Source: a virus | Lineage: Duplodnaviria > Caudoviricetes | Strand: one strand, 5' to 3' | DNA length: 64,000 bases | IMG/VR virus record: IMGVR_UViG_3300013103_000006 | Location: 1-64,000 of that record | In this document: in pieces, positions 1-64,000 of the stretch | How the letters are laid out: each line of letters begins with the position of its first letter | Position numbering within the stretch: position 1 is the stretch's first letter | The notes under the pieces: model-generated | Database searches by the model: none | Told to the model about the DNA's origin: nothing | Seen by the model: the letters and a program-made list of their open reading frames with translations, nothing else | Made by a program: the position numbers and the translations under genes

Positions 1-84
1 ATTTTCATAAGAAAAAATTCAATTATAAAAATAATTTTTTTTTTTAATTCCATATAAAAAAATTTTAATTTATTTTTTCTCTTT

Positions 85-120
<36 letters not shown>

Positions 121-198
121 GATAACTTCTAACTAAGAGTATTGTTTTTATTTTCTTTGAATATAATAAAAGGCAATCACAACTGTTAAACCGATAGG

Positions 199-249
199 CT
201 TATAAACCTTTCGGCAATTTCCTTGGAGGGCTATCGTAAGGTTTATATA
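199..249. promoter_or_regulatory. divergent pair of archaeal BRE-TATA promoters
   Basis: + strand CGTAAGG-TTTATATA (TATA 242-249); - strand CCGAAAGG-TTTATAAG (complement of 199-214); 12/13 inverted match between 201-213 and 235-247. Confidence 0.55.
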
Positions 250-269
250 CCATGACTTCATTCTGCCGT

Positions 270-491
270 ATATGGTTGGAGTTAGTGATCCACACTAGCT
301 CCAGTAGAAGATAGTTTTCTTCTATTCCACTAGTAAGATTATTACCTCTTAGTGGAGGAGGTAAAACTGACACTCAGCTTTTCAGGAGAAGAAGAGATAT
401 CTGTTGAGCTTCTAACCCAGAAGATACTCTCTTTAATACCCAGAGGATGGGATGATTCTTTCCTGTCCTCTGATTCTTTTTCTTTTTTGTT
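270..491 (+). ncRNA. candidate structured ncRNA or 5' leader
   Basis: Hairpins at 277-303, 305-324, 327-355, 409-423 and 441-472, two with G-U pairs; starts about 25 nt after the TATA box and ends in a U-tract. Confidence 0.45.
441..491 (+). terminator. hairpin plus U-tract terminator
   Basis: 12-bp stem CAGAGGATGGGA/TCCTGTCCTCTG followed by TTCTTTTTCTTTTTTGTT. Confidence 0.6.
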
Positions 492-554
492 AATATGGAA
501 GCAATGGGTTGAAATCCCAAAGCTTCCTAAAAGAAATATAGGAGGTAAAGAAAA

Positions 555-866
555 ATGGTAGAAGAATATAGACTAGGTCAAATAGTTGAAAAAGGTGGAA
601 GGAAATATGTATATACTGAGCAGGGACTATTAGCTCTTAGGAAAGAAAGACCAAAACCAATCTATGAAGATATTGAAACTATTAAAACACTGAAGACAGG
701 AAATAAGACTTCTATTGAGCTAGTAAAGACAAAAATGAAGACTCAGAAAGGAAGTAGCTTGTTGATTACTCTTAGAAAGAAAGTAGAGACAAACAAGGGA
801 ACTATTATAGCTAAGAGCTTTGCTATTCCTTATGAACAAGCAGTAGAGATATTCAAATTGAATTAA
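555..866 (+). CDS. small basic protein, possible PC4-like ssDNA-binding fold
   Basis: GGAGGT RBS at 541-546; C-terminal LITLRKKVET...KSFAIPYEQ loosely resembles PC4. Confidence 0.4.
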   Translation: MVEEYRLGQIVEKGGRKYVYTEQGLLALRKERPKPIYEDIETIKTLKTGNKTSIELVKTKMKTQKGSSLLITLRKKVETNKGTIIAKSFAIPYEQAVEIFKLN

Positions 867-879
867 GGAGGTTCGTGTC

Positions 880-1326
880 ATGGCGAGCATTAAAGATGTG
901 AAGGCTCTTAGGAAAATATATGAGAGAAAAATAAATTTGGAATTCGAAAGAGCTAAAAAGAAAATTGAAGACGAAATAGATAAAATATACAATGAATGTT
1001 ATGAGAAGAGAAAAGAAGCCGTTATAAGATATTTACGCAAATATGGAGATACAGCAGTCAATAAAATAGTCTCTGTGGATACTCTTTCAACATGGGACAG
1101 AAAAAAGGAAATAGCAGTTTATTTCCGTATTGAGAATCTTTACGAGGTATTGCATAAGATTTGGAAGGAAGCTGATCAGAAAGCAAAAAGCATTAAACAA
1201 CAGAGAAAAGAACATCTATTATCTCAATATGAAAAAGCATTAAGAAAACTTGAGGAGTGGGAAATCGAGAATCTGGAGAGAGTTATAAACAAAGAGGGTT
1301 TAACTAAATTTAAATTTAAATTCTAA
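880..1326 (+). CDS. hypothetical coiled-coil protein
   Basis: 148 aa, RBS AAGGAG, K/E heptad pattern. Confidence 0.7.
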   Translation: MASIKDVKALRKIYERKINLEFERAKKKIEDEIDKIYNECYEKRKEAVIRYLRKYGDTAVNKIVSVDTLSTWDRKKEIAVYFRIENLYEVLHKIWKEADQKAKSIKQQRKEHLLSQYEKALRKLEEWEIENLERVINKEGLTKFKFKF

Positions 1327-1426
1327 AAATATCAGATAGTTAAATAAAAGCGGAAGTAATAGGTGATAATATGGATAATTAGCATTATATTCTTTATCTT
1401 AAGCCAGTTATAAAGGGTGAGGAAAG

Positions 1427-1564
1427 ATGAAAATAGTTTTAGAAGTTGATTATAAACATGCTCTGGATATAGCTAAGCAGGTACAGGATATTAGAGGCGT
1501 GAAAGAAGTCAGTATGAAATATAATTCCAAAGGTTCGAAGCTAGAGAGAATCTTTAGGAGATGA
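1427..1564 (+). CDS. 45-aa hypothetical protein (below ORF-track cutoff)
   Basis: MKIVLEVDYKHALD...; GGGTGAGG RBS; fills the operon gap. Confidence 0.5.
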   Translation: MKIVLEVDYKHALDIAKQVQDIRGVKEVSMKYNSKGSKLERIFRR

Positions 1565-1569
1565 TAAAC

Positions 1570-1771
1570 ATGGAGCTTTACGTGTGTGATTTTTGCAAGG
1601 AAGTTATGGATATACCGCACAGTCATGTTATAATCCACATATATCCAAGTGTTGAAGAATTAGAACTTTATTTTTTGTAAAAAATGCTATAAAATCTTCT
1701 ATAGAGATTTCTTCAAACCTCTTAAGAAACAAAAACAAGAAACAGCAAGGAAATGGCTGAAGAAATCCTAA
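1570..1771 (+). pseudogene. CxxC...CxxC zinc-finger gene split by a +1 frameshift at a T6 run
   Basis: MELYVCDFCKE...LYFL-stop(1680); the +1 frame continues CKKCYKIF...KKS-stop; resembles intact 16273-16506. Confidence 0.6.
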
Positions 1772-1783
1772 TATAAAAAGAGG

Positions 1784-1987
1784 GTGATAAAAGATGGATA
1801 TCTTTGGAATATTGGGATGTATTTATGGAGAGTGGTAGTAATGAAAATAAAAATTAAAACAAAATCTAAGGCTGGTGTTTGTCGATATTGTGACTTCTTC
1901 GATAAAAAGAACCATCAGTGCCTTTTGAAAAAACTTAACTATCCTTGTCGATTTGAGGTGATTTTAGATGAACGAAGAATACATTGA
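1784..1987 (+). CDS. small Cys-rich protein
   Basis: CRYCDFF...C...C; true start probably a downstream ATG. Confidence 0.55.
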   Translation: MIKDGYLWNIGMYLWRVVVMKIKIKTKSKAGVCRYCDFFDKKNHQCLLKKLNYPCRFEVILDERRIH

Positions 1988-2186
1988 AGTATATGTATAT
2001 CGATGGCAAGGTGGATATGGAGATGGATTTATCTTCTCAGAGAAAGAGCTTAGGTTCTCTGGTATTTCAGGATTTAGTGAATACTGGATGCTCTTAGGTA
2101 AATTTAGATTACCGCTAGATTTCCTAAAAGCAATAGGATGGGATGATAGAGATGAAGATTATCTAGAAGTAGGATATGTTGAGTAG
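1968..2186 (+). CDS. hypothetical protein
   Basis: 72 aa, GAGGTGA RBS, overlapping operon arrangement. Confidence 0.65.
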   Translation: MNEEYIEVYVYRWQGGYGDGFIFSEKELRFSGISGFSEYWMLLGKFRLPLDFLKAIGWDDRDEDYLEVGYVE

Positions 2187-2195
2187 GTGGTGTAG

Positions 2196-2960
2196 ATGAT
2201 AAATGTTAGAGAATTCTTAAACGAAATAGAAAATAATCCTATTAGAAAAAGAATAATTGAATTAGAAGAGGAAATTTATCTCACTGGTGATAGAATTAAA
2301 ATGGATGCTATTGACGAGATTATCCAAGAAGCAGTTGCTCTTTTAACTACTAAAAGAAAGATAGTAGCCACAATGAATCAGGTATCATCATGGTGTAAAG
2401 AGGTATTAGTAATTTCTAAGAATGGTATTCGTAAACACTATGTTTATGATTATAACAAATATAAGCTAGGACGCTCAAGGGGTATGAGTTTAAATATAAA
2501 AACATATCTTCCAATATTAAAACAAGTTGATTTGAGAGAATATGCTACAAGAAACAAGAAAGAATTAGCTAAGGCCATCAATGATTTAATACGGATTATT
2601 CCCTGTTCGTTAATGGAGAACATAATTAAATATGAAACAGCTGAATATCCCCGTTATAAACTGGAACATAATATTATTGAGAGAACTAAAATAATAATCT
2701 CCATGAGGTATCATAGCAGTTTAGGGCGTTATAGGATGTACATTGAAAAAGCTAATGGTTACGAGAGCGTTGATTTTGTGAAGCTTACTGATACCATCTC
2801 TTATTTTGAATTTTTGCCTGAGGTGGAAACCGCTCTTAGAGAAAAATTTCTTCCAGCGATTAAAGAAAAATTTGCGGAATACAATAGAATCATAGAGTCA
2901 GAAGAGATGAAAGTTGTTGCTGATTATATAAAACTGATTAGGGGGTTGTCTTCTTTATGA
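2196..2960 (+). CDS. hypothetical protein
   Basis: 254 aa, stop overlaps the vWA gene start (ATGA). Confidence 0.75.
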   Translation: MINVREFLNEIENNPIRKRIIELEEEIYLTGDRIKMDAIDEIIQEAVALLTTKRKIVATMNQVSSWCKEVLVISKNGIRKHYVYDYNKYKLGRSRGMSLNIKTYLPILKQVDLREYATRNKKELAKAINDLIRIIPCSLMENIIKYETAEYPRYKLEHNIIERTKIIISMRYHSSLGRYRMYIEKANGYESVDFVKLTDTISYFEFLPEVETALREKFLPAIKEKFAEYNRIIESEEMKVVADYIKLIRGLSSL

Positions 2961-4144
2961 ACGAAGAAGCTAAACTTAAAATTACAAAAGCTAGAGTGTC
3001 ATTACAAAAAGATCAGCCATTCCTATCTTATCTGATAATGCATCTGATTCCTAAAGAGGACATAAGGGTTAAAACCGCTGGAGTAGATGAAGATGGCTAT
3101 CTATATTATAATCCAGACTTCATAAATAATCTCAGCAACAGAGAGTTAATAGGAACCATGGCTCATGAGGTTCTTCATTTATGTTTAGAACATCTTAGGA
3201 GGAGAGGTGGTAGGAATCCTACTCTTTGGAATATAGCTACTGATATAGCTGTTAACTATATCGTAATTGATGATTTAAAATTTAATCTTCCTGAAAATAC
3301 ATTCAAGCCAAACCATTACGGCAAAATAGATTTGTTTGGTATCACTCAGGTTAGTTTCAAGAACAAACCAGCAGAGGAAATTTATGAAGAGCTATTGAAA
3401 CTCCTTAAAGAACATGTAGGGAAGAAAAGCATATCTTCCTATCAGTTTGACAAACATATAGAAGAGAAACAAGGAGCTTCAGCTAGGGGTAAAGAAGGAA
3501 ATAGAAAACCTCCTGATTGGAAAAAGATATTTGCTGAAGCTATTGAATACGCTAAACAAAGAGGTGAACTTCCTGGTGGTATAGAGAGGTTATTCTCTGA
3601 ATTACATAATCCCAAACTCCCTTGGAATATTCTTCTAGCTAAATATATTTCCAAGACCCTTCCAGTTGATTATACTTATATCAGACCATCTAAAAAAAGC
3701 TATACTCTGAAAACATATCTTCCTAGTGTTTTAAAAGAGAACTTGGATGTCATCGTAACGATAGATACTTCAGGTTCAATAACTGAAGATACGTTAACTG
3801 ACTTCCTATCCGAGCTTTTAGGTATTCTAAGAAGCTACAAAACCAATTTAACAGTCATATACGGAGACGCTAAAGTTCAAAAAGTAAAAGAGTTTAAAGC
3901 TTATTCTCAACCACATGAAATACTAAGAGAAGCTCCAGTTGGTGGTGGAGGAACCGATCATGAACCAATCTTTAAATATATTGAACAGAATCTTAGAAAA
4001 GCTAGAGTAGTAGTAGCATTCACTGATGGGTACACTAACTATCCGAAAAATTGTAGTATCCCAACCATCTGGGTTCTCTCTGAAAAAATAAATAAGGAGT
4101 TTCTTCCACCGTTTGGAGAGGTGATATATTATGACCGGAGATGA
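2957..4144 (+). CDS. DUF2201-type metallopeptidase plus vWA domain protein
   Basis: HEVLH zincin motif, WN.ATD..VN, C-terminal IDTSGS (MIDAS), GGGGT, FTDG. Confidence 0.85.
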   Translation: MNEEAKLKITKARVSLQKDQPFLSYLIMHLIPKEDIRVKTAGVDEDGYLYYNPDFINNLSNRELIGTMAHEVLHLCLEHLRRRGGRNPTLWNIATDIAVNYIVIDDLKFNLPENTFKPNHYGKIDLFGITQVSFKNKPAEEIYEELLKLLKEHVGKKSISSYQFDKHIEEKQGASARGKEGNRKPPDWKKIFAEAIEYAKQRGELPGGIERLFSELHNPKLPWNILLAKYISKTLPVDYTYIRPSKKSYTLKTYLPSVLKENLDVIVTIDTSGSITEDTLTDFLSELLGILRSYKTNLTVIYGDAKVQKVKEFKAYSQPHEILREAPVGGGGTDHEPIFKYIEQNLRKARVVVAFTDGYTNYPKNCSIPTIWVLSEKINKEFLPPFGEVIYYDRR

Positions 4145-4504
4145 AATAAAAATCCCGAATAAAATCATTGGCTATCTAAACACTATAGGAGAGTGGATAG
4201 ATGACTACAAAATCAAGACTTTTTCAAAAAATCTGAATTTGAAGAGCTACTAAAATTTGGAACCTCATGTGGTCTAGTTGGCAATAAATTTACAAGGGAT
4301 GTAGTTAAGTATCTTAAGAGACATGCACAATTAGTAGTCGTAGGAATTGTGAATAATCAGATTTGTGGAATGGCAATTCTTTGGAATAGAGCTAGCGATA
4401 GAATCAACCATACTTTCATAGACAAAGTGGAATCCTTTGGTGGTGGCTTACGACCAGAGGATGAATGGCTTATGGGAAATTGGATATTATATGAAAGTGA
4501 ATAA
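4131..4504 (+). pseudogene. about 124-aa gene interrupted by a -1 frameshift
   Basis: Frame from ATG 4131 stops at 4253; the -1 frame is open 4217-4504 (DFFKKSEFEELL...YESE); A_AAA_AAT at 4226-4232. Confidence 0.55.
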
Positions 4505-4518
4505 GGAGGTAAGGAAAT

Positions 4519-5652
4519 ATGAAATTATGTGTTAATCATAAGTATTTGAAGCAGGTGATACATTTAGCAAGAGAGCAAAAGAGAAGCCTATTTATTTGGG
4601 GTGGTATTGGAATAGGAAAATCCTATACAGTGAAACAAACTGCTGAGGAAATGGCTAAAGAGGAAGGGAGAAAATTTTATGACTTCACCAAACTTACAAA
4701 AGAGGATATAGCTGAGATAGAGAACAATCCTTCAAAAGCATTTCTATACTATGACATTCGATTATCTCAATTTGACCCATCGGATTTAAGAGGACTTCCC
4801 TCTATTAATGGAAAGGAGACTGTTGACTGGAAGATTCCTACATGGGTTAAACTCTTTTCGCTACCAAATATAGCTGGAATGATATTCTTTGATGAATTAA
4901 ATCTAGCTCCACCGAGCATTCAGGCTTCAGCTTATCAAATAATTCATGACCGTTGTATTTCAGACACTCCTATAAGTGATAAGGTTGTTGTTATTGGAGC
5001 TGGTAACAGAACTGAAGATAGAGGCAATGTTTATGAACTAGCTAAACCATTACAAAATAGATTCCTTCATGTTGAACTAGAGATTCCATCTGTTGATGAT
5101 TGGTCAAAATGGGCTTTTGAAAACCAGGATATCGATGATAGAGTGGTAGTATTCCTTCAGAATAGACCTGCTTTTCTATATAAGGTATCTGAGAGAGCTG
5201 GAGATGAAGCATTTCCAACTCCTAGAAGCTGTGAATGGTGGGGCAAACTAATTAAAGACACTGAGGATCTAGAGGAGATAGAGAGAAGAACAGCACTAGC
5301 TGTTGGCACTGAAGTAGCCTCAGAGTTTGTAGCATTCCTTAAACTTAAAAAGAGTATCAATTTCCAAGAAATCCTAGAGAATCCTGAGAAAATAAAAGAA
5401 ATACCAGATGAAGAGGTTCACTTGAAATACGCATTGATTTCCCTAATTCTAGACTGGTATGGAAAGCAGAGAAAGGATACCAAGACTCTTAAAAAAGTCC
5501 TTGAAATGGCATCTAATCTCCAGCCAAAAGAATTTAGCATTCTACTTCTAAGAGGTATAAGAGCTAAAAATCCAAGCTCATTCATGAAGCATATAGTAGA
5601 GAATAAGGAATTCTTTGAATATGCTAAAAGAGAAATCCTTCCATATCTATAA
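4519..5652 (+). CDS. MoxR-like AAA+ ATPase
   Basis: Walker A GGIGIGKS, Walker B IFFDELN, AGNR, sensor LQNRF, PTPRS; near the vWA gene. Confidence 0.85.
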   Translation: MKLCVNHKYLKQVIHLAREQKRSLFIWGGIGIGKSYTVKQTAEEMAKEEGRKFYDFTKLTKEDIAEIENNPSKAFLYYDIRLSQFDPSDLRGLPSINGKETVDWKIPTWVKLFSLPNIAGMIFFDELNLAPPSIQASAYQIIHDRCISDTPISDKVVVIGAGNRTEDRGNVYELAKPLQNRFLHVELEIPSVDDWSKWAFENQDIDDRVVVFLQNRPAFLYKVSERAGDEAFPTPRSCEWWGKLIKDTEDLEEIERRTALAVGTEVASEFVAFLKLKKSINFQEILENPEKIKEIPDEEVHLKYALISLILDWYGKQRKDTKTLKKVLEMASNLQPKEFSILLLRGIRAKNPSSFMKHIVENKEFFEYAKREILPYL

Positions 5653-5666
5653 TCCTGGCGATTTCT

Positions 5667-6275
5667 ATGAATGCTATCATCGAAAAGATAAAGGAGGATA
5701 TTAAGGACATCAAGAGTCAATGGTATAGCAATTCAAGAAAGTTAATTAAAGAGCTATCAGAGATGTTTAGGTTAAAGGAAGAGCTAATCGCTGGTATTAT
5801 CGCTATCACTTCTATAAGAACTTCAGTAAGAAAAAATCTCTATCTCTCCCTTCTTATTTTGAACAATCTCAATAAATCTGATGACTCTTCTTTTATCGAC
5901 CAGCTTCCCTGTTTAAATCTAGTGAAGAGGAAACTCAAGGAATATCTTAAAACACATGAATTTCCTAAAGGAGATAAAATCAACTCATTCTTTAATGTTC
6001 TAACAGGTAAGCAAGATATTGTCGTTGATATTTGGATACAGCGATATTTCCGTAATGAATTTAATATAAAAAATAAGAAGCAGATTAAGGCGATTATTAG
6101 AGAAATAGCAAATAGTCTTCATGTTAACCCAGCTCTGATTCAAGAACGTATTTGGATTAAGAGCAAATTAAAATATGGAAGAAATAGTTTAGAGAGAGAC
6201 ATTCGAAGCTATTATGAGATATACCATAATCCAGAAAAGGAGGGATGTTATGAAAATAGAGCAAATAGGAGATGA
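5667..6275 (+). CDS. helical phage protein, distantly HhH-glycosylase-like
   Basis: GIIAITS..TSV..N, K..SF...L.G....VVDIW..R, P..IQ..IW pattern recalled from a widespread phage family. Confidence 0.4.
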   Translation: MNAIIEKIKEDIKDIKSQWYSNSRKLIKELSEMFRLKEELIAGIIAITSIRTSVRKNLYLSLLILNNLNKSDDSSFIDQLPCLNLVKRKLKEYLKTHEFPKGDKINSFFNVLTGKQDIVVDIWIQRYFRNEFNIKNKKQIKAIIREIANSLHVNPALIQERIWIKSKLKYGRNSLERDIRSYYEIYHNPEKEGCYENRANRR

Positions 6276-6465
6276 AAATGGAGATATGCTCTATGGTATT
6301 GAAATAGAATATAAGACTAAGAAAGGAAAGCTAATTTCTGGTTTAATAGAATTCAATCAGTTTCAACTTTCCAAGGATGGCTTGTATCTTTTAGTATACA
6401 AGAATCTAGAGTGGAGAGGTGCATTTCCAGTTGATGAAATAGAAAACATTGATGTATTATTCTGA
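6250..6465 (+). CDS. hypothetical protein
   Basis: ATG 6250 after GGAGGG RBS. Confidence 0.65.
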   Translation: MKIEQIGDENGDMLYGIEIEYKTKKGKLISGLIEFNQFQLSKDGLYLLVYKNLEWRGAFPVDEIENIDVLF

Positions 6466-6479
6466 GAAGAGGGTTTCTC

Positions 6480-6866
6480 ATGGCTAAGAGGTTAAAGATA
6501 GGAACGGTAACCATTCATGGTGTTGTAAAAAGAACCACTCCTTTATGGGCACAAGCATTTCGACTACAACCATCTCAGCGATTTAGAATTATGTTATTCT
6601 TTACTTATGACTATCCTGATTTAATAGACTATATACCAGTACTTAGAAACCATCCAGATTATAACTGGTATGTCACCCAGAAAGGATATAGGGTTGGAAC
6701 AAAACTCCAAACTTATTGGAAATATATGTATTATATCGAAGGAGACATTGAGGATATAAAAGAGAGTTTGAAACATATCGGTGACAGAATCAATAATGTG
6801 GAGTTTGCTCTAAGAGAGGATGCTGAAAGGAAGCTCATGAGTTTATTATTGGAAGTAGCATTATGA
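6480..6866 (+). CDS. C-terminal-tag family protein 1
   Basis: Ends AERKLMSLLLEVAL. Confidence 0.7.
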   Translation: MAKRLKIGTVTIHGVVKRTTPLWAQAFRLQPSQRFRIMLFFTYDYPDLIDYIPVLRNHPDYNWYVTQKGYRVGTKLQTYWKYMYYIEGDIEDIKESLKHIGDRINNVEFALREDAERKLMSLLLEVAL

Positions 6867-7156
6867 TGGTTGATGACAAAATCTATTTAGGTGATGGCGT
6901 TTATCTTCATGTTATTCAGGTAATTCAGAATACGATAGTCTATTATCTAGAAATTAAACGCCCAAAGAAGTTGAATAGCCCATTCATCTGGGATAGTAAG
7001 CGAAATATCTATAGATCATTCTCAGATTTCATAAAACTAAAGAATGGTAGCTCTGGTTTGCCATTCTATTTAATGAAACTAGAAGAGCAAGGTTATAACC
7101 TCAAATACTCCTATGAAGATATCCTCGATATTCTGAAGCTAAAATATAAATTATAG
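6863..7156 (+). CDS. C-terminal-tag family protein 2 (divergent)
   Basis: Ends YEDILDILKLKYKL. Confidence 0.65.
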   Translation: MMVDDKIYLGDGVYLHVIQVIQNTIVYYLEIKRPKKLNSPFIWDSKRNIYRSFSDFIKLKNGSSGLPFYLMKLEEQGYNLKYSYEDILDILKLKYKL

Positions 7157-7282
7157 AGGCGATGGATAAATGAAAGAAGATGATTTAGAAAAGATTTGGG
7201 AGTCTATCTACAATATCTACGATGAGTTAAATGAGCTAAGAGAGAAGATTCTCAAAATTAAACCTCGGTGAGGTTATGCAAG

Positions 7283-7576
7283 ATGACCCAAACTATAGGA
7301 TGGATTTATGACTCCAGAATCTACCTAACAATTGATTCAGATAAGAAATTTAGACTATATTTTTATTTGCTCGATAAGTTGAACGTCGAGCACTTCACAA
7401 AAGAAATCATAGGTGGGCATTATCCTGGGTTATCAATATTGCAATACACCTCAAAACCTCTGACAAAGCAACAAGTTTTAGATGTTTGTGAATATTTGAA
7501 ATATAACTATTCCGCCAAAATCATCGATGATTTAGATGAATTCCTAGATAAATTCCTTCTGGAGACTCTACTATAG
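7283..7576 (+). CDS. C-terminal-tag family protein 3 (paralog of 7915-8208)
   Basis: Ends LDEFLDKFLLETLL; KPLTKQQV..VCE.LK. Confidence 0.75.
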   Translation: MTQTIGWIYDSRIYLTIDSDKKFRLYFYLLDKLNVEHFTKEIIGGHYPGLSILQYTSKPLTKQQVLDVCEYLKYNYSAKIIDDLDEFLDKFLLETLL

Positions 7577-7630
7577 CTTTTTTTGGTTAGGTCGTGATTA
7601 CTAAATTATTCATAGTTTATCAATGGAAGG

Positions 7631-7906
7631 TTGATTAACATGAAGCATCTCATTGGTTATAAGGTAAATACGATTAGTGGTGAGCATACTAAGGTATTTA
7701 TGAGAACTGAATGTAACTCATCATCGATTACTGTCGAGACTGAAGGAATTTATCCATGGGTTATAAATATTTATGAATTTCCTACACCGAGAAAGTTACA
7801 GAATTACATTCAATGTCTCCTAGAAACCAATGATTTTATTAAATTTAAGCCAGTTGAAAATCTAGAATATATTTTAACCATAGCTATATTAGAAGCTAAA
7901 TTATAA
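7631..7906 (+). CDS. C-terminal-tag family protein 4
   Basis: Ends LEYILTIAILEAKL. Confidence 0.7.
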   Translation: MINMKHLIGYKVNTISGEHTKVFMRTECNSSSITVETEGIYPWVINIYEFPTPRKLQNYIQCLLETNDFIKFKPVENLEYILTIAILEAKL

Positions 7907-7914
7907 GTGATATC

Positions 7915-8208
7915 ATGAAGCATAAGATAGTCATCGGATGTATTCACGGTTCAAATTTGTATTTGGGCATGACAGACGAGGAAAAATTGGTTTTATATTT
8001 CTTTCTCGATGTGAGGAGGAAATTCATTCATTTCAGGCGATATCCCACACTCTTTGCAAGTGAAGGTATTTATTCATATGTAGCCAGACCTCTTGATAAA
8101 AGGGAGGTAATAGCGATATGTGAAACTCTCAAAAGAGAAGCTCATGCTGATATCATTGATAACCTAGATGAAGTAATCGATAGGTTTCTATTAGAAGCAT
8201 TACTGTAA
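7915..8208 (+). CDS. C-terminal-tag family protein 5
   Basis: Ends LDEVIDRFLLEALL; RPLDKREV..ICE.LK. Confidence 0.75.
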   Translation: MKHKIVIGCIHGSNLYLGMTDEEKLVLYFFLDVRRKFIHFRRYPTLFASEGIYSYVARPLDKREVIAICETLKREAHADIIDNLDEVIDRFLLEALL

Positions 8209-8219
8209 AGGATGATAGT

Positions 8220-8621
8220 ATGTCCAGCTCTGGAATCTATCGCTATCAGATAATCGCTAGGCTCTACTCTAAGAAATATAAAAATAAATACTATCCATTA
8301 TACTTAGAAGCTCTCTTAACTAAGAAGAATCAAGTAAAATTTAATATAGAATTTGAGTTTCCTTACGAGGTTCAAGTATACTCAATGGATGGTCGTTATC
8401 CCTCAGCTGGTTGGAGTTCTCTTCCTAGATATCTCATTGCCTTTCCAGTCAAAGATGATTCTGGTAAGTATTTATATAAGCATTTCTCAAATAAATTAAC
8501 AAGGAGCCAAGTCATTGACTGTCTATCTAAACTGGAGAAGTATACAGACATTGTAATTAAATGGGAAATTCCAGACCTAGAGGCCTTTCTAATTGCAATG
8601 GAGCTAGAAGCAAAGTTATGA
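8220..8621 (+). CDS. C-terminal-tag family protein 6
   Basis: Ends LEAFLIAMELEAKL. Confidence 0.75.
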   Translation: MSSSGIYRYQIIARLYSKKYKNKYYPLYLEALLTKKNQVKFNIEFEFPYEVQVYSMDGRYPSAGWSSLPRYLIAFPVKDDSGKYLYKHFSNKLTRSQVIDCLSKLEKYTDIVIKWEIPDLEAFLIAMELEAKL

Positions 8622-8950
8622 TGGCTACTTGGGAGATTAGTATGATAATTAAGAAAAACAACTGTTATGAAGGTGCAACTTATAAGCTTGGAACCTTCAC
8701 AAATAACGCTGGTGAGGAATACAATATAATCTTAATCATTCATTCTAGAGGTTTTGAGCTAGGTTTCGAGACATTTGTTGAGCTAGGCTTAGAGACATTT
8801 GGTGTGACTATGTTTTGCATGAATTTCCCTACAAAGAAGAAGCTGGTGGAATTCTTAGAATGGGCTAAAGAAACTCAAGGTTGGAATCTTAATCTTCCAG
8901 AGCCATTAGAGAATGCAATAGATAAGCTTATTCTAGATGCAAAGTTATAG
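8618..8950 (+). CDS. C-terminal-tag family protein 7
   Basis: ATGA-coupled to the previous gene; ends LENAIDKLILDAKL. Confidence 0.7.
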   Translation: MMATWEISMIIKKNNCYEGATYKLGTFTNNAGEEYNIILIIHSRGFELGFETFVELGLETFGVTMFCMNFPTKKKLVEFLEWAKETQGWNLNLPEPLENAIDKLILDAKL

Positions 8951-9009
8951 TGTTACGAAATTCAAATTACAAGACTTATACCATTCATGATTCGCATTTC
9001 GTAACACTA
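8948..9009. repeat. palindromic element copy 1 (14-bp perfect arms)
   Basis: TAGTGTTACGAAAT-N34-ATTTCGTAACACTA, internal ATACCATTC. Confidence 0.9.
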
Positions 9010-9164
9010 GGTAAATTATATGAGCAAATCTTAGACATAAACAGCATATTTATAGAGCATAATTGAAATGAATAACTCTGTCTTATGCAACATTATCACT
9101 AGTCAGAAACCATGATTTTGACTCTGTGACTCTGTTACGAAATGAATGGAGGTAAGCCATTTCT

Positions 9165-9305
9165 ATGCGTTTTATAGATTGTAAGGGTTGTAGATGGCTA
9201 GGTCATAGAGTCACCATATATCCATATTGTTGGTATTATAGGAAGCATATAAGGGAGATAAAAGAATGTAATTATAGAATAAGGAGGGATAGAAAATGCA
9301 ACTAA
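9165..9305 (+). CDS. 46-aa Cys-rich microprotein
   Basis: GGAGGT RBS at 9148; DCKGCRW...YCW...ECNY. Confidence 0.5.
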   Translation: MRFIDCKGCRWLGHRVTIYPYCWYYRKHIREIKECNYRIRRDRKCN

Positions 9306-9595
9306 CTCCTGTGCAGAAATTAGCTTATGAGATAGTATACTCAAAGGAAATCCCAGTAACTGCTCTTGAGTATCTCAATAATTCTGGTTTCACTTTTAGA
9401 ACAAAAAATGATTTACAGGTCATGATATTCTCTGATGGCCCTAACTTTACTATAAAAGTTCTGGAGAGAGATAATAAGAACAGTGTCAATGTAGCCAATG
9501 AAATTAAGCTAAAGAAATTAAACCTAAGCATACTTAAGAAAATAATAGAGAATGCTCTAGCTTTATTAACAATAAGAAGGCTAGAAAAATTATGA
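9296..9595 (+). CDS. hypothetical protein
   Basis: 99 aa, AAGGAGGG RBS. Confidence 0.7.
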   Translation: MQLTPVQKLAYEIVYSKEIPVTALEYLNNSGFTFRTKNDLQVMIFSDGPNFTIKVLERDNKNSVNVANEIKLKKLNLSILKKIIENALALLTIRRLEKL

Positions 9596-9954
9596 AAGGA
9601 GGTGAGATATTGCACTTTAAATTGAAAAGAACCTGTTGGGCATGTCCAAGTCAATGGGAAGGAAAAACAGAGAATGATGAATGGGTTTATATAAGATACC
9701 GATGGGGGACATTCCGAGTTTATGTGGGGAAAGTAGAGAAATTCCTTGATGTTATAGACGACAAATATTTGATAATAGAGGAGAAACGAGGAGGACAATA
9801 TGATGGCTTCATGACTAATAGTGAATTAGCTAAAATATTAGAGAAGCATGGCATAACTATCGAGGTGGTTGATGATGAAGATGACCCCGAAGAGTATCTT
9901 GATAATTTCTTTGATAGTTACGGTTTACACTCTTCTAACAACTCCTCTTCATGA
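9592..9954 (+). CDS. conserved phage hypothetical protein (CxACPSQW type)
   Basis: TCWACPSQWEG...YIRYRWG; acidic tail. Confidence 0.7.
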   Translation: MKGGEILHFKLKRTCWACPSQWEGKTENDEWVYIRYRWGTFRVYVGKVEKFLDVIDDKYLIIEEKRGGQYDGFMTNSELAKILEKHGITIEVVDDEDDPEEYLDNFFDSYGLHSSNNSSS

Positions 9955-10207
9955 GGCTATTCACTGGATAAACGCTGAGATAGACCCCGGCTTAACTCCT
10001 ACAGAATATCATGTTTTTGATTATGAAGCATTCAGGCATCAAGCATTAGGATTGGTTAGTCATAAAGGACAGCGAGAATTAATACCAGCTTGGATAGATG
10101 AATCAATTGCTTTATGCATACAGTTCTCAATAGTTTTATATCTATCATACAAAACTTTTCTTTTACTGCTTAACCGAAAAATATTTAAACTCGGTATTAC
10201 TATATAG
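9869..10207 (+). CDS. membrane protein with HExxH (M50-like zinc motif)
   Basis: TM segment then LHEAIH; second TM near the C-terminus. Confidence 0.5.
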   Translation: MMMKMTPKSILIISLIVTVYTLLTTPLHEAIHWINAEIDPGLTPTEYHVFDYEAFRHQALGLVSHKGQRELIPAWIDESIALCIQFSIVLYLSYKTFLLLLNRKIFKLGITI

Positions 10208-10224
10208 TATACAAATGAGAGAAG

Positions 10225-10506
10225 GTGTTTTTTATGATTCCATCATCATATCTGCTCTTTTCACTAGGAATTCTACTAGCGATGGTTCATTTTGCAACCG
10301 TATTTCATGCTTTTCGTAAATTAACTATTCCAGCGTTATTGTTATGTTATTTGATGACGATAGCAGTGTGTCTAGCCATTTATATCGTAGAATATTTCTT
10401 TGGTTCTTTATATCTAGATTTCGGAGTAGGAATTACAATTGGCTTACTATTCATTCTATCATTCCTCTTCTTTTATGCTGGTATAAAATTTATAAGGGAG
10501 TGGTAA
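10225..10506 (+). CDS. 3-TM membrane protein
   Basis: Three hydrophobic stretches. Confidence 0.65.
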   Translation: MFFMIPSSYLLFSLGILLAMVHFATVFHAFRKLTIPALLLCYLMTIAVCLAIYIVEYFFGSLYLDFGVGITIGLLFILSFLFFYAGIKFIREW

Positions 10507-10850
10507 TTTTGACAAAAGGAAGAAATTCTCAATATCGTTTTGACCAGCTATTAGCCGATACAGATATATCAGGGCTGAAATTCCTGAAATCTAAATATAT
10601 TAAGGATTTGGCTGAATACAGACGAAATCACAGAATCTCAGAAAATCCCATGGAATATAGAAGAATGCAACAGAGACTTAAGATGATTACTGAGGAAATA
10701 AAGCTTAGAGAAACACTCACTAGGGTCAGATATGAGTCAGAGGTATTCATGAATGGAAATGAAGTAATAGTGAGGAATCCCGATGGTTCTGAAAAACGAT
10801 TTACTGTAAAGATGTATGATGATATGATAGAGACTCAGGAGATAGAATGA
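10500..10850 (+). CDS. hypothetical protein
   Basis: 3' part of the 10344-10850 ORF; start uncertain (GTG 10500 or TTG 10509). Confidence 0.6.
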   Translation: MVILTKGRNSQYRFDQLLADTDISGLKFLKSKYIKDLAEYRRNHRISENPMEYRRMQQRLKMITEEIKLRETLTRVRYESEVFMNGNEVIVRNPDGSEKRFTVKMYDDMIETQEIE

Positions 10851-11278
10851 TATCACGTAAAGACTATGAGGGACTAACGAAAGAGGAATTAGCTACTCTC
10901 ATTAAGAAACACAGACTAATTCTAAGGATACTACATTCTCTCTTTGCAGAGAAATGTCATTACAAAAATTCATCAGAAGCTAAGATTCTATTAGATATTC
11001 TCTTCTCCCGCTTTGACATTCATAGCGAGATTATAAAGCTGGATGCTTATACACTGCTAAATCTCTATGCTGAATCAGATATGGTTAACTCTACAAAAAA
11101 TCCTGATATTCTTGCAGGTGCAGTATTTAAGGAGGTATTAGACCATCATAAATATAAGTATAATGTAGATGAGCTAGCTGATGTTTTGAATGTAGAGCCA
11201 GTGAAAATCTATCAGGAACATGAGAAAGTTAAATGGTTTGCTCAGGATTATTATTGGAGAGATGTAAATGGTAGCTGA
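10847..11278 (+). CDS. truncated TFB/TFIIB-like protein (single cyclin repeat)
   Basis: ILFSRFDI...TKNPDILAGAVF...NVDELADVLNVEPVKIYQEHEKV aligns by eye with TFB repeat GRSPxxIAAAxxY...TQxEIAxxxxVxEVTIRxRYKEL. Confidence 0.65.
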   Translation: MISRKDYEGLTKEELATLIKKHRLILRILHSLFAEKCHYKNSSEAKILLDILFSRFDIHSEIIKLDAYTLLNLYAESDMVNSTKNPDILAGAVFKEVLDHHKYKYNVDELADVLNVEPVKIYQEHEKVKWFAQDYYWRDVNGS

Positions 11279-11516
11279 ATTCATAACTGGTTTAATAATC
11301 CTGTTAGTTACGGCTATCATATATCCTCTAGTAGTAGCAATCTATAAAGGAGTTCTCCCTATATCTATAGGTATTCTACTTTCACTTGCTGTTATAACAT
11401 CTGGACTTCTCATTGGCTTTTATCTCTCCATAGAAATGATACCAGCATTCTTAATAGGTGTATTCTTTGCAGAAATACTAATTTTGTTAGGAATCCCTAT
11501 CCTTTATAGGGAGTGA
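11268..11516 (+). CDS. small membrane protein
   Basis: Almost wholly hydrophobic 82 aa. Confidence 0.65.
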   Translation: MVAEFITGLIILLVTAIIYPLVVAIYKGVLPISIGILLSLAVITSGLLIGFYLSIEMIPAFLIGVFFAEILILLGIPILYRE

Positions 11517-11556
11517 TGTTTTAGACTAGCTATATTAGCTAGAAAGGAGGTAAAAT

Positions 11557-12180
11557 ATGGCAAAAATATTAACAGCAAAAGATTTTAAAGAGTATCTGAA
11601 CAAGGTGCCAAGAAACTTTATTCAGAAGGAAGAAGATGGAGAGCTAGAAGTGAAATTTCTAGGACATATTCAGGCTGTGGAACCAGGTGATACTGATTTA
11701 TCTGGAAGAGTATGGAATCCTCAAGCTGAATGGACAAAACATGAAATAGAAGCAGAAATAAATGGTAGGAAAGTCATATACAGTCTTGGTGGGGAAAGGT
11801 CACCACTGCTACTCAGGATATTCGAGATAGCGGTAGACAATGATATATCACCAGAGGATATTCCAGGCACAAGATGGAAGATTAGTAGACAAGGAAATAC
11901 TTGGAATGTTGTCTATCTAGGTAAGGACAATCAATCAGCAGATAGCTCTAGCATTATCGAGGCTATCAAAGAAGTAATCAGTGCTATTAAGGAAGCATCT
12001 CCGGAGTATTTCAAAAACCCAGTGTCTACGGATGAGTTTGTAACCGCTATAACAATAAAATCATACGCTACTGGCAACAAACTGGAGAAGGAGAAGGTTA
12101 GAGCAGTTTTAGATGATTTAGTGAATGCCAAAGTGATAGAGTATACCACAGAAGACAAATCAGAGGTCAAGGTATTATGA
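11557..12180 (+). CDS. putative ssDNA-binding protein (OB-like)
   Basis: Strong AAAGGAGGT RBS, first gene of the replication block, beta-rich N-terminal half with aromatics. Confidence 0.4.
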   Translation: MAKILTAKDFKEYLNKVPRNFIQKEEDGELEVKFLGHIQAVEPGDTDLSGRVWNPQAEWTKHEIEAEINGRKVIYSLGGERSPLLLRIFEIAVDNDISPEDIPGTRWKISRQGNTWNVVYLGKDNQSADSSSIIEAIKEVISAIKEASPEYFKNPVSTDEFVTAITIKSYATGNKLEKEKVRAVLDDLVNAKVIEYTTEDKSEVKVL

Positions 12181-13070
12181 AGATACACTGTCACGACGAT
12201 GCTGATGGGCTTACATCCGCCCTCTTTACTTCTTTTGCTATTAATCCAGAGAAGATTTTAGTGAAGACTAAATTTGGGGATATAAGCGATTGGTCTAAGG
12301 GAGACTACATGGTTGATATGAGACCAGAAAGTCCTGATATAGAGGGAGTTGTTATAGACCATCACCTAGATCATCCTGACGAAAGAAATTATACGCTGAT
12401 ATGGGATGATGTCCCTGCTACTATGATAGCTTTTAATACTTTTAAAGAACATATCCCAAAAACTCAATACTGGAAAGCTGTAATAGGTTTAGGTGGTGAT
12501 GCAGCTCTTCATCTCTTAACCAGCGAAATAATAGAATCTGACCCCCAACTTAGAATGAATGTTAAGACATCTATTTCCTCTAAATGGGATGTCAATGTTC
12601 ATTACTATCCATTGTATCGAATGCTATCATCTGATATCAATGCTCTGCTTAGGATAAGAAAAATTAATGAAGCATTACAGTTAATGATTCTATCGGAGAG
12701 ACCTTTAGATATTCATGAGAATGAAGATGTAATATCAGCTAAATCGATACTCAAGGATGAGGTTAAGAGAGTGCTTAATTCCTGTGAGGTTTATTCAATT
12801 AAGGAGGTTAATGTAGCGGTTATTAATACTGAGTTTAAGCTGACTGGATACATTGCTACGATCTTAGATAAATCTGGAGCATCTACAACCATAGTCATTA
12901 ATAAGAATGATAGAAGCGTATCTGTTAGAGGAGATTTAGCTTTATATCTGAAAGAGAAGCTCAACTCTCTCAACTACATTGAGTTTAGCGGTCATCCAGG
13001 ATTCATGGGTGGCCATATAGGCGGTGGTAATGTCTATAAACTCTTGGATGATTTAACTCAAGCACTATGA
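12177..13070 (+). CDS. DHH-family phosphoesterase (RecJ/GAN-like nuclease)
   Basis: HDDADG, VDM, IDHH, C-terminal SVRG and GHPGFMGG (DHHA1). Confidence 0.85.
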   Translation: MKIHCHDDADGLTSALFTSFAINPEKILVKTKFGDISDWSKGDYMVDMRPESPDIEGVVIDHHLDHPDERNYTLIWDDVPATMIAFNTFKEHIPKTQYWKAVIGLGGDAALHLLTSEIIESDPQLRMNVKTSISSKWDVNVHYYPLYRMLSSDINALLRIRKINEALQLMILSERPLDIHENEDVISAKSILKDEVKRVLNSCEVYSIKEVNVAVINTEFKLTGYIATILDKSGASTTIVINKNDRSVSVRGDLALYLKEKLNSLNYIEFSGHPGFMGGHIGGGNVYKLLDDLTQAL

Positions 13071-14119
13071 GAATTATAGAACAGTCTTTAGACAATGATC
13101 ATATTGCAAGATTCATCATAGAGGGTGATAGTGGTAAGGAGTATTGTGTAGAGTTAGATGGTGATACTGGAGCTACTCTATGTGACTGTCCTAGGCATGT
13201 GTATAAAAAAGAAGTTTGTAAGCACATCAAGTTTATTCTATCCAATCTGGATAGGATTGATTTTAAGAAGCTGATGGAGGTTAGAAGTATGAAGATGTTA
13301 AAAAGTGGCTGTACAACTATTGATACTCTATTAGGCGGTGGTTTTCCTTATGGAATGGTTACTTCAGTGACATCAGAGCCAAATATTGGAAAGACAAAAC
13401 TAGGATTACAGCTGGCTCTGGCTAATATCAAAGAGACAGGAAAGAAATCCATCATCATAGAGACAGAAGGTGAAGCAATCGATGACCAGAAGGCTATCCT
13501 AAAGAGATTTGCTCCCAGATACGGTCTAGATAATTTCATGGATAAGATAGTCTACTACCAGCCTCTTGGTGATACTAAGGAATTCGGAATTCAAAAACTC
13601 ATGAGGCTGTTTGGTTATGATTTAAAACTGGATATGTCTAATGGCGGTAAATTCTCTACATCATTCGCTCAGATTAAGCCACAGCTTAATGAGAAACTAC
13701 TATCTGAGTCATCATTCATACTCATTGATTCCATTACTACTCCTATTAAAGAGAGTGTTGGCTCTGAAACTCAGAATCTACCAGCTAGAGCAGCAATCAT
13801 CCAGAGACTTTATGGGAAACTTTATCAGTTTGCTAAAACATACAATCTAGCTATAGTAGTGAACCATCACACATCTACAAATCCTGTTATGCCATTCGGT
13901 AAAGACTTAGGGAAGATGTATGGAGGCTCTCCTGTCCTGTATAACTCAAAATATGCTATACAGCTATTGCCATCAACCTCAAAAATCAAGAAGGATAAAT
14001 TCCAAGGCTTCGAATTAGAAGCTAGGAGAGTAAGGCTCATAAGACATCCGTTCAATGTAGCTGATGGTCAGCTGTTTGATATTAGATTAAAGAAAGACTT
14101 TGGGTTTGTTGATTTATGA
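13067..14119 (+). CDS. SWIM zinc finger fused to RadA/RadB-like ATPase
   Basis: CDCP...CKH SWIM; SGCTTIDTLLGGG, SEPNIGKT Walker A, LIDS Walker B. Confidence 0.85.
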   Translation: MRIIEQSLDNDHIARFIIEGDSGKEYCVELDGDTGATLCDCPRHVYKKEVCKHIKFILSNLDRIDFKKLMEVRSMKMLKSGCTTIDTLLGGGFPYGMVTSVTSEPNIGKTKLGLQLALANIKETGKKSIIIETEGEAIDDQKAILKRFAPRYGLDNFMDKIVYYQPLGDTKEFGIQKLMRLFGYDLKLDMSNGGKFSTSFAQIKPQLNEKLLSESSFILIDSITTPIKESVGSETQNLPARAAIIQRLYGKLYQFAKTYNLAIVVNHHTSTNPVMPFGKDLGKMYGGSPVLYNSKYAIQLLPSTSKIKKDKFQGFELEARRVRLIRHPFNVADGQLFDIRLKKDFGFVDL

Positions 14120-14388
14120 GCGATAGAATCTATAACCATCCGGATATCAGCGATTTGTATCACTCATTAAAGTTATTCACGGATATTAAAAGCATAACCA
14201 TCGAGAGAGTTCCAGTATTTCCTGGAGGTCGCATGGAAATCCTCTTAGAAGAGGGACGAGCAACTTATGCATACAGTTTAGAGCCACTCTCACTTATATT
14301 AGTATCTTATGTATCTAATAATGACTCACTTAATATTGAAGACCTAACCAATAAGTTGGAGATGTGTTTCAAACTTCTTTATCTATAG
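14116..14388 (+). CDS. hypothetical protein
   Basis: 90 aa, ATGA-coupled. Confidence 0.6.
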   Translation: MSDRIYNHPDISDLYHSLKLFTDIKSITIERVPVFPGGRMEILLEEGRATYAYSLEPLSLILVSYVSNNDSLNIEDLTNKLEMCFKLLYL

Positions 14389-15074
14389 CCATGGAAATTA
14401 TAGCTGATGTAAGAGAGCCTGATTCAATTGTAAAGAGATTACATGTGCCTTATAAAAAACAATTTCTTCAAGTTGGTGATTATGTTATTGGGGATGTTGT
14501 AATAGAAAGAAAATCTCATGACCTAATACCCTCCCTCACGTCAAAACGAATTTTCAACCAGCTGTCAAATTTAGCTCAAGCTCCACATCCAATCTTAGTA
14601 ATTGAGAATACTAATCTCTGGCGTGATATGTACTTCAATGAAAACAAACATATTCACAAAAGTCTTTATGGGTTTCTCTTCACAGTTGCAGTTAAATTTA
14701 AGATACCCGTTATAAAAGTGGATTCAAGAGAAGAGTTTATAGAGCTATTGGAATCCATTTATTATGCTGTTAACAAAGAAGGAACCTCTAGTAGACCAAT
14801 CTTTGTTCAGAGAAAACCTACTACTCTAGGAGAGATTCAGGAAAACATGCTAGCTCAGATTCCAGGAATATCCATAAAGAAAGCTCAAAATCTTTTGGAG
14901 AAATTCAATGGAATCCTAGGGGTTGTATTAGCCACAGAGAAAGATCTAGTTGAGACTTCTGGTATTGGTAAGAAATTAGCAAAACAAATTGTTGAGGTAT
15001 GGAATTATGACTATAAAAGAGAGAAAGAAAAAAATAGAGGAGCAAATAAAACAAAGGCAGGAAGAAATCAATAA
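14364..15074 (+). CDS. XPF/ERCC4 (Hef-type) structure-specific nuclease with HhH domain
   Basis: ADVRE, GDY, IERKS..DL, QIPGISIKKA. Confidence 0.9.
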   Translation: MFQTSLSIAMEIIADVREPDSIVKRLHVPYKKQFLQVGDYVIGDVVIERKSHDLIPSLTSKRIFNQLSNLAQAPHPILVIENTNLWRDMYFNENKHIHKSLYGFLFTVAVKFKIPVIKVDSREEFIELLESIYYAVNKEGTSSRPIFVQRKPTTLGEIQENMLAQIPGISIKKAQNLLEKFNGILGVVLATEKDLVETSGIGKKLAKQIVEVWNYDYKREKEKNRGANKTKAGRNQ

Positions 15075-15267
15075 TCTTGTTGAGGAATATAACAGACTTC
15101 AGGAATTAGAGTTTGAAGAGTCAGAGGAATACATAAAGATAGTATGCCTTGGATGCTCTGGTAGAGGCTATATTAAAGATAATAAAGAACTAAGAAGCTG
15201 CCAGTATTGCAAAGGCAAAGGATATCTCTGGGCTAAGAAATGGAGTGGTCAAAATGGTATTAATTAG
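14989..15267 (+). CDS. coiled-coil plus DnaJ-type zinc finger protein
   Basis: CLGCSGRG...CQYCKGKG. Confidence 0.65.
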   Translation: MLRYGIMTIKERKKKIEEQIKQRQEEINNLVEEYNRLQELEFEESEEYIKIVCLGCSGRGYIKDNKELRSCQYCKGKGYLWAKKWSGQNGIN

Positions 15268-16276
15268 CTGTTTAGAGCTATTTGGTGGAATAGGAGGATT
15301 CTCTTATGGAATTGAAAAAGCAATCGGAAAAGAAAGTTATAAACTTGCAGGATACTATGACATCGACAAGTATGCTACAGCAGTCTTCAACTACAACTTC
15401 AAAACAGAATATCATCCAACTGACATTAGACAAGCATCAACAGATAACATTCCAAGACATAATCTCCTCTGTGCAGGATTTCCTTGTCAAGCATTCAGCA
15501 TTGCTGGAAAGAGGAGAGGTTTCGAAGATACCAGAGGCACACTGTTTTTTGAGATTGCAAGAATACTTGAAGCTAAAAAACCTTCGTATTTTATCCTCGA
15601 AAACGTCAGAGGTTTACTCAGTCACCAAAAAGGGCAAACTTATAAAGTCATCCTTGAAGTCTTGGAAGACTTGGGGTATGAATATCAATGGATGGTTCTT
15701 AACAGCAGATTTTTTGGAGTTCCCCAGAACAGGGAGAGAGTGTTCATTATCGGAAATCTTAGAGGAAAACCCAGACCAGAAATATTACCTTTCAGAGAAG
15801 ATGCAGAAGAGAATAAGAGAGTTCATTCAAAAGAAGCTGCGAGATGCTTAGATGCAAATATGTACAAAGGAATAATGCCAAGAGAGTATTTCGAAAGATG
15901 TAGAAGAAATATTATTGTTCACTCCCTACAGCCAAGGAGTCCAAACAGACCTTCTCTCAAATATAGTCATGGAGGAAGTGGGCATTTAATGAGATATGAT
16001 GAAATAACATATTGCCTAGATGTTGGTAATACTCAGGCTATTGAGATAGCGTCAAAGACAGTTAGAAGACTAACCCCCGTAGAGTGTGAGAGACTACAAG
16101 GCTTCCCTGATAACTGGACAAAGTATGGAAAATTCTATAATGAGAAAAAGAAGACTTGGGAGATAAGAGAAATCTCGGATACTCAGCGGTATAAGATGCT
16201 TGGAAATGCCGTAACAACTAAGGTTATAACTGCAATTATAAGCCGGCTTTATAAATTCATGGAGGAAAGAGAATGA
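15245..16276 (+). CDS. dcm: C5 cytosine DNA methyltransferase
   Basis: Motifs I LFGGIGG, IV GFPCQ, VI ENV, VIII QNRERVF, IX RRLTPVECERLQGFP, X GNAV. Confidence 0.95.
   Translation: MVKMVLISCLELFGGIGGFSYGIEKAIGKESYKLAGYYDIDKYATAVFNYNFKTEYHPTDIRQASTDNIPRHNLLCAGFPCQAFSIAGKRRGFEDTRGTLFFEIARILEAKKPSYFILENVRGLLSHQKGQTYKVILEVLEDLGYEYQWMVLNSRFFGVPQNRERVFIIGNLRGKPRPEILPFREDAEENKRVHSKEAARCLDANMYKGIMPREYFERCRRNIIVHSLQPRSPNRPSLKYSHGGSGHLMRYDEITYCLDVGNTQAIEIASKTVRRLTPVECERLQGFPDNWTKYGKFYNEKKKTWEIREISDTQRYKMLGNAVTTKVITAIISRLYKFMEERE
15306..15851 (+). CDS. nested alternative-frame ORF inside dcm (M.EcoHK31I-beta-like)
   Basis: 181 codons open in the +1 frame; WKTWGM..NG...EFP....ECSLSEILE....KYYLS. Confidence 0.45.
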   Translation: MELKKQSEKKVINLQDTMTSTSMLQQSSTTTSKQNIIQLTLDKHQQITFQDIISSVQDFLVKHSALLERGEVSKIPEAHCFLRLQEYLKLKNLRILSSKTSEVYSVTKKGKLIKSSLKSWKTWGMNINGWFLTADFLEFPRTGRECSLSEILEENPDQKYYLSEKMQKRIREFIQKKLRDA

Positions 16277-16506
16277 GGAAGAGCCTTTATATCTGCGATA
16301 GATGCGGAGAGGAAATATCAATTCCAACATGCTCTATCAAAGTAGAAGCAACTGGCTTCTTCTCGGGCGAGATACTTCTAGATGAGGAGTATCATCTTTG
16401 CTCATCATGCCTTGATGAAGTCAAGAGTCAGCTTAAGAAACGAGAGTCAATCTCTAATTTTTTGAGGCAATTAGGTGATAAAGATGGCATCAGTGAATCC
16501 ATTTAA
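16273..16506 (+). CDS. CxxC...CxxC zinc-finger protein
   Basis: LYICDRCGE...HLCSSC. Confidence 0.7.
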   Translation: MRKSLYICDRCGEEISIPTCSIKVEATGFFSGEILLDEEYHLCSSCLDEVKSQLKKRESISNFLRQLGDKDGISESI

Positions 16507-17149
16507 AATGACTAAGGCAGAACTTCAAAAATTTCTAACTGGAAGATGTAAGCACTACCATTTTTACTATGAGCACCCCGCCTGCTTCATAAAAGAGATG
16601 GGTTATCCAGTCAGGAGGGGCTTCCTAGATATTGAAACTTCTAATCTAGATGCTGATTTTGGTATTTTGCTATCATACGCTATCAAAGTAGAGGATAAGA
16701 GAAAGATATACGGCAGGCATATAACCAAAGAGGAATTAAGAAGTAATACACTAGATAAGCAATTGGTTAAGGAATGTATTAAAGACATGATGAGATTTGA
16801 TGAACTAGTATCCTACTATGGTACTCGGTTTGACTTGAAATTCCTACGTTCTAGAGCTTTATATTGGGGACTGGATTTCCCAGAATATGGATATATTAAG
16901 CATAAGGATTGCTACTATATGGTTAGAAATAGACTCAAACTTCATAGGAATAGATTAGAGGATGCTTGCAGACTACTTGGTATTAAAGGAAAGACACATC
17001 TCGATGGAAAGATATGGGTACAAGCTCTTACTGGAGATGAAAAGGCTTTAAAATACATCTTTGACCATAATAAGAAAGATGTTATAATTCTAGAAAAATT
17101 ATTTAAGAGGCTAGAGGTCTATGTCAGACCGACGAACAGGAGTATCTAG
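16475..17149 (+). CDS. stand-alone DEDD 3'-5' exonuclease (RNase H-like)
   Basis: FLDIET, YYGTRFDL, HNKKDV. Confidence 0.85.
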   Translation: MIKMASVNPFKMTKAELQKFLTGRCKHYHFYYEHPACFIKEMGYPVRRGFLDIETSNLDADFGILLSYAIKVEDKRKIYGRHITKEELRSNTLDKQLVKECIKDMMRFDELVSYYGTRFDLKFLRSRALYWGLDFPEYGYIKHKDCYYMVRNRLKLHRNRLEDACRLLGIKGKTHLDGKIWVQALTGDEKALKYIFDHNKKDVIILEKLFKRLEVYVRPTNRSI

Positions 17150-18038
17150 TTTCATAGATGAATTCTATGGAGGCTATAGATACTTCGGTTACTGGAATCA
17201 AGTCAGAGTTTATAGTAAGAAGGAGGTATTGAAGTTAATATCAGAGCATGCTGGTCTTGATAATTGTGGCTTATCTATATCAACCTTCATAGATGGTATG
17301 CCATTCCTTCTATTTGTTCCATTTGACTTTGACTCATTGGAAGATAATTTAGAAAATGCCTACAATGAAGCAAACAGAGTCTATGATTTCTTCAAGTCAT
17401 CTGGCTTTCAAACTTCCTTGAATTTCAGTGGTAATAGAGGATTTCATGTTCTTGTTAAAACCAAACCCGATATCTACTCATCACGTCAACTAAGGAAGTT
17501 TCATGATATTATAGCGAGACTCTTGAGACTCAAATTTGTAGACAGACAGCTCTTTGGTGATATTAGAAGACTCATACGTATTCCAGGAACCCTTCATCCT
17601 AAAACCGGCTTACTAGCATTCACTATTAAGTCTTGCAAAGGACAGCCTCTAGACTTACATAAATTCATTACAAATGGTTTGCCTGATGCTGAAGTGAGGG
17701 TGAATAGCAAAATTAAAGTCAGACACCCATATCCCTGTGTTGAGGAAATTATTAGGAATGACCCAGAACCACCACAACTCATTAGATTCACGTATGTCAT
17801 TCATCGATTATCTGAAGGCTATACAACAAAGGAAATCTTAGAGGAAATTAGAAGCTTTGGATGGGTTGATTTCAATGAACGCATTACTCTTTATCAGATT
17901 AAGCATATAGCTAATGGAGGCTACTATCCACTATCATGTGAGAGTATTAAACAATTAGGGTATTGCTTAAAGGATTGTCCATATAAAGATAAGGAGAATC
18001 TAAGACAGAAATGGCTTAATTATATTAGGAGGAAATAA
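17121..18038 (+). CDS. priS: archaeo-eukaryotic primase, PriS catalytic domain fused to PriL-like C-terminal Fe-S domain
   Basis: FDFD, FSGNRGFH, RLIRIPGT; C-terminal YPC...SCE..K.LGYC..DCP. Confidence 0.8.
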   Translation: MSDRRTGVSSFIDEFYGGYRYFGYWNQVRVYSKKEVLKLISEHAGLDNCGLSISTFIDGMPFLLFVPFDFDSLEDNLENAYNEANRVYDFFKSSGFQTSLNFSGNRGFHVLVKTKPDIYSSRQLRKFHDIIARLLRLKFVDRQLFGDIRRLIRIPGTLHPKTGLLAFTIKSCKGQPLDLHKFITNGLPDAEVRVNSKIKVRHPYPCVEEIIRNDPEPPQLIRFTYVIHRLSEGYTTKEILEEIRSFGWVDFNERITLYQIKHIANGGYYPLSCESIKQLGYCLKDCPYKDKENLRQKWLNYIRRK

Positions 18039-18039
18039 A

Positions 18040-18174
18040 ATGGTGAAATGTGAATACTGTCTAAATTTCGATGGTGAATACTGCACATTTTATAATAAGC
18101 CAATAGAAAACCCTAAGAAAGATAGAAAATGCTCCAAATATATTGATATCGGTTGTGTTGGAACGATGTTTTAA
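18040..18174 (+). CDS. 44-aa Cys-rich microprotein
   Basis: GGAGG RBS; MVKCEYC...YC...KCSKY. Confidence 0.5.
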   Translation: MVKCEYCLNFDGEYCTFYNKPIENPKKDRKCSKYIDIGCVGTMF

Positions 18175-18454
18175 AGGTGATATAATGGATACATCATCTA
18201 TCTTGATATCAATAGTGTCCACAGCAATAATCCTGATAGCAATCTTTCTCTTTTATAGAAGACTATATAGAGAGGAGCAATATCATTTTGAGTTCAATCC
18301 TGATATAGATGAAGAGGCAACTCTTGAAGAACTAGAAACTCTGGTTGGATTTCTTAATAATGCATTACGTGAATCAAATTTGGGAGTTAAGCTAGTAATT
18401 GTACCCGATAACGAGGAGGAGCAGGAAAATGATAATAGAATCGCATACACTTAA
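18143..18454 (+). CDS. N-terminally anchored membrane protein
   Basis: TM segment ILISIVSTAIILIAIFLFY, acidic C-terminal part. Confidence 0.6.
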   Translation: MISVVLERCFKGDIMDTSSILISIVSTAIILIAIFLFYRRLYREEQYHFEFNPDIDEEATLEELETLVGFLNNALRESNLGVKLVIVPDNEEEQENDNRIAYT

Positions 18455-20744
18455 AGACTGTGACTGCTTATTCAAATTCGTAGAGAGCGAATATATAGCT
18501 ACATTCAAAGCTAAAGACCTAGCAGAAGATTTCAAGAGGAAGCAAATTCAAATCTACACAGGATGGTATGAATTCAAGAAAGGAGATTTAACTCCAACTA
18601 TATTCTTAATCGGAAGAGCTAAGAATTATGGCAAATTTAAAATGAAAATATTAGGATTCCGACCTTACTGCTATTCTATTGATTCAAACGGTTGTCACAG
18701 AAGCATATATGGAGATAAGCTAGAAAAGATTGAAATTGAAGGATTACCTCCTGAATACATTAAGCGTTTGAGAGTCCAAGCAGAGAAACAAGGTGTTAAA
18801 ATACCATTTGAAGCAGATATTCCTTTTGTAAGACGCTTCATGATTGATGCTATTGATTTACTTAAGGCTAAGGAGCCAATCAAACCAAGAATAGTCATTA
18901 TAGACGTTGAAACTGCATATCCAATTTCCAAGGAGCTAATATCGTTCAGCATAAATGACTTGGGTTTAGGTATACTCTATCATAATAATAAATTCATGTC
19001 AGAATCTCAATATGAGCTAGCTCTGGATTTATATGAAAAAATTGTAAATGCTGATGTGATTACTGGATGGAATGTATCTTTTGATATCGAAGTATTAGAA
19101 TCCCTTATTAAAGAAATCGACAAATCGTTAACTGATTTAGAAGCTGGTAAAAGTATAAATGATGATATCCTATCAGCTCTTATAAAATTTAAGTATGTTC
19201 AGTATGATGGTAAGAAACTTAATATCGTTAAGAGAATTCCAGAAACTAAAATCAGTCATCTCTGTGCAGTCTTGGATATGAGAGAGCTTGTTAAGAAGTT
19301 ATGGAGGAAGGAACTATCTAGTTGGTCTTTATTAACCGCTGGTATGGAACTCAGTGGTTTACTGAAGTGTCAGATTGATAAGAAGCCTCATGAGATGGAT
19401 GCAGATGAATTATTAGAATATAATACAGTTGATGTTATTATTCCAGAGGAGATTGAGGCTCTATTATCTCCTATTGAGTATCACTCCGTATTAGCTTGGA
19501 GTATTAACGCTCTATTAGAAGACACAATTATTACATCAACAGTAAATGACATTATTATTCTAGAGGTCTATAATAAACATGGCATTGTCTTACCATCTAG
19601 GAATTATAGCAGGAAGAAATCCGGATATAAAGCAGCAGAACCATTCGGTAAGAAAGGAGTATACAGAGATGTATTAGCATTCGATTTATCTGCTGCGTAT
19701 CCGTCTATAGTATTGGCTCTCAATGCATCTCCTGAAACTAAAGACCCTAAGGGCTCTATAATAGCTCCCAACGGAGTGAGATTTAATACCAATAAATCCT
19801 ATTTCGTAGAAGCTCTTAAAGAACTTCTGGAGATGCGTAAACAAATAAAAGCTAAACTTAAGGCTGCTAAATCCAATGTTGAACAACATAGATTGAATCT
19901 AATGCAGTTAGCTCTTAAGACCCAAGCAGCTGCCTTCAGTCATGGTATATTCGGGTATGAACATTCAAGGCTATTCGATGAAGAGTTAGCGGATGCTATT
20001 ACCGCAACAGCTAGAAATATTATTAATCTAGCTAAGGAAAAATTGGAATCTCTTGGTCTTAATGTAATCTATGCTCATACTGATAGTATTTATTTTGTTG
20101 GTAATCCAGACGCGATAAGTGACTTAGAAGAGTTACTTAATGCTATAGTGGAAAAATATATTAAGGAGCATGGATATTTATATACCCCAAGATTTGAATT
20201 TAAGGGTTATTATCCAAGAGCATATATTCACTCAGCAGCTAGAAATGTGTTGGAGGACGAGAATGGAGAATGGCATGTCACAGGTATGAATCTTGTTAGG
20301 TCCGATGCTCCTCAATACGTTAAGAATTTGGAGAAATCAATAATCAAGATGCTCTTGGATGGCAAATCTAAAGATGAAATTCTAGCATGGCTATCGGATC
20401 ATCTATCAAGAATCAAAGAGGCTAGACCATCTGAGTTAGGATTAGCTAAACCTCTGAAGAAGCCTCTAGAGAAATATAAAGTGAAGTCATATCATATTAA
20501 GGCATTAATAAATGCTAAAGAAGAGTATGGTTTAGAAGTCAAAGAGGGAGAGAAATTTTATGTCTTGCCAGTTAAGAAACTTAAATCTACTGGTAAGCCA
20601 GGAGTAATAGCATTTATGAATGATGAGTTTCCAGAAGGATATGAAATCGATTATGAAGCCTATCTAAAGAGTAATGTCTATAATAAGATTGCTAAGATGT
20701 TAGATGTTGATGATGTTCAAAACCTCTTGGAGGTTAGAATATGA
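18399..20744 (+). CDS. polB: family B DNA polymerase with non-canonical motifs
   Basis: Exo I DVET, II GWNVSFD, III YNTVDV; pol DLSAAYPS, KTQAAAFSHG, YAHTDS; start probably a later ATG. Confidence 0.9.
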   Translation: MYPITRRSRKMIIESHTLKDCDCLFKFVESEYIATFKAKDLAEDFKRKQIQIYTGWYEFKKGDLTPTIFLIGRAKNYGKFKMKILGFRPYCYSIDSNGCHRSIYGDKLEKIEIEGLPPEYIKRLRVQAEKQGVKIPFEADIPFVRRFMIDAIDLLKAKEPIKPRIVIIDVETAYPISKELISFSINDLGLGILYHNNKFMSESQYELALDLYEKIVNADVITGWNVSFDIEVLESLIKEIDKSLTDLEAGKSINDDILSALIKFKYVQYDGKKLNIVKRIPETKISHLCAVLDMRELVKKLWRKELSSWSLLTAGMELSGLLKCQIDKKPHEMDADELLEYNTVDVIIPEEIEALLSPIEYHSVLAWSINALLEDTIITSTVNDIIILEVYNKHGIVLPSRNYSRKKSGYKAAEPFGKKGVYRDVLAFDLSAAYPSIVLALNASPETKDPKGSIIAPNGVRFNTNKSYFVEALKELLEMRKQIKAKLKAAKSNVEQHRLNLMQLALKTQAAAFSHGIFGYEHSRLFDEELADAITATARNIINLAKEKLESLGLNVIYAHTDSIYFVGNPDAISDLEELLNAIVEKYIKEHGYLYTPRFEFKGYYPRAYIHSAARNVLEDENGEWHVTGMNLVRSDAPQYVKNLEKSIIKMLLDGKSKDEILAWLSDHLSRIKEARPSELGLAKPLKKPLEKYKVKSYHIKALINAKEEYGLEVKEGEKFYVLPVKKLKSTGKPGVIAFMNDEFPEGYEIDYEAYLKSNVYNKIAKMLDVDDVQNLLEVRI

Positions 20745-21256
20745 AGACTAGTAAGAAGATGTCTGTAGATGAAGCTGTATTAAGAAGAGGTGATTTAAGC
20801 AAGACTCCTGAAGCATTTATAGATGAAATCAAGAAGCTTCAAGACGAACGTTTTACAGATTTGAGGTCTCTTGTATTCGGTTGGGTTCCTCAGCCTGATG
20901 GTTCAAAGAAGCTCATGTCGAAGCTTCCAAACGGCAAGGTAGTCTTCGTAGATAGGAAAGAAAAAGTTGAGGTAAAACCCGGAAGGCCATATATTTGTTT
21001 AGTATATGAGCGTGAACGAGAGGCATTTGCAAAAGTCTTATGTGAGGAGGAAATGCCAGTAGTTTGGGTTTTACCAAATAAACTAGTGACATTTAGATAC
21101 AGAAAGGGCAATAAATTTCATGTAATTATGACAAAAGGCCAGACGTATCCTGAGCGTATGATGGAAGCTCTTAAGAGATTGGAATCAGAAGGGTTCCCAG
21201 AAGTTAAAATTATCTTCAGGGAGAATGAACGGAGGCTTGCTCATAATGTCGTCTAG
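20741..21256 (+). CDS. hypothetical protein
   Basis: 171 aa, GGAGGT RBS, ATGA-coupled. Confidence 0.7.
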   Translation: MKTSKKMSVDEAVLRRGDLSKTPEAFIDEIKKLQDERFTDLRSLVFGWVPQPDGSKKLMSKLPNGKVVFVDRKEKVEVKPGRPYICLVYEREREAFAKVLCEEEMPVVWVLPNKLVTFRYRKGNKFHVIMTKGQTYPERMMEALKRLESEGFPEVKIIFRENERRLAHNVV

Positions 21257-21416
21257 ATGTTATTATTGTAAAAACGATACTGTATTCTTTATCTGGACAT
21301 CCTCAAGAATATTCCCTCGGAAGAAATTAGCTAATGACAAAATTGAGTATAAGATTTTAACCGAGGGTGTTCCTGTTTGTATGAAGTGCTGGAATGAAAT
21401 TAAAAATAGGAGATAA
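21225..21416 (+). CDS. small C2C2 zinc-binding protein
   Basis: CYYC...CMKC. Confidence 0.55.
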   Translation: MNGGLLIMSSRCYYCKNDTVFFIWTSSRIFPRKKLANDKIEYKILTEGVPVCMKCWNEIKNRR

Positions 21417-22386
21417 TCAAGACATGAAGATTGGGATTCAATGTAGCTCATATACTACAGCTAGGTGTGGTATCCGAACGTATTCTGTTAGACTAAATGA
21501 GGCACTAAAGAAAAAAGGAATAGATAGTCATATTTTCATAGAAAAGCCTCATAAGGATGTTGATGCGATATTAATCCAATATGAGCCGGGAATATTACCA
21601 CCACAAAAACTTAACTATTTTGTCAGGAAATTTATTGAGCCGCTTGTGATTGTTACAGCTCATCATTCAAGAGACATAGACCAATTCTATCCTATTCTGG
21701 ATGGTGTTGTGTTTCACGATGAGTCACAGATAATTGGTGAGCCATGGGAAGGTCTTTATACTATCATCCCACACCCAGCATTGGTGTTTCCGAGATTAGA
21801 TAAGAAGAAAGTCCGAAAAGAGCTAAAGCTTCCAGTAGATAAAACTATAATAGGAACAGCTGGATTCATAACAGGAACTGGAAAAAAGCTCCCTGTAATA
21901 CTTGAATCACTTCTTCCAAAGATTGATGATTCAATGTTTATATACTTCATCACTTCATTCTGGAAAGCTGGAGATTTAGGAAGACTCAGACAAATTCAAG
22001 AAATAGTAAAACGTAGTGGTAAGGCTAATCAGTTCAGAATAGATACAGATTTCCTATCAGAGAAAGAGCTGAATAAGCGTATGCAAGCTTGTGATTTACT
22101 ATTCTCTTGGAATGACACCTCTATAAACGATAAAGGGTCACAGTCAGGTATAGCTGCTGATATGTATGGCTCATACACTAAGCTAATAGTCAAGGATTCT
22201 CCACATTATAATTTCATAAAAAAACAAGATAAAGTCCTAGTAGGAAGACTGGATGTGGATGATTTCACTGAGGATGTCATTAATGCGGTAAAGAAAGAAG
22301 ATTTGACTGACGTTCCTGACCCAAGTTGGTTGTCGTGGGATAAAATGGTAGATAGATATATTGAATTTATTGAGGAGTTATCATGA
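21394..22386 (+). CDS. GT-B (GT4-like) glycosyltransferase
   Basis: CGIRTYS, HH, IIGTAGFI...K, E.EL..RMQACD, W.KMV..Y. Confidence 0.75.
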   Translation: MKLKIGDNQDMKIGIQCSSYTTARCGIRTYSVRLNEALKKKGIDSHIFIEKPHKDVDAILIQYEPGILPPQKLNYFVRKFIEPLVIVTAHHSRDIDQFYPILDGVVFHDESQIIGEPWEGLYTIIPHPALVFPRLDKKKVRKELKLPVDKTIIGTAGFITGTGKKLPVILESLLPKIDDSMFIYFITSFWKAGDLGRLRQIQEIVKRSGKANQFRIDTDFLSEKELNKRMQACDLLFSWNDTSINDKGSQSGIAADMYGSYTKLIVKDSPHYNFIKKQDKVLVGRLDVDDFTEDVINAVKKEDLTDVPDPSWLSWDKMVDRYIEFIEELS

Positions 22387-24692
22387 GTGGTGAAAGAGTT
22401 CTAATAATATCAGATAAACTTGATGCTCCTACAGGCTTTGGCGTAAATGCTTCAAATATAGCTTGGTGTCTAGCAAAGGAATATGATGTTCATATTTTAG
22501 GAATTCAAGCTACTAGAGATGTCAAAGTTCTTTTAGATTTTGCAGGCGAAGAAAGAGAGGTGATACAGCATAAGAATTTCCCAAGAACACCAGATGTTAA
22601 TACGGAGTTTGGTCAGAGGTCTCTTCCTAAACTATTAAAAGAACTTCAACCAGATTTATTACTAACCATTAATGATATTCAGATGGTTCAGCACGTTCCA
22701 AAGACGTTATTTCCAACACAAATTAATGTAACTGCATTGGATATGCCTTCAAGAAGGTTAAGAAGCAAAGAAGAAATCCTTACTGAGATAGAAGCTAAGA
22801 TTGAGGAATTCAGGGAGAGATACCCACCAATCACCAAATGGTTAATGTATGCTCCAATGGATGGAGATCCACCTATCCCTCAGTGGCTCAATGTGTACTA
22901 TGCAGCAGATGAAGTTGTTGCTATGTCAAAATACGGTAAGCGAATATTTAAAGACTATTTTGATTTGGATGTAGACTATATCTGGCATGCTATTGACACC
23001 GATACGTTCACACCTGAAGAAAAACCTGAATCACTTCAAGGATATTTTGTTGTAGGTGACTATAATAGGAATCAGCCCAGAAAGCAACCATTAAGACTCA
23101 TAGAAGCATTTGCTAAATTTGCTAAGGATAAAGATGATGTAAGACTTTGGATGCAAATGTCATGGACTGACCCCTATGGTTGGCCTTTAGAATATTTCAT
23201 TAGGCATGTGTATAATATCAGCGATAAAACCATCTGGCCATTTAATCCGGATGACTTGAAGAGGGGAGATATCGCCAGAATAGTTGGTTCATTTGATATT
23301 CATGTTTCACCTCATGCCGGAGAGGGATTTGGCTTAACCATGGGAGAGGCTCTTTCAGCTGGAGTGCCGACTATTGCAACTGACTACACCTGCTATTCTG
23401 ATGACACTACTGTGCTAACACCGACAGGTGAAAAGCGTTTTGATGAGTTGTGTGTAGGTGATCTCGTCTATTCATTAAATGAGGAGACTGAGGAATTGGA
23501 AGCGAAGCCGATTACCCACATAGAAGCGAAGGATTGGGATGGAGAGATGATTCATTTTAGCTCGAGATATATAGATCTTCTAGTGACACCTGATCACAAA
23601 ATGGTAGTGAAGAAAAGAAGCACGAAGGGAAAATATACCAATTGGCAACATATAGAAGCTAAGGACATGCTGAATAAAAGCTCGTATAAATTTCCCTTAA
23701 AGGCGAAATATAATGTTACAGCTAGTCAGCCGGATATCAGTGATGATTTATTAACTCTTATTGGGTGGTATATCTCCGAGGGCTTCATACAAAGAGATTA
23801 TAGATGTAAAACTGAAACTATTATTGGCATCTGCGAGCCAGAAGGGAGTAAATACAGGGAAGAAATTATAAACACAATTAAAAAACTAGGTTATAAGCCT
23901 ACAAAAACAAAGAATCAAATAACTTTTCATGCGAAAGATTTAGTTCCATTATTAAAAGAGTGTGGTACCAGAGCTGAAAACAAAAGAATACCTAGAAAAT
24001 ATCTAAATCTAAGCAAAGACAAGCTTCAAGTGCTATTCAATGCACTGATGAAAGGAGACGGAAGCAAATTTGGAGTGTATAATGAATTCAGGAACTACAC
24101 AACTGTGTCAAAAGAACTTGCGACTAATATAATTGAATTATGTATTAAACTAGGTTATGGAGCGAAATACAGAATAGAAGAGCCACAAAAATCAGTGATA
24201 TATAAAGGAACTAATAAAGAAAGGATTATAAAAGGGAACTTCCCGGTCTATAGAGTATCGATAAGATATAAGCTACTGGAGGGATTCTACAGAAATGGAA
24301 AGGGATTACAAAAAACTACTGTAGAGCATTATAAGGGTAAGGTATGGTGTGTCGAGGTTGCTGATAATCATAATCTACTAGTCGGTAGAAATGGCAAATT
24401 TGTATTTTGTGGCAACACCAGTAAAGAGCTAATAGTAGATGGTGAACCAACTCCAAGAGGAATCCTTGTTCCGCCAGCTACTCTCTATTGGGATAAACTT
24501 GATGTAGCGGCAGTCAGAAGAGCATTAATCGATATAGATAAGCTAGTTGATGCTATGAACTTTTATTACTATAACAGGGATGAGCTAGAAAAGCATGGGA
24601 AAAATGCTAGAGATTGGGCGATAAAGAATTTAGATATCCGACGAATAGAAAAGCAATGGCTCAGGAAAGTCAAGGAGGTACTCAATAAATGA
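22383..24692 (+). CDS. GT4 glycosyltransferase containing an intein
   Basis: PTGFG, NRNQPRK, GEGFGL...EALSAGVPTIATDYT / TSKEL. Confidence 0.85.
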   Translation: MSGERVLIISDKLDAPTGFGVNASNIAWCLAKEYDVHILGIQATRDVKVLLDFAGEEREVIQHKNFPRTPDVNTEFGQRSLPKLLKELQPDLLLTINDIQMVQHVPKTLFPTQINVTALDMPSRRLRSKEEILTEIEAKIEEFRERYPPITKWLMYAPMDGDPPIPQWLNVYYAADEVVAMSKYGKRIFKDYFDLDVDYIWHAIDTDTFTPEEKPESLQGYFVVGDYNRNQPRKQPLRLIEAFAKFAKDKDDVRLWMQMSWTDPYGWPLEYFIRHVYNISDKTIWPFNPDDLKRGDIARIVGSFDIHVSPHAGEGFGLTMGEALSAGVPTIATDYTCYSDDTTVLTPTGEKRFDELCVGDLVYSLNEETEELEAKPITHIEAKDWDGEMIHFSSRYIDLLVTPDHKMVVKKRSTKGKYTNWQHIEAKDMLNKSSYKFPLKAKYNVTASQPDISDDLLTLIGWYISEGFIQRDYRCKTETIIGICEPEGSKYREEIINTIKKLGYKPTKTKNQITFHAKDLVPLLKECGTRAENKRIPRKYLNLSKDKLQVLFNALMKGDGSKFGVYNEFRNYTTVSKELATNIIELCIKLGYGAKYRIEEPQKSVIYKGTNKERIIKGNFPVYRVSIRYKLLEGFYRNGKGLQKTTVEHYKGKVWCVEVADNHNLLVGRNGKFVFCGNTSKELIVDGEPTPRGILVPPATLYWDKLDVAAVRRALIDIDKLVDAMNFYYYNRDELEKHGKNARDWAIKNLDIRRIEKQWLRKVKEVLNK
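23391..24416 (+). mobile_element. intein with LAGLIDADG homing endonuclease (342 aa)
   Basis: Starts CYSDDTTVLT, ends VFCGN, +1 Thr; LIGWYISEG and FNALMKGDGS blocks. Confidence 0.9.
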
Positions 24693-25003
24693 TTTTCTTC
24701 AATCCATTCTCTGAGGATATAGATGATTTCATCAGGAGGGTCTTTGGAGCTGCTAGTAGAGACACATCTATATATAAATCAGAGGATGGTAAGTATCTTT
24801 ATATCACCGTGAATATACCAGATATTAAAGATGTCGCTAACATAAATTATTTTAATGGAGTGATTCATATTGACTACACAACTATCTGGGGTGATGAGAG
24901 GTATAGAGCTATCTCAATAGATTTGCCAGTCAAGGAAATTAAAGAATACACAGTTAGAAATGGCGTACTAGACATAGAGGTGGAGCTACATGAATATATC
25001 TAA
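24689..25003 (+). CDS. small heat-shock (Hsp20/alpha-crystallin-like) protein
   Basis: LYITVNIP...I.LP...YTVRNGVLDIEV. Confidence 0.65.
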   Translation: MIFFNPFSEDIDDFIRRVFGAASRDTSIYKSEDGKYLYITVNIPDIKDVANINYFNGVIHIDYTTIWGDERYRAISIDLPVKEIKEYTVRNGVLDIEVELHEYI

Positions 25004-25427
25004 ATTTAATTCAAAAGTCTTAGCAAGAGCAAAAGAAATTATTCAAGAACAAATAGCGAAGGCTGAAGAACAAGGCGACAATCAGTTTCTTAATAAGGTA
25101 TATGATTATGACCCAAGTATTCCAGATTATCCAATTTACTATATACCAGAGGATACGGATAAATTGATTAAATGGATAGCTGTAAGGCATCTCAGAGTCA
25201 ATAAGGATATAGGCTATAATGCTCTTGTTCAAGCCTACGAGGAAATCTACGGGAAGAAGCAAGACATGCCAGTATGCAAATTCTGTGGAAAACCAATTCC
25301 AATGAATGAAAGAGGTAGAAAAAGAAGATTCTGTTCTGATGTTTGTAGGGCTAAATATAATCGACAATTAAGGCGTAAATGGAATCAGAAGCCAAAGAGG
25401 TCAGTGAGGAGAAAACGTGGTTCTTAG
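24990..25427 (+). CDS. zinc-finger putative DNA-binding protein
   Basis: CKFCGKPI...RKRRFCSDVCR, basic tail. Confidence 0.7.
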   Translation: MNISKFNSKVLARAKEIIQEQIAKAEEQGDNQFLNKVYDYDPSIPDYPIYYIPEDTDKLIKWIAVRHLRVNKDIGYNALVQAYEEIYGKKQDMPVCKFCGKPIPMNERGRKRRFCSDVCRAKYNRQLRRKWNQKPKRSVRRKRGS

Positions 25428-25521
25428 CTAGTGATATTGTTGCATTTATAGACACATAAATGATAGATTGTGATTGTATATATTGTGGTTATATACATGA
25501 TATGACTTATGGAATACCAAG

Positions 25522-25579
25522 GTGTTACGAAATGCAGTTTACGAATAGTAAACCATTCGGAAGTCGAATTTCGTAACAC
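25522..25579. repeat. palindromic element copy 2
   Basis: GTGTTACGAAAT-N34-ATTTCGTAACAC, internal AAACCATTC. Confidence 0.9.
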
Positions 25580-25597
25580 GTTAATGGGTGTCATGGT

Positions 25598-26101
25598 ATG
25601 ATATTCGTAACAGCAGACCATCATTTCGGACATAAGAACATCATTAAATACTGCGATAGACCATTCAGAGACATTGGGAAAATGAATAAAGCCTTTATAC
25701 GAAAATGGAACTATACAGTAGGCACAGATGATACTGTATACTATCTTGGTGATTTTGCACTTACTCCTGTATGGTATGCTCAGAATATCATGGATAAATT
25801 GAATGGCTATAAGATTCTCATAAGAGGGAATCATGATGGTAGCGTTACTAGAATGAAAAGAATTGGATTCCATGAAGTCTATAATGAACCATATCTGTTT
25901 GATAAGAACAAATGCATCTTTTTCAGTCATAATCCAATAGCTAATTCATTTAATGTTAATGTAGGAGTTGATGTATGGGATTATGCTCCGGTAGAATTAA
26001 ATAAAGCTTTATCTTTAGTTCCAGATTATATTTGGAGAAGACATAGAGTGGTGCTATGTGGGCATGTTCATAACAACTGGGTAACGAGGTTCTTAAAATG
26101 A
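25598..26101 (+). CDS. calcineurin-like metallophosphoesterase
   Basis: ADHHFGH, LGDF, RGNHD, SH.P, GHVH. Confidence 0.9.
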   Translation: MIFVTADHHFGHKNIIKYCDRPFRDIGKMNKAFIRKWNYTVGTDDTVYYLGDFALTPVWYAQNIMDKLNGYKILIRGNHDGSVTRMKRIGFHEVYNEPYLFDKNKCIFFSHNPIANSFNVNVGVDVWDYAPVELNKALSLVPDYIWRRHRVVLCGHVHNNWVTRFLK

Positions 26102-26526
26102 ATTGGCTATTCATTCCTATATTTATATTCTGCTGGGTTGTATCATTTCTGTTACATGAGTTAGGTCAAGCTCTCGAAGCCCTCAGACAGGGAAAGAATA
26201 CAGCAACGATTAAAATATCTAAGAAGCCTCCATTTATGTATACTCTAGCTGGATATCTACCATATCGTCCACTCTATCTATTAGCTGGAGGAGGATTCGC
26301 CGGCACAGTCATGCTCTTGGTTGGTTTGATTTCATTTATGCTTGGATGCTTTTTGTTTACTGCAGCATTCTTAACTATGGTTATAGTACAGTACCTCTAT
26401 GCTATCTTTGAAGTATTGTTCATCGATATTTTATCAGAACGAGCTTATAACACCTATAGGTTTATTCTATATGGAATGTTAGTTGTGATATCAATTGCTA
26501 TCTGCAGTATTAGCGGATTAATATGA
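26098..26526 (+). CDS. membrane protein, degenerate M50-like (HELGQ)
   Basis: FLLHELGQ, LAGGG, several TM segments. Confidence 0.55.
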   Translation: MNWLFIPIFIFCWVVSFLLHELGQALEALRQGKNTATIKISKKPPFMYTLAGYLPYRPLYLLAGGGFAGTVMLLVGLISFMLGCFLFTAAFLTMVIVQYLYAIFEVLFIDILSERAYNTYRFILYGMLVVISIAICSISGLI

Positions 26527-27038
26527 ATGATATACTACTTGCCGGAATATCAGTTCTACATATCGCTCTTTTAATCTTCATGATAGTCAAAACCAAAAAC
26601 TGGTTTGATAAACTGGATAATCACGTAGAGGCAATGGATAGACACATTTCATACATTGACTCTCATGTTAAGTCTCTAAGTAGAATAGGAGACAAATATG
26701 TATATCTACTTAATTTCTATGCTCTAGATATTCCTGATTTAAAAATCTATCTGCTTCATGACAAGAAATTCTCAGAGGATGAATTCAGAAGCATGATTCA
26801 TGAGGCAGTCAAATCTATTGTGAGGAAAACAAAATCAAGATATGTAGCATTGATTTATAAATACCATGATATTGTTACATATCTAAAGAATAACTTTGGC
26901 TTCGAGGAAATCTCTCCTATCATAAACTGGGAGATAATCGGAGATGCTAATATCTTGGAAGATAATCAAAGAGTCATGCAATATGATAAGAACTATAAAT
27001 ATTTAAGAGAGTTTTTGAAGGAGGTGAATAATGAATAA
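26523..27038 (+). CDS. N-anchored hypothetical protein
   Basis: N-terminal TM then coiled segment. Confidence 0.65.
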   Translation: MNDILLAGISVLHIALLIFMIVKTKNWFDKLDNHVEAMDRHISYIDSHVKSLSRIGDKYVYLLNFYALDIPDLKIYLLHDKKFSEDEFRSMIHEAVKSIVRKTKSRYVALIYKYHDIVTYLKNNFGFEEISPIINWEIIGDANILEDNQRVMQYDKNYKYLREFLKEVNNE

Positions 27039-27333
27039 ACAATATTTCCTACCTATATTCTCTATAGTGTTAGCTATCTTAATGAGCATCAAACTCTTAA
27101 AAATGGATGTTGGTATCCTGTCCATTATATGCTATATCGCTGAGGTACTAGGGATTACTTTGTTAATTCTTTTCGGGTTGTTTTTGATGATTGCGTCAAG
27201 AGCTTTCTCCAAACTTGATACTCTACTTAATTCACTTAATCAGAAGTCCTTTGATGACTGGTTCAAGGAATTCGGTAAGATTGAAATCCGATTCGGCGAT
27301 GGAAATGAGGATTCAACTATTAAATCTGATTAG
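27031..27333 (+). CDS. membrane protein
   Basis: Two TM segments, GGAGGTGA RBS. Confidence 0.6.
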   Translation: MNKQYFLPIFSIVLAILMSIKLLKMDVGILSIICYIAEVLGITLLILFGLFLMIASRAFSKLDTLLNSLNQKSFDDWFKEFGKIEIRFGDGNEDSTIKSD

Positions 27334-27473
27334 AAGAGCAATTGGATATTCGATGATTTGTATCAGTGGCTACTTCCTCAGTAACACAGAGTTCTTTGAT
27401 GTCTCCAACTTAAATTTCTGGATTGGTGAATGTTTGTTGTTCTTTGGTATAATAAGCGTAGAATGGTGAGATT

Positions 27474-27824
27474 ATGAATGCATTTCCAATCACTCTCAAA
27501 GTGGATGGAAAGACTCCAGCTGATGTTACGGAAATATTAATTTTTGAAAATCGACCTCATAACATAGTCTATGCATCTTATGTCATAGAGCCAGATGATA
27601 AGTTTGGTCAACTATATGTAAAATGTTCTAATGGCTCAGAATACACAATATCAGCTAGCGGGAAAGTAGATATACATCATGGCAAATGGAGAGTGGTGTC
27701 AGAATATAATACACCATTATCAACTAAAATCTATTATAATAACCAAGAGATAACTGGTGTGAAAAGCATATTCTGGAAAAGTGATGCAAATCTTGATTTG
27801 AATGACTTGGAAATTAGTGTATAG
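27474..27824 (+). CDS. hypothetical protein
   Basis: 116 aa, GGTGAG RBS. Confidence 0.65.
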   Translation: MNAFPITLKVDGKTPADVTEILIFENRPHNIVYASYVIEPDDKFGQLYVKCSNGSEYTISASGKVDIHHGKWRVVSEYNTPLSTKIYYNNQEITGVKSIFWKSDANLDLNDLEISV

Positions 27825-27850
27825 TTAGCAAGCTAACTGGAGGAGATGAA

Positions 27851-28741
27851 ATGATATTAATCCTTTGGGATTCTCTCAGAATCGATGCAACTGAACCACT
27901 AAAGGGAATATTTAAGGAAGAATCTTGGTCATCATTTCGGTCTGTAGCAGGATTTACAGCTCCTGTGGTTGCTTCTGTAATTACAGGTAAGACCCCTGAG
28001 GAACTAGGTATGAGTAGGGATGTCTCTGACTTCTGGAAGCCTTTAAATCCTGAAAAAATAGATGATATCCTATTTGACCATTTTGATTCCTACATAAGCC
28101 TTGGTAGATTAATAGGCCCAGAAACCGCATGCTGTCCTCTACCACCATCTAGAAGAGGAAAGTATAAATTCATGCCTCCAATCAAATGGAACGCAGTCTC
28201 GAATTGGGATATTGATATATTCAGGTATGTTGGTATAAAGTGGAGTATGGCTACAAAGAAATGGTGGGATTTAATATACTGGCATTCCTTTGTAACCCAT
28301 GGCCCTTGGTCTATATATGACTCTATGGGAACTAAAGAGAGCCCAGAGGTAAGAAATTGTGATAGACTCATGCAAAGATTAGCTAGAAGCGATAAGAAAG
28401 CTTTATGGGATTGGTATATGAAAGGGGTTTACTATGCAGCAGAAACCCTTAGAGCTATAAATGATATTTGTGGTGGGATGGAAACTATAATCTGTTTTGC
28501 TGATCACGGTGAGGCATTAGGAGAAGAAGTTAATGGAGAACCTATAACTGGACATTTCCCTGGAATGCATAACCATCCTGTCTTGGGAACCGTGCCAATC
28601 TGGATCAATAAGAAGGAGAAGATACCTAATGATATTTCTCATGTCACTCTTAAAGATTGGGTAGTCAAAATGTATAAGAAATATGAGCTAGATAATTCAG
28701 AATATCAGGAATGGAAGGAGAGGAAAATTAAATGCAAGTAA
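27851..28741 (+). CDS. alkaline phosphatase/sulfatase-superfamily protein
   Basis: LWDSLR.D, FTAPVVAS, H..THGP, FADHGE, GH, VP. Confidence 0.8.
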   Translation: MILILWDSLRIDATEPLKGIFKEESWSSFRSVAGFTAPVVASVITGKTPEELGMSRDVSDFWKPLNPEKIDDILFDHFDSYISLGRLIGPETACCPLPPSRRGKYKFMPPIKWNAVSNWDIDIFRYVGIKWSMATKKWWDLIYWHSFVTHGPWSIYDSMGTKESPEVRNCDRLMQRLARSDKKALWDWYMKGVYYAAETLRAINDICGGMETIICFADHGEALGEEVNGEPITGHFPGMHNHPVLGTVPIWINKKEKIPNDISHVTLKDWVVKMYKKYELDNSEYQEWKERKIKCK

Positions 28742-28911
28742 AGCGAATCAATGAAAATCATATAGAAATATTATTCGAGGATGAAGGAGAAAGTAAGGTA
28801 TTCAGGGAGGCTCTCAGATGGAATGACAAATATACATTGAAATCTATAATCTGTGAATTAAAAGGATACAGCATACCAGATGAAGAGATTAATGGCGAGG
28901 ATTGGATATGA
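28732..28911 (+). CDS. 59-aa hypothetical protein (below ORF-track cutoff)
   Basis: MQVKRINENHIEILFEDE...; overlaps both neighbours. Confidence 0.5.
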   Translation: MQVKRINENHIEILFEDEGESKVFREALRWNDKYTLKSIICELKGYSIPDEEINGEDWI

Positions 28912-29303
28912 AAAAATTAGATTTCATTACTTTCTCAAGCTGGATTCTGATATTAGGAAGCTACATCCTAGCGGGAGGTCTAGGTAGTGTTATCGCTCTC
29001 TCGATATTCGGAAATAAGATACTTTGGCCAGAAATTATATTGGCTACTATAGGAACCATTCTATATACATATAAAGGAATCTCTTATTTAGCAGATGATA
29101 TCTTCTGGCAGAGTTCTATATCAGCGTTAGACGGCAGTGTTTCTCTCTGGCTCCATGATAGAGGTAACTCTCTTAACTATTTTAACATCTCGAAGAAAAA
29201 ATTTGCTGCTATACTTTATCTCTTCGATAAAGAAGCATATGAGGTTACAAGTGAGGATTTGGAAAAGATAGAATGTATTAAACAACTGTTCAATAAGTTA
29301 TAA
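28902..29303 (+). CDS. membrane protein
   Basis: Two N-terminal TM segments. Confidence 0.6.
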   Translation: MDMKKLDFITFSSWILILGSYILAGGLGSVIALSIFGNKILWPEIILATIGTILYTYKGISYLADDIFWQSSISALDGSVSLWLHDRGNSLNYFNISKKKFAAILYLFDKEAYEVTSEDLEKIECIKQLFNKL

Positions 29304-29312
29304 GGCGATGAT

Positions 29313-29609
29313 ATGACATCTTGGATTTGGACAGATTCATCTACAACTAATAAATGGAAAGATTTAACCCAATCTTGGTCATGTGGAGACACTGTTTATA
29401 AATACTACATAACTGGTTCATCAACTTTAGATCCTGAGGTTATAGTTGCTCCTTATTTAGACAAGAAATATAAATATATCTGCAAGGATAATGTGGAGAT
29501 AACACTCACAGTCAGAGAGAAAATCATCATAGAGGGCATTCTTGGTAAATCAATTGAGGAGTGTACAAAAGAGGATATTGAAACAGCACGGTCATTAATA
29601 AAATTATAA
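29313..29609 (+). CDS. hypothetical protein
   Basis: 98 aa. Confidence 0.6.
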   Translation: MTSWIWTDSSTTNKWKDLTQSWSCGDTVYKYYITGSSTLDPEVIVAPYLDKKYKYICKDNVEITLTVREKIIIEGILGKSIEECTKEDIETARSLIKL

Positions 29610-29647
29610 ATGTTTAGCTATATTGTCTTAAAAAAGGAGGTGAGTAT

Positions 29648-30082
29648 ATGGGAGTGGATGTTGATATTTGGGTAAAGGAAGAAGACCTAAAAAGAATGAT
29701 TAAAAATGAATTTCTGTGGCATTTCTTGCCTCTAGTTAAACTTGGCTTCATGAGATGGTATAGATTTGAATGGATGTTTGGATTAGATGATGCTAATTTC
29801 TACTATGACAGAGAAGTGACATCTAAAGATTTGCTTAAACACTTAGCCTCCAATCCAAATGTTGGAAAAAATACAGAGGAAGATGAAGAGACACCCAAGC
29901 TTGATAGAGAGTTATGGGCAGAAATATTATCGGAATATGATATAGTATTTTGTCCTGATGACCATGATTTCGATAAAGAAGGCTATATCGATCTCATGAA
30001 ATATTATCGTAATATAGAGCATGAAGTGGATAGAAATTTTGAGAAATATGCCAATGATGCATATGCGAGTAAAGGTGACTGA
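29648..30082 (+). CDS. hypothetical protein
   Basis: AAAGGAGGTGA RBS; MGVDVDIW. Confidence 0.7.
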   Translation: MGVDVDIWVKEEDLKRMIKNEFLWHFLPLVKLGFMRWYRFEWMFGLDDANFYYDREVTSKDLLKHLASNPNVGKNTEEDEETPKLDRELWAEILSEYDIVFCPDDHDFDKEGYIDLMKYYRNIEHEVDRNFEKYANDAYASKGD

Positions 30083-30359
30083 TGAATACGCTATAATTCG
30101 TTACAATAATGGTGAGGATATATGGAATGCATTCCAAATGATTAGAGAATTTACACCCAGATTAAAACACTTTACAGTGAGCGATAGCAAAAAACACATA
30201 GTCATTCGCTTCTCTTCCTTCGATGAAAAACAGAAATTCTTAGATACTGTGAAGAAATATGATGATAGGATTTCTTCATTATATGTAGATGGAAGAAGAA
30301 TTAAGTTGATTAAGGATGGGAGGTTGATTATAAGTGAAAATACCAGAAGAAACGCTTAA
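30021..30359 (+). CDS. hypothetical protein
   Basis: Fills the operon between 30082 and the RNR; start uncertain. Confidence 0.55.
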   Translation: MKWIEILRNMPMMHMRVKVTDEYAIIRYNNGEDIWNAFQMIREFTPRLKHFTVSDSKKHIVIRFSSFDEKQKFLDTVKKYDDRISSLYVDGRRIKLIKDGRLIISENTRRNA

Positions 30360-32181
30360 ATTCTTTGATGGAGAAAAGATTAGAGCTAGAGTGTTTCTTG
30401 ATAAATACGCATTGCGAGATAAAAGAGATAATTTATTGGAATGTACTCCAAAGGAAATGTGGAAACGAGTAGCGAGTGCTATAGCATCTGTTGAGAATGA
30501 ATTTGAAAAATGGAGAAAGGAATTTCTATGGGCTCTCACTGATTTCAAATTTGTTCCTGGAGGAAGAATAAATTTCGGAGCTGGAAATAATACCGTTAGA
30601 AATTCTCTTACTAACTGTTATGTCATACCGATTGAAGATGATTCTATAGAAGGTATATTTGAAGCTATGAAGAAGCAAGCGAGAACTTATTCTTATGGTG
30701 GAGGGGTTGGAATAGATATTTCGGCATTAAGACCAAGAGGAGCGAAGGTAAATAATACAGCTAAATATTCCACAGGAGCAGCTTCTTTCATGGATATCTT
30801 CTCTGAGGTCACTGGCACCATAGGACAGTATAATAGACGAGGAGCACTGCTCTTGACTATTGATATTCAGCATCCTGATGTTGAAGAGTTTATAGAAGCT
30901 AAATCTGATCCAGAAAGAAGAAATGTTAGGTTTGCTAATGTTTCGGTCAAGATTAGAAATGCATTTTTAGAAGCTGTCGTGAAGGATAGAGATTGGCTTC
31001 TTTGGTATCCTGATGTAACTGATATACGATATTCCTCTGAAGCCATAAGAGTCAAGGACATCTATGAGTGCTTCGAGCATCCAGAGGAAACATTCTTTCA
31101 TGTAGATGGAGAAGAATTTATAAGAGTTAAGAAAGTTTATAAGATAGTTAAGGCTAAAGAACTATGGGAAAAGATAGTAAAATATGCATGGGCTACTGCA
31201 GAGCCAGGAATATTATATTGGGACACAGTCAAGAGGTATTCTAACTCAGAATATTTCCAGCCAATAATAACTTGTAATCCTTGTTCTGAGTTGCCCTTGC
31301 CAGCATATGGAAATTGTTGCTTGGGTCATATAAATTTATCAAAGATAGTTATTAATCCATATAAAAATCCAAAAATTAATTGGAAACTCTTAGAACGTTT
31401 AGTGCAAATTGGAGTTAGATTCCTAGATGACGTTATAACTTATTCTGTTGGTAAACATCCTCTACCTGAGCAGAATAAAGTAGCTGAGGAAGGTAGGCGT
31501 ATAGGCTTAGGCATAACTGGATTAGCAGATTTCCTGATGAGAATGAAGCTAAGATATGATTCTAATGAAGCATTAGAGCTTGTAGATAAAGTTATGGATT
31601 TCATTAAAAACAAAGCATATATAACATCAGCCCAGTTAGCAAGAGAGAAAAATCCATTTCCGAAATTTAAATTAAATGAAATCATGAAATCAGAATTTAT
31701 TAAGAATTTATCAGAGGAAGTCAAAGAGGAAATTAGAAAATATGGCTTGAGGAACATAACTATTCTAACGGTAGCTCCAGTCGGAACCGGTTCTATCCTA
31801 GCAGGAACCACATCTGGCATTGAGCCACTTTTTGCAAAGAAATATCTTAGGAGATCGGAGAGCTTAAAAGAGAAAAAATTCTATCTACATGACCACTCTC
31901 TGAGGGAGCTAATTAAATTATATGGAATAGATAATCTTCCAGACTATGTAGTTAGTGCTTATGAGATAGACCCATTTAAGAGAGTTAAGATGCAAGCTAT
32001 TGTTCAAAGACATGTCGATTCGTCTATATCATCTACAGTGAATTTGCCAAAAGACTTTCCTGCAGAGAAGCTCAACGACCTGTTTTTATATGGCTGGAAG
32101 GAAGGACTAAAGGGCTTAACTATCTATAGAGAAGGAAGTAGAGAAGGAATATTAATATCAATGGATAAAGGAGGTGAATAA
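30334..32181 (+). CDS. nrdJ: class II (B12-dependent) ribonucleotide reductase
   Basis: PGGR, TNCYV, GGGVG, NPCSE, CCLG, VAPVGT, SGIEP, KGLTIYREGSR; no beta-subunit gene nearby. Confidence 0.9.
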   Translation: MKIPEETLKFFDGEKIRARVFLDKYALRDKRDNLLECTPKEMWKRVASAIASVENEFEKWRKEFLWALTDFKFVPGGRINFGAGNNTVRNSLTNCYVIPIEDDSIEGIFEAMKKQARTYSYGGGVGIDISALRPRGAKVNNTAKYSTGAASFMDIFSEVTGTIGQYNRRGALLLTIDIQHPDVEEFIEAKSDPERRNVRFANVSVKIRNAFLEAVVKDRDWLLWYPDVTDIRYSSEAIRVKDIYECFEHPEETFFHVDGEEFIRVKKVYKIVKAKELWEKIVKYAWATAEPGILYWDTVKRYSNSEYFQPIITCNPCSELPLPAYGNCCLGHINLSKIVINPYKNPKINWKLLERLVQIGVRFLDDVITYSVGKHPLPEQNKVAEEGRRIGLGITGLADFLMRMKLRYDSNEALELVDKVMDFIKNKAYITSAQLAREKNPFPKFKLNEIMKSEFIKNLSEEVKEEIRKYGLRNITILTVAPVGTGSILAGTTSGIEPLFAKKYLRRSESLKEKKFYLHDHSLRELIKLYGIDNLPDYVVSAYEIDPFKRVKMQAIVQRHVDSSISSTVNLPKDFPAEKLNDLFLYGWKEGLKGLTIYREGSREGILISMDKGGE

Positions 32182-32832
32182 TTGGCATTATTTGATTTAT
32201 TTAAGAAGAAGGATTTAATAGAGATTTCAATGGAAGATTTGGAAAGAGTTGCTAAAGAAACAGCTCAAGCTTGGGAGGATGTCATAAGAGAAACTACTAA
32301 ATCATATCTCGAACAATTTAAACAAGAAGTGAAAAAATATATCGATAAGAAGCTAGCATCATGCAAGAAAAAGAAGAAACCGAGTAGAAGATTTGAAGTT
32401 GTTCGTGATGAGTATAGAAAGCATCCAAATAAAGAAATTAAACTACCAACCAGAGCTACAGCTAACTCAGCTGGATATGACTTTTATTCTAATGAAACTA
32501 TTATGATTCCGCCAGGCTCTTATCATGTCTTCTGGACAGATGTTAAAGTAAAATTAGAGAAAGATGAGTTTCTCATGATAGTTCCTCGCTCATCAGTTGC
32601 TACCCAAAAGAACCTGATATTAGCGAATTCAGTTGGAATCATAGACGCTGATTATTATAATAATCCCGATAATGATGGTAATATTGGCATATGGTTGATT
32701 AACACGTCTAATAACCAGACTGCAACTATAAAAGAAGGAGAAAGAATAGCTCAAGGAATAATTTTGAAATATTTTGCCTCTGATAAAACCCAAGGTAAAA
32801 GAGGTGGAGGTTTTGGCTCTACGGGTAGGTAA
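32182..32832 (+). CDS. dut: trimeric dUTPase with about 70-aa N-terminal helical extension
   Basis: SAGYDF, PRSS, GIIDADY, RIAQGI, RGGGFGSTG. Confidence 0.95.
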   Translation: MALFDLFKKKDLIEISMEDLERVAKETAQAWEDVIRETTKSYLEQFKQEVKKYIDKKLASCKKKKKPSRRFEVVRDEYRKHPNKEIKLPTRATANSAGYDFYSNETIMIPPGSYHVFWTDVKVKLEKDEFLMIVPRSSVATQKNLILANSVGIIDADYYNNPDNDGNIGIWLINTSNNQTATIKEGERIAQGIILKYFASDKTQGKRGGGFGSTGR

Positions 32833-33442
32833 TTCTAAAGGATACTTCAATTTGACTGAGCTAATAATATCTAGTAACTGGAATACTCTAATAGTCTTGG
32901 ATTCTTGTTCATATAAACTATTCAAACAGGAGTGCACTCTTAATGGACTTCTCTATAGAGCACAGAGTAAAGGTCATGACACCACTACGTTCTATGAAAG
33001 CCTGCCATCTCTGAAATATGTGACTCTATATTCTGCTAATGAACAGTTATGTAAAAACCGAGCTATAAAGAGAAAATTTAAGGAGGTAATACCGAGTAAG
33101 AATTCTTATATCTGGGATAATCTTTTAGAGGCTCAGTCTATAGATGAGCGTATCATTATTCAAACTTTGCTTCCAAGACTACCAAATCAAGGAGAATATG
33201 CTGATTTATGGTTTAAATTAAAGGAAAAGCATAAGCTAGACACCACAAAATTCTATGATATTATTGAAAAGCAAAATATAAAAACAAACGACGTATTAGC
33301 CTCTAATTTACGAGTAGCACTTCAAGCGATAGGGAAAAATATAGATAAATTAGAAAGACCAGTAGTTATAACGTCTAGTCATGGTTATCCTTCTAAGCAA
33401 GAGGAGGATATTCATATTGTCCCTTGGTTTATTGTTGATTAA
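32774..33442 (+). CDS. degenerate alkaline-phosphatase-superfamily protein
   Basis: LIVLDSCSY, S.G..T, ITSSHG, IVPW; start probably TTG 32852. Confidence 0.55.
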   Translation: MPLIKPKVKEVEVLALRVGNSKGYFNLTELIISSNWNTLIVLDSCSYKLFKQECTLNGLLYRAQSKGHDTTTFYESLPSLKYVTLYSANEQLCKNRAIKRKFKEVIPSKNSYIWDNLLEAQSIDERIIIQTLLPRLPNQGEYADLWFKLKEKHKLDTTKFYDIIEKQNIKTNDVLASNLRVALQAIGKNIDKLERPVVITSSHGYPSKQEEDIHIVPWFIVD

Positions 33443-33457
33443 AATACGTGATGCTTC

Positions 33458-33649
33458 ATGCTATGCCCTAAATGTCATTCTCAAACTACTGTTGAAAAAA
33501 CTATCACTAAACAAGATAGAGTATTTAGATACAGGAGATGTAAGACATGTGGATATGGATTTACTACTATCGAAGAAATATCAAATGGACAGGATTTCAA
33601 GTTCATACTAAGACGCATAAAGAGTATCGTTGATCAGGTGGATGTATGA
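33458..33649 (+). CDS. zinc-ribbon protein (NrdR N-terminal/Ogr-like)
   Basis: CPKC...RYRRCKTCGYGFTTIE. Confidence 0.7.
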   Translation: MLCPKCHSQTTVEKTITKQDRVFRYRRCKTCGYGFTTIEEISNGQDFKFILRRIKSIVDQVDV

Positions 33650-34758
33650 AGCCATCGACATCTATCATTATCAAGACTAACAGGAAAGAGAGAGATACTT
33701 CATTTACTCAGTGGAAGAAAAAACTATCTCAGGGAAAGATTCAACAATCATTGCTATGGGAGGATAAGGATCAGGTATTCGAAAATAATATCATGAAGTC
33801 AAGGAGTTTCATAGAACCAACCCTTCGGTCTTTAACCGAACAAGAATATGATGATTTTGAAGTTGTCTTAGTTTATAGAGGCATTAGTCATAAGACTCTT
33901 GAGCTCGCAAATAGCTACCGGCATTACCTCAATTTAAAGATAGTACCAGAGAAGCATTCAATATGGCATGAACTTGGAGATGAATATTGCACTATATCAA
34001 ATGCAATCAATACAGGAATCATATATGCTGATGGAGAGCTGTTGATATCAACAGATGACTGTTCTATATTTCCACCTAAGTTAGTAGGAGAGATGGCTAA
34101 TCTGTATTTTAAGAAGATGAAATACAGCATACCGCCATACATTAAATACTCGCTCTATAACCCTGCAAAATCCAATCTTGTTCAGGAAGTTAAAATCTCT
34201 GCTAATAAGCTAGATGGATATACAAAAATGAAAGATAAATGGGAGATTCATGAATGGGATGATAATGCAGGGTTATTGAAGGAAACTACTCTATATAACA
34301 AGAAACCAGGTGATATCTTCTATCCAACATATGGCTATTGCTTCTCAGTTAGCCTAGAAGAAGCTCTCTATATTAATGGATTCGATGAGACGTATGATGG
34401 AGCAATGCATGGAGAAGACGGTGATTTTGGAGAAAGACTATCAGTCGTTAGTCCCTATAAAAGAGTAGTGACAGAAAATAAAATCTATTTCTTTGGACAC
34501 AAATACTCTAATGTCAAGAACTATAAACTAGTAAGAGATAATAGAAAATTTAAAGAGTTTATTGGTCAGAGGCCATATCCTCCTGATAAGATAGTTGCCA
34601 ATATTTGGAGACCTACTCAGGAGCAACTGAATGCTTATAGGGAATGGCATCTTAAGATGTATGGTCAACTAGACCCGAACTGGGATAAATGCAAGAATGT
34701 ACCACTCTTTAGACTAAAATCTTTACGTAAACGGCTAAGAACCATTGGAAAATTGTGA
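33646..34758 (+). CDS. GT2-like glycosyltransferase
   Basis: LRSL..Q...DFEVVLV, TDD, NGFDE.YDG...ED.DFG.RL. Confidence 0.8.
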   Translation: MKPSTSIIIKTNRKERDTSFTQWKKKLSQGKIQQSLLWEDKDQVFENNIMKSRSFIEPTLRSLTEQEYDDFEVVLVYRGISHKTLELANSYRHYLNLKIVPEKHSIWHELGDEYCTISNAINTGIIYADGELLISTDDCSIFPPKLVGEMANLYFKKMKYSIPPYIKYSLYNPAKSNLVQEVKISANKLDGYTKMKDKWEIHEWDDNAGLLKETTLYNKKPGDIFYPTYGYCFSVSLEEALYINGFDETYDGAMHGEDGDFGERLSVVSPYKRVVTENKIYFFGHKYSNVKNYKLVRDNRKFKEFIGQRPYPPDKIVANIWRPTQEQLNAYREWHLKMYGQLDPNWDKCKNVPLFRLKSLRKRLRTIGKL

Positions 34759-34831
34759 TAGTCATAGACCTGTTTCTATGTTCCATATTTGGAAAGCTAT
34801 TTATAAATCAAATTCCAAATATGGTAAAAAA

Positions 34832-34888
34832 TGTTACGAAATTAAAGGCCACTGGTATTATACCATTCGAAGGCTTAATTTCGTAACA
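34832..34888. repeat. palindromic element copy 3 (14-bp arms)
   Basis: TGTTACGAAATTAA-N29-TTAATTTCGTAACA, internal ATACCATTC. Confidence 0.9.
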
Positions 34889-34914
34889 CCTTTAGATTCT
34901 CTAGGAGGAAGAGT

Positions 34915-35637
34915 ATGTTAGAGCATCTTGATATCCAAAATATTGGAGATTTAAGAATAATATTTAGGCCAAACTCTAATGATAGAAAAATAATAAGAGA
35001 AATTCTTATGGCAGACTCTTATTTCCTGAAAAAATTCAAAACAAATGAGAATATAAGAGTCATAGATATCGGCTCTCATATAGGAATCTTCTCGTTAGGT
35101 ATAAAGAAACACTGCCCTAACGCTAATGTAATAGGCTATGAGCTGGATGAAGAAAACTATATCCTCTCTTTAATAAACAACGGGCTAAATAATCTGGATA
35201 TCAAATTTTATAATCTAGCTGTCACCCCGTCGAACATCAAACCAGTATCAAGACTCTATCATAATCATAGAAATAAAGGTTCTTATTGTCTCTTATATAA
35301 CGGTGAAGCACAAACGAATGTAAATACCATAGAGATAGATAGAATATTGAAAGATAAATGTGATATTTTAAAGATGGATATAGAAGGTGGTGAGTTTCCG
35401 ATTCTAGAAAATATAGATTTAGAATGGCTGGCAAATCAAGTAAATTATTTTATGATAGAATTCCATGATGATTTTGAATCTAAGACAAAATACAAGCCCT
35501 TGAAATATAAATCGAGTGTAGACGCTATCAATGATTTAATCAAACATTTCAAAATTCTGGCTTATAATAAATATACTGATTTACTCTCTGTTTTGGTATT
35601 TAAGTCTAGACGATATAGGAATGAGGAAAATGAGTGA
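34915..35637 (+). CDS. FkbM-family methyltransferase
   Basis: VIDIGSHIG.FS, YE, LKMDIEGGE, IEFH. Confidence 0.9.
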   Translation: MLEHLDIQNIGDLRIIFRPNSNDRKIIREILMADSYFLKKFKTNENIRVIDIGSHIGIFSLGIKKHCPNANVIGYELDEENYILSLINNGLNNLDIKFYNLAVTPSNIKPVSRLYHNHRNKGSYCLLYNGEAQTNVNTIEIDRILKDKCDILKMDIEGGEFPILENIDLEWLANQVNYFMIEFHDDFESKTKYKPLKYKSSVDAINDLIKHFKILAYNKYTDLLSVLVFKSRRYRNEENE

Positions 35638-35920
35638 AGGTAAGACTATTAAAGATGCTACAAAAGAATTTTATGAATCCACTTTATTCAAGTATATTAA
35701 GAATCAGATTGGCGAAGAGAAAGCATATGATTTAGCTAGCTGGCTAGTTCATTATGCTATGATTACATCGACACTCATTGCAGCAAAAGACATAACTCTT
35801 GACCATGCACTGCTTATACTTCATGGTGAAAAGCTCTCTTTGATTACCAAAGCTCTTAGCACTGTACACAAGAAACTCTCGAAATCAAATGATGAAAAGT
35901 GGGATAGATATATTTGGTAG
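35621..35920 (+). CDS. hypothetical protein
   Basis: 99 aa inside the operon. Confidence 0.55.
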   Translation: MRKMSEGKTIKDATKEFYESTLFKYIKNQIGEEKAYDLASWLVHYAMITSTLIAAKDITLDHALLILHGEKLSLITKALSTVHKKLSKSNDEKWDRYIW

Positions 35921-36584
35921 TCATATGAATGACAAACAGTTTGTTTTGGGTATAGGCACAGGTAGATGTGGAACTAAATCTCTAGCTGTATTACTAGATG
36001 CTCAGAAAGATGTAACTGTTTATCACGAGCTAGCAGACAGAAGTACTATAAGGCATTATGGAGATAAAATATTGCCATGGATTCCAGACTATAACAAAGC
36101 GATTCTTAGACTAGATAGTCTGAGGAGGATTCCTGGTAGAGTGGTAGGTGATGTAGCATTCTATTATCTGAACTATATCTACTTCTTCAAGGAGCATCTG
36201 CCAAACCTAAAGATAATAGTGATGGAAAGAGAAAAGGATAAAGTAGTTTCTTCTTATATAGCTAAGACTCCCGGTAGGAATCACTGGTGCTCATATGAAT
36301 CTGAATGCTGGAAATCAGGGAGATACCATGAGGACAGATGGGATAAGGCTTATCCTAAAATAGATTATGCAAAGACAAAAGAAGAGGCTATAGGTATTTA
36401 CTGGGAGCTCTATAAAAAGAGAGTGGATGCTCTAGAACTAGAATTCAAAGATGATATAATTCGCATCAACGTTAACGATCTTAATAAAGAGACTACTCAA
36501 GAAAAGCTTTTTAATTTCATTGGATTAGATAATTGGAAACATATCTGTGTTCATGTTAACTGGATATTAACAAGGCCATCATGA
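35889..36584 (+). CDS. sulfotransferase-like P-loop protein
   Basis: GIGTGRCGTKSL (PAPS 5'-PSB-like), HE, I..ER....V.S. Confidence 0.7.
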   Translation: MMKSGIDIFGSHMNDKQFVLGIGTGRCGTKSLAVLLDAQKDVTVYHELADRSTIRHYGDKILPWIPDYNKAILRLDSLRRIPGRVVGDVAFYYLNYIYFFKEHLPNLKIIVMEREKDKVVSSYIAKTPGRNHWCSYESECWKSGRYHEDRWDKAYPKIDYAKTKEEAIGIYWELYKKRVDALELEFKDDIIRINVNDLNKETTQEKLFNFIGLDNWKHICVHVNWILTRPS

Positions 36585-37267
36585 AAATTGTTTATACACT
36601 ATCTGATGTGAATAATTTAAAACAATATCTTGGTATATCACTAAGAAGCTTATCGAGATTTGTTAAAAACAAAGATATAATTATAATAATCACCCCACCA
36701 TATGGAAACTTAGAAGAAGAGTTTAATCAGTATGAGCTAATTAAAAGACCAAATTTAATCAGAAAGTATCCATATGCTAATAAAATATACTGTTGTGAGA
36801 TTGAAGAGAAAGAATTAATGTATCTTGATGTAGATACAATTATCAATAAAAATATACTAGAGCTACTAAATGGAGATTTTGATGTTTTCTGTAGAATAGG
36901 AAGCAAATCAAAAGAGTATACAAAAGGAGATTATCCGGCTCTGCTAAAACAACTTAATCTCAGGTTTACTCCTATGTATAACACAGGATTCATTATATTT
37001 AAAAACTACACTCATAATTTAATATTAAAAGACTGGAAGAAGTATACTGAGAATCTAAGGAAAGGAATATGGCATATTAGACACTCCTATGTTCATGAGC
37101 AGTTTGCTTTTTCTATGTCGGTGTCAAATAAAACGGTAAAGGAAATGACAGGAAAAGAGCATTACTTCATGTGGAAGCCTGATTCCGCAAATAGATTTGA
37201 TTCATATGTCATTCACTATGGTCATTTGAAAAATAAAATGATAGATGATATTAAGAGGATAGTATGA
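36581..37267 (+). CDS. GT-A (GT8-like) nucleotide-sugar transferase
   Basis: YLDVDTI DxD motif, YNTGF, EQ.AF, IHY. Confidence 0.75.
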   Translation: MKIVYTLSDVNNLKQYLGISLRSLSRFVKNKDIIIIITPPYGNLEEEFNQYELIKRPNLIRKYPYANKIYCCEIEEKELMYLDVDTIINKNILELLNGDFDVFCRIGSKSKEYTKGDYPALLKQLNLRFTPMYNTGFIIFKNYTHNLILKDWKKYTENLRKGIWHIRHSYVHEQFAFSMSVSNKTVKEMTGKEHYFMWKPDSANRFDSYVIHYGHLKNKMIDDIKRIV

Positions 37268-37809
37268 AAGAATTTTGGAATAAACGATATAAGAGTAATC
37301 CAGAGAAAGGAAGTGGGCCAGGAAGTAGAGGAGAGTATGCTTTGAAGAAACAAGAAATAGTGAGAAATATCATCAAAGAAAAGGAAATAAAATCAGTGTT
37401 AGATTTAGGTTGTGGCGACTTATACTGGATAAAAGATTTGAATATTCAACACTATACAGGAGTTGACTACTCTGATGTTATTATTGAGAGAAATAAACAA
37501 CTAAAACCTGAATGGAACTTTATGGTCTTTGATTTCTCGAAAGAGGATTTAGATTTAAAAGCAGACCTAGTCCTACTCATTGATGTTTTGATTCATCAAA
37601 GAGAAAAGAAGTCATATTTACAGGTTTGGAAAAATACATTAAATAATGCTAAAAGAGTTATCCTTGTATCTAGCTGGGAGAAAGAGCCAGTCTCTCACTA
37701 TGAAAATATATTCTTTCACGAGACTATTCATGATTTATTAAAGGATTTTGATTATAAGATACTCTATAAATATAGAGAAAGCGCGTTAGCAATTGTCAAT
37801 CTAAAATAA
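37264..37809 (+). CDS. class I SAM-dependent methyltransferase
   Basis: FWNKRY...SG.GS, VLDLGCGD, Y.GVDYS, DVLIH. Confidence 0.85.
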   Translation: MKEFWNKRYKSNPEKGSGPGSRGEYALKKQEIVRNIIKEKEIKSVLDLGCGDLYWIKDLNIQHYTGVDYSDVIIERNKQLKPEWNFMVFDFSKEDLDLKADLVLLIDVLIHQREKKSYLQVWKNTLNNAKRVILVSSWEKEPVSHYENIFFHETIHDLLKDFDYKILYKYRESALAIVNLK

Positions 37810-39238
37810 ATCCTTCAATTTTAACGAAATATTCATTAGAATCTGTTATTCTTTCTGTGTAGTTTCTAACTCCTATAGTTATAGAATCTTCCATATTAGC
37901 AAGTTGATATCCGGTTTTTGGAGTGATAGTTAGAGTGTTATAGCCAAATGAAGTGTCATAATAATGAGGTCTACCAAGAATTTGATACATCTCTGCTACC
38001 GCTCCTGGCCTAATATGGCTTCTTAAAAGATTTCTTTGACTCTGGTTAAGCCATGTTTCTATTACCACAGAATAATCATTTCTATCCCAACGAGAACACC
38101 AACAATCGAAGGATATATTTGTTTGACTTGGATTATTAACAGCTACAGCTGTGTTCCCGCCAATTTCATCATCAAGAGAATTAAATAATTTATACCACAG
38201 TATTAAAGAATCAGGAGTATAATTTGGATCTAAATAATCAGCTTTTACTTCTGCAGCGGTAAGTGCTTTATTGAATATCTTTACATTAGCTATAGTTCCA
38301 TACGGAACCGTTGTGTAGAAATTTTTTCCGATTGTGATTTTGCCACTAGCATCTATTACACTTCCTGAAGTATCTTCATCGATGAATTCGCCATTCAAAT
38401 AAAGCGTTCTAGTGGTGGAATTAGCTTCCCATACCCCGACTACATGGTACCATGAATTAAAATTACCCGAACCTAATAACAAAGCATTTCCATCTAAGAA
38501 AAGTTTTATTTTAAAAGTAGTAGTAGTTGAATCTTTAAGATGAATACCAAGGTCAAACGATTTCCCAACCAATTGCCAGCTAGCCCACGCTGGATCGTGA
38601 GAATTATATAAGGGTTTAACCCAACAAGAGAGCGTAATGCCATGAGAAGTTAAATCCAAATCTACTGAATCTGAGGATTCAAGATATTCCGTTCCTCCAG
38701 TAAAATAATAAGCTGCATTTGGAATAGAGACTGTCATATCGCCAGGAGTCAAATCCCCATCAACCTCAAAGGTCATATCTGCGGAAGTTGGAGAGCCCCA
38801 AGAACCTGATGAATACAATAACCAAGCACCACCAGAATAGTTACCGGATGAAGACTTCATATAGAAGCTTACTTGATTAGAGGAATCAGCAGGAGAAGAA
38901 GGTGTGATTACAATCGCATATTGGGTAGAGGGCTGGAGGCGGATAGATGGGAGATTAAACGTATACCAAGAATAGTCAGTAGGAAGAGAGGCAGAGGAAA
39001 AAGTCTGAGATGTTAGGACTGTTCCTGTAGGTTTACCGTCATCATCGACGGTCTCAATTGATATTGTTATATCTCCGGGACTGCCATATCTAGCAACTCT
39101 AAACTTTACTGCTCTTAATATCCATCTTGTATTAAGACCTATCGCACCGATAGTAAATGTCTGAGCAAATTTCCAGTCTGTGGTGCTAAGCCCTTTATGC
39201 CCATCATATTCATAATAGTATTCTATCACCTGAGTCAT
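37796..39238 (-). CDS. tail-tip protein with LamG/concanavalin-like domain
   Basis: WYHVVGVW...LYLNG...IFNKALTAAEV; C-terminal domain paralogous to 39235-39561. Confidence 0.75.
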   Translation of the reverse strand: MTQVIEYYYEYDGHKGLSTTDWKFAQTFTIGAIGLNTRWILRAVKFRVARYGSPGDITISIETVDDDGKPTGTVLTSQTFSSASLPTDYSWYTFNLPSIRLQPSTQYAIVITPSSPADSSNQVSFYMKSSSGNYSGGAWLLYSSGSWGSPTSADMTFEVDGDLTPGDMTVSIPNAAYYFTGGTEYLESSDSVDLDLTSHGITLSCWVKPLYNSHDPAWASWQLVGKSFDLGIHLKDSTTTTFKIKLFLDGNALLLGSGNFNSWYHVVGVWEANSTTRTLYLNGEFIDEDTSGSVIDASGKITIGKNFYTTVPYGTIANVKIFNKALTAAEVKADYLDPNYTPDSLILWYKLFNSLDDEIGGNTAVAVNNPSQTNISFDCWCSRWDRNDYSVVIETWLNQSQRNLLRSHIRPGAVAEMYQILGRPHYYDTSFGYNTLTITPKTGYQLANMEDSITIGVRNYTERITDSNEYFVKIEGFILD

Positions 39239-39561
39239 AATTTAATACCTCTGATTTTTATCTTGAACGTATCAGGAGTTAATAGGGTTTCAGAATAATT
39301 TTTAACAGCTATTTTCGTTCTAGGTCTAAGACTATATAAGCCGGAGCCAGACACTGGAGTTAAAAATATTGTATTACCAGATGAATATGTAGTATCAACA
39401 AATTTAGGCTCACCAAGAATATCATATTGTTTTGCAACAGCTCCTGGAGTAATATTATCGAGTAAATTATCTCGACTGTCCTTATCTGTAATGAATTCAA
39501 CTATAACCTCATGTTCTTCTTCATCCCAACGAGAGCATTTGACATATGCTATAGTACTCAT
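39235..39561 (-). CDS. tail-tip protein (possible distal-tail-like domain)
   Basis: CSRWD...PGAVA..Y.ILG.P...DT shared with the neighbour. Confidence 0.6.
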   Translation of the reverse strand: MSTIAYVKCSRWDEEEHEVIVEFITDKDSRDNLLDNITPGAVAKQYDILGEPKFVDTTYSSGNTIFLTPVSGSGLYSLRPRTKIAVKNYSETLLTPDTFKIKIRGIKL

Positions 39562-40940
39562 TTCTCTATCACCATATTATATCCTTTGAATATAGTCATA
39601 GATGCAGTAGTAAATGACTTATCATCTCCGGTGTCTTCTGTTGTTCCATCTACTTCCTGAGCTCTCGCTCGAAAATGATAAGTCGTGCTAGGAGAAAGGC
39701 CTGTAAGACTATAGGAAAAAGTACCAGTTGAAGTTAGCGTTTGGGTTGGTGTAGAGTTTCCATACGATGTAGTTAATCCCCACTCAAACCAAACATTAAC
39801 CTGGGATACGCCTTCCATCTTATCTAAAGACCCGTTAAGAGTAGCATATGTCTTGCCGATGTTTGTAGCCTCTAGAGTAGATACTGCAATATTAGCGGTA
39901 GTAACTTGAGTCCAATCACCAAAACTATCCCAAGTTGGCTCGGTTGATGAATATTTAGCTATGAAAACCCATGGTGTATATAATTCAATATGCGATAAAG
40001 AGCCTCTATAACCTCCATAACCTATACAATAATCAGGTGAACCATGATACGCCCATGAATATCCTGGAGATCGTGTATCATGCGTTTCTTCACCATAATA
40101 ATTATATGCTCCAGTTGTAGAGGGAACATTTGATAAGGTATCAGAAGCGAGAGTTGAGGAATAATCATTAGAATATAAATTAGCGGTAATTTCGCTGGAA
40201 GTTACACAAATCTCATTTTTAAACCATGTAGAGGTTGTGAATGTAACTGTATGATAGGAAGAAGAATAACCAGTTCCGGATACTCTTGAAGCAACCTTCC
40301 ATGCAAATTTAGTTGAAGATGCACCAACATCAGTATCGCAGCACCAAACAGTGTATATACCATTATTTGGTGATGCATTTGTTGTATCTGCTGCTGTGCC
40401 TTGAAGACCTTCGCTTCCATAATTACCATAATCCCAAGTATTAATTCTGACCTTAAAGATTTGTCTATAAGGTATTGAAACATTAGATATACTACGATAG
40501 CGCCCCCAACCATATTTACCATCCGTTCGTTGAACTGATGTATAAGATGATGTATAATCTGTATCCCATGATTCAAAGAAAATAAATGTATCACTGCCAG
40601 AAGAATACTGACTAGCAGCTGAATTACCTATAAACATGTATATTGTATCGGAGCCATCAGAAGGTAATTTCACCCAAATAATCGCCTGAGTGGCATCATA
40701 TTCTTCTATCCACTGAGATAATTGAGTTGCTGTAGAAGGATTATTAGTCGTACCAAACCTAATATCATCTGGAAAGTTTTCACAGTGATTATCACAATAA
40801 ACCTCACCATTAGATGGGTTATCAGTGCCAGTTCCGGAGTAAACAGTCAGCTTCATTTGATAGTTCGCACTGACATTAGCTGAATCTGTAATGTCCAGTT
40901 GTTTATAATATGCCCATCCAGTGCTAGGATTAAGAGCCAT
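39558..40940 (-). CDS. DUF2341-like plus fibronectin type III virion protein
   Basis: DIRF...QWIE...IIWVK.P...IYMF.GN; C-terminal ATLNG...FEWG...L.GL.P.TTYHFR. Confidence 0.75.
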   Translation of the reverse strand: MALNPSTGWAYYKQLDITDSANVSANYQMKLTVYSGTGTDNPSNGEVYCDNHCENFPDDIRFGTTNNPSTATQLSQWIEEYDATQAIIWVKLPSDGSDTIYMFIGNSAASQYSSGSDTFIFFESWDTDYTSSYTSVQRTDGKYGWGRYRSISNVSIPYRQIFKVRINTWDYGNYGSEGLQGTAADTTNASPNNGIYTVWCCDTDVGASSTKFAWKVASRVSGTGYSSSYHTVTFTTSTWFKNEICVTSSEITANLYSNDYSSTLASDTLSNVPSTTGAYNYYGEETHDTRSPGYSWAYHGSPDYCIGYGGYRGSLSHIELYTPWVFIAKYSSTEPTWDSFGDWTQVTTANIAVSTLEATNIGKTYATLNGSLDKMEGVSQVNVWFEWGLTTSYGNSTPTQTLTSTGTFSYSLTGLSPSTTYHFRARAQEVDGTTEDTGDDKSFTTASMTIFKGYNMVIEK

Positions 40941-40972
40941 AATTATTTCATATCTCTGTGAGTGACATCAAG

Positions 40973-41029
40973 TGTTACGAAATACACATTGACTAATATA
41001 ATACTATTCGAACCCTTCATTTCGTAACA
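40973..41029. repeat. palindromic element copy 4
   Basis: TGTTACGAAAT-N35-ATTTCGTAACA, internal ATACTATTC. Confidence 0.9.
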
Positions 41030-41139
41030 GCCTAGGAGAGATATAACAAATTTGATATACAGTGCCTCTCTCCTTGTCAAAGGTCAAAATCTTTACAGAA
41101 ATGCCTATGTTTGGTCTAAAATCGGTATGTGTCAGTGAC

Positions 41140-43899
41140 TTAATCACCAGTCTCCACCTTCCTTTTGAGTCTTTCCACCTCTGCTACTATGTCATAAGGA
41201 TGCTCACCATAATTCAGTGTTGTAAGGAATCCATTCCTGTCTATAGATTGAGTATATGAAGCTAAAGGTAAGTCTTCTGATATCCCTAATCTAGCTGAGG
41301 AGAAAGTGAATGGTCTGGTGATGTCTATATTAGTTCTGCCTTTTATGACTAATCTACCAGTCTTAGAACCAGAAGCGTATTTGGAAAGATAAGCATCAGC
41401 ATAAGCTTGAGCATCCTCAAGAGTAGTGATTGATGACTCAGTTACCTTCTTGAAGTGCCTACCATGTTTAGATATCGATAATGGATTTTCTTTATAGTAG
41501 GATATGTTGCCTCCACCAAAGCCTAATTTAAATGCCATAGAACCTGATGGTATACTTGAATCATCATAGTAATCCTTCCAAGTGACTCCACCATCATCTG
41601 AATACATTATCTTGCCATACTCATACTGACTTGATGGACTCCAGTAGTATTCCCAGTATTTACCAGAGCCTGATGGATGAGAAATGACTATCCAGTAATA
41701 GTTGTTAGGAGTCAATTTTAATTTAGGAGATGTGTAATTTTGCCAAGCAGACCAAGAAGGTTGGTATGGGACGTCACTAGCCGAGAATGAAATGTCATCT
41801 GACCATTCTAATTTACTTCCTGATAAAGGAGTATTTTCTGCATCAATATAATAACCAGTAATTTTTAAGTAATTTAGACGGGGAGTATTTGGATAATAGC
41901 TTCCACTTCCATACCATGGCTTCATGTATATTTTAATCCTCAGAGAGCTTCCTGGATAAACCTTAGTTCTCTCAGAGCTTAATTTAGTCCAGTGAGCTCC
42001 ATCATCTGCAGATGCAGATATAGTTATTTTATCGAGTCTGTCTCCGGTTATAGCGTCTATTTTAAGATAATCAATCTTAGAAGATAAGTATATCGGAGAA
42101 TTGGATTCCATGCTACCAGATATTGTTATTTTATGGAAACACTGAACCTTGGTTTCATATGCCCTTAATTTATAATACCAAGGAGCATGCAATCCATAAA
42201 TTTTGATTCTGTATTTTTTAATATCTGTAAAGTATCTCGGCTGGGAATCGGCATAATAAGGCCCTGGTGAAAAACTACTACCATTGAATATTTCCGTATT
42301 CGTTTCTCGGGCATGATACCATCCATTAGTATACTGCCCTGAAATATACCAGTAATCCATATAAACTGAATCTGATGTACTAGTGTCGGCTTTATCCCAT
42401 ATGCCATATACACAAACCGCAGAAGAAAATTTATATTCATCTATACTCCAAGGAGCATCAGTTAGTAAATCACCTTCAGCGTATGTATTCTCATCATGGT
42501 CGTACATATAAGATTGATTTTCCCAGCTCGTTGATCCATCTATCTGTATAGCTCTGGATGGGTATACATAGAATAATTCATTTGAACCAGAGATTCTAAG
42601 CCGACTATTTTCCACTATTAGATTATTGTAATTGAAATTGCTCTCGTAATCAGTGAAATCACTCTCATAGGCTACAAGAGATGCTAACGAATCAGAATCA
42701 GCTGTTCTGATATAGTGTTTGTTAATTTTTGGAGTATAGCTACCATCAGATGTAAACCAATACCTAATGAAGACATTATCACTCTGGGAACTAAATTCCC
42801 ACCACTGTCCTGATTTTATTGGAATGAATGTAGAGCCACTGTCATTGGTACCTGATATGCTGATGTCATCGTAATGCTCCATATCATCTAAATCAACTTG
42901 AATGTATTTTGCAGGAGACTGAATCAAAACTGTTCTGACAGAACCAGAAGTATAATATCCTGAGCCAGAAGGTTCTAATTGAAGATAACTACTGTCAACC
43001 GTCATGTTGTATTCTCCTTTTGTAGATAGCTTTGACTCATCTGTGAAGTCATCTTCAAAGACTTCATCTGCAGACTGCCAAATCTCAAAATTGAGAGTGG
43101 TAGGTTGGTTATCGCCTTCTGTTCTACCAAGATATAGTTTGACTCCTCCTAGTCTATCTTTAGTAGCTTTAAATCTTTGAGCTATTAAGACTCCTGATGG
43201 TATTACTTTAGATTTACTATGTCTTGGCTGAGAGACTACATCGGAATATCCAGAGCCACCAATAACTAAAATAGCATTAACTAACTTGTCATCACCAGTT
43301 TCATATGGTGTCATCTTGATGATATCAGAATCTTTAATAGTGAACTGAGGAGTATTATCCTCTGGTTTATAGTACACAAAGGAATCAGATTCATCTACAT
43401 AGAATTTATAGCCGTCTAGTTTAGCTAATTTAGCAATTGCATCTCCAACGACATAATCTGTAAAATCAATTTCAGCTATATATGTTCCTGAATTAGCATA
43501 GAGAGCTGGAGGAGTTATCGGAGTATTATCAGCTATGAGTCTAGAAACTATATAGTGGGAGTATGTGTCCTCAAATGTACCTGATGACACTCTATATCGC
43601 CACAAATCGTAAGTCTTGCCTACACACTGAATATCAAATACTTTGGTACCAGCGAGACTCTTTCTAACTCTACTAACGTATCCTGAGAACTCAAGAGAAC
43701 CAGAAATATAAATATGAGCAGTAGAATTAATCCTTATTACATCCTCTTGAGATGGCTCTAAATCTACTATTCTAATCTGAGCATCCTTATAATATGCATT
43801 ATCAGAGTCATTAATAACCACTCTGTCAATTACATTTGAATCATGAGTAAGAGTTAATGCATCTGTATTTCCAGAATTAAATATGATTTTAAAGTTCAT
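41140..43899 (-). CDS. baseplate hub / tail-associated protein with large beta-rich insertions
   Basis: Directly after tape measure; F.G.V..V...DIQC.G, FYVDE...FVYY, NAILVIGG, C-terminal G.L.I.G pattern of hub proteins. Confidence 0.65.
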   Translation of the reverse strand: MNFKIIFNSGNTDALTLTHDSNVIDRVVINDSDNAYYKDAQIRIVDLEPSQEDVIRINSTAHIYISGSLEFSGYVSRVRKSLAGTKVFDIQCVGKTYDLWRYRVSSGTFEDTYSHYIVSRLIADNTPITPPALYANSGTYIAEIDFTDYVVGDAIAKLAKLDGYKFYVDESDSFVYYKPEDNTPQFTIKDSDIIKMTPYETGDDKLVNAILVIGGSGYSDVVSQPRHSKSKVIPSGVLIAQRFKATKDRLGGVKLYLGRTEGDNQPTTLNFEIWQSADEVFEDDFTDESKLSTKGEYNMTVDSSYLQLEPSGSGYYTSGSVRTVLIQSPAKYIQVDLDDMEHYDDISISGTNDSGSTFIPIKSGQWWEFSSQSDNVFIRYWFTSDGSYTPKINKHYIRTADSDSLASLVAYESDFTDYESNFNYNNLIVENSRLRISGSNELFYVYPSRAIQIDGSTSWENQSYMYDHDENTYAEGDLLTDAPWSIDEYKFSSAVCVYGIWDKADTSTSDSVYMDYWYISGQYTNGWYHARETNTEIFNGSSFSPGPYYADSQPRYFTDIKKYRIKIYGLHAPWYYKLRAYETKVQCFHKITISGSMESNSPIYLSSKIDYLKIDAITGDRLDKITISASADDGAHWTKLSSERTKVYPGSSLRIKIYMKPWYGSGSYYPNTPRLNYLKITGYYIDAENTPLSGSKLEWSDDISFSASDVPYQPSWSAWQNYTSPKLKLTPNNYYWIVISHPSGSGKYWEYYWSPSSQYEYGKIMYSDDGGVTWKDYYDDSSIPSGSMAFKLGFGGGNISYYKENPLSISKHGRHFKKVTESSITTLEDAQAYADAYLSKYASGSKTGRLVIKGRTNIDITRPFTFSSARLGISEDLPLASYTQSIDRNGFLTTLNYGEHPYDIVAEVERLKRKVETGD

Positions 43900-46800
43900 A
43901 GCTACCAGCCACTCTAGCCTTCATTCTCAATTTATCTACAAAGTCATCCCAATTAGCCACATGCTCTATGGTTATTGGGCCCATAATATTGAATTCCTCA
44001 GTGTTTGTCGTATAAGTGACCGATGTGCTACCTCCATAAACCCCTCCATATTGAGCTGTTAATTCTGGCAGGTATTCTGGCAGATATCTAGATAGTAGAG
44101 CTCTTGCTATAGTTGGTTTTGTAAGTGGGAGTACAAGCTCTGGACCTTTCTCACCCATGAGAGCAATAGTAGGCTTCGATACTAATCCACCAAACTGGAA
44201 GTATCTTAGTACTGAACGCTTGACTGCTTCTGGAACATTCCAGCGATTAAGCTGTTCCTCCACTGCTTCTCTTACACTACCTCCAGTTCTGCCTCTACCC
44301 CCTCCAGTACGAACGACTCTGATTGGGATTTCTATAGCTGGTATCTCAGTGGTATTAATAGCATCGCGAATAGCATCGAGAGTATTTTGCACTGTGGATA
44401 TTAATAAACTGCTATCGGGAGCCATAGCATTAGTGATAGCGTCCCCAACAGGCATCATGTTTGTCTGAACTACTCCCGCAGTTGTTATGCCTACTTCAGC
44501 TGTAGAGGAAGTCACAGCGGATGAAAGCAAGGGAGTGATTAGTCCTATAACAGTTTGGAAGAATGAAGTGGCGAAATTTTCTCCAGTTTTAGCACCACTT
44601 TCTTCAGCAACTCCAGATGCTTCCTCTGTAGCGGAAGATAAAGCTTTCTCCAAATCCTCTTTGGTAATAAGTACTGGTGGAAGATAAATTCCAGATGGTA
44701 ATTCTTTTGGCTTTGGTATTTTGATGAGAGTTTTTAGACCTCTAACTGCCTCTATAAAATCATCAATTCCACTTGCATATCCTCTCCATTTCTCTATTTC
44801 TTCGTCATATAGGGGAATAACTGTTCCCTGAAGGAATCTCACAAGATGATTTTCCTTTCCAAATCGTTTTTCTAATGCTGTGGAGATATTTTCTAAGAAA
44901 TCTCTAATGTTCTCTAGTTTATTAACATATTCAGCTGGATGTAATTTAAGATACATAACTTCAAGCTCTTTTTCGAAATCTTGAATATATCCAATAGCCT
45001 CACCGAATGCCTCTTTAACAGCTGTTGTGAACTCAGTGAAGTCCTCAGCACCAGGTATTAAATCAAGTATCTTTTTCCCAGACATGACATCGTATAATTT
45101 CAGATATTCTCCTCCAAGAGTACCAAGCGTTAATGCAGCTACAGCTTGCTCATCAGTTAAATTCGACCATGATATTGTTTGATCATCTAGAATGTCTCGT
45201 ATGCTTTGTAATACTTCGCTAGCATCGTCTCCAAACCAAGCAAGTATACCTAGGCGTCTGGCAGCCTCCATAAACTTCTCGGAGATGGTCGAAAATTCTT
45301 CATCAGATAAACTTTCCCATAAATTCCATATGCTTGTAGCTATGGAGTCTATAGAGTTACGAACATCAGTTGTAGCTTCATCTAAATCGCCTTCAGCAAC
45401 TCTAATTTGAGAGGAAAGCTGTAACCATTCATAAAACGCATCAGCTACCTCTTGAGAAGCTAATCCGGCATCAACTAAAGAAGAAACATATGCAGAAAGA
45501 ACATCTCTAATATTATTAACTGCAGTTTCATAAGCAAATAAGGCATTTAGATAATCCTCTATTATGGCTTGATCAGCTGGAGATATAAAGGCCGGCATTT
45601 CAGGAATTGCTTCTCCAGCTTCCATCGCAGCTAAGGCTGTCTGCAACCACAAATCAATTTGTCTTTGTTGATCTGGAGTTAATTTATCCAAAACCGATGC
45701 GTATTTCACCTGTGCACGCATCACATCACCATAAGACTTCTCAAGATTAACTCTTGCATCTATAAGCTCATCTGTAAGTAAACCTTCTTTAGCAAGGGCA
45801 TCCCATATTGATTTTAACCGACGAGGCTCATCCTTTCTAAGCTTATATAATTTCTCTTCGGCTTCTAGGACTCGCAATTCAGCTTCAGCAAGATGTCTTA
45901 ATCGTTCCTCCATAATTTTATCAATATTATTCCTGATATTATTAAGTGCGTTAATCTTGGCTGTTAGAACTGACATTTGTTCAAGGACATCTATGTATTC
46001 ATAATAGTATTCAATCACTCTGCTAACTGCCTCAGCGACAGCTCGCTCTTCAGGAATCATTTCATCCAGCAATTTTGCCCTTTCATTCTCAATTTCCCCG
46101 AGCTTTGAAGAAATTGTAGCCAAATCGCTTGATATCTCCTTCTGCCTCTTCATGGCTTCTATAAGTTTTCCGAAAGCAGCGGATGCCTCCTCGGAGTTTG
46201 CTCCGAATTCAGCTACAGCCTCATTATATTCATTCTGATATTTCTCTATATCTAGAATCAGCTTTTTATTCTCCTCTTCAAGTTTATTTTGTTCTCTCCT
46301 CGTTTTGATATAATTCTCTTCAGTAGTCATATAGCTCGATAGATTATCAGTAGCACTAGCAGTTATTTTAGTAATCTCCCCAATTATTGACGCGGCTTTG
46401 CTCTGAAGTTCACTATAGCTAGAAGTTAAATTCATTAATTTTTCATATATCTCAGTTGTAAGTTCGCCTTCCTCTTTTAATTCATTTACTGCACTTCGGA
46501 TATCACGAATAGATTCTGCAACATCTGTCATTCTTTGCACTACATTCCGAAGCTCATAGAATTTATCGATTAACGAAGAAGCGGCTTCCTTAGCTTTTGC
46601 TATGTCAGTCTTCATTCCCAGTACTTTTTCACCGATTTCCATGAAAGCATGCCTTAGTGGTTTCCAAAATACCGAAAAAAGAATTTGTAAAGCAGCTAGT
46701 AGAGCGAAAATGGGATATAATTCCTTTTTAAATCCTTTCCATGCTGTCTTGGCTAGTCCGATAACTATCAATAAAGAGCTTAATAAGCTTAGCGTAATTT

Positions 46801-48556
46801 TAAGATATACATTCGTACTCTCCAAGCTATTTGCTAAGGCAGAGAAAACCATGAGGGCAGTGCCAAATGAGCCGAATAATATGAGGGTCTTTTTTAATTC
46901 ATTTGTGAAAAGAGATATAAGATAAAGTAATCCTGAAAGCTGAATCGCACTTGTAGCAATCCAATCTGGCATAACGTCTCCAAGCGTCATAGAGGCTAGA
47001 GTAATCGCTGTCATTATAGCTGGAAGCCCACCAAGCAGAATTTTCATTCGTTCCATGGAAACATTAGCTCCACTTATTTTTCTAACCATATAGGTTGTTG
47101 CCTTTGGAACTCCCATTAAAGCAAGCCTAAATTGCTCGGTTACGGAAGTACCCTTTTTCATATGAATGATAAACTCTCTAAGTGGTGTTTTTAATCCTCG
47201 TAATGCTAATGCAACCAGTAGTGTCGTGCCATAGAATGTACCAAATATCGCAATGATGTATTTCAACACTCCTCCAGTGCCTCTGAATAAACCTCCGAAA
47301 AAGTTAATGGCTTTCGTAAAGAATTTTATCGCTGGCAAAATACCAGATTTTATAATATCCACTATATTAACTAAAACAGGCTCGAATTCTTTACCGATAT
47401 CAATATATAAATTCTTAATAGCGGATGCAAGGCTGGTTAAGCTCCCCCAAAGAGTTCTGATTTGTCTTTCAGCAAGAGCTTCAGTTAATCCCTGAGTCAT
47501 TGCTAGCTCGGATGCAAAATAAGCTATATTATCAGCTGCATTAACTAGAGTAATTGCAGCAGCAGCTGTCTCCGCTCTGAACATAGCAGAAGCTTCAGCT
47601 GCGCCAAAACCAGCAGCCTTAAGAGTATAGAGAATTTCAGTTATGGAATGCAATCTTGGATCTAAATCAGCAAGAGTTAAACCAAGACCTTCTATTACTT
47701 TCTTTCCTTCCTCGGTTGGCTTAATCAATCTGTTGAGAATCATGTTTAGTCTTCTGCCAGCTTGAGCTCCTTCATAACCAGCATTTACTAAGGAAGCTAA
47801 TGCTGCTACAGTATCTTCTAATGGAACACCCAATGCTCCTGCAATTTGACCAGAGTATTTAAGGGCTTCAGACAGCCTATCTGCAGTCATGAAAGATGAT
47901 GAAATAGCACCGGTGAATGTATCCACAACCCGACTGGCATCATCAAATGAAAGATTGAATTGCTTTAGAGTCTTGATTACTGTCTCCATTGCCTTATCTA
48001 AGTCTATACCTTGAGCAGCAGCGTAGTTCAATACAGGAATTAATTGTTTGTCAGTAACCTCAAATACATCATAGCCTGCTGAGGCGACGGAGTAATAAGC
48101 CTTAGCGACATCAAGAGCAGAATAGATAGTTTTAGTAGCCATTAGCTTACTCATTTTCTCAATATGCTTAACAGCATCATCGAATGATTCACCAAGATAT
48201 CCAGATACTCCTGCAGCTAATCCAACCGCCTTAGTGAATTCAGATGTTAAGTCGATAGCTTCTTGCATAGCTCGAATAGACCGCATTACAATCTGAACAC
48301 CAATGGTGAAAGATAGATAGTTCTGAATGTGAGTGGAAAATGCCTTAAATCTTTCCTCCCAATACTTAAGACTTTTCTTTACTCCTTTATCATCTATGGC
48401 CATCTTAGGAGCTATCACTGTCTTTTTAAGAGTGGCACCTAGTCTTTTAGCTACTCCTTTAATGTCCTTTTCAGCTGTCTTTAAATCTACCGGTAGTTTC
48501 TTAACGTCAACGGTTAATTCGAATCGAATTTTACCGGCATTAATATCTCCAGGCAT
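43889..48556 (-). CDS. tape measure protein (TP901-like core)
   Basis: 1555 aa, Ala-rich helical, YSA.DVA.A...A.AG, L.EALKY.G, central TM stretch, C-terminal FQFGGLV.KPT...GE.GPE. Confidence 0.9.
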   Translation of the reverse strand: MPGDINAGKIRFELTVDVKKLPVDLKTAEKDIKGVAKRLGATLKKTVIAPKMAIDDKGVKKSLKYWEERFKAFSTHIQNYLSFTIGVQIVMRSIRAMQEAIDLTSEFTKAVGLAAGVSGYLGESFDDAVKHIEKMSKLMATKTIYSALDVAKAYYSVASAGYDVFEVTDKQLIPVLNYAAAQGIDLDKAMETVIKTLKQFNLSFDDASRVVDTFTGAISSSFMTADRLSEALKYSGQIAGALGVPLEDTVAALASLVNAGYEGAQAGRRLNMILNRLIKPTEEGKKVIEGLGLTLADLDPRLHSITEILYTLKAAGFGAAEASAMFRAETAAAAITLVNAADNIAYFASELAMTQGLTEALAERQIRTLWGSLTSLASAIKNLYIDIGKEFEPVLVNIVDIIKSGILPAIKFFTKAINFFGGLFRGTGGVLKYIIAIFGTFYGTTLLVALALRGLKTPLREFIIHMKKGTSVTEQFRLALMGVPKATTYMVRKISGANVSMERMKILLGGLPAIMTAITLASMTLGDVMPDWIATSAIQLSGLLYLISLFTNELKKTLILFGSFGTALMVFSALANSLESTNVYLKITLSLLSSLLIVIGLAKTAWKGFKKELYPIFALLAALQILFSVFWKPLRHAFMEIGEKVLGMKTDIAKAKEAASSLIDKFYELRNVVQRMTDVAESIRDIRSAVNELKEEGELTTEIYEKLMNLTSSYSELQSKAASIIGEITKITASATDNLSSYMTTEENYIKTRREQNKLEEENKKLILDIEKYQNEYNEAVAEFGANSEEASAAFGKLIEAMKRQKEISSDLATISSKLGEIENERAKLLDEMIPEERAVAEAVSRVIEYYYEYIDVLEQMSVLTAKINALNNIRNNIDKIMEERLRHLAEAELRVLEAEEKLYKLRKDEPRRLKSIWDALAKEGLLTDELIDARVNLEKSYGDVMRAQVKYASVLDKLTPDQQRQIDLWLQTALAAMEAGEAIPEMPAFISPADQAIIEDYLNALFAYETAVNNIRDVLSAYVSSLVDAGLASQEVADAFYEWLQLSSQIRVAEGDLDEATTDVRNSIDSIATSIWNLWESLSDEEFSTISEKFMEAARRLGILAWFGDDASEVLQSIRDILDDQTISWSNLTDEQAVAALTLGTLGGEYLKLYDVMSGKKILDLIPGAEDFTEFTTAVKEAFGEAIGYIQDFEKELEVMYLKLHPAEYVNKLENIRDFLENISTALEKRFGKENHLVRFLQGTVIPLYDEEIEKWRGYASGIDDFIEAVRGLKTLIKIPKPKELPSGIYLPPVLITKEDLEKALSSATEEASGVAEESGAKTGENFATSFFQTVIGLITPLLSSAVTSSTAEVGITTAGVVQTNMMPVGDAITNAMAPDSSLLISTVQNTLDAIRDAINTTEIPAIEIPIRVVRTGGGRGRTGGSVREAVEEQLNRWNVPEAVKRSVLRYFQFGGLVSKPTIALMGEKGPELVLPLTKPTIARALLSRYLPEYLPELTAQYGGVYGGSTSVTYTTNTEEFNIMGPITIEHVANWDDFVDKLRMKARVAGSYEL

Positions 48557-48756
48557 TATCTTCTTCTAATATTTCTCAACTTTTGTTCAGCTTCTTTATG
48601 AGCATCATATTCCTTCTTCCATCTATAAAGAATAGCATTCTCAAGAAAAGCTATGCCAGCTGGGTCTTTCATCCGGAGTTCACCAATCTCCTTCGGTGTT
48701 TTATTTAGAACCTTACATAACTCAAACTCCAGCTGACCTAAACCAGATTCAACGAA
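48556..48756 (-). CDS. frameshift extension of tail assembly chaperone (gpGT-like)
   Basis: 66 codons open in the +1 frame from TCC_TTT_CGT_TGA to a TAA overlapping the tape-measure ATG. Confidence 0.7.
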   Translation of the reverse strand, partial: FVESGLGQLEFELCKVLNKTPKEIGELRMKDPAGIAFLENAILYRWKKEYDAHKEAEQKLRNIRRR

Positions 48757-49261
48757 AGGATTTCATCTCTTCAGGACTTATGCTTGTTATTTCTTGAGCC
48801 TTTGCTATGACTGCATTAAGGAAATTCTGAAGAGCATTCCAAGTAGCTATTTTAGACCAGAATTCCTCGTTTAGCTTCTTGTCGATACAGAGTTTAGCAG
48901 CTATTTTAGGAAGCTCAGCATAAGCTTGTTCTAGTTTCTCAGCCTCCTCTTTAGTCATGGTGTCCATGTTATAAGCGGATGTAGCAGCTACAATCTTTAT
49001 AAGCCGTATCATCTCATCATGAGTTGGTCTTCGAGCTAATACCATGCGTTTAGTCTCAGGAGATGTCTCAAAAACAACCTTGAGAATATCCTCTCTAAAA
49101 TCACGCTCTAATTTCTCTCTTGTAGCTATCTTTTCTATAACATCCTCCATTTCTTTCTTTTTTGTCTTAGCCAATTGCTCTTCGAATTGCTTCCATTGTT
49201 CAGGAGTGATACCTTTTCCCTTCTTTTTCTCCTCAGCCATATATAACCTCCATATACTCAA
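48749..49261 (-). CDS. tail assembly chaperone (gpG-like)
   Basis: Between tail tube and tape measure; GGAGGT RBS near MAEEKK. Confidence 0.7.
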   Translation of the reverse strand: MSIWRLYMAEEKKKGKGITPEQWKQFEEQLAKTKKKEMEDVIEKIATREKLERDFREDILKVVFETSPETKRMVLARRPTHDEMIRLIKIVAATSAYNMDTMTKEEAEKLEQAYAELPKIAAKLCIDKKLNEEFWSKIATWNALQNFLNAVIAKAQEITSISPEEMKSFR

Positions 49262-49342
49262 AGCTCAACGAATAACAGATTAACAGAACTAACAGATTAA
49301 CTGAAGAACAGAAAAGAACATTACGACATAAAAATTATTTAA

Positions 49343-49786
49343 TTAGGCGGATATCTTGACTCCTCCACCTGCCAAGTTGGTCTTTGATACCTGATGCGGA
49401 TTCATTACGATGAAGTCAATAGAGCCCTTAGTTACAGTGCCAGCATCTCCCATGGATATCTCGAATCCTGTTATCATGCCTGAAGTGAAGTAGAAATGTA
49501 GGGATTTATCACCAGCAGAGCCAGATATAATAACATTAGTTCCATTGATTAGATGCTCGAGAAGAACACCAGCTGCATTGTTATCTAGCTTAATCGCTGT
49601 AAGAGAGCCCTCAACGGATAGGAAGCCTGCTCGGACATCATTTCCTTTCTCACCAACTAACGGAGTCTCAATGGTATCTCTTGTGAGAGTAATTCTGAAA
49701 TCTGATAAACCAATGGTAGAATGAGATTTACCTCCAATTGTTATTTTTGCATCTTCACCAGTATAGGTTTCAGGTGTTGCTCCCAT
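49343..49786 (-). CDS. tail tube protein paralog B
   Basis: TG..AK...GLSDF.....RDT.E.PLVG..GN...G.L..EGSLT. Confidence 0.7.
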   Translation of the reverse strand: MGATPETYTGEDAKITIGGKSHSTIGLSDFRITLTRDTIETPLVGEKGNDVRAGFLSVEGSLTAIKLDNNAAGVLLEHLINGTNVIISGSAGDKSLHFYFTSGMITGFEISMGDAGTVTKGSIDFIVMNPHQVSKTNLAGGGVKISA

Positions 49787-49798
49787 ATTATCACCTCA

Positions 49799-50242
49799 TT
49801 ATGCACTTACATGGCCATTGCTATAGCTTGCGTTATAGGCATCAACGACGACAAAGTCGATGGAAGCTTCCGTAATGGTGGAAGCATCTCCGAATGTTAT
49901 CTCATAAGAAGTGACCTGACAAGATGGGAAATACCAAGAGAGACCATCACTTGCAGTGCTACCAGATACTATCAGGTATGTATCGGGGTCTACTAGATTA
50001 TCAAGAACATCAGAATTACCAGAAGCAGCAAATCTGCAATTTGTTAGTGAACCTTCAATTGTCAGCTTACCAGCCTTTCTATAGTTACCCTCTTGACCAA
50101 CCAGCGGTTGCTCGACAGTATCTCTGGAGAATCTAAGAGTAAAGTCACTAAGACCCCATAGACTTACTCCTTTATTTGGTAGGTCGGATGAGGAAGTAGA
50201 GAGGAATACCTTAGCACTCCTTCCAGTAACTATACCAGCCAT
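49799..50242 (-). CDS. tail tube protein paralog A
   Basis: Same motif set and same length (147 aa) as the neighbour. Confidence 0.7.
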   Translation of the reverse strand: MAGIVTGRSAKVFLSTSSSDLPNKGVSLWGLSDFTLRFSRDTVEQPLVGQEGNYRKAGKLTIEGSLTNCRFAASGNSDVLDNLVDPDTYLIVSGSTASDGLSWYFPSCQVTSYEITFGDASTITEASIDFVVVDAYNASYSNGHVSA

Positions 50243-50284
50243 GTTATCACTCTATATTGAACATACCAAACAAACATCTGGATG

Positions 50285-50932
50285 CTATTTCGATTTCTTA
50301 ATTACCCATCTAGCCCCATAAATAGTCCCATGGTTATCATAACCAGAAATATCGTGGCAGACATCACCTTCATGCTCATTCATCGGTAAATGCAGTACTA
50401 AGCCGGTGTCATCTATCTCCTCCCCATTGTAGAGTCTGGTTATTTCTTCTGCGTTTAGTTCCCTGTTGTATATTCTTATGTCATCTATTATTCCTTTGAA
50501 TGAAAGTGTTTGTATCGATGATAAACCTATCAAAAGATTATCCGTTACTGTTTTTCTTGTTGTTGCGGTTCCTGCTGTTGTTAATGTTTGTTTTTCTCCA
50601 TTGATATATATTTTATCAAACATGTATACTATATGTGTCCATTTATTCTTTTGTATTGCATTTTCTGCGGCATAATATTTATATGATGATCCATCTCCCC
50701 ATATCATTTGTGGTTTAAGTTCTGTTGATAATCTGGTCATATAGTTATTATTACACCATGATGTTGCTTCAGCTTTTGCCACTATTAAAATTGGTGTATT
50801 TGTTATCTTTTGTGTTTTAATCCATACTGATATAGTTATTTCATCTGTTATATCTAAACTACTATCATTTCCACAATCAACATAGTCATCTATTCCATCA
50901 AAGTATAGTCCACCTGTTCTATTTACCGCCAC
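50285..50932 (-). CDS. LamG-domain virion protein
   Basis: FDGIDDYV, ITISVWIK, WTHIV, FKG.IDDIRIYNR.L...EI. Confidence 0.85.
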   Translation of the reverse strand: MAVNRTGGLYFDGIDDYVDCGNDSSLDITDEITISVWIKTQKITNTPILIVAKAEATSWCNNNYMTRLSTELKPQMIWGDGSSYKYYAAENAIQKNKWTHIVYMFDKIYINGEKQTLTTAGTATTRKTVTDNLLIGLSSIQTLSFKGIIDDIRIYNRELNAEEITRLYNGEEIDDTGLVLHLPMNEHEGDVCHDISGYDNHGTIYGARWVIKKSK

Positions 50933-51179
50933 CGGTTTTTCCCTCCTCTACTGATTTCAAGGATGGGTAGAGGTCATAGTATCCTTTGATATGCTCTGTT
51001 TTACCTTCTTCATCTTTTTTATCTACCCCATACAGGTATTCCTCTGCTATCTTCTGTTTCTCTGTGTCTGTTGTATCTTCTTTCACACAGATCTCATGTT
51101 TTATTCCATTCTCTGTGAAGTAGATGACGCTATACCCTGCTTGGTTTGGATGTGGTTTAACGTTTATCTCAAATGGCAT
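50919..51179 (-). CDS. hypothetical virion-region protein
   Basis: 86 aa, coupled to both neighbours. Confidence 0.6.
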   Translation of the reverse strand: MPFEINVKPHPNQAGYSVIYFTENGIKHEICVKEDTTDTEKQKIAEEYLYGVDKKDEEGKTEHIKGYYDLYPSLKSVEEGKTGGGK

Positions 51180-51682
51180 CAGCTTTTCACCTCCATAGCA
51201 GCGGAGAAGGTGAAACTAGGAGAGGTTCCACCTATAACCCAGCGTAACCGCACATACCGGTACGGCAAATCAGTCAACTCCTTCCAGACAGTAGTGACGC
51301 TACTGATAGTAGAAGGATTCCAGATAGTATTATATTTACCACTAAGAGTGTCCTTCCCTTCAAGATAGAAATCTATAGTTGGGCTAGTGCCACTAACAGC
51401 AGTAACATCAATACAAACAGCAGCACACATTACATGGCTAATATCAATATCACCTGAATTTCCACTGGATGTCTCTGCTTTACTGGAATGAAGAGTAATA
51501 TTCTCCTGCCAATGACTTTGGGGTTCAACTGGAACCATAATGTCACTGTCCGTAATCTTGAGATATTCAATATTTCCAAGAATTCTTCCAGATTCATCTA
51601 CTGCTATGAGACGAATTATTGAATTATCGCTATCGTATCCTGCTATCATTCTCGTAGATGTATGAGTAGTTAAATCACTCAT
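51179..51682 (-). CDS. beta-sandwich virion protein
   Basis: DVTAVSGT.PT.D..LEG.D, RYVRLRW. Confidence 0.6.
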   Translation of the reverse strand: MSDLTTHTSTRMIAGYDSDNSIIRLIAVDESGRILGNIEYLKITDSDIMVPVEPQSHWQENITLHSSKAETSSGNSGDIDISHVMCAAVCIDVTAVSGTSPTIDFYLEGKDTLSGKYNTIWNPSTISSVTTVWKELTDLPYRYVRLRWVIGGTSPSFTFSAAMEVKS

Positions 51683-51715
51683 ACCTTATACCTCTTTATA
51701 CTCACATTAACTACA

Positions 51716-53032
51716 CTATGGTTTATAAACAGCTTTCCAGTAAACCGTTCTATCAGCACTGACAGCGGAGTCAACAACGATATCAAAAGTTGTAGAACCA
51801 ACATTCTGGACGTAGGCATCCTTGACCTCACTATGGGTACCAGTAAGCTGTATCTCAGTGGGAGTACCAGCCAAGCCGTGAGTGACAGTTACAGAAGTAC
51901 TACCGTTGGAGATGGTAGCAGTGCCAGAGTTTTCGAGTTTGAAAATATTTGTGACATTTTCATAAACATTATTATTAACTACAATCCCTGGAGAAGTAGA
52001 AGCGTTAGTGCCTAGACTAACCGAATTTGAAATCGTATACCCGCTATCCCCTCTTAAAATATTATTAGTAAATATAATATGGCTATAAGATAAACTTGAT
52101 GGTGGATCGAGTTTCAAACAACTTTGTAAATTTGTTGATGTTACTTGTATGTAATTACCTATTATAATTTGACTATCTGCCCATCCATAAAAAGCCGAAG
52201 TAGTTGGATTATCAATTTGGTTGGCGACTATAAGGTTCCCTGCAGCCCACTTCCAATATATACCATATGAATAGGATGTAGCAGGTACTTTTGATATGTG
52301 ATTCTGAATGATGATATTTGTCCCATATTCAAGATATATCCCTGTATCGCACCCTTGAATAAGATTATGTGCAATATAATTATCTGATGCAAGAGAACCT
52401 ATATATATGCCGTAAGGAGAGCCTGAATTTTCTCTACCCATAATCTTATTTTCTAGGATTTCGATTTCATAATGGTGGATAGATGAGTGACTGACATATA
52501 TACCAGCTTGCGTAAAAGCAATTATGAAACAATTTTTAACAGTATTTTTTTCTCCTCCTTTACTAATATATACGCCGTATTGAGCTTTAGAATTACAGTC
52601 TAAACCCAATGATTCAATATGCAACCCTCTTATATATGATTTTGTTGCTTTGAAAATAGCTTCGATGTTAGATGCCGCCGAAAGAAAGGTACCTTTTTTG
52701 TCACTTAAATCTGATTTTATGCTTGCTTTCTCACCACAGATATATATACCATTATAAGGTATTTCAATGGTAGACGAAATGTCATATACGCCTTTTTTAA
52801 TAAAAATTAATCCTCCCGAATCACAGTTGTTTATAGTGTCCTGTATTACAGTCGCTGCATCAGTACCACTGAAGTCTACTTTACCTGTGTCGCCATTCTT
52901 AGCATAGATGGTATCACCGTCTTTGAAGATTATATAGGATGCTGGATATCCAAGATGTTGAATAGTTGAATCATCGAAATTAAACACACCATCATATTTA
53001 TGCACACCATAACCATATTCATGTCGAACCAT
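51716..53032 (-). CDS. right-handed beta-helix (pectin-lyase-like) fibre/spike protein
   Basis: YAKNG.TG..DF.GTDAA.VIQ, IFIKKG.Y, repeated I..N.I; C-terminal SGTATI....V.V.HGL. Confidence 0.75.
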   Translation of the reverse strand: MVRHEYGYGVHKYDGVFNFDDSTIQHLGYPASYIIFKDGDTIYAKNGDTGKVDFSGTDAATVIQDTINNCDSGGLIFIKKGVYDISSTIEIPYNGIYICGEKASIKSDLSDKKGTFLSAASNIEAIFKATKSYIRGLHIESLGLDCNSKAQYGVYISKGGEKNTVKNCFIIAFTQAGIYVSHSSIHHYEIEILENKIMGRENSGSPYGIYIGSLASDNYIAHNLIQGCDTGIYLEYGTNIIIQNHISKVPATSYSYGIYWKWAAGNLIVANQIDNPTTSAFYGWADSQIIIGNYIQVTSTNLQSCLKLDPPSSLSYSHIIFTNNILRGDSGYTISNSVSLGTNASTSPGIVVNNNVYENVTNIFKLENSGTATISNGSTSVTVTHGLAGTPTEIQLTGTHSEVKDAYVQNVGSTTFDIVVDSAVSADRTVYWKAVYKP

Positions 53033-53043
53033 CTTTCCTCAAA

Positions 53044-53442
53044 TTATCTTTCAAACACATAAACATAACTAAATCGGAGAATCTTCCTATGAGCCTTAAG
53101 AGCAACCTCCCAAGTGTCTACTTCTGATGTCTTAGAATAACCATTAGCCATTAGTTCTTTAGTGACGATATCAGCAATCTCAGTAGCTTCTTTAACACTC
53201 TTTCTAGATAGTATGTCAATTTGAAATGAGATATTGATTTCATGTAATTTCTGACCATCAGGAGCAGTACCGTATCCGAGATATCCAACATCAGATTCTC
53301 CTATAGTGGTTATGGCTATAAGTGGAAAGGAAGTAGCTGCTTCTATCCAGCCAACTCTTATATTATTGCTAGATACATAATTAGATAAATCAGCAGAAGC
53401 AACCAAGATATCTCTTGTTTGTTTGAGTAAACTATAGCTCAT
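53044..53442 (-). CDS. tail terminator-like protein
   Basis: Neck-module position; FP.I.I, FQIDI.S. Confidence 0.6.
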   Translation of the reverse strand: MSYSLLKQTRDILVASADLSNYVSSNNIRVGWIEAATSFPLIAITTIGESDVGYLGYGTAPDGQKLHEINISFQIDILSRKSVKEATEIADIVTKELMANGYSKTSEVDTWEVALKAHRKILRFSYVYVFER

Positions 53443-53981
53443 GTTCCAGCAGGAGTTATATGGGACTTCATATAGGAAGCAATCACATCAACAGTCTTTC
53501 GTCTATCATCAGAAGTTGGGAAGCCATTCAGAGCACTGCCTAAAAAACCTTTATGTCTCTGCTGGCCTCTTACGAAAGGAACCTTCTTAACAGTTCCATC
53601 AAGACTGTCAAAATATAGATAATCACCTTCTGTTGGCTTGATTACTCCAAATGTTCCGTATTCCTGAGCAGCAGCATGCTTGGATTCATTAGTAACACCT
53701 ATCTTTATCTTTGTGCCTTCAAACTTAGGTTGCTCAATTCTCCATCCTTCAAGTATGGATATATCTCTCCATCTCTCTGGATGTTTATAGACTTCATAGT
53801 TTCTATCTGGAGAAGGAATAGAGACATATCCTCCAGCTATAAGATTTTCATTAGCTCTTATAGTTACAGATTCAGCTGCATATTCAAGACCTTCCATAGC
53901 CGCAAGAATAGCTACTTGTCTAATCTGATTCAGCTTTCTCTTGAATTGTGCTTCATTCTTCCATTTAACATTTACAACCAT
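53439..53981 (-). CDS. HK97 gp10-like neck protein
   Basis: HAAAQEYGT, V.GQ....FLGSAL; position. Confidence 0.65.
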   Translation of the reverse strand: MVVNVKWKNEAQFKRKLNQIRQVAILAAMEGLEYAAESVTIRANENLIAGGYVSIPSPDRNYEVYKHPERWRDISILEGWRIEQPKFEGTKIKIGVTNESKHAAAQEYGTFGVIKPTEGDYLYFDSLDGTVKKVPFVRGQQRHKGFLGSALNGFPTSDDRRKTVDVIASYMKSHITPAGT

Positions 53982-54286
53982 GATACTATCAACTTCTTAT
54001 ATGTGTGTTCAGAGTCATATAACACTTCATTGACGAGATACATTTGATTTTCATAGCTTATTCTATCTCCTGGTTTGATGCTTTCTGAATAATCAACATA
54101 AATCTTACCAGCTAGATTTTCATATCTGCCACCATAGTATGCTACATCTTCATCTGAAGCTGGAATGAATCTAGCGTCTATCGAGCCCGAAGTTGTGTAG
54201 GAAGCTACCCATTCGCCAAGCTCATTCTGAGATGAAGTAAGAGTATATTTATATATTGTATGCTCAAGCATTGATTCGAAAGTCAT
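53972..54286 (-). CDS. head-closure protein (SPP1 gp16-like)
   Basis: I.PGDRI.Y....Y.V..V; position. Confidence 0.65.
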   Translation of the reverse strand: MTFESMLEHTIYKYTLTSSQNELGEWVASYTTSGSIDARFIPASDEDVAYYGGRYENLAGKIYVDYSESIKPGDRISYENQMYLVNEVLYDSEHTYKKLIVSWL

Positions 54287-54288
54287 GG

Positions 54289-54693
54289 CTAAATATCAAA
54301 TCCTAAAACACGGTCTACGACATAATAGTAATCTGATTTGGACTTTAAAATGTCAAGAGCCATTTTTCTGAATTCAAGCCAAGAATTATAAGATTTGGAG
54401 TATCTAGATGCAGTTTGATATGAATAATCACCTAATTTTTCACTTACAAGAACATCATACTTTTTAGCCAAGACAGGATTCTGAACGACCTGAGAGGCAA
54501 CTAAGAGTAATGCTGGAATCCTAGCTGTATCTTTAGTTGGCATATTTCCATTAAAGAAGACATCCTTAATATAAGTCTCAACAGCTTCAATTTTAGCTAG
54601 TAGCTCATCATCTGATATATCATCACTCGATAAGGAGGGAGTGAAGAAGCTTCTAACTTCTGATACAGTCACTAATTGAGGAGTATATGTCAT
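54289..54693 (-). CDS. head-tail adaptor (gp6/gp15-like)
   Basis: VTV.EV, SEKLGDYSY; follows the capsid gene. Confidence 0.7.
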   Translation of the reverse strand: MTYTPQLVTVSEVRSFFTPSLSSDDISDDELLAKIEAVETYIKDVFFNGNMPTKDTARIPALLLVASQVVQNPVLAKKYDVLVSEKLGDYSYQTASRYSKSYNSWLEFRKMALDILKSKSDYYYVVDRVLGFDI

Positions 54694-54694
54694 A

Positions 54695-54937
54695 TTATCT
54701 ACCCGGCAATTCTCTTATATCAATCCATTTAGGTTGACGTATATTCCAATTTTGAGGGAATGGATACTGCTGAACAAGATAGGTCCAAGGATTGGTTTTG
54801 CCGCCACCATCAGGAAATGAAACCTCAAGTTCCTCTAATTCATCGTCTGTAAAGACAGTTCTATCTCTAAGTGCTTCTCTTCTCAATTCTTCAATTGATT
54901 CTCGCATCCATTTTTGTTGACCTAATCCATTAATCAT
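54695..54937 (-). CDS. hypothetical protein
   Basis: 80 aa between capsid and adaptor. Confidence 0.6.
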   Translation of the reverse strand: MINGLGQQKWMRESIEELRREALRDRTVFTDDELEELEVSFPDGGGKTNPWTYLVQQYPFPQNWNIRQPKWIDIRELPGR

Positions 54938-54964
54938 AATAATCCTTATTAGTTAATGATGATT

Positions 54965-55015
54965 AATAAACAGATAAACATAAATAGAAGGGAGGGCAGA
55001 AAGCCCATCCCATCT
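54965..55015 (-). terminator. hairpin plus U-rich terminator after the capsid gene
   Basis: AGATGGGATGGGC-TTTCT-GCCCTCCCTTCT then ATTTATGTTTATCTGTTT on the - strand. Confidence 0.55.
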
Positions 55016-55035
55016 ACTAAACATCATTTTTATGA

Positions 55036-56010
55036 TTACTTTGCTAGTATTCTAACTCCTGCGTCGTCTCTGAGCAAACCAACACCGAATCTCATTTTGA
55101 CTATTATGCCCTCAAGGTCGTGAATTGGATCATCATATCTCTCGACTGTTATGTCGTCCCTCATGGCTATGATTGCAGTGTTCTGTGAATCAAGTACAAG
55201 AGCATTGTAGTGACCAGAGGCATCGGTGCCATCCCAAGACTGAGTCACGTCATCAGATGTAGAGACTGATAGGGTGTATGGCTTTAGTCCTAGTAGTCTG
55301 GTTCCGATGCTACCTTCTCTTAGACCAGCCTCAGTACCAGCGTATGATACATAGACTAAATTGGAATCAGATAGCAGATATGCCTCAGCTGATGGATGTG
55401 TAATGAGTGTATCGGGTATCCAGTTCTTCTCTTTGACTCGTCCAATTGCTGTTGCGATATCAGTTACCGCAAGATGAGTTCCTGCTGGATCGACATCGGT
55501 GCATCCATCAAGCTCAGATAGAAGTTTGTCTAGTACTCTCTGGTTTAGAGTGTTCTCCATTACGTAACCAGCCCATTTTAGCTGATGCTCGACTACATTG
55601 AATAAGCCATCGTCAATCATCTCTTTGGTTATGAGACCTCTAAGGCCGTATTTCTCAACCTCAACGTCAACCTTTGAATAGGATGCTTCATCGATTGGGA
55701 ATGCACCGCCCTCAGCAACTTTAGAAGCATATGCTCCAGAAGAACCAAGAACGAATCTTACTTTATATGAATCAGTCTTCTGGATTGGGAATACGTCTCT
55801 TACACAACGTGCTGGCTGTGCCCCCTCATAAATTTTCTTTATGACCTCTTCCTGTAAGAGAGTAGTTTCGTTGATATCCTCAGCCTGAAGTAGTGTCTTT
55901 ACAGCCTTCTCACCGACAATCTTTTTAAATCTCTCGGAGTTTAGCATTCTCTTTCTCTCAGAGTTCCCAGCGAATGCATACTCCATTAGTTTTACGAACT
56001 TAGATTCCAT
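55036..56010 (-). CDS. major capsid protein (HK97 fold)
   Basis: 324 aa; V.EGG.FP, V.V.KYG....IT.EMIDD, NQRVL, LLGL; follows protease and scaffold. Confidence 0.85.
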   Translation of the reverse strand: MESKFVKLMEYAFAGNSERKRMLNSERFKKIVGEKAVKTLLQAEDINETTLLQEEVIKKIYEGAQPARCVRDVFPIQKTDSYKVRFVLGSSGAYASKVAEGGAFPIDEASYSKVDVEVEKYGLRGLITKEMIDDGLFNVVEHQLKWAGYVMENTLNQRVLDKLLSELDGCTDVDPAGTHLAVTDIATAIGRVKEKNWIPDTLITHPSAEAYLLSDSNLVYVSYAGTEAGLREGSIGTRLLGLKPYTLSVSTSDDVTQSWDGTDASGHYNALVLDSQNTAIIAMRDDITVERYDDPIHDLEGIIVKMRFGVGLLRDDAGVRILAK

Positions 56011-56069
56011 TTTAACATTAAGCCTATATCAAACATACAACATAAAGACAAATAAACAGGAAGATAGAA

Positions 56070-56447
56070 TCAAACTAGTAAAACTTTACCTGTACCTGGT
56101 AGAGAAGATGGAGCCTCTAATAGTATAGCCATGACTCGCCCAGTTCCATTGGTATCAAGCCATCCTTTGTTATACTTGAGGGTAGTTCCGACTGTATCAG
56201 AGCCAGAGCCTGATATTCTAGCTTTTACAATGTTGCCAGGACCCCATATCATTACCATGTCTCCGTCGGAAGCATCAGTAGCAGCAATACCAATACCGTT
56301 TGCTGAGGACGACGCTGGGACATAAACCTTCATGGAATCTACTGGAACTACAGCCTGACCTGCAGATATAGAGCCAGAAGCAGTGAAGGAATACATCCCA
56401 CCCTCTGGCTGAATCTCAATTGGCTGAGTTGGAGATGTAAATGCCAT
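56070..56447 (-). CDS. head decoration/cement protein (DUF2190-like)
   Basis: A.G.ISAGQAV, GIA..DA..GD.V, G.V..LLE. Confidence 0.6.
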   Translation of the reverse strand: MAFTSPTQPIEIQPEGGMYSFTASGSISAGQAVVPVDSMKVYVPASSSANGIGIAATDASDGDMVMIWGPGNIVKARISGSGSDTVGTTLKYNKGWLDTNGTGRVMAILLEAPSSLPGTGKVLLV

Positions 56448-56496
56448 ATTTTCTCATCACCTATATCTATAAGACATAAAGACCTTAAATTTCACA

Positions 56497-57195
56497 TTAT
56501 TCAATGAGTTTCACTTCGCCTCTAGAAATAATAACAGTTGGGGAATCGTCACTGTCATCTTCAGGGGTTTCGTCAGATTTCTCTATGATAGTTTTCTCCT
56601 CTCCGCTAGCAGTTTCTAAAGCCTTTAATCTCTCATCAAGAGCTTTAAGTACATCGTCTTTCGCTTTAGTGGCAACACTGAGCTCCTCAATGGTCTTAGA
56701 GGCATTAGATAATTCAGATATCTTCTCCCAAAGAGCATCGATTGCATTAACCACCATTTCTGGCCACTCAGCTTTTGCTGGATATGGATATTTTGTCGGG
56801 TAGGGATAGCTAGTTGGCATTGGATATGGATATGGGTAACCCGCTCTACGCACATTTGCTAGCATCTCAAGAACTGCATCCAGCTCCCCCTTTATCTTTT
56901 CATCCTTGACTTTTTTCTTAATCTTTTCTACCGCATTTGTTATCGCTCCTATCAAGCCCCCATTAGCCTTTTCTTCCTCCTCTGATTTCTTTTCTTCCTC
57001 CTCTTCTTCCTCCTCTTCCCCTGGCTCCTCGCATTTACTCTCTTCCTCTTTCTTCTCAACAAGAGTAGAAACTACCTTTTCAAGGGCTTCAAGTTTACGT
57101 TCGAGAGCTTCTAGTTTAAGTTCAACGGAATTATCTTCGTTGCTCTCTTCGATGGTTTCTACCTCTGTTGGCTCAACATCCTCATATTCTGTCAT
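56497..57195 (-). CDS. scaffolding protein
   Basis: Acidic coiled-coil between protease and capsid; YPYP repeats. Confidence 0.65.
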   Translation of the reverse strand: MTEYEDVEPTEVETIEESNEDNSVELKLEALERKLEALEKVVSTLVEKKEEESKCEEPGEEEEEEEEEKKSEEEEKANGGLIGAITNAVEKIKKKVKDEKIKGELDAVLEMLANVRRAGYPYPYPMPTSYPYPTKYPYPAKAEWPEMVVNAIDALWEKISELSNASKTIEELSVATKAKDDVLKALDERLKALETASGEEKTIIEKSDETPEDDSDDSPTVIISRGEVKLIE

Positions 57196-57201
57196 ATACC
57201 T

Positions 57202-58134
57202 CTATGCTATGTCTTCACATTTATTACATTTAGACAAGATTATAAAACCTGATTTTGGATTAACAGGAAGTTTACAAACAGATACCTCAAATATATTTAA
57301 CTTATCTATTACATTATGGCAAACTTTCCCATCGCAAACATATTTAGAAGATAACACTTCAGCTGCTATTGAAAAGCCATTATATTCACCTGATAAAATC
57401 TTTTCCCACACCTCATTAGCAATCTTCAAATCACTTCTTATTTCTGCAACTATGAACAATCCTTTATCGTCGACGTGAGTTGTGAATCCGTTATATTCAG
57501 GCAATATCTTTCCTATTTGGATATTCCTATGAACCACCATTAGGTTAGCATAAGATGGATCAGATAATAACGTTTGAATTCCCTCTTTAAGAGCCTCTAG
57601 AGTAATCAAATCATTCGATTTATCAGGAATAGCCACATTAGCATAACCTGCTATTATTCTCTTGCCTCCTTCTTTTTCAGCTTTACTTACTATCTTGAGA
57701 TTGCCATACATTTTGAATGGATGGGACATCTGAATTGTTTTAGGTGGGTTTATTCGTTCAACTTTAAGAGCATACAGAGGAATATAAGAGGTATAAGGTT
57801 TGGTGGATTTGTAGTGTAATTGAAGATATAAAGGAGTATCGTCATATGGTATGCCAAATTCCCCAGCCATTTGTCTGAATAATCTAAAGTCAATCGCCTC
57901 CCTAATTTCTGGAGGTAAACTAGCTCCTTCAATGACTAAATCTATATCATTACCCTCTCCATGAACGACAGTAGAACCAACTAGAGATATAAACGGTTTC
58001 ATGATATAAAAGTCTTTAAATTTAGATAATATGTCATCAAGCTTAAATCTCTTGCCTGTCAATCTACCAGATGGTGGGACTTGAGCAAGTTCTCCTTTTC
58101 TAGTGAGCTTAATTATTTCAGGTAAGTCCATCAT
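57202..58134 (-). CDS. Pol-beta-type nucleotidyltransferase fused to HK97-type prohead protease
   Basis: N-terminal LVGS-x8-DID (G53 S54 D63 D65); C-terminal IAGYA..D...D.I, MVVH..IGK, GFSI, EVSV...P.NP. Confidence 0.8.
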   Translation of the reverse strand: MMDLPEIIKLTRKGELAQVPPSGRLTGKRFKLDDILSKFKDFYIMKPFISLVGSTVVHGEGNDIDLVIEGASLPPEIREAIDFRLFRQMAGEFGIPYDDTPLYLQLHYKSTKPYTSYIPLYALKVERINPPKTIQMSHPFKMYGNLKIVSKAEKEGGKRIIAGYANVAIPDKSNDLITLEALKEGIQTLLSDPSYANLMVVHRNIQIGKILPEYNGFTTHVDDKGLFIVAEIRSDLKIANEVWEKILSGEYNGFSIAAEVLSSKYVCDGKVCHNVIDKLNIFEVSVCKLPVNPKSGFIILSKCNKCEDIA

Positions 58135-58370
58135 GCTATCATCAGGAAATACTTTACTAAGAGGAATACAAGACCAAACAAGACAGCTCCAACAAACCAG
58201 AATAACAGTTTGAATTTACCATCAAGATAAGCCAGTTCCCTTGATAATTCAGTTGTGATTGATTCTAGTCGCTCTATACGCTTTAATAGCTCGTCATCAT
58301 TTTTATTTAGACTCTTCAGTGTGGAGATAATCTCCCCAAGCATTAGTCTCAGGTCTTCCATAAGTATCAA
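58131..58370 (-). CDS. coiled-coil plus C-terminal TM protein
   Basis: LLFWFVGAVLFGLVFLLV C-terminal anchor. Confidence 0.6.
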   Translation of the reverse strand: MILMEDLRLMLGEIISTLKSLNKNDDELLKRIERLESITTELSRELAYLDGKFKLLFWFVGAVLFGLVFLLVKYFLMIA

Positions 58371-58453
58371 CGACCAAATATCTTCTCAAATATTTCCTCT
58401 ATTAGTTTAATCTGTCTATCAACGCCATTCATAAAACTGAAGGTATATTAACA

Positions 58454-60667
58454 TTAACATTTCAGAGATTGCTTGAATTTCTTAATAGATTCTGCTCTAT
58501 AAGCTTCTCTACCAAATTTCTCAAGCTTCCCAGCAGGAATTGGCCAATAGTGTCCTGTATCAGCATGCATAATAGAATCCATTGGATAAGGGTCATCTAT
58601 TGCTTTCCAAACCCACCATCTTTTATCCTTTCCAGCCTTGAATGCTCTGATTATGAACCTGCCATTAAACAGCTCTTTGTTTTTATTAGGAAGTGATTCT
58701 GATGGATAAGAGAAGTATTCATGGTTGTCCTCACGCTGAACTCCAGCTTTAACAGAGCCAAGCCATATAGCACACATGTATGCCCATTTATATGGTGTAG
58801 AGTTTTTAACTAAATGATTTAAGACTACAAAATTATGATCATCGGCAACAGCGATATCGTAGATATGAATTGAACCTCCATGTTCTTTCTCTGTTCTTAG
58901 AACAGGAATATAGTAGTATCTATCATCCTCATCTACTAATCTAGGCTTCTTCTCTCGTTTAAGTGGCCAGCTTATATTATATATTTTATATCGAGAGTCC
59001 TTCATATAGCTTTTTATAGACGGCAACTCGCCTAATGTAAGTAGAAGCAAGAAGATTTGACCAGCGAGTCTTCTAGATTCTGTAGCATACTGAATTCTCC
59101 TATGATTTACATAGCCATCACTTTGGATGAGACCATCTAGGAGCTTACATTTCAAAGCATCAGGAAGATAGTAAATCCATTGAGGAAGAATCTTATGCTT
59201 TCTACCTCCGTAGTGAACATAACAATTATTACAAAGCCAATGAGCAAGACCACGATCTATAAATCTTAGCGATATATAATTTCCGTTCGGATTAACTATC
59301 CTTGTAACATGAGAAATTCCGAATATTGATTTCACCAAAAATTCAAGGCAATCTGCTTCATCTTCGTTAGCACAGTCAAGAGATATCTGACCTTTGTCGT
59401 GGTTTAATACCGACCCGTCGCCAGCAAAGAAACCTAAGAAGAACATGAAATCTTCCTCGACAGCTATTTTCTTCTCGTATCCTGGCTCGATAGTGAGTAT
59501 AATCTCCCTTGGGTATTCTTTCTCTTCTAGGTGAGGCTTAGGCAATAACAATTTATCGTTTTGGGTTATTGTTTCTGATTCTTTCAAACCATCTTTAGTA
59601 TAAATATTGTGATGATAATATATAGTTTTGAAGCCAAACATAGGTGTTAGAGAAAATCGGTTATGAACAATTCCTCTATCCCAGATTTTTAGGATTGGTC
59701 GGAATCTACCGCATCCAGTATAAACTAAATCTCCTTCTTTGAGCTCATCGACAAATTTATAGCCTTCAGGAGTCAACACTAAATCATGAGCAGCGACACA
59801 TCCAACCTCTCCAGGAGGAATCATATAAGACTTATCAAATAAGACATATTGCTTGATTAATTTAGCATCTTCTCTTGTAAGTATTGGTTCTTTCTTCTCA
59901 GCTTTAACCACACGTTCTGGCTCTTCTCCGCTGGGCTTGACTATAGCGAGCCCTTTACTCACATTACCTGTTTTCTCGTCTGTTCTTCCAATAATAGTAT
60001 CAAAGTAATCTTTGACGTGATCCTGAGTAATCACCCATTGAACGAATGCGTTTTTAAATTTAAGCCTCCAGTCCAAATGTATGCTATGACCATCTACTAA
60101 ATCCTCAAATGATATCTTGCCTAATTTATATTTTTTGACATCATCTGGTTCTAGTCCTCTTATATGCATCTGAGCCCAAGCTCTATCTGCTTCATCATAG
60201 TTGACATAACATATCTTTGGAAGAGGTTTCATCTCTTGTCTGAGTTCCTTATAGATATCTTCTGGAATTCTGTGTTTCTCAACCCAAGAGCAAACATCTT
60301 CTTTTGTGATAGCTTTCTTTAGATGTCGTTTCCATGTATTTGGGAATTCAGTAGAATGATATAACTCTGTTTCATCATAGATAGTAAGTGGCTGGAGATT
60401 ATTAATTGAATTCTGAAGTTTTACGGTGCCATCATCATGCTCAACCAAATATAACTCTTTACTCAGTGCATTTGTGAGCGTCTTTGCTTTTGTTTCTAGT
60501 TCGTTGATTCGCTCTTTATAGGAAAGAATCTCATTCTTAAATTCTTCTTCGGTTTTCTTTAGCTCATTCTCTTTAGACTTAAGAGCTGACTCTAATTCTT
60601 TGATTTTATTTTCAAGTTCAGCTTTACGCTTATTATATTCAGTAAGTAATTCAGTCTTTAAATCCAT
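58454..60667 (-). CDS. coiled-coil plus LigD-type 3'-phosphoesterase domain protein, intein-containing
   Basis: AQMH, HLDWRL, LA, IPPGEVG/S, IW.G, NGRFIIR, WWVWK match the LigD PE motif series. Confidence 0.65.
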   Translation of the reverse strand: MDLKTELLTEYNKRKAELENKIKELESALKSKENELKKTEEEFKNEILSYKERINELETKAKTLTNALSKELYLVEHDDGTVKLQNSINNLQPLTIYDETELYHSTEFPNTWKRHLKKAITKEDVCSWVEKHRIPEDIYKELRQEMKPLPKICYVNYDEADRAWAQMHIRGLEPDDVKKYKLGKISFEDLVDGHSIHLDWRLKFKNAFVQWVITQDHVKDYFDTIIGRTDEKTGNVSKGLAIVKPSGEEPERVVKAEKKEPILTREDAKLIKQYVLFDKSYMIPPGEVGCVAAHDLVLTPEGYKFVDELKEGDLVYTGCGRFRPILKIWDRGIVHNRFSLTPMFGFKTIYYHHNIYTKDGLKESETITQNDKLLLPKPHLEEKEYPREIILTIEPGYEKKIAVEEDFMFFLGFFAGDGSVLNHDKGQISLDCANEDEADCLEFLVKSIFGISHVTRIVNPNGNYISLRFIDRGLAHWLCNNCYVHYGGRKHKILPQWIYYLPDALKCKLLDGLIQSDGYVNHRRIQYATESRRLAGQIFLLLLTLGELPSIKSYMKDSRYKIYNISWPLKREKKPRLVDEDDRYYYIPVLRTEKEHGGSIHIYDIAVADDHNFVVLNHLVKNSTPYKWAYMCAIWLGSVKAGVQREDNHEYFSYPSESLPNKNKELFNGRFIIRAFKAGKDKRWWVWKAIDDPYPMDSIMHADTGHYWPIPAGKLEKFGREAYRAESIKKFKQSLKC
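58802..59800 (-). mobile_element. intein with LAGLIDADG homing endonuclease (333 aa)
   Basis: Starts CVAAHDLVLTPEG, ends HLVKN, +1 Ser; FLGFFAGDGS and LLDGLIQSDG. Confidence 0.9.
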
Positions 60668-63600
60668 TTGTTAATTCCTCAAGCTTCTCATCAGGCAGCA
60701 TCTTAACACACAGCTTAATTACATCATCAAGTTTATCATTAATAGTTGAATCATTAGATGCTAATTTTATACGCTCTAAATCTGTTATGATAGCTGACAA
60801 TGACCTCTCTATATGCTTTATGTCGTCGTGAATATTATTCTCATTAATTGAATTCTTCAAGTCAGTGACAGCAAGCCTAATCATTTCTTTCAGATTATTA
60901 ACTTCACTATTAATATGCTTCTTTCTTTCGAATGTTGATTCTTCAATCAATGAGCTAAGTTTCTCATCTAATTCAGACATCTGCTTTTGTAACTTCTTAA
61001 TCCACTGAAGGAATGTGGATGTTCCGACCCCTCCACCACCACCAGTTTGCCAAGAGCCAGAGCCGTGTTTAGTCGTTAGGTAATTGTCTATCTCCTCTGG
61101 AGTGGTACCAGACCAACTTCCACTTCCGTGAGTAGAAGATAATTGAGCGTCTATATCTTGAGCTGGCTGGCCCGAAAGAGAAGTAAGAGTTCGGGAAGAA
61201 TAATTCCAAATATCAGAAGGCGTGCTACCTGTCCAAGCACCTGAACCATGACTAAGTGATAGCTTATCATCAATATCTTGAGCTGGTTGACCAGCAAGAG
61301 ATGTGAGCGTTCTGTTTGAATAACTCCAAACATCAGCAGGAGAAGTGCCTTCCCAACTGCCTGAACCGTGAGTAGAGGAAAGTTTATCATCAATGTCCTG
61401 TGCTGGTTGGCCTGATAGTGAGGTTAATGTTCTAGTTGCATAAGACCAGACATCGGCCGGGCTTGTGCCTTCCCAGCCACCGTTTCCATGTGTTCCGCTT
61501 AACTGTGTGTCCACCTGGCTTGGAATGTTTGCAACCTCCGAGTGTGTTGAATACCAGTCGTCTTCATTTAAAACATTCACAATAACAGAGTCCTTGGTGA
61601 CATAGTTTTCAACATAACACTCAATTATGTAAAGCCCAGATTCTGTAGGCGTCCAGTCATAGTAATAATATCTTGTGCTACCGATTTTCGTCATGTCCGC
61701 TCCCGTCACTACGGATGTCCCATCCTGCTTGTATATGTTTATCCTAACCGTGTGCGGATTCTCCGCCTCCATCGAGTATATTATCCTCTCCGTTGCGTTC
61801 ACTTTGATATGCTTGTATCTCGGCGTCACTATTCCCGTGTGCTCAGTCAGTAGCCTTCCTATTGTCGAAGTCTCGGACAGGGCCGTGATTGCCTGACTCC
61901 AGATTTCGAGTGAAGTTATGACTGGGAACACAGCAGGTGGGTTCGCGGGTTGCCCATTTATCCAAACCTCGTGACTCCTGTAGTCTACGCTCTCTGGCCA
62001 CGAGTAACTGTCATCATCGATGTAGACATAGGGATTCGTCCCGTCCGATTTCACCTTGATGTGAATCGTAGCGTTCCCGTCCGATGTCGGAGTCCCTACC
62101 ACTATGAAGGGTATCCATTGGTCGGCGTAGGAACTTCCAGGATGCGTCCACTTGGCGGTAGGTTCTGAAGTGTAGTCGATTCCCAAACCCGAAAGGTAAA
62201 TTTCAGGAGCGGAGACATCTGTTCCAGCGAAATAGTTTGAACTCACATAAATGTATCCCAGATAATACACGGGCTTGTTGGTCTTGCAACCAGTCAGAGT
62301 AATCGTGTAGGAATCGAAGTCCTCGCCAGAGACCTGTGGCTCCAATCGTAAGGCATAGTTATACCCTCCTGCGGAACGGTAAGTGGCGTCGTCCGCTCCG
62401 GTATAGTTTCCAGTCCTATGAACTGCTCCATACTTGTAAATGATCCAGTCGTTATTTTCAATTCCATTTCTCTTTGTAAATCTTATCCTTGTTGCATCCA
62501 ACCAGTCTTCTCTATAAACAGTATACACTTCAGTGGTTATGTTTGTATACACTATATTGTGATACCAGTCTGTGCAACCATCGTCTATGTCAATCTGGAA
62601 AAGAGTAAAAGCGTTTTCAATCGTGATATCATGGATGTAATTGTTCTGCGAAATTATATCACCAGCATAGTAGAAGCAACCTTGAAGTGTCTGAGTGGTT
62701 GCTGAACTGTTGCTGTCATAGTAAATGTTTTTCATCTCTACATTGTAAATCTCGTTGTCACTGCTTCCAGAAAGAAAAATACCATACCTTGTATTGAAGA
62801 TTGTCCCGTTGTACGCTATGTTTTTGGATGAAAGATAGAAGTAAAGCCCAAACTGTCCCTGTATCCAGAAGTCAGAGAGTGTGTTCTCGTTTGACTGGGA
62901 AAACTGAACTGTATAGTACTCGACAATTCCAACAACTTCAGTGATTGTAAATCCTTTGCTTTTGTAAAGAATGTAACTGCCTTCTCCCCAACTCCAGGAG
63001 GAAGTTTTACTGTCACAAATTGCAACTTTTTCCAGATGTCCGTTTCTTCTACTTCTTATATAAAAATACTTACAATTATCCACCAATACTCCCTTCAAAA
63101 TGTCTGTATGTGGGTATTCTGAAATGGGGATTTTTGGATTAAACCCTTCAAAGTAGGCAGGATAACGCATATAAGAATATCTAACCCAATACGCTCTCCA
63201 CCATCTCATGTAATAAATGTATGTATCTGCACGAGAATCTGTAGAAGAAATTTCATCACCATGAATTAAAACATTTCTCCGTACCAACAGAACCCTACCA
63301 CCAGCATCCCTCGGGTAAGATAAATTAGATGTAAGAGTGATCGTCGTTTCATCATTTCCCGCATCGTAAGACAAAGCAGAAATTTCATAATATTTATGAT
63401 CCCGGGAATAATCATTGTAATGTCTCGTCGCAGAATACTTTGCTCCTCCAATTCTTATCCTGTCTCCAACTTTCCACTCAGCTGTAACATCTCCTTCCAC
63501 AACAATTTGATTGCTACCAGCAGACGCATCGTACTTCAAAACAGCATACCATTTCTCAATGGGAGATCCGTAATGCTCAATTTTCATCCAAGAGGAACGG

Positions 63601-64000
63601 TAAGCATATATCCCCGCTCTTCTGCTCGTCCCTTCGCAATTGAAAAACCAGTTGACAGTTTTATCAGCTGGAATTGGATTTTCTTCACTATCGCCAATCT
63701 GCCAAGCAACTCTGTCCCCACCAGATACATACATTCTCCCTTTTATTTCAACTGTAATATCAGAAGTTATGCTTGAGGGAACATACAATCTCCCTATTGA
63801 AGTTATCCACAAACTCCCTTTGTTGTTGTAACTATCTAGCCTATCTTTTGAAGGTGAAGTAGGTATGGTCACGTAACCAACAGTCCAGTCCTGATCTATC
63901 ACCAGCTCGTCAGTAATAACAAAAATGTCTGATGATGTCGGAGTACCAGTTGTGTCTGAGTAAATTATTCTGAAAGCATAGTTACTGACATCTGATTGCC
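60651..64000 (-). CDS. very large beta-helix adhesin/fibre-like protein, 5'-truncated by the window edge
   Basis: Frame is open upstream of GTG 63902 to base 64000; beta-helix-like repeats, 40-aa tandem repeats, C-terminal coiled-coil. Confidence 0.7.
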   Translation of the reverse strand, partial: QSDVSNYAFRIIYSDTTGTPTSSDIFVITDELVIDQDWTVGYVTIPTSPSKDRLDSYNNKGSLWITSIGRLYVPSSITSDITVEIKGRMYVSGGDRVAWQIGDSEENPIPADKTVNWFFNCEGTSRRAGIYAYRSSWMKIEHYGSPIEKWYAVLKYDASAGSNQIVVEGDVTAEWKVGDRIRIGGAKYSATRHYNDYSRDHKYYEISALSYDAGNDETTITLTSNLSYPRDAGGRVLLVRRNVLIHGDEISSTDSRADTYIYYMRWWRAYWVRYSYMRYPAYFEGFNPKIPISEYPHTDILKGVLVDNCKYFYIRSRRNGHLEKVAICDSKTSSWSWGEGSYILYKSKGFTITEVVGIVEYYTVQFSQSNENTLSDFWIQGQFGLYFYLSSKNIAYNGTIFNTRYGIFLSGSSDNEIYNVEMKNIYYDSNSSATTQTLQGCFYYAGDIISQNNYIHDITIENAFTLFQIDIDDGCTDWYHNIVYTNITTEVYTVYREDWLDATRIRFTKRNGIENNDWIIYKYGAVHRTGNYTGADDATYRSAGGYNYALRLEPQVSGEDFDSYTITLTGCKTNKPVYYLGYIYVSSNYFAGTDVSAPEIYLSGLGIDYTSEPTAKWTHPGSSYADQWIPFIVVGTPTSDGNATIHIKVKSDGTNPYVYIDDDSYSWPESVDYRSHEVWINGQPANPPAVFPVITSLEIWSQAITALSETSTIGRLLTEHTGIVTPRYKHIKVNATERIIYSMEAENPHTVRINIYKQDGTSVVTGADMTKIGSTRYYYYDWTPTESGLYIIECYVENYVTKDSVIVNVLNEDDWYSTHSEVANIPSQVDTQLSGTHGNGGWEGTSPADVWSYATRTLTSLSGQPAQDIDDKLSSTHGSGSWEGTSPADVWSYSNRTLTSLAGQPAQDIDDKLSLSHGSGAWTGSTPSDIWNYSSRTLTSLSGQPAQDIDAQLSSTHGSGSWSGTTPEEIDNYLTTKHGSGSWQTGGGGGVGTSTFLQWIKKLQKQMSELDEKLSSLIEESTFERKKHINSEVNNLKEMIRLAVTDLKNSINENNIHDDIKHIERSLSAIITDLERIKLASNDSTINDKLDDVIKLCVKMLPDEKLEELTNGFKD
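61050..61517 (-). repeat. 120-nt (40-aa) tandem repeat, about 3.5 copies
   Basis: QDIDDKLSSTHGSGSWEGTSPADVWSYSNRTLTSLAGQPA unit; period seen at 61153/61273/61393. Confidence 0.9.

Follow-up and report, generated by a model that had tools for sequence, protein, structure and literature searches.

The multigene families of large DNA viruses (MGF110, MGF360 and MGF505 of ASFV) and the small-gene arrays of jumbo phages (coliphage 121Q) are tandem, same-strand and fast-diverging, and they lie in variable regions. The capsid-targeting sequence of T4 is N-terminal, about 10 residues long and cleaved by the prohead protease, and it is carried by unrelated proteins, while the MIM1 motif of ESCRT-III reads (D/E)xxLxxRLxxL(K/R). 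Very divergent paralog sets are known from archaeal viruses: four rudiviruses hold 26 of 35 AcrID1 homologues in clusters, minimum identity among the homologues is 7.3% and functional diversification is suspected (PMC11065993). Our search of the literature on archaeal-virus multigene families and on DPANN viruses returned little beyond that study.

The locus described here comes from an uncultivated archaeal tailed virus, and the whole stretch of DNA that was analysed, 64,000 nucleotides, is called the window. In its block 6480-8950, on the plus strand, seven small genes encode proteins with a common C-terminal ending. With a probability of roughly 0.6, we suggest that the seven genes are old copies, by now very diverged, of a single small orphan protein, and that the common tail is its best-kept last helix.

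Gene array and its common C-terminal ending

Seven adjacent plus-strand genes, p1 to p7, encoding proteins of 88-133 aa with pI values from 4.8 to 9.3, lie within 2.5 kb and are separated by gaps of -4 to 63 nt and one 33-codon ORF. Their starts were refined via RBS positions and the database's own gene calls, and net charge is basic in three members and acidic to near neutral in the other four. The first gene, p1 (6480..6866; 128 aa, basic, pI 9.3), ends in AERKLMSLLLEVAL, and its stop is overlapped (ATGA) by the start of p2 (6863..7156; 97 aa, basic; tail YEDILDILKLKYKL). The run is then split by a helical ORF with its own RBS (7170..7271, plus strand), which is not a family member and had been reported by the earlier note as an interruption of about 32 codons. 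After p3 (7283..7576; 97 aa by the database gene call, acidic; tail LDEFLDKFLLETLL) come a T-run and a 63-nt gap, followed by p4 (7640..7906; 88 aa by the database gene call; tail LEYILTIAILEAKL), which is a paralog of p7, and p5 (7915..8208; 97 aa; tail LDEVIDRFLLEALL), which is a paralog of p3 and the member modelled with AlphaFold2. The start of p7 (8618..8950; 110 aa by the database gene call, acidic; tail LENAIDKLILDAKL) overlaps the stop of p6 (8220..8621; 133 aa, basic; tail LEAFLIAMELEAKL), again as ATGA. Within p7 there is a 24-nt tandem duplication at 8754-8801, and a palindromic element with 20-nt arms (8948..9009), directly 3' of the p7 stop, marks the end of the gene block.

Upstream, the gene of an HExxH-peptidase/vWA protein (2957-4144, plus strand; DUF2201_N and DUF2201, with DxSxS present), the gene of a MoxR-like AAA+ ATPase (4519-5652, plus strand), two more genes and the array follow each other with short gaps in one co-directional block, and the array lies less than 1 kb downstream of MoxR. 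No RNA runs were listed with the stretch; one marine metagenome DNA run contains it.

All seven of the 14-residue tails were found, each ending exactly at its stop codon. Written as the strict motif [LAY][DE]xx[LIVM]xxxxL[EDK]xxL-stop, the ending occurs in 7 of the 187 window ORFs of at least 50 aa, every one inside the array, in agreement with the earlier note, where no other gene end that was compared fitted the register. Outside the window, 104 loci with about 7,700 ORFs lacked the motif: it was absent from the 24 related viral loci (ORFs of at least 50 aa, strict or relaxed form) and from the 4,941 ORFs of 80 cellular loci. When the last 14 residues of each protein were shuffled, the motif recurred with a probability of 0.0005-0.003 per protein, an enrichment over shuffled termini that is a guide only, because the motif was defined post hoc. 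A motif-free test gave in-register scores against the tail of the five-member core, and p2 ranked first and p1 second of 2,111 outside ORFs. When tails were compared in register, the best 35 of 11,026 comparisons included most of the 21 within-family pairs. The tails are very hydrophobic (8-10 of 14 residues). Two further ORFs were considered as members and rejected: 880-1326, whose profile E of 0.02 is a coiled-coil false positive, and 9296-9595 ('p8'), which has a similar-looking end, yet ranks only 106th of 4,711.

Pairwise identity is 40-45% in the tail versus about 20% in the body, so the tail is about twice as conserved. Its conserved Leu positions are encoded variously (TTA, CTA, CTG, TTG), all three stop codons are used among the seven genes, and a downstream start overlaps the stop in only two of them. 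Because the Leu codons vary and overlapping starts are this few, the constraint on the tail is, as judged from codon usage, one that acts on the protein, and a shared role for the C-terminal helix is therefore reasonable. A helical wheel read from the sequences puts Leu-10 and Leu-14, both invariant, on the side away from the 1-5-8-12 face, and therefore one face of the tail helix could contact another molecule. At the DNA level, a 16-nt match is common to the ends of p4, p6 and p7. An out-of-frame 21-nt match between the ends of p2 and p4 was judged to be chance in AT-rich DNA.

Relatedness of the bodies and predicted fold

The earlier note had regarded the bodies as unrelated, apart from the pair p3/p5. 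This pair is indeed clear (phmmer E about 1e-17), but similarity extends well beyond it. With the tail removed, the preceding 46 residues (-60..-15) still show similarity in 8 of 21 pairs (p<0.05 against 587 real small genes). Random sets of seven small genes average 0.75 such pairs and reach 2 at most, and a looser null gave the same outcome. The tail-free links p3-p5-p6, p4-p7, p4-p5 and p2-p4/p6/p7 together cover p2 to p7. The pair p4/p7 survives tail removal at z 4.4-4.9, and p3/p5 survives it too; the links of the p2 body to p4, p6 and p7 have p 0.036-0.042, and single links between subgroups are weak (p 0.02-0.05). Comparison of p3+p5 with p6 by hhalign gave E 0.0025 over 46 columns with the tail and E 0.024 over 29 columns without it, and the p6 body is 30-32% identical to p3. 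Ahead of the tail, MAFFT aligned a shared strand (EGIYxYV) and a shared helix (P-L-T-K-x-x-V...C..L). The body of p1 had no similarity to any other member in the tail-removed comparison. Only its tail and its position join this most divergent member to the family, and the profile of the five core members retrieved neither p1 nor p2.

Against a tag, the earlier note had set the possibility that the whole proteins share one fold through remote paralogy and that their tails are under no special constraint. Remote paralogy holds for six of seven proteins, but the tail is specially constrained. Of a constant address on variable payloads, the stronger constraint on the tail stands, while the unrelated payloads have to be given up, because six of seven bodies are linked. 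The same links speak against a tag of the T4 capsid-targeting type on unrelated proteins.

For p5, AlphaFold2 was run on a five-sequence alignment, and one of five models reached pLDDT 75 (pTM 0.69). In this model, strands at 3-10, 13-19, 25-32, 47-49 and 52-54 are followed by helices at 62-76 and 84-96, which together form a compact b1-b2-b3-(b4-b5)-a1-a2 domain. The tail is predicted to be helix 2, with the best pLDDT of the model (84-94), and is modelled after a 7-residue loop rather than as a peptide on a flexible linker. Models of p1 are poor; the low-confidence prediction (pLDDT 56) has strands and then helices at 90-105 and 112-127, ending strand-a1-a2, and for p2 a model in the ESM Atlas has pLDDT 0.90 and pTM 0.88. 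Fold searches with the p5 model returned noise only (Foldseek on PDB, best E 0.89; VIA-align, best Z 5.0; BFVD, best E 0.14). The Atlas neighbours of p2, YbjN-like proteins and the XPB damage-recognition domain, have TM 0.5 or less and are not usable.

As far as sequence comparison reaches, the family is an orphan, with no match in Pfam or PHROG and no relative among representative proteins. Searches of Pfam and PHROG with the seven proteins and their neighbours gave nothing above noise, p5 and p1 hit only themselves in a word-indexed set of 5.8 billion proteins, and the five-member profile, run against 1.84 billion representative proteins, found the same five and one repetitive 758-aa false hit. 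Neither p2 nor p6 had a tblastn match in 50,697 phage records, and when the family was compared by hhalign with small ORFs from the two closest relatives (L001, L002), nothing fell below E 0.01. Related loci were not found with single p5 or MoxR protein as query; an alignment of MoxR as query did retrieve them, and the neighbourhoods of the closest MoxR homologues come from IMG/VR. The MoxR/vWA pair is kept in 24 related viruses, none of which has the family, and 80 cellular loci with MoxR relatives likewise lack it. In some of the related viruses, other, unrelated small-protein arrays cluster near MoxR.

According to the reading we prefer, a virus-specific family would have arisen by tandem duplication, and its copies would have diverged almost beyond recognition. 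Each copy would be a small alpha/beta protein with an N-terminal beta-sheet and then two C-terminal helices, the supposed 14-residue tag being the second helix of the common fold. The stop would have been inherited with each duplication, and this would explain the constant distance between tail and stop. The tail helix probably packs on helix 1 and the sheet, and possibly also makes a dimer or hetero-oligomer contact; being very hydrophobic and probably packed in this way, it would be the best-kept segment, while sheet and loops would be free to vary. The family would be expressed with the upstream MoxR/vWA block, presumably early, and most likely it would serve as a diversifying host-interaction or counter-defence set.

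Other explanations of the shared ending

A different explanation takes the tail as an exposed amphipathic docking helix that would bring all seven proteins, paralogs or not, to a single common partner in trans. This partner could be the presumably co-transcribed MoxR with its HExxH/vWA adaptor, for which conserved acidic residues would be putative MIDAS ligands; a host complex and a virion-loading site are the other candidates. Cargo or specificity modules would then be found in the variable bodies. We consider this unlikely, for all that it fits the twofold conservation of the tail at the protein level and the invariant Leu-10 and Leu-14, which sit across the helix from its main hydrophobic stripe. 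The predicted structure points the other way: AlphaFold2 sets the tail inside the fold, with highest confidence and after a short loop. An ESCRT-III MIM1 identity for the tail was rejected as well, the Leu spacing being different and the Arg absent.

Gene neighbourhood brings MoxR and the vWA protein forward as partners. The array is co-directional with them and close downstream, and the vWA protein retains DxSxS and HExxH. In three related genomes of 138-155 kb, another small-protein family has 32 of 32 matches within a span of 3-21 kb that holds or adjoins MoxR (about 20 kb in two large arrays). Tail-sharing pairs make up 3.6% in viral MoxR loci, versus 0.97% in the rest of those genomes and 0.43% in cellular MoxR loci. 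However, such co-location may merely reflect a common early, variable region of the genome, and what the gene ends of the relatives have in common is largely a nucleotide signal rather than a protein tag. The partnership proposed in the earlier note also lacks family-level co-occurrence, because 24 related viral loci keep the MoxR/vWA pair without family or motif. It is rather improbable that the helix docks diversifying paralogs onto the MoxR AAA+ and HExxH-peptidase/vWA proteins, as clients or as recruiters of targets, with different archaeal virus lineages using unrelated small-protein families for this purpose.

Slightly less probable again is that the seven proteins co-assemble, their C-terminal helices forming a bundle or ring in one hetero-oligomer of paralogs. 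A very hydrophobic helix that is common to all members and has two faces with hydrophobic residues would suit such an assembly, as would the complementary net charges (three basic, four acidic to near neutral) and the tight gene linkage, which suggests co-expression; on the other hand, paralogs this divergent need not co-assemble.

Least credible in the window is that the ending is a by-product of nucleotide signals, namely a translated RBS with the overlapping start (ATGA) of the next gene. Related viruses have arrays of their own that end in phi-E-x-L by just this device. Among 72 of their genes ending E-x-[LI], the Glu codon at the end is GAG in 60% versus 28% in gene bodies (p 4e-8), the codon before it ends in G in 47% versus 15% (p 1e-10), and the next ATG overlaps or abuts the stop in 52. 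In the window, the end of p1 (TTG GAA GTA GCA TTA TGA) fits this cassette and p6 has the ATGA overlap, but the explanation is largely refuted there: overlapping starts are confined to the p1/p2 and p6/p7 junctions, the Glu-11 codon is GAA in four genes and GAG, GAT and AAA in one each, the Leu-10 codon ends in G in just two of seven, the RBS lies 3' of the stop at three junctions, and a motif of 42 nt is far longer than any RBS. The profile of the relatives' SH3/KOW-like family matched no window ORF in hmmsearch at E<10. With hhalign, the window-family profiles against the iterated 72-sequence SH3/KOW-like alignment gave E 0.06 over 16 columns, which pair the relatives' tail with helix 1 of the window family.

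Comparison with known systems

If the helix docks on MoxR/vWA after all, the locus would be a tractable case for finding the targets of widespread and unexplained viral ATPase-adaptor pairs, and the virus would encode a remodelling machine whose client or adaptor subunits evolve fast and can be exchanged. The resemblance to the internal proteins of T4 lies in the idea of one short peptide, common to several small proteins, that acts as an address; unlike in T4, the segment in the window is C-terminal, is part of a predicted fold and stands on related proteins. The SH3/KOW-like arrays of the related viruses L004-L009 are translationally coupled gene chains with dual-coded ends. There, too, neighbouring small genes end hydrophobic-acidic-x-Leu-stop, and two junctions in the window are ATGA. 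In contrast to those arrays, the tails in the window have no nucleotide signature of RBS and start, and their motif is three times longer. As a practical caution, within this virus group a common C-terminal ending would have two origins, a structural helix of paralogs in the window or a translated RBS and start in the relatives, and of the two only the conserved helix is a protein feature.

As in the ASFV multigene families and the 121Q arrays, the copies are tandem, same-strand and fast-diverging, they lie in a variable part of the genome, and one short conserved segment is the family signature, but here they number no more than seven, in a genome of about 77 kb. The AcrID1 homologues differ in that the window family has no sequence or fold relation to them, has a strikingly fixed C-terminal helix and is known from its sequences rather than from an activity; the host, unlike that of the rudiviruses, is probably not a crenarchaeon. 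What the AcrID1 sets of SIRV1/2/3 and the window family do share is that one archaeal virus genome encodes, close together and in a presumably early region, several small and extremely divergent copies. Few multiplied early-gene families are listed for archaeal viruses, and the window adds one whose proteins have no relatives by sequence or fold; families of this kind are prime candidates for a function in host take-over or counter-defence.

Seven small genes with a common tail

The genes p1 to p7 lie on the + strand at 6480-6866 (p1, 128 aa), 6863-7156 (p2, 97 aa), 7283-7576 (p3, 97 aa), 7640-7906 (p4, 88 aa), 7915-8208 (p5, 97 aa), 8220-8621 (p6, 133 aa) and 8618-8950 (p7, 110 aa), and the lengths of p3, p4 and p7 match independent protein-library gene calls. 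All seven 14-residue tails quoted in the earlier note were found directly before the stop codons, and the run is indeed broken by one short ORF (33 codons, 7170-7271). The strict motif, [LAY][DE]xx[LIVM]xxxxL[EDK]xxL-stop, matched 7 of 187 ORFs in the window, all in this block. Neither this strict form nor a relaxed one matched any ORF of 50 aa or more in 24 viral loci carrying relatives of the window's MoxR-like ATPase, and the strict form was likewise absent from 4,941 ORFs in 80 cellular loci carrying such relatives. Because this motif was written post hoc from the seven tails themselves, motif-free tests were also used. In one, the five clearest members supplied the in-register reference tails, and the two best scores among 2,111 outside ORFs were those of p2 and then p1; in another, most of the 21 pairs within p1-p7 fell in the top 35 of 11,026 in-register tail comparisons. 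The shared tail is real and far beyond chance.

Several other features were seen in and around the array. The only real intergenic space within it is 7577-7639, with a seven-T run directly 3′ of the p3 stop and then a 63-nt gap up to p4; it may act as a terminator or promoter inside the array. In p7, a 24-nt tandem duplication in perfect register (8754-8801, copies 92% identical) encodes FELGFETF and VELGLETF. The gene block ends at a palindromic element (8948-9009, arms of 20 nt, 90% complementary) that begins at the p7 stop codon. Between this palindrome and the next genes sits a 46-codon Cys-rich ORF with an RBS (9165-9305); it has about seven Cys, one pair of them as CxxC, and may encode a small zinc-binding protein.

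Relatedness and fold of the array proteins

The earlier note regarded p3 and p5 as paralogs, which they obviously are, and the remaining bodies as unrelated, which did not hold. We compared the 46 residues preceding the tail with the corresponding residues of 587 small genes that are likely real, and 8 of 21 tail-less pairs were similar at p<0.05 (p3-p5, p3-p6, p5-p6, p4-p7, p4-p5, p2-p4, p2-p6 and p2-p7). Random seven-gene sets gave a mean of 0.75 such pairs and a maximum of 2, and a looser null gave a similar result. The p4/p7 similarity was still significant without the tail (z 4.4-4.9), and hhalign of p3+p5 against p6 gave E 0.0025, or E 0.024 with the tail removed. Moreover, an EGIYxYV-like strand and a capped helix (P-L-T-K-x-x-V...C..L) were aligned upstream of the tail by MAFFT. 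Only the p1 body had no detectable similarity to other members in this test, and what links p1 to the family is only its tail, its location and a TTATGATGG junction with the gene that follows, which p6 has too.

An AlphaFold2 model of p5, run on an alignment of the five paralogs (pLDDT 75, pTM 0.69), has a three-stranded meander, an ill-defined hairpin and helices at 62-76 and 84-96, the last of which is the tail and the best-confidence segment. The model of p1 was poor (pLDDT 56), yet it has strand-helix-helix at its end; ESM Atlas pLDDT was 0.90 for p2 and 0.40 for p1. No match to the p5 model was found among solved structures or predicted viral structures. Over the last 14 residues, p1-p7 share 40-45% pairwise identity, versus about 20% elsewhere, the hydrophobic share of the tail is 57-71%, and the bodies range in pI from 4.8 to 9.3. 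The codons TTA, CTA, CTG and TTG each occur at the conserved Leu residues, and the genes use every one of the three stop codons; selection thus acts at the protein level.

The array proteins had no matches in Pfam or PHROG, and p2 and p6 none in phage records; p5 and p1 had no relatives among 5.8 billion clustered proteins, nor did the family profile among 1.84 billion representative proteins. In our best reading, p1-p7 form a family of tandem paralogs specific to this virus. Each would be a small alpha/beta protein with the C-terminal helix as a conserved core or interface element and a remaining surface that diversifies among paralogs.

Docking and dual coding as alternatives

The main rival is that the C-terminal helix is a true docking element, either between paralogs or towards the neighbouring MoxR/vWA pair, which lies with the array in one co-directional block. 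Upstream of MoxR, the DUF2201 protein (2957-4144) keeps both HExxH (HEVLH) and DxSxS (DTSGS, of MIDAS type); it is a peptidase-like vWA adaptor, a kind of protein that many phages pair with MoxR. However, the window MoxR ATPase has many relatives, and the 24 viral loci retrieved with their alignment contain neither the array family nor its motif; hence the partner proposed earlier and the family do not co-occur.

An unbiased scan for same-strand neighbouring genes with similar last-14 residues found large arrays in the MoxR-carrying loci L004, L005, L006/L007 and L009; those in L011, L012, L017 and the Woesearchaeota contig L025 are smaller. The L004-L009 arrays are one family, which counts 52 non-redundant proteins of about 80 aa in the retrieved loci and has no assignment in Pfam or PHROG. 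These proteins have an SH3/KOW-like N-terminus (MKFKVGDYV) and an end like LTKEE-x-MVE-x-L, in register in 46 of 52 members. The arrays occupy L004:6327-17449, L006:1567-20275, L005:11153-17294 and L009:8569-19620 in related viruses of 138-155 kb, and in three such genomes every member lies inside about 20 kb around MoxR. Among likely genes in the MoxR-proximal 20 kb of L002-L012, L017 and L025, 22-58% have Leu as their last residue and many others Ile; the share with Leu is about 13% for bacterial loci and 0-26% (median about 11%) for distal regions of these genomes. Several relatives also carry, a short distance upstream of MoxR, a separate family of proteins of about 200 aa that likewise end in hydrophobic-acidic-x-Leu (L025:858-1463, about 1.1 kb away; L005:9302-9967; L009:9385-9975; L004:8619-9257).

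In the 72 genes of these relatives that end in E-x-[LI], GAG encodes the Glu in 60%, against 28% for gene bodies (p 4e-8), a G closes the codon before it in 47%, against 15% (p 1e-10), and in 52 the stop is overlapped or abutted by the next ATG. What looks like a protein tag in their phi-E-x-L/I-stop ends is the RBS and start of the following gene in translation, a dual-coded translational-coupling cassette. At first sight these ends favoured a clade-wide C-terminal address, but this codon choice and the overlapping ATG speak against it. The same explanation is rejected for the window tails, where the motif spans 42 nt and the RBS-like signature is missing (GAG in 1/7, a G-ending codon for Leu-10 of the tail in 2/7, an overlapping next start in 2/7, and the RBS 3′ of the stop at three junctions), although it perhaps applies to the last few residues of p1.

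Possible host and probable role of the family

The source of the window is a tailed virus that is uncultivated and shows archaeal features, with a contig listed at about 76.7 kb. The window has a GC content of about 35% and encodes a family-B DNA polymerase, ribonucleotide reductase, an HK97-type capsid protein and inteins. Among cellular MAGs, its MoxR-like ATPase is matched most closely on contigs binned as Woesearchaeota (45%) and Pacearchaeota (40%), which may point to a DPANN host. These contigs are L025 (JAHWIB010000021.1) and L026, and L025 has a viral or provirus-like appearance (MoxR, vWA, many small genes). Other archaeal viruses carry multiplied early-gene families (PMC11065993), and by analogy with them the proposed p1-p7 family is probably a host-interaction or counter-defence set.

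Follow-up and report, generated by a model that had tools for sequence, protein, structure and literature searches.

On the minus strand of the window (the whole 64-kb stretch of DNA analysed), a gene for a phosphoesterase-like (PE-like) protein lies in a run of genes whose order is beta-helix protein, PE-like protein, 79-aa membrane protein, NTase-like plus S78 protease protein, scaffold, cement-like protein and HK97-type capsid protein. The features of this region are given below, with residue numbers for the unspliced product; P0001 is an intein-free homologue.

60651..64000, minus strand: upstream gene encoding 1115 aa or more, with a NosD-like beta-helix, ~40-aa HGSGSW...PAQDID repeats and a C-terminal coiled coil
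58454..60667, minus strand: the whole PE-like ORF, consisting of coiled coil, linker and intein-interrupted PE-like domain
60458..60667, minus strand: N-terminal ~70 residues, predicted coiled coil (matches coiled-coil families only)
59801..60190, minus strand: PE-like core, N-terminal part, residues 160-289 (P0001 89-218), from model and alignment ranges
60164..60172, minus strand: Q166-M-H168, putative counterpart of LigD PE Gln40-x-His42, from the 3N9B and model ranges and family conservation
60065..60079, minus strand: H197-L-D199-W-R201, putative counterpart of His48-x-Asp50-x-Arg52, from the hhalign pairing of HIDLR with HYDFR and family conservation
58802..59800, minus strand: intein of 333 aa, Cys290...Asn622, with LAGLIDADG motifs at residues 411-419 and 509-519
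58586..58801, minus strand: PE-like core, C-terminal part, residues 623-694, with IWLG, GVQRxDxHEYF, NGRFIIR and RWWVWKA
58131..58370, minus strand: 79-aa coiled-coil/transmembrane protein, with counterparts between the PE and protease genes of relatives (8 loci; tblastn, 29-36% identity)
57202..58134, minus strand: NTase-like domain (about residues 27-124) and S78 prohead protease (residues 152-296)
55036..57195, minus strand: head module, with scaffold at 56497-57195, cement-like protein at 56070-56447 and HK97-type major capsid protein at 55036-56010

An earlier note on this DNA had placed the PE gene two genes upstream of the NTase-protease gene (57202-58134) and co-oriented with it, and the gene order agrees. 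The upstream beta-helix gene shares 17 nt with the start of the PE gene and stands where relatives have a gene for an MBL and ligase protein; it had no homologue in 23 related loci. The NTase-like domain carries VGS...DID at residues 52-65 (window 57940-57981), for which the reference pattern is hG[GS]x9-13DxD. As had been stated before, the 64-kb window contains no detectable ligase, either by tblastn with the ligase proteins of six relatives or in a Pfam search of ten large early ORFs, and neither portal nor terminase was found in it. A 60-mer taken from the end of the window had no exact match among viral contigs or among metagenome contigs. A portal or other structural head protein was considered as the identity of the PE-like product and rejected, the portal of relatives being a separate gene.

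The capsid protein is nearest to those of haloarchaeal tailed viruses (28-29% identity), and the plus strand carries a module with a RadA-like ATPase, an AEP primase, PolB and RNR. Close relatives occur in the bins of Thermoplasmata and Planctomycetota MAGs from the Guaymas Basin. The stretch itself is present in one marine metagenome sequencing run, from which it may derive, with no RNA run among the matches listed. The carrier of the PE-like gene is an uncultivated tailed virus, probably of archaea. Direct terminal repeats are the end type assigned to related viral records, so that sealing of cohesive ends is no obvious need.

The ORF at 58454-60667 encodes 737 aa, divided into an N-extein (1-289), an insert (290-622) and a C-extein (623-737; 115 aa). 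The insert shows the features of a class 1 intein: C290, N622, a Ser at +1 (S623), an endonuclease domain and exact absence in homologues. Its match to LAGLIDADG_3 (E 4e-13) is above the Pfam cut-off, and those to Hint_2 and Intein_splicing are weaker. The penultimate residue of the intein is Lys rather than His. A word-indexed search yielded 11 relatives of the N-extein. Five of the closest homologues (334-377 aa, 58-65% identity) have no insert and are continuous across the junction, which in the window protein reads GEVG/STPYK (the slash marks the intein site); the junction is also uninterrupted in the more distant P0008 (GEVGSTAYR), and P0006 (422 aa, 67% identity) likewise lacks the intein and retains the N-terminal coiled coil. 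The extein and intein boundaries are exact, because intein-free homologues define them.

The earlier note's description of the product was confirmed. Its 404-aa extein is recovered (289 + 115 = 404, with homologues running through the junction), and its N-terminal coiled coil of about 70 aa corresponds to the first ~70 residues, which match only coiled-coil families. In alignment, this coiled coil is common to P0006 and missing from P0001, P0002, P0004 and P0005. Every motif that had been named is found in the extein in the order given: AQMHIRG (165-171), GHSIHLDWRL (193-202), SYMIPPGEVG (280-289), IWLG (from 634), NGRFIIR (668-674) and RWWVWKA (683-689).

Across the family, inteins are inserted at no fewer than four different points of the PE-like domain, all within conserved motifs. 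The site in the window protein falls in a conserved loop, G[DE]VG/[AS][ST], and is shared by L023, P0063 and P0026. The other sites are HSIH/CDLR, inside HxDxR (P0016), GxQR/xD (P0041) and KxL/xVKP (P0059). Inteins favour conserved functional sites, and this pattern therefore supports the motifs as the functional core of the domain. With at least four insertion points, the family is also a useful case for the study of intein site preference.

The motif series had been read as parallel to that of the LigD PE domain; sequence searches did not recover this relationship. Neither the full protein, nor either extein, nor the intein-free homologues matched PE or LigD in Pfam, PHROGs or NCBIfam, and two family-profile searches of PDB sequences gave nothing relevant. 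A six-frame scan with PF13298 produced no match at E<=10 in five related viral records and none in three MAGs; the same model found LigD in 16 of 41 Planctomycetota genomes. LigD_N was also absent, as a transitive link, from ten weak tail matches of the representative search. With P0001 as query, tblastn had no matches in 50,697 deposited phage records; the BFVD search gave a single one, an unnamed protein of 827 aa. When the viral family was compared by hhalign with a reference alignment of eight genuine LigD_N/PE domains from Planctomycetota genomes, the default run aligned the last strands only (E 0.095) and relaxed runs reached E 0.02-0.04, neither being significant. The relaxed alignment was collinear, pairing QMH with QKH, HIDLR with HYDFR, IPAGDVGA with IPEGEYGAG, IW with IWD and, last, NGRFIIR..WWVWK with LKGGFVLVR..NWLLIK. 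The proposed equivalences thus recur in the same order, but with hhalign E values of 0.02-0.1 and no database match, profile comparison by itself did not identify the extein as LigD_N/PE. An exhaustive profile search delineated the family as 95 clusters at 50% identity. It is unannotated, bearing no Pfam, NCBIfam or PHROG name.

The structural comparison was clear. An AlphaFold2 model of the intein-free P0001, which is 64% identical over the N-extein, was built from a 35-sequence alignment and has a mean pLDDT of 91.2. Searched with Foldseek against the PDB, it found as its top three matches the LigD-family phosphoesterases 3P43, 3N9B and 3P4H, with probability 1.0. The PE fold that had been suggested for the extein is therefore borne out in the model of this homologue. 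Residues 31..165 of 3N9B fall on residues 86..290 of the P0001 model, placing Gln40 and His42 over Gln95 and His97. Model and alignment ranges delimit the PE core as P0001 89..287/290, from which the window offset was derived by means of the motifs.

In the P. aeruginosa LigD PE, studied by the Shuman laboratory, the metal ligands are His42, His48 and Asp50, with Gln40 and Arg52 in addition, and His84 and Tyr88, in a VEDHPxxY motif, are catalytic. Conservation in the viral family was counted over the 84 strongest representatives, among those covering each site. In P0001 numbering, the counts were 73/74 for Gln95, 74/75 for His97, 77/80 for His126, 78/80 for Asp128, 78/79 for Arg130, 76/78 for Lys173, 73/73 for Arg241 and 69/70 for Glu246. 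QxH and HxDxR are thus retained in at least 96% of the 74-80 representatives (of 84) that cover them, and the window protein retains every one of the residues counted (for the two motifs, Q166, H168, H197, D199 and R201). By analogy with LigD, His168, His197 and Asp199 would serve as metal ligands, and Arg201 and Gln166 would bind the 3'-terminal phosphate. No counterpart of the catalytic His84 was identified, the aligned strand (LAIVKPSAEEP) being devoid of His. Candidate replacements of His84 and Tyr88 are K173 (76/78) and Y210 (Tyr in 61 and Phe in 12 of 80), in a region where two hhalign runs disagree. As judged from the homologue's model, the extein core (160-289 plus 623-694) belongs, as a very divergent member, to the LigD PE beta-barrel superfamily and carries two or three insertions. 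The family is a branch of the LigD phosphoesterase superfamily that is recognisable by structure, not by sequence.

The PE-like family is linked to a DNA ligase, an NTase-like domain and prohead protease. Relatives are encoded in 23 IMG/VR loci, in 11 of which the order PE, TM protein, NTase-protease(-scaffold), cement and capsid is the same; NTase-protease and scaffold mostly form a single ORF of 529-609 aa in these loci. Upstream of PE, these relatives encode terminase, portal and a protein of ~900 aa that combines an MBL fold with an ATP-dependent DNA ligase domain. The module sits between the portal and the scaffold/capsid genes and is repeatedly fused to prohead protease. In L001 and L006 the MBL+ligase gene is immediately upstream of the PE gene and overlaps it (by 4 nt in L001), and at other loci a single chain of 955-1400 aa comprises both the ligase protein and PE. 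DNA_ligase_A_M was detected in 16 of 20 long relatives, and a profile built from ten of its carriers found a ligase domain in 31 of the 84 representatives. Among the 35 representatives of at least 600 aa, 27 have this domain; of the remaining eight, five or more owe their length to an intein. The KxDG motif was present in all six ligase fusions checked.

Other chains extend the linkage to the NTase-protease. P0074 (1021 aa) unites ligase, PE, NTase-like domain and protease, and P0071 (775 aa) has the last three; the window NTase-protease aligns to the C-terminal parts of both (E 1e-23 and 7e-24, respectively). In a distant group, an MBL-ligase-PE fusion is followed by an XkdF-type (S78_2) protease that is much extended at the N terminus; a D12 adenine methyltransferase is present in three such proteases, and the group shows weak NTase-like signals (in a small database). 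The co-occurrence of PE, NTase and protease anticipated by the earlier note was thus observed, both as gene order in 11 loci and as fusions (P0071 and P0074). Its two-step pair working without a ligase was not upheld, as the relatives show a constant third partner, the MBL and ATP-dependent ligase protein, either upstream or fused. Given this constancy, the ligase appears to lie outside the present window. The viral module is a conserved set consisting of an MBL-fold nuclease, an ATP-dependent DNA ligase, the PE-like domain and a small NTase, putatively of the Pol-beta type.

We regard the PE-like protein as probably part of a kit for the repair of DNA breaks, and it may travel inside the virus particle. 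The intein would splice out to give the 404-aa protein, a predicted metal-dependent enzyme that would convert blocked 3' ends (3'-phosphate, possibly 3'-ribonucleotides) to 3'-OH. Trimming would fall to the MBL nuclease, nucleotide addition to the NTase and sealing to the ligase, a scheme that follows the logic of LigD or of short-patch repair with different parts. More speculatively, the protease or scaffold would bring the enzymes into the procapsid, and they would heal, fill and seal breaks of the viral DNA in the head, or just after ejection, before viral gene expression. It is the fusions and the gene position that suggest packaging into the capsid; the coiled coil of the window protein may, as the earlier note proposed, act as a handle for it. 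Taken as a whole, a LigD PE-like enzyme of a DNA end-repair module that is carried into the procapsid with protease or scaffold is the best explanation, in which we place moderate confidence.

The main rival holds that these are late enzymes of the cytoplasm, co-transcribed with the head genes and never packaged, which mend nicks and blocked ends of replicated or concatemeric DNA and so avoid stalled packaging, the protease fusions amounting to co-expression or polyprotein economy. The PE gene does lie within a late operon, and in the window as in most relatives the protein is a polypeptide of its own (39 of the 84 representatives are shorter than 450 aa). However, the repeated in-frame fusions to two types of prohead protease (S78 and XkdF-type S78_2) and to scaffold are not easily accounted for unless the enzymes are targeted to the procapsid, and the replication genes (RadA-like ATPase, primase and PolB among them) make up a module of their own on the opposite strand. 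We consider this account rather unlikely.

Two further readings are less likely than the repair of DNA by enzymes carried into the procapsid. The earlier note had offered, as an example, the healing of RNA, such as tRNA cut by host anticodon nucleases, in the manner of the T4 Pnkp/Rnl pair. LigD PE acts on 3' ribonucleotides as well as on 3' phosphates, and the ligase domains of relatives have weak matches to RNA_ligase and capping enzyme; however, they score far better as DNA_ligase_A_M (e.g. 9e-23, where RNA_ligase gives 2.5e-5), a point in favour of DNA rather than RNA. Since, moreover, neither a 5'-kinase nor a 2',3'-cyclic phosphodiesterase was seen and the solved PE relatives come from DNA end-joining systems, RNA repair seems very improbable. 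Least probable of all is a catalytically dead barrel acting as a DNA-end-binding or structural domain inside the head. Such a domain would agree with the missing His84 equivalent, the large insertions and the lack of a sequence-profile match, but not with the retention of the putative metal and phosphate ligands across clusters defined at 50% identity, nor with inteins that target these very motifs, nor with the constant pairing of the domain with an intact KxDG ligase.

A broader proposal, of which we are doubtful at present, is that archaeal (and some bacterial) tailed viruses preload their capsids with a complete set for single-strand-break or end repair, comprising MBL nuclease, LigD-like PE, Pol-beta-type gap filler and ATP-dependent ligase, borne by the prohead protease or scaffold. 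If so, damage from the extracellular phase or from host nucleases at entry could be mended before viral expression. If packaged, these enzymes would represent a new class of virion cargo, devoted to DNA repair rather than to anti-restriction or transcription. Within the searches made, we found no description of a virion-borne DNA repair system, no paper joining LigD, phosphoesterase, virion and phage, and no account of a PE-like domain or repair kit in the head module.

Among the closest known systems are the stand-alone archaeal PEs, CkoPE of Candidatus Korarchaeum (3P43), MbaPE of Methanosarcina barkeri (3P4H) and the Methanocella PE (5DMP). Their core has ~120 residues, compared with ~200 in the viral domain, in which a helical stretch of ~23 residues separates the two His motifs and a second insert, of ~30 residues and containing a disordered acidic loop, follows the invariant VKPSAEEP. 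The viral proteins further differ from the archaeal PEs by an N-terminal extension of ~90 residues (plus the coiled coil in the window protein), a C-terminal helix, the absence of a Pfam LigD_N match and of an identified His84 equivalent, and their location in a viral head module.

Bacterial LigD is organised as PE-LIG-POL in P. aeruginosa (PE domain 3N9B/3N9D/2LJ6) and as POL-PE-LIG in M. tuberculosis. As in LigD, a PE-fold domain is covalently joined to an ATP-dependent ligase (in the 31 of 84 representatives) and accompanied by a nucleotide-adding domain, and the shared logic is to clean the 3' end, add and seal. In contrast to LigD, the viral order is MBL-LIG-PE(-NTase-protease), there is an additional MBL-fold nuclease, Ku was not seen, and the putative polymerase is a candidate minimal Pol-beta-type NTase instead of an AEP-type POL; the context is capsid assembly, as opposed to cellular NHEJ.

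Capsid-packaged enzymes and proteins are represented by the Dar system of phage P1 and the internal proteins of T4. The viral module resembles such packaged or polyvalent proteins in that its enzymes are encoded beside, or fused to, head-morphogenesis proteins and would be delivered with the DNA, to act ahead of viral expression. In the paper on polyvalent proteins by Iyer et al. 2017 (PMC5512222) no LigD-type PE or DNA-ligase module is listed ("LigD" occurs 0 times). The putative carrier here is the prohead protease or scaffold, not MuF. Magroviruses have an ATP-dependent DNA ligase in their structural module (Philosof et al. 2017, PMC5434244), and the window resembles them in its replisome set and halovirus-like capsid protein; that paper reports no PE-like domain, NTase-protease fusion or packaging hypothesis. 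Packaging of the enzymes, if real, would account for this puzzling "structural-module ligase" of magroviruses, a candidate member of the family. The PE-like gene represents a new and very divergent form within a known enzyme superfamily; its viral context, unusual but conserved, ties it to a ligase, NTase and MBL set that is wired into capsid assembly.

Across the relatives of the PE-like gene (window 58454-60667, minus strand; a divergent relative of the LigD 3'-phosphoesterase, PE), the head module differs in how the prohead protease is joined to its neighbours. The NTase, protease and scaffold form a single ORF of 529-609 aa in related IMG/VR loci (L001:11310-13139 and its equivalents in L002-L010). 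In the window, the protease stop codon TAG is followed 6 nt further on by the scaffold ATG (57193-57204), and therefore protease and scaffold are two genes. In two other loci, a D12 N6-adenine DNA methyltransferase lies N-terminal to an XkdF-type prohead protease in one chain of 907-1051 aa (L020:11549-14704 and L023:7044-9767). The methyltransferase genes of L020, L023 and L012 come immediately after the gene joining PE to the MBL-ligase, the relatives' MBL-fold and ATP-dependent DNA ligase protein; in the L012 methyltransferase ORF (11520-13337), no protease match was found. The D12 methyltransferase is apparently one more enzyme hitched to the capsid protease.

Other genes also occur in the relatives' head modules. 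A protein of 458 aa that weakly matches ATP-grasp (GARS_A, E 3e-6) separates the MBL-ligase and PE genes in two loci (L006:8614-9990 and L007:7570-8946), and one distant relative has a transglutaminase-core protein between the PE-like and NTase-protease genes (L021:10921-11892). Immediately past the portal gene of L001, a 176-aa ORF (6477-7007) has a weak Peptidase_S78 match (E 0.0025); possibly that module has here another protease-like gene in degenerate form.

The slot of the relatives' MBL-ligase gene is filled in the window by a different gene, with a 17-nt overlap at the start codon of PE:

60651-64000, minus strand, gene upstream of the PE-like gene, at least 1115 aa, continuing past the window end

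Its product has a NosD-like beta-helix, three to four repeats of about 40 aa that read …HGSGSWEGTSPADVWSY…LSGQPAQDIDDKLS, and a coiled coil at the C-terminus. We found no homologue among the 23 related loci. The protein looks like an oddly placed fibre or receptor-binding protein.

Inteins interrupt the PE-like family at no fewer than four distinct insertion points, every one within a conserved motif (homologues P0016, P0041, P0059, P0063 and P0026, and locus L023). L023 (5112-7007) has its intein at the site used in the window, with 45% identity over extein and intein. Further inserts in the PE-like gene were found in other loci:

L022:3940-4952, insert of about 1 kb
L017/L018:10678-11236, insert of about 0.56 kb

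The window has at least two inteins, since its GT-B glycosyltransferase gene (22383-24692, plus strand) carries one (Hint_2, Intein_splicing) besides that of the PE-like gene.

In the viral structure library BFVD, the PE-like model (AlphaFold2, intein-free homologue P0001) had a sole significant match, the 827-aa entry A0A516LT18 (E 1.3e-5, probability 1.0), perhaps a ligase-PE fusion from a deposited virus.
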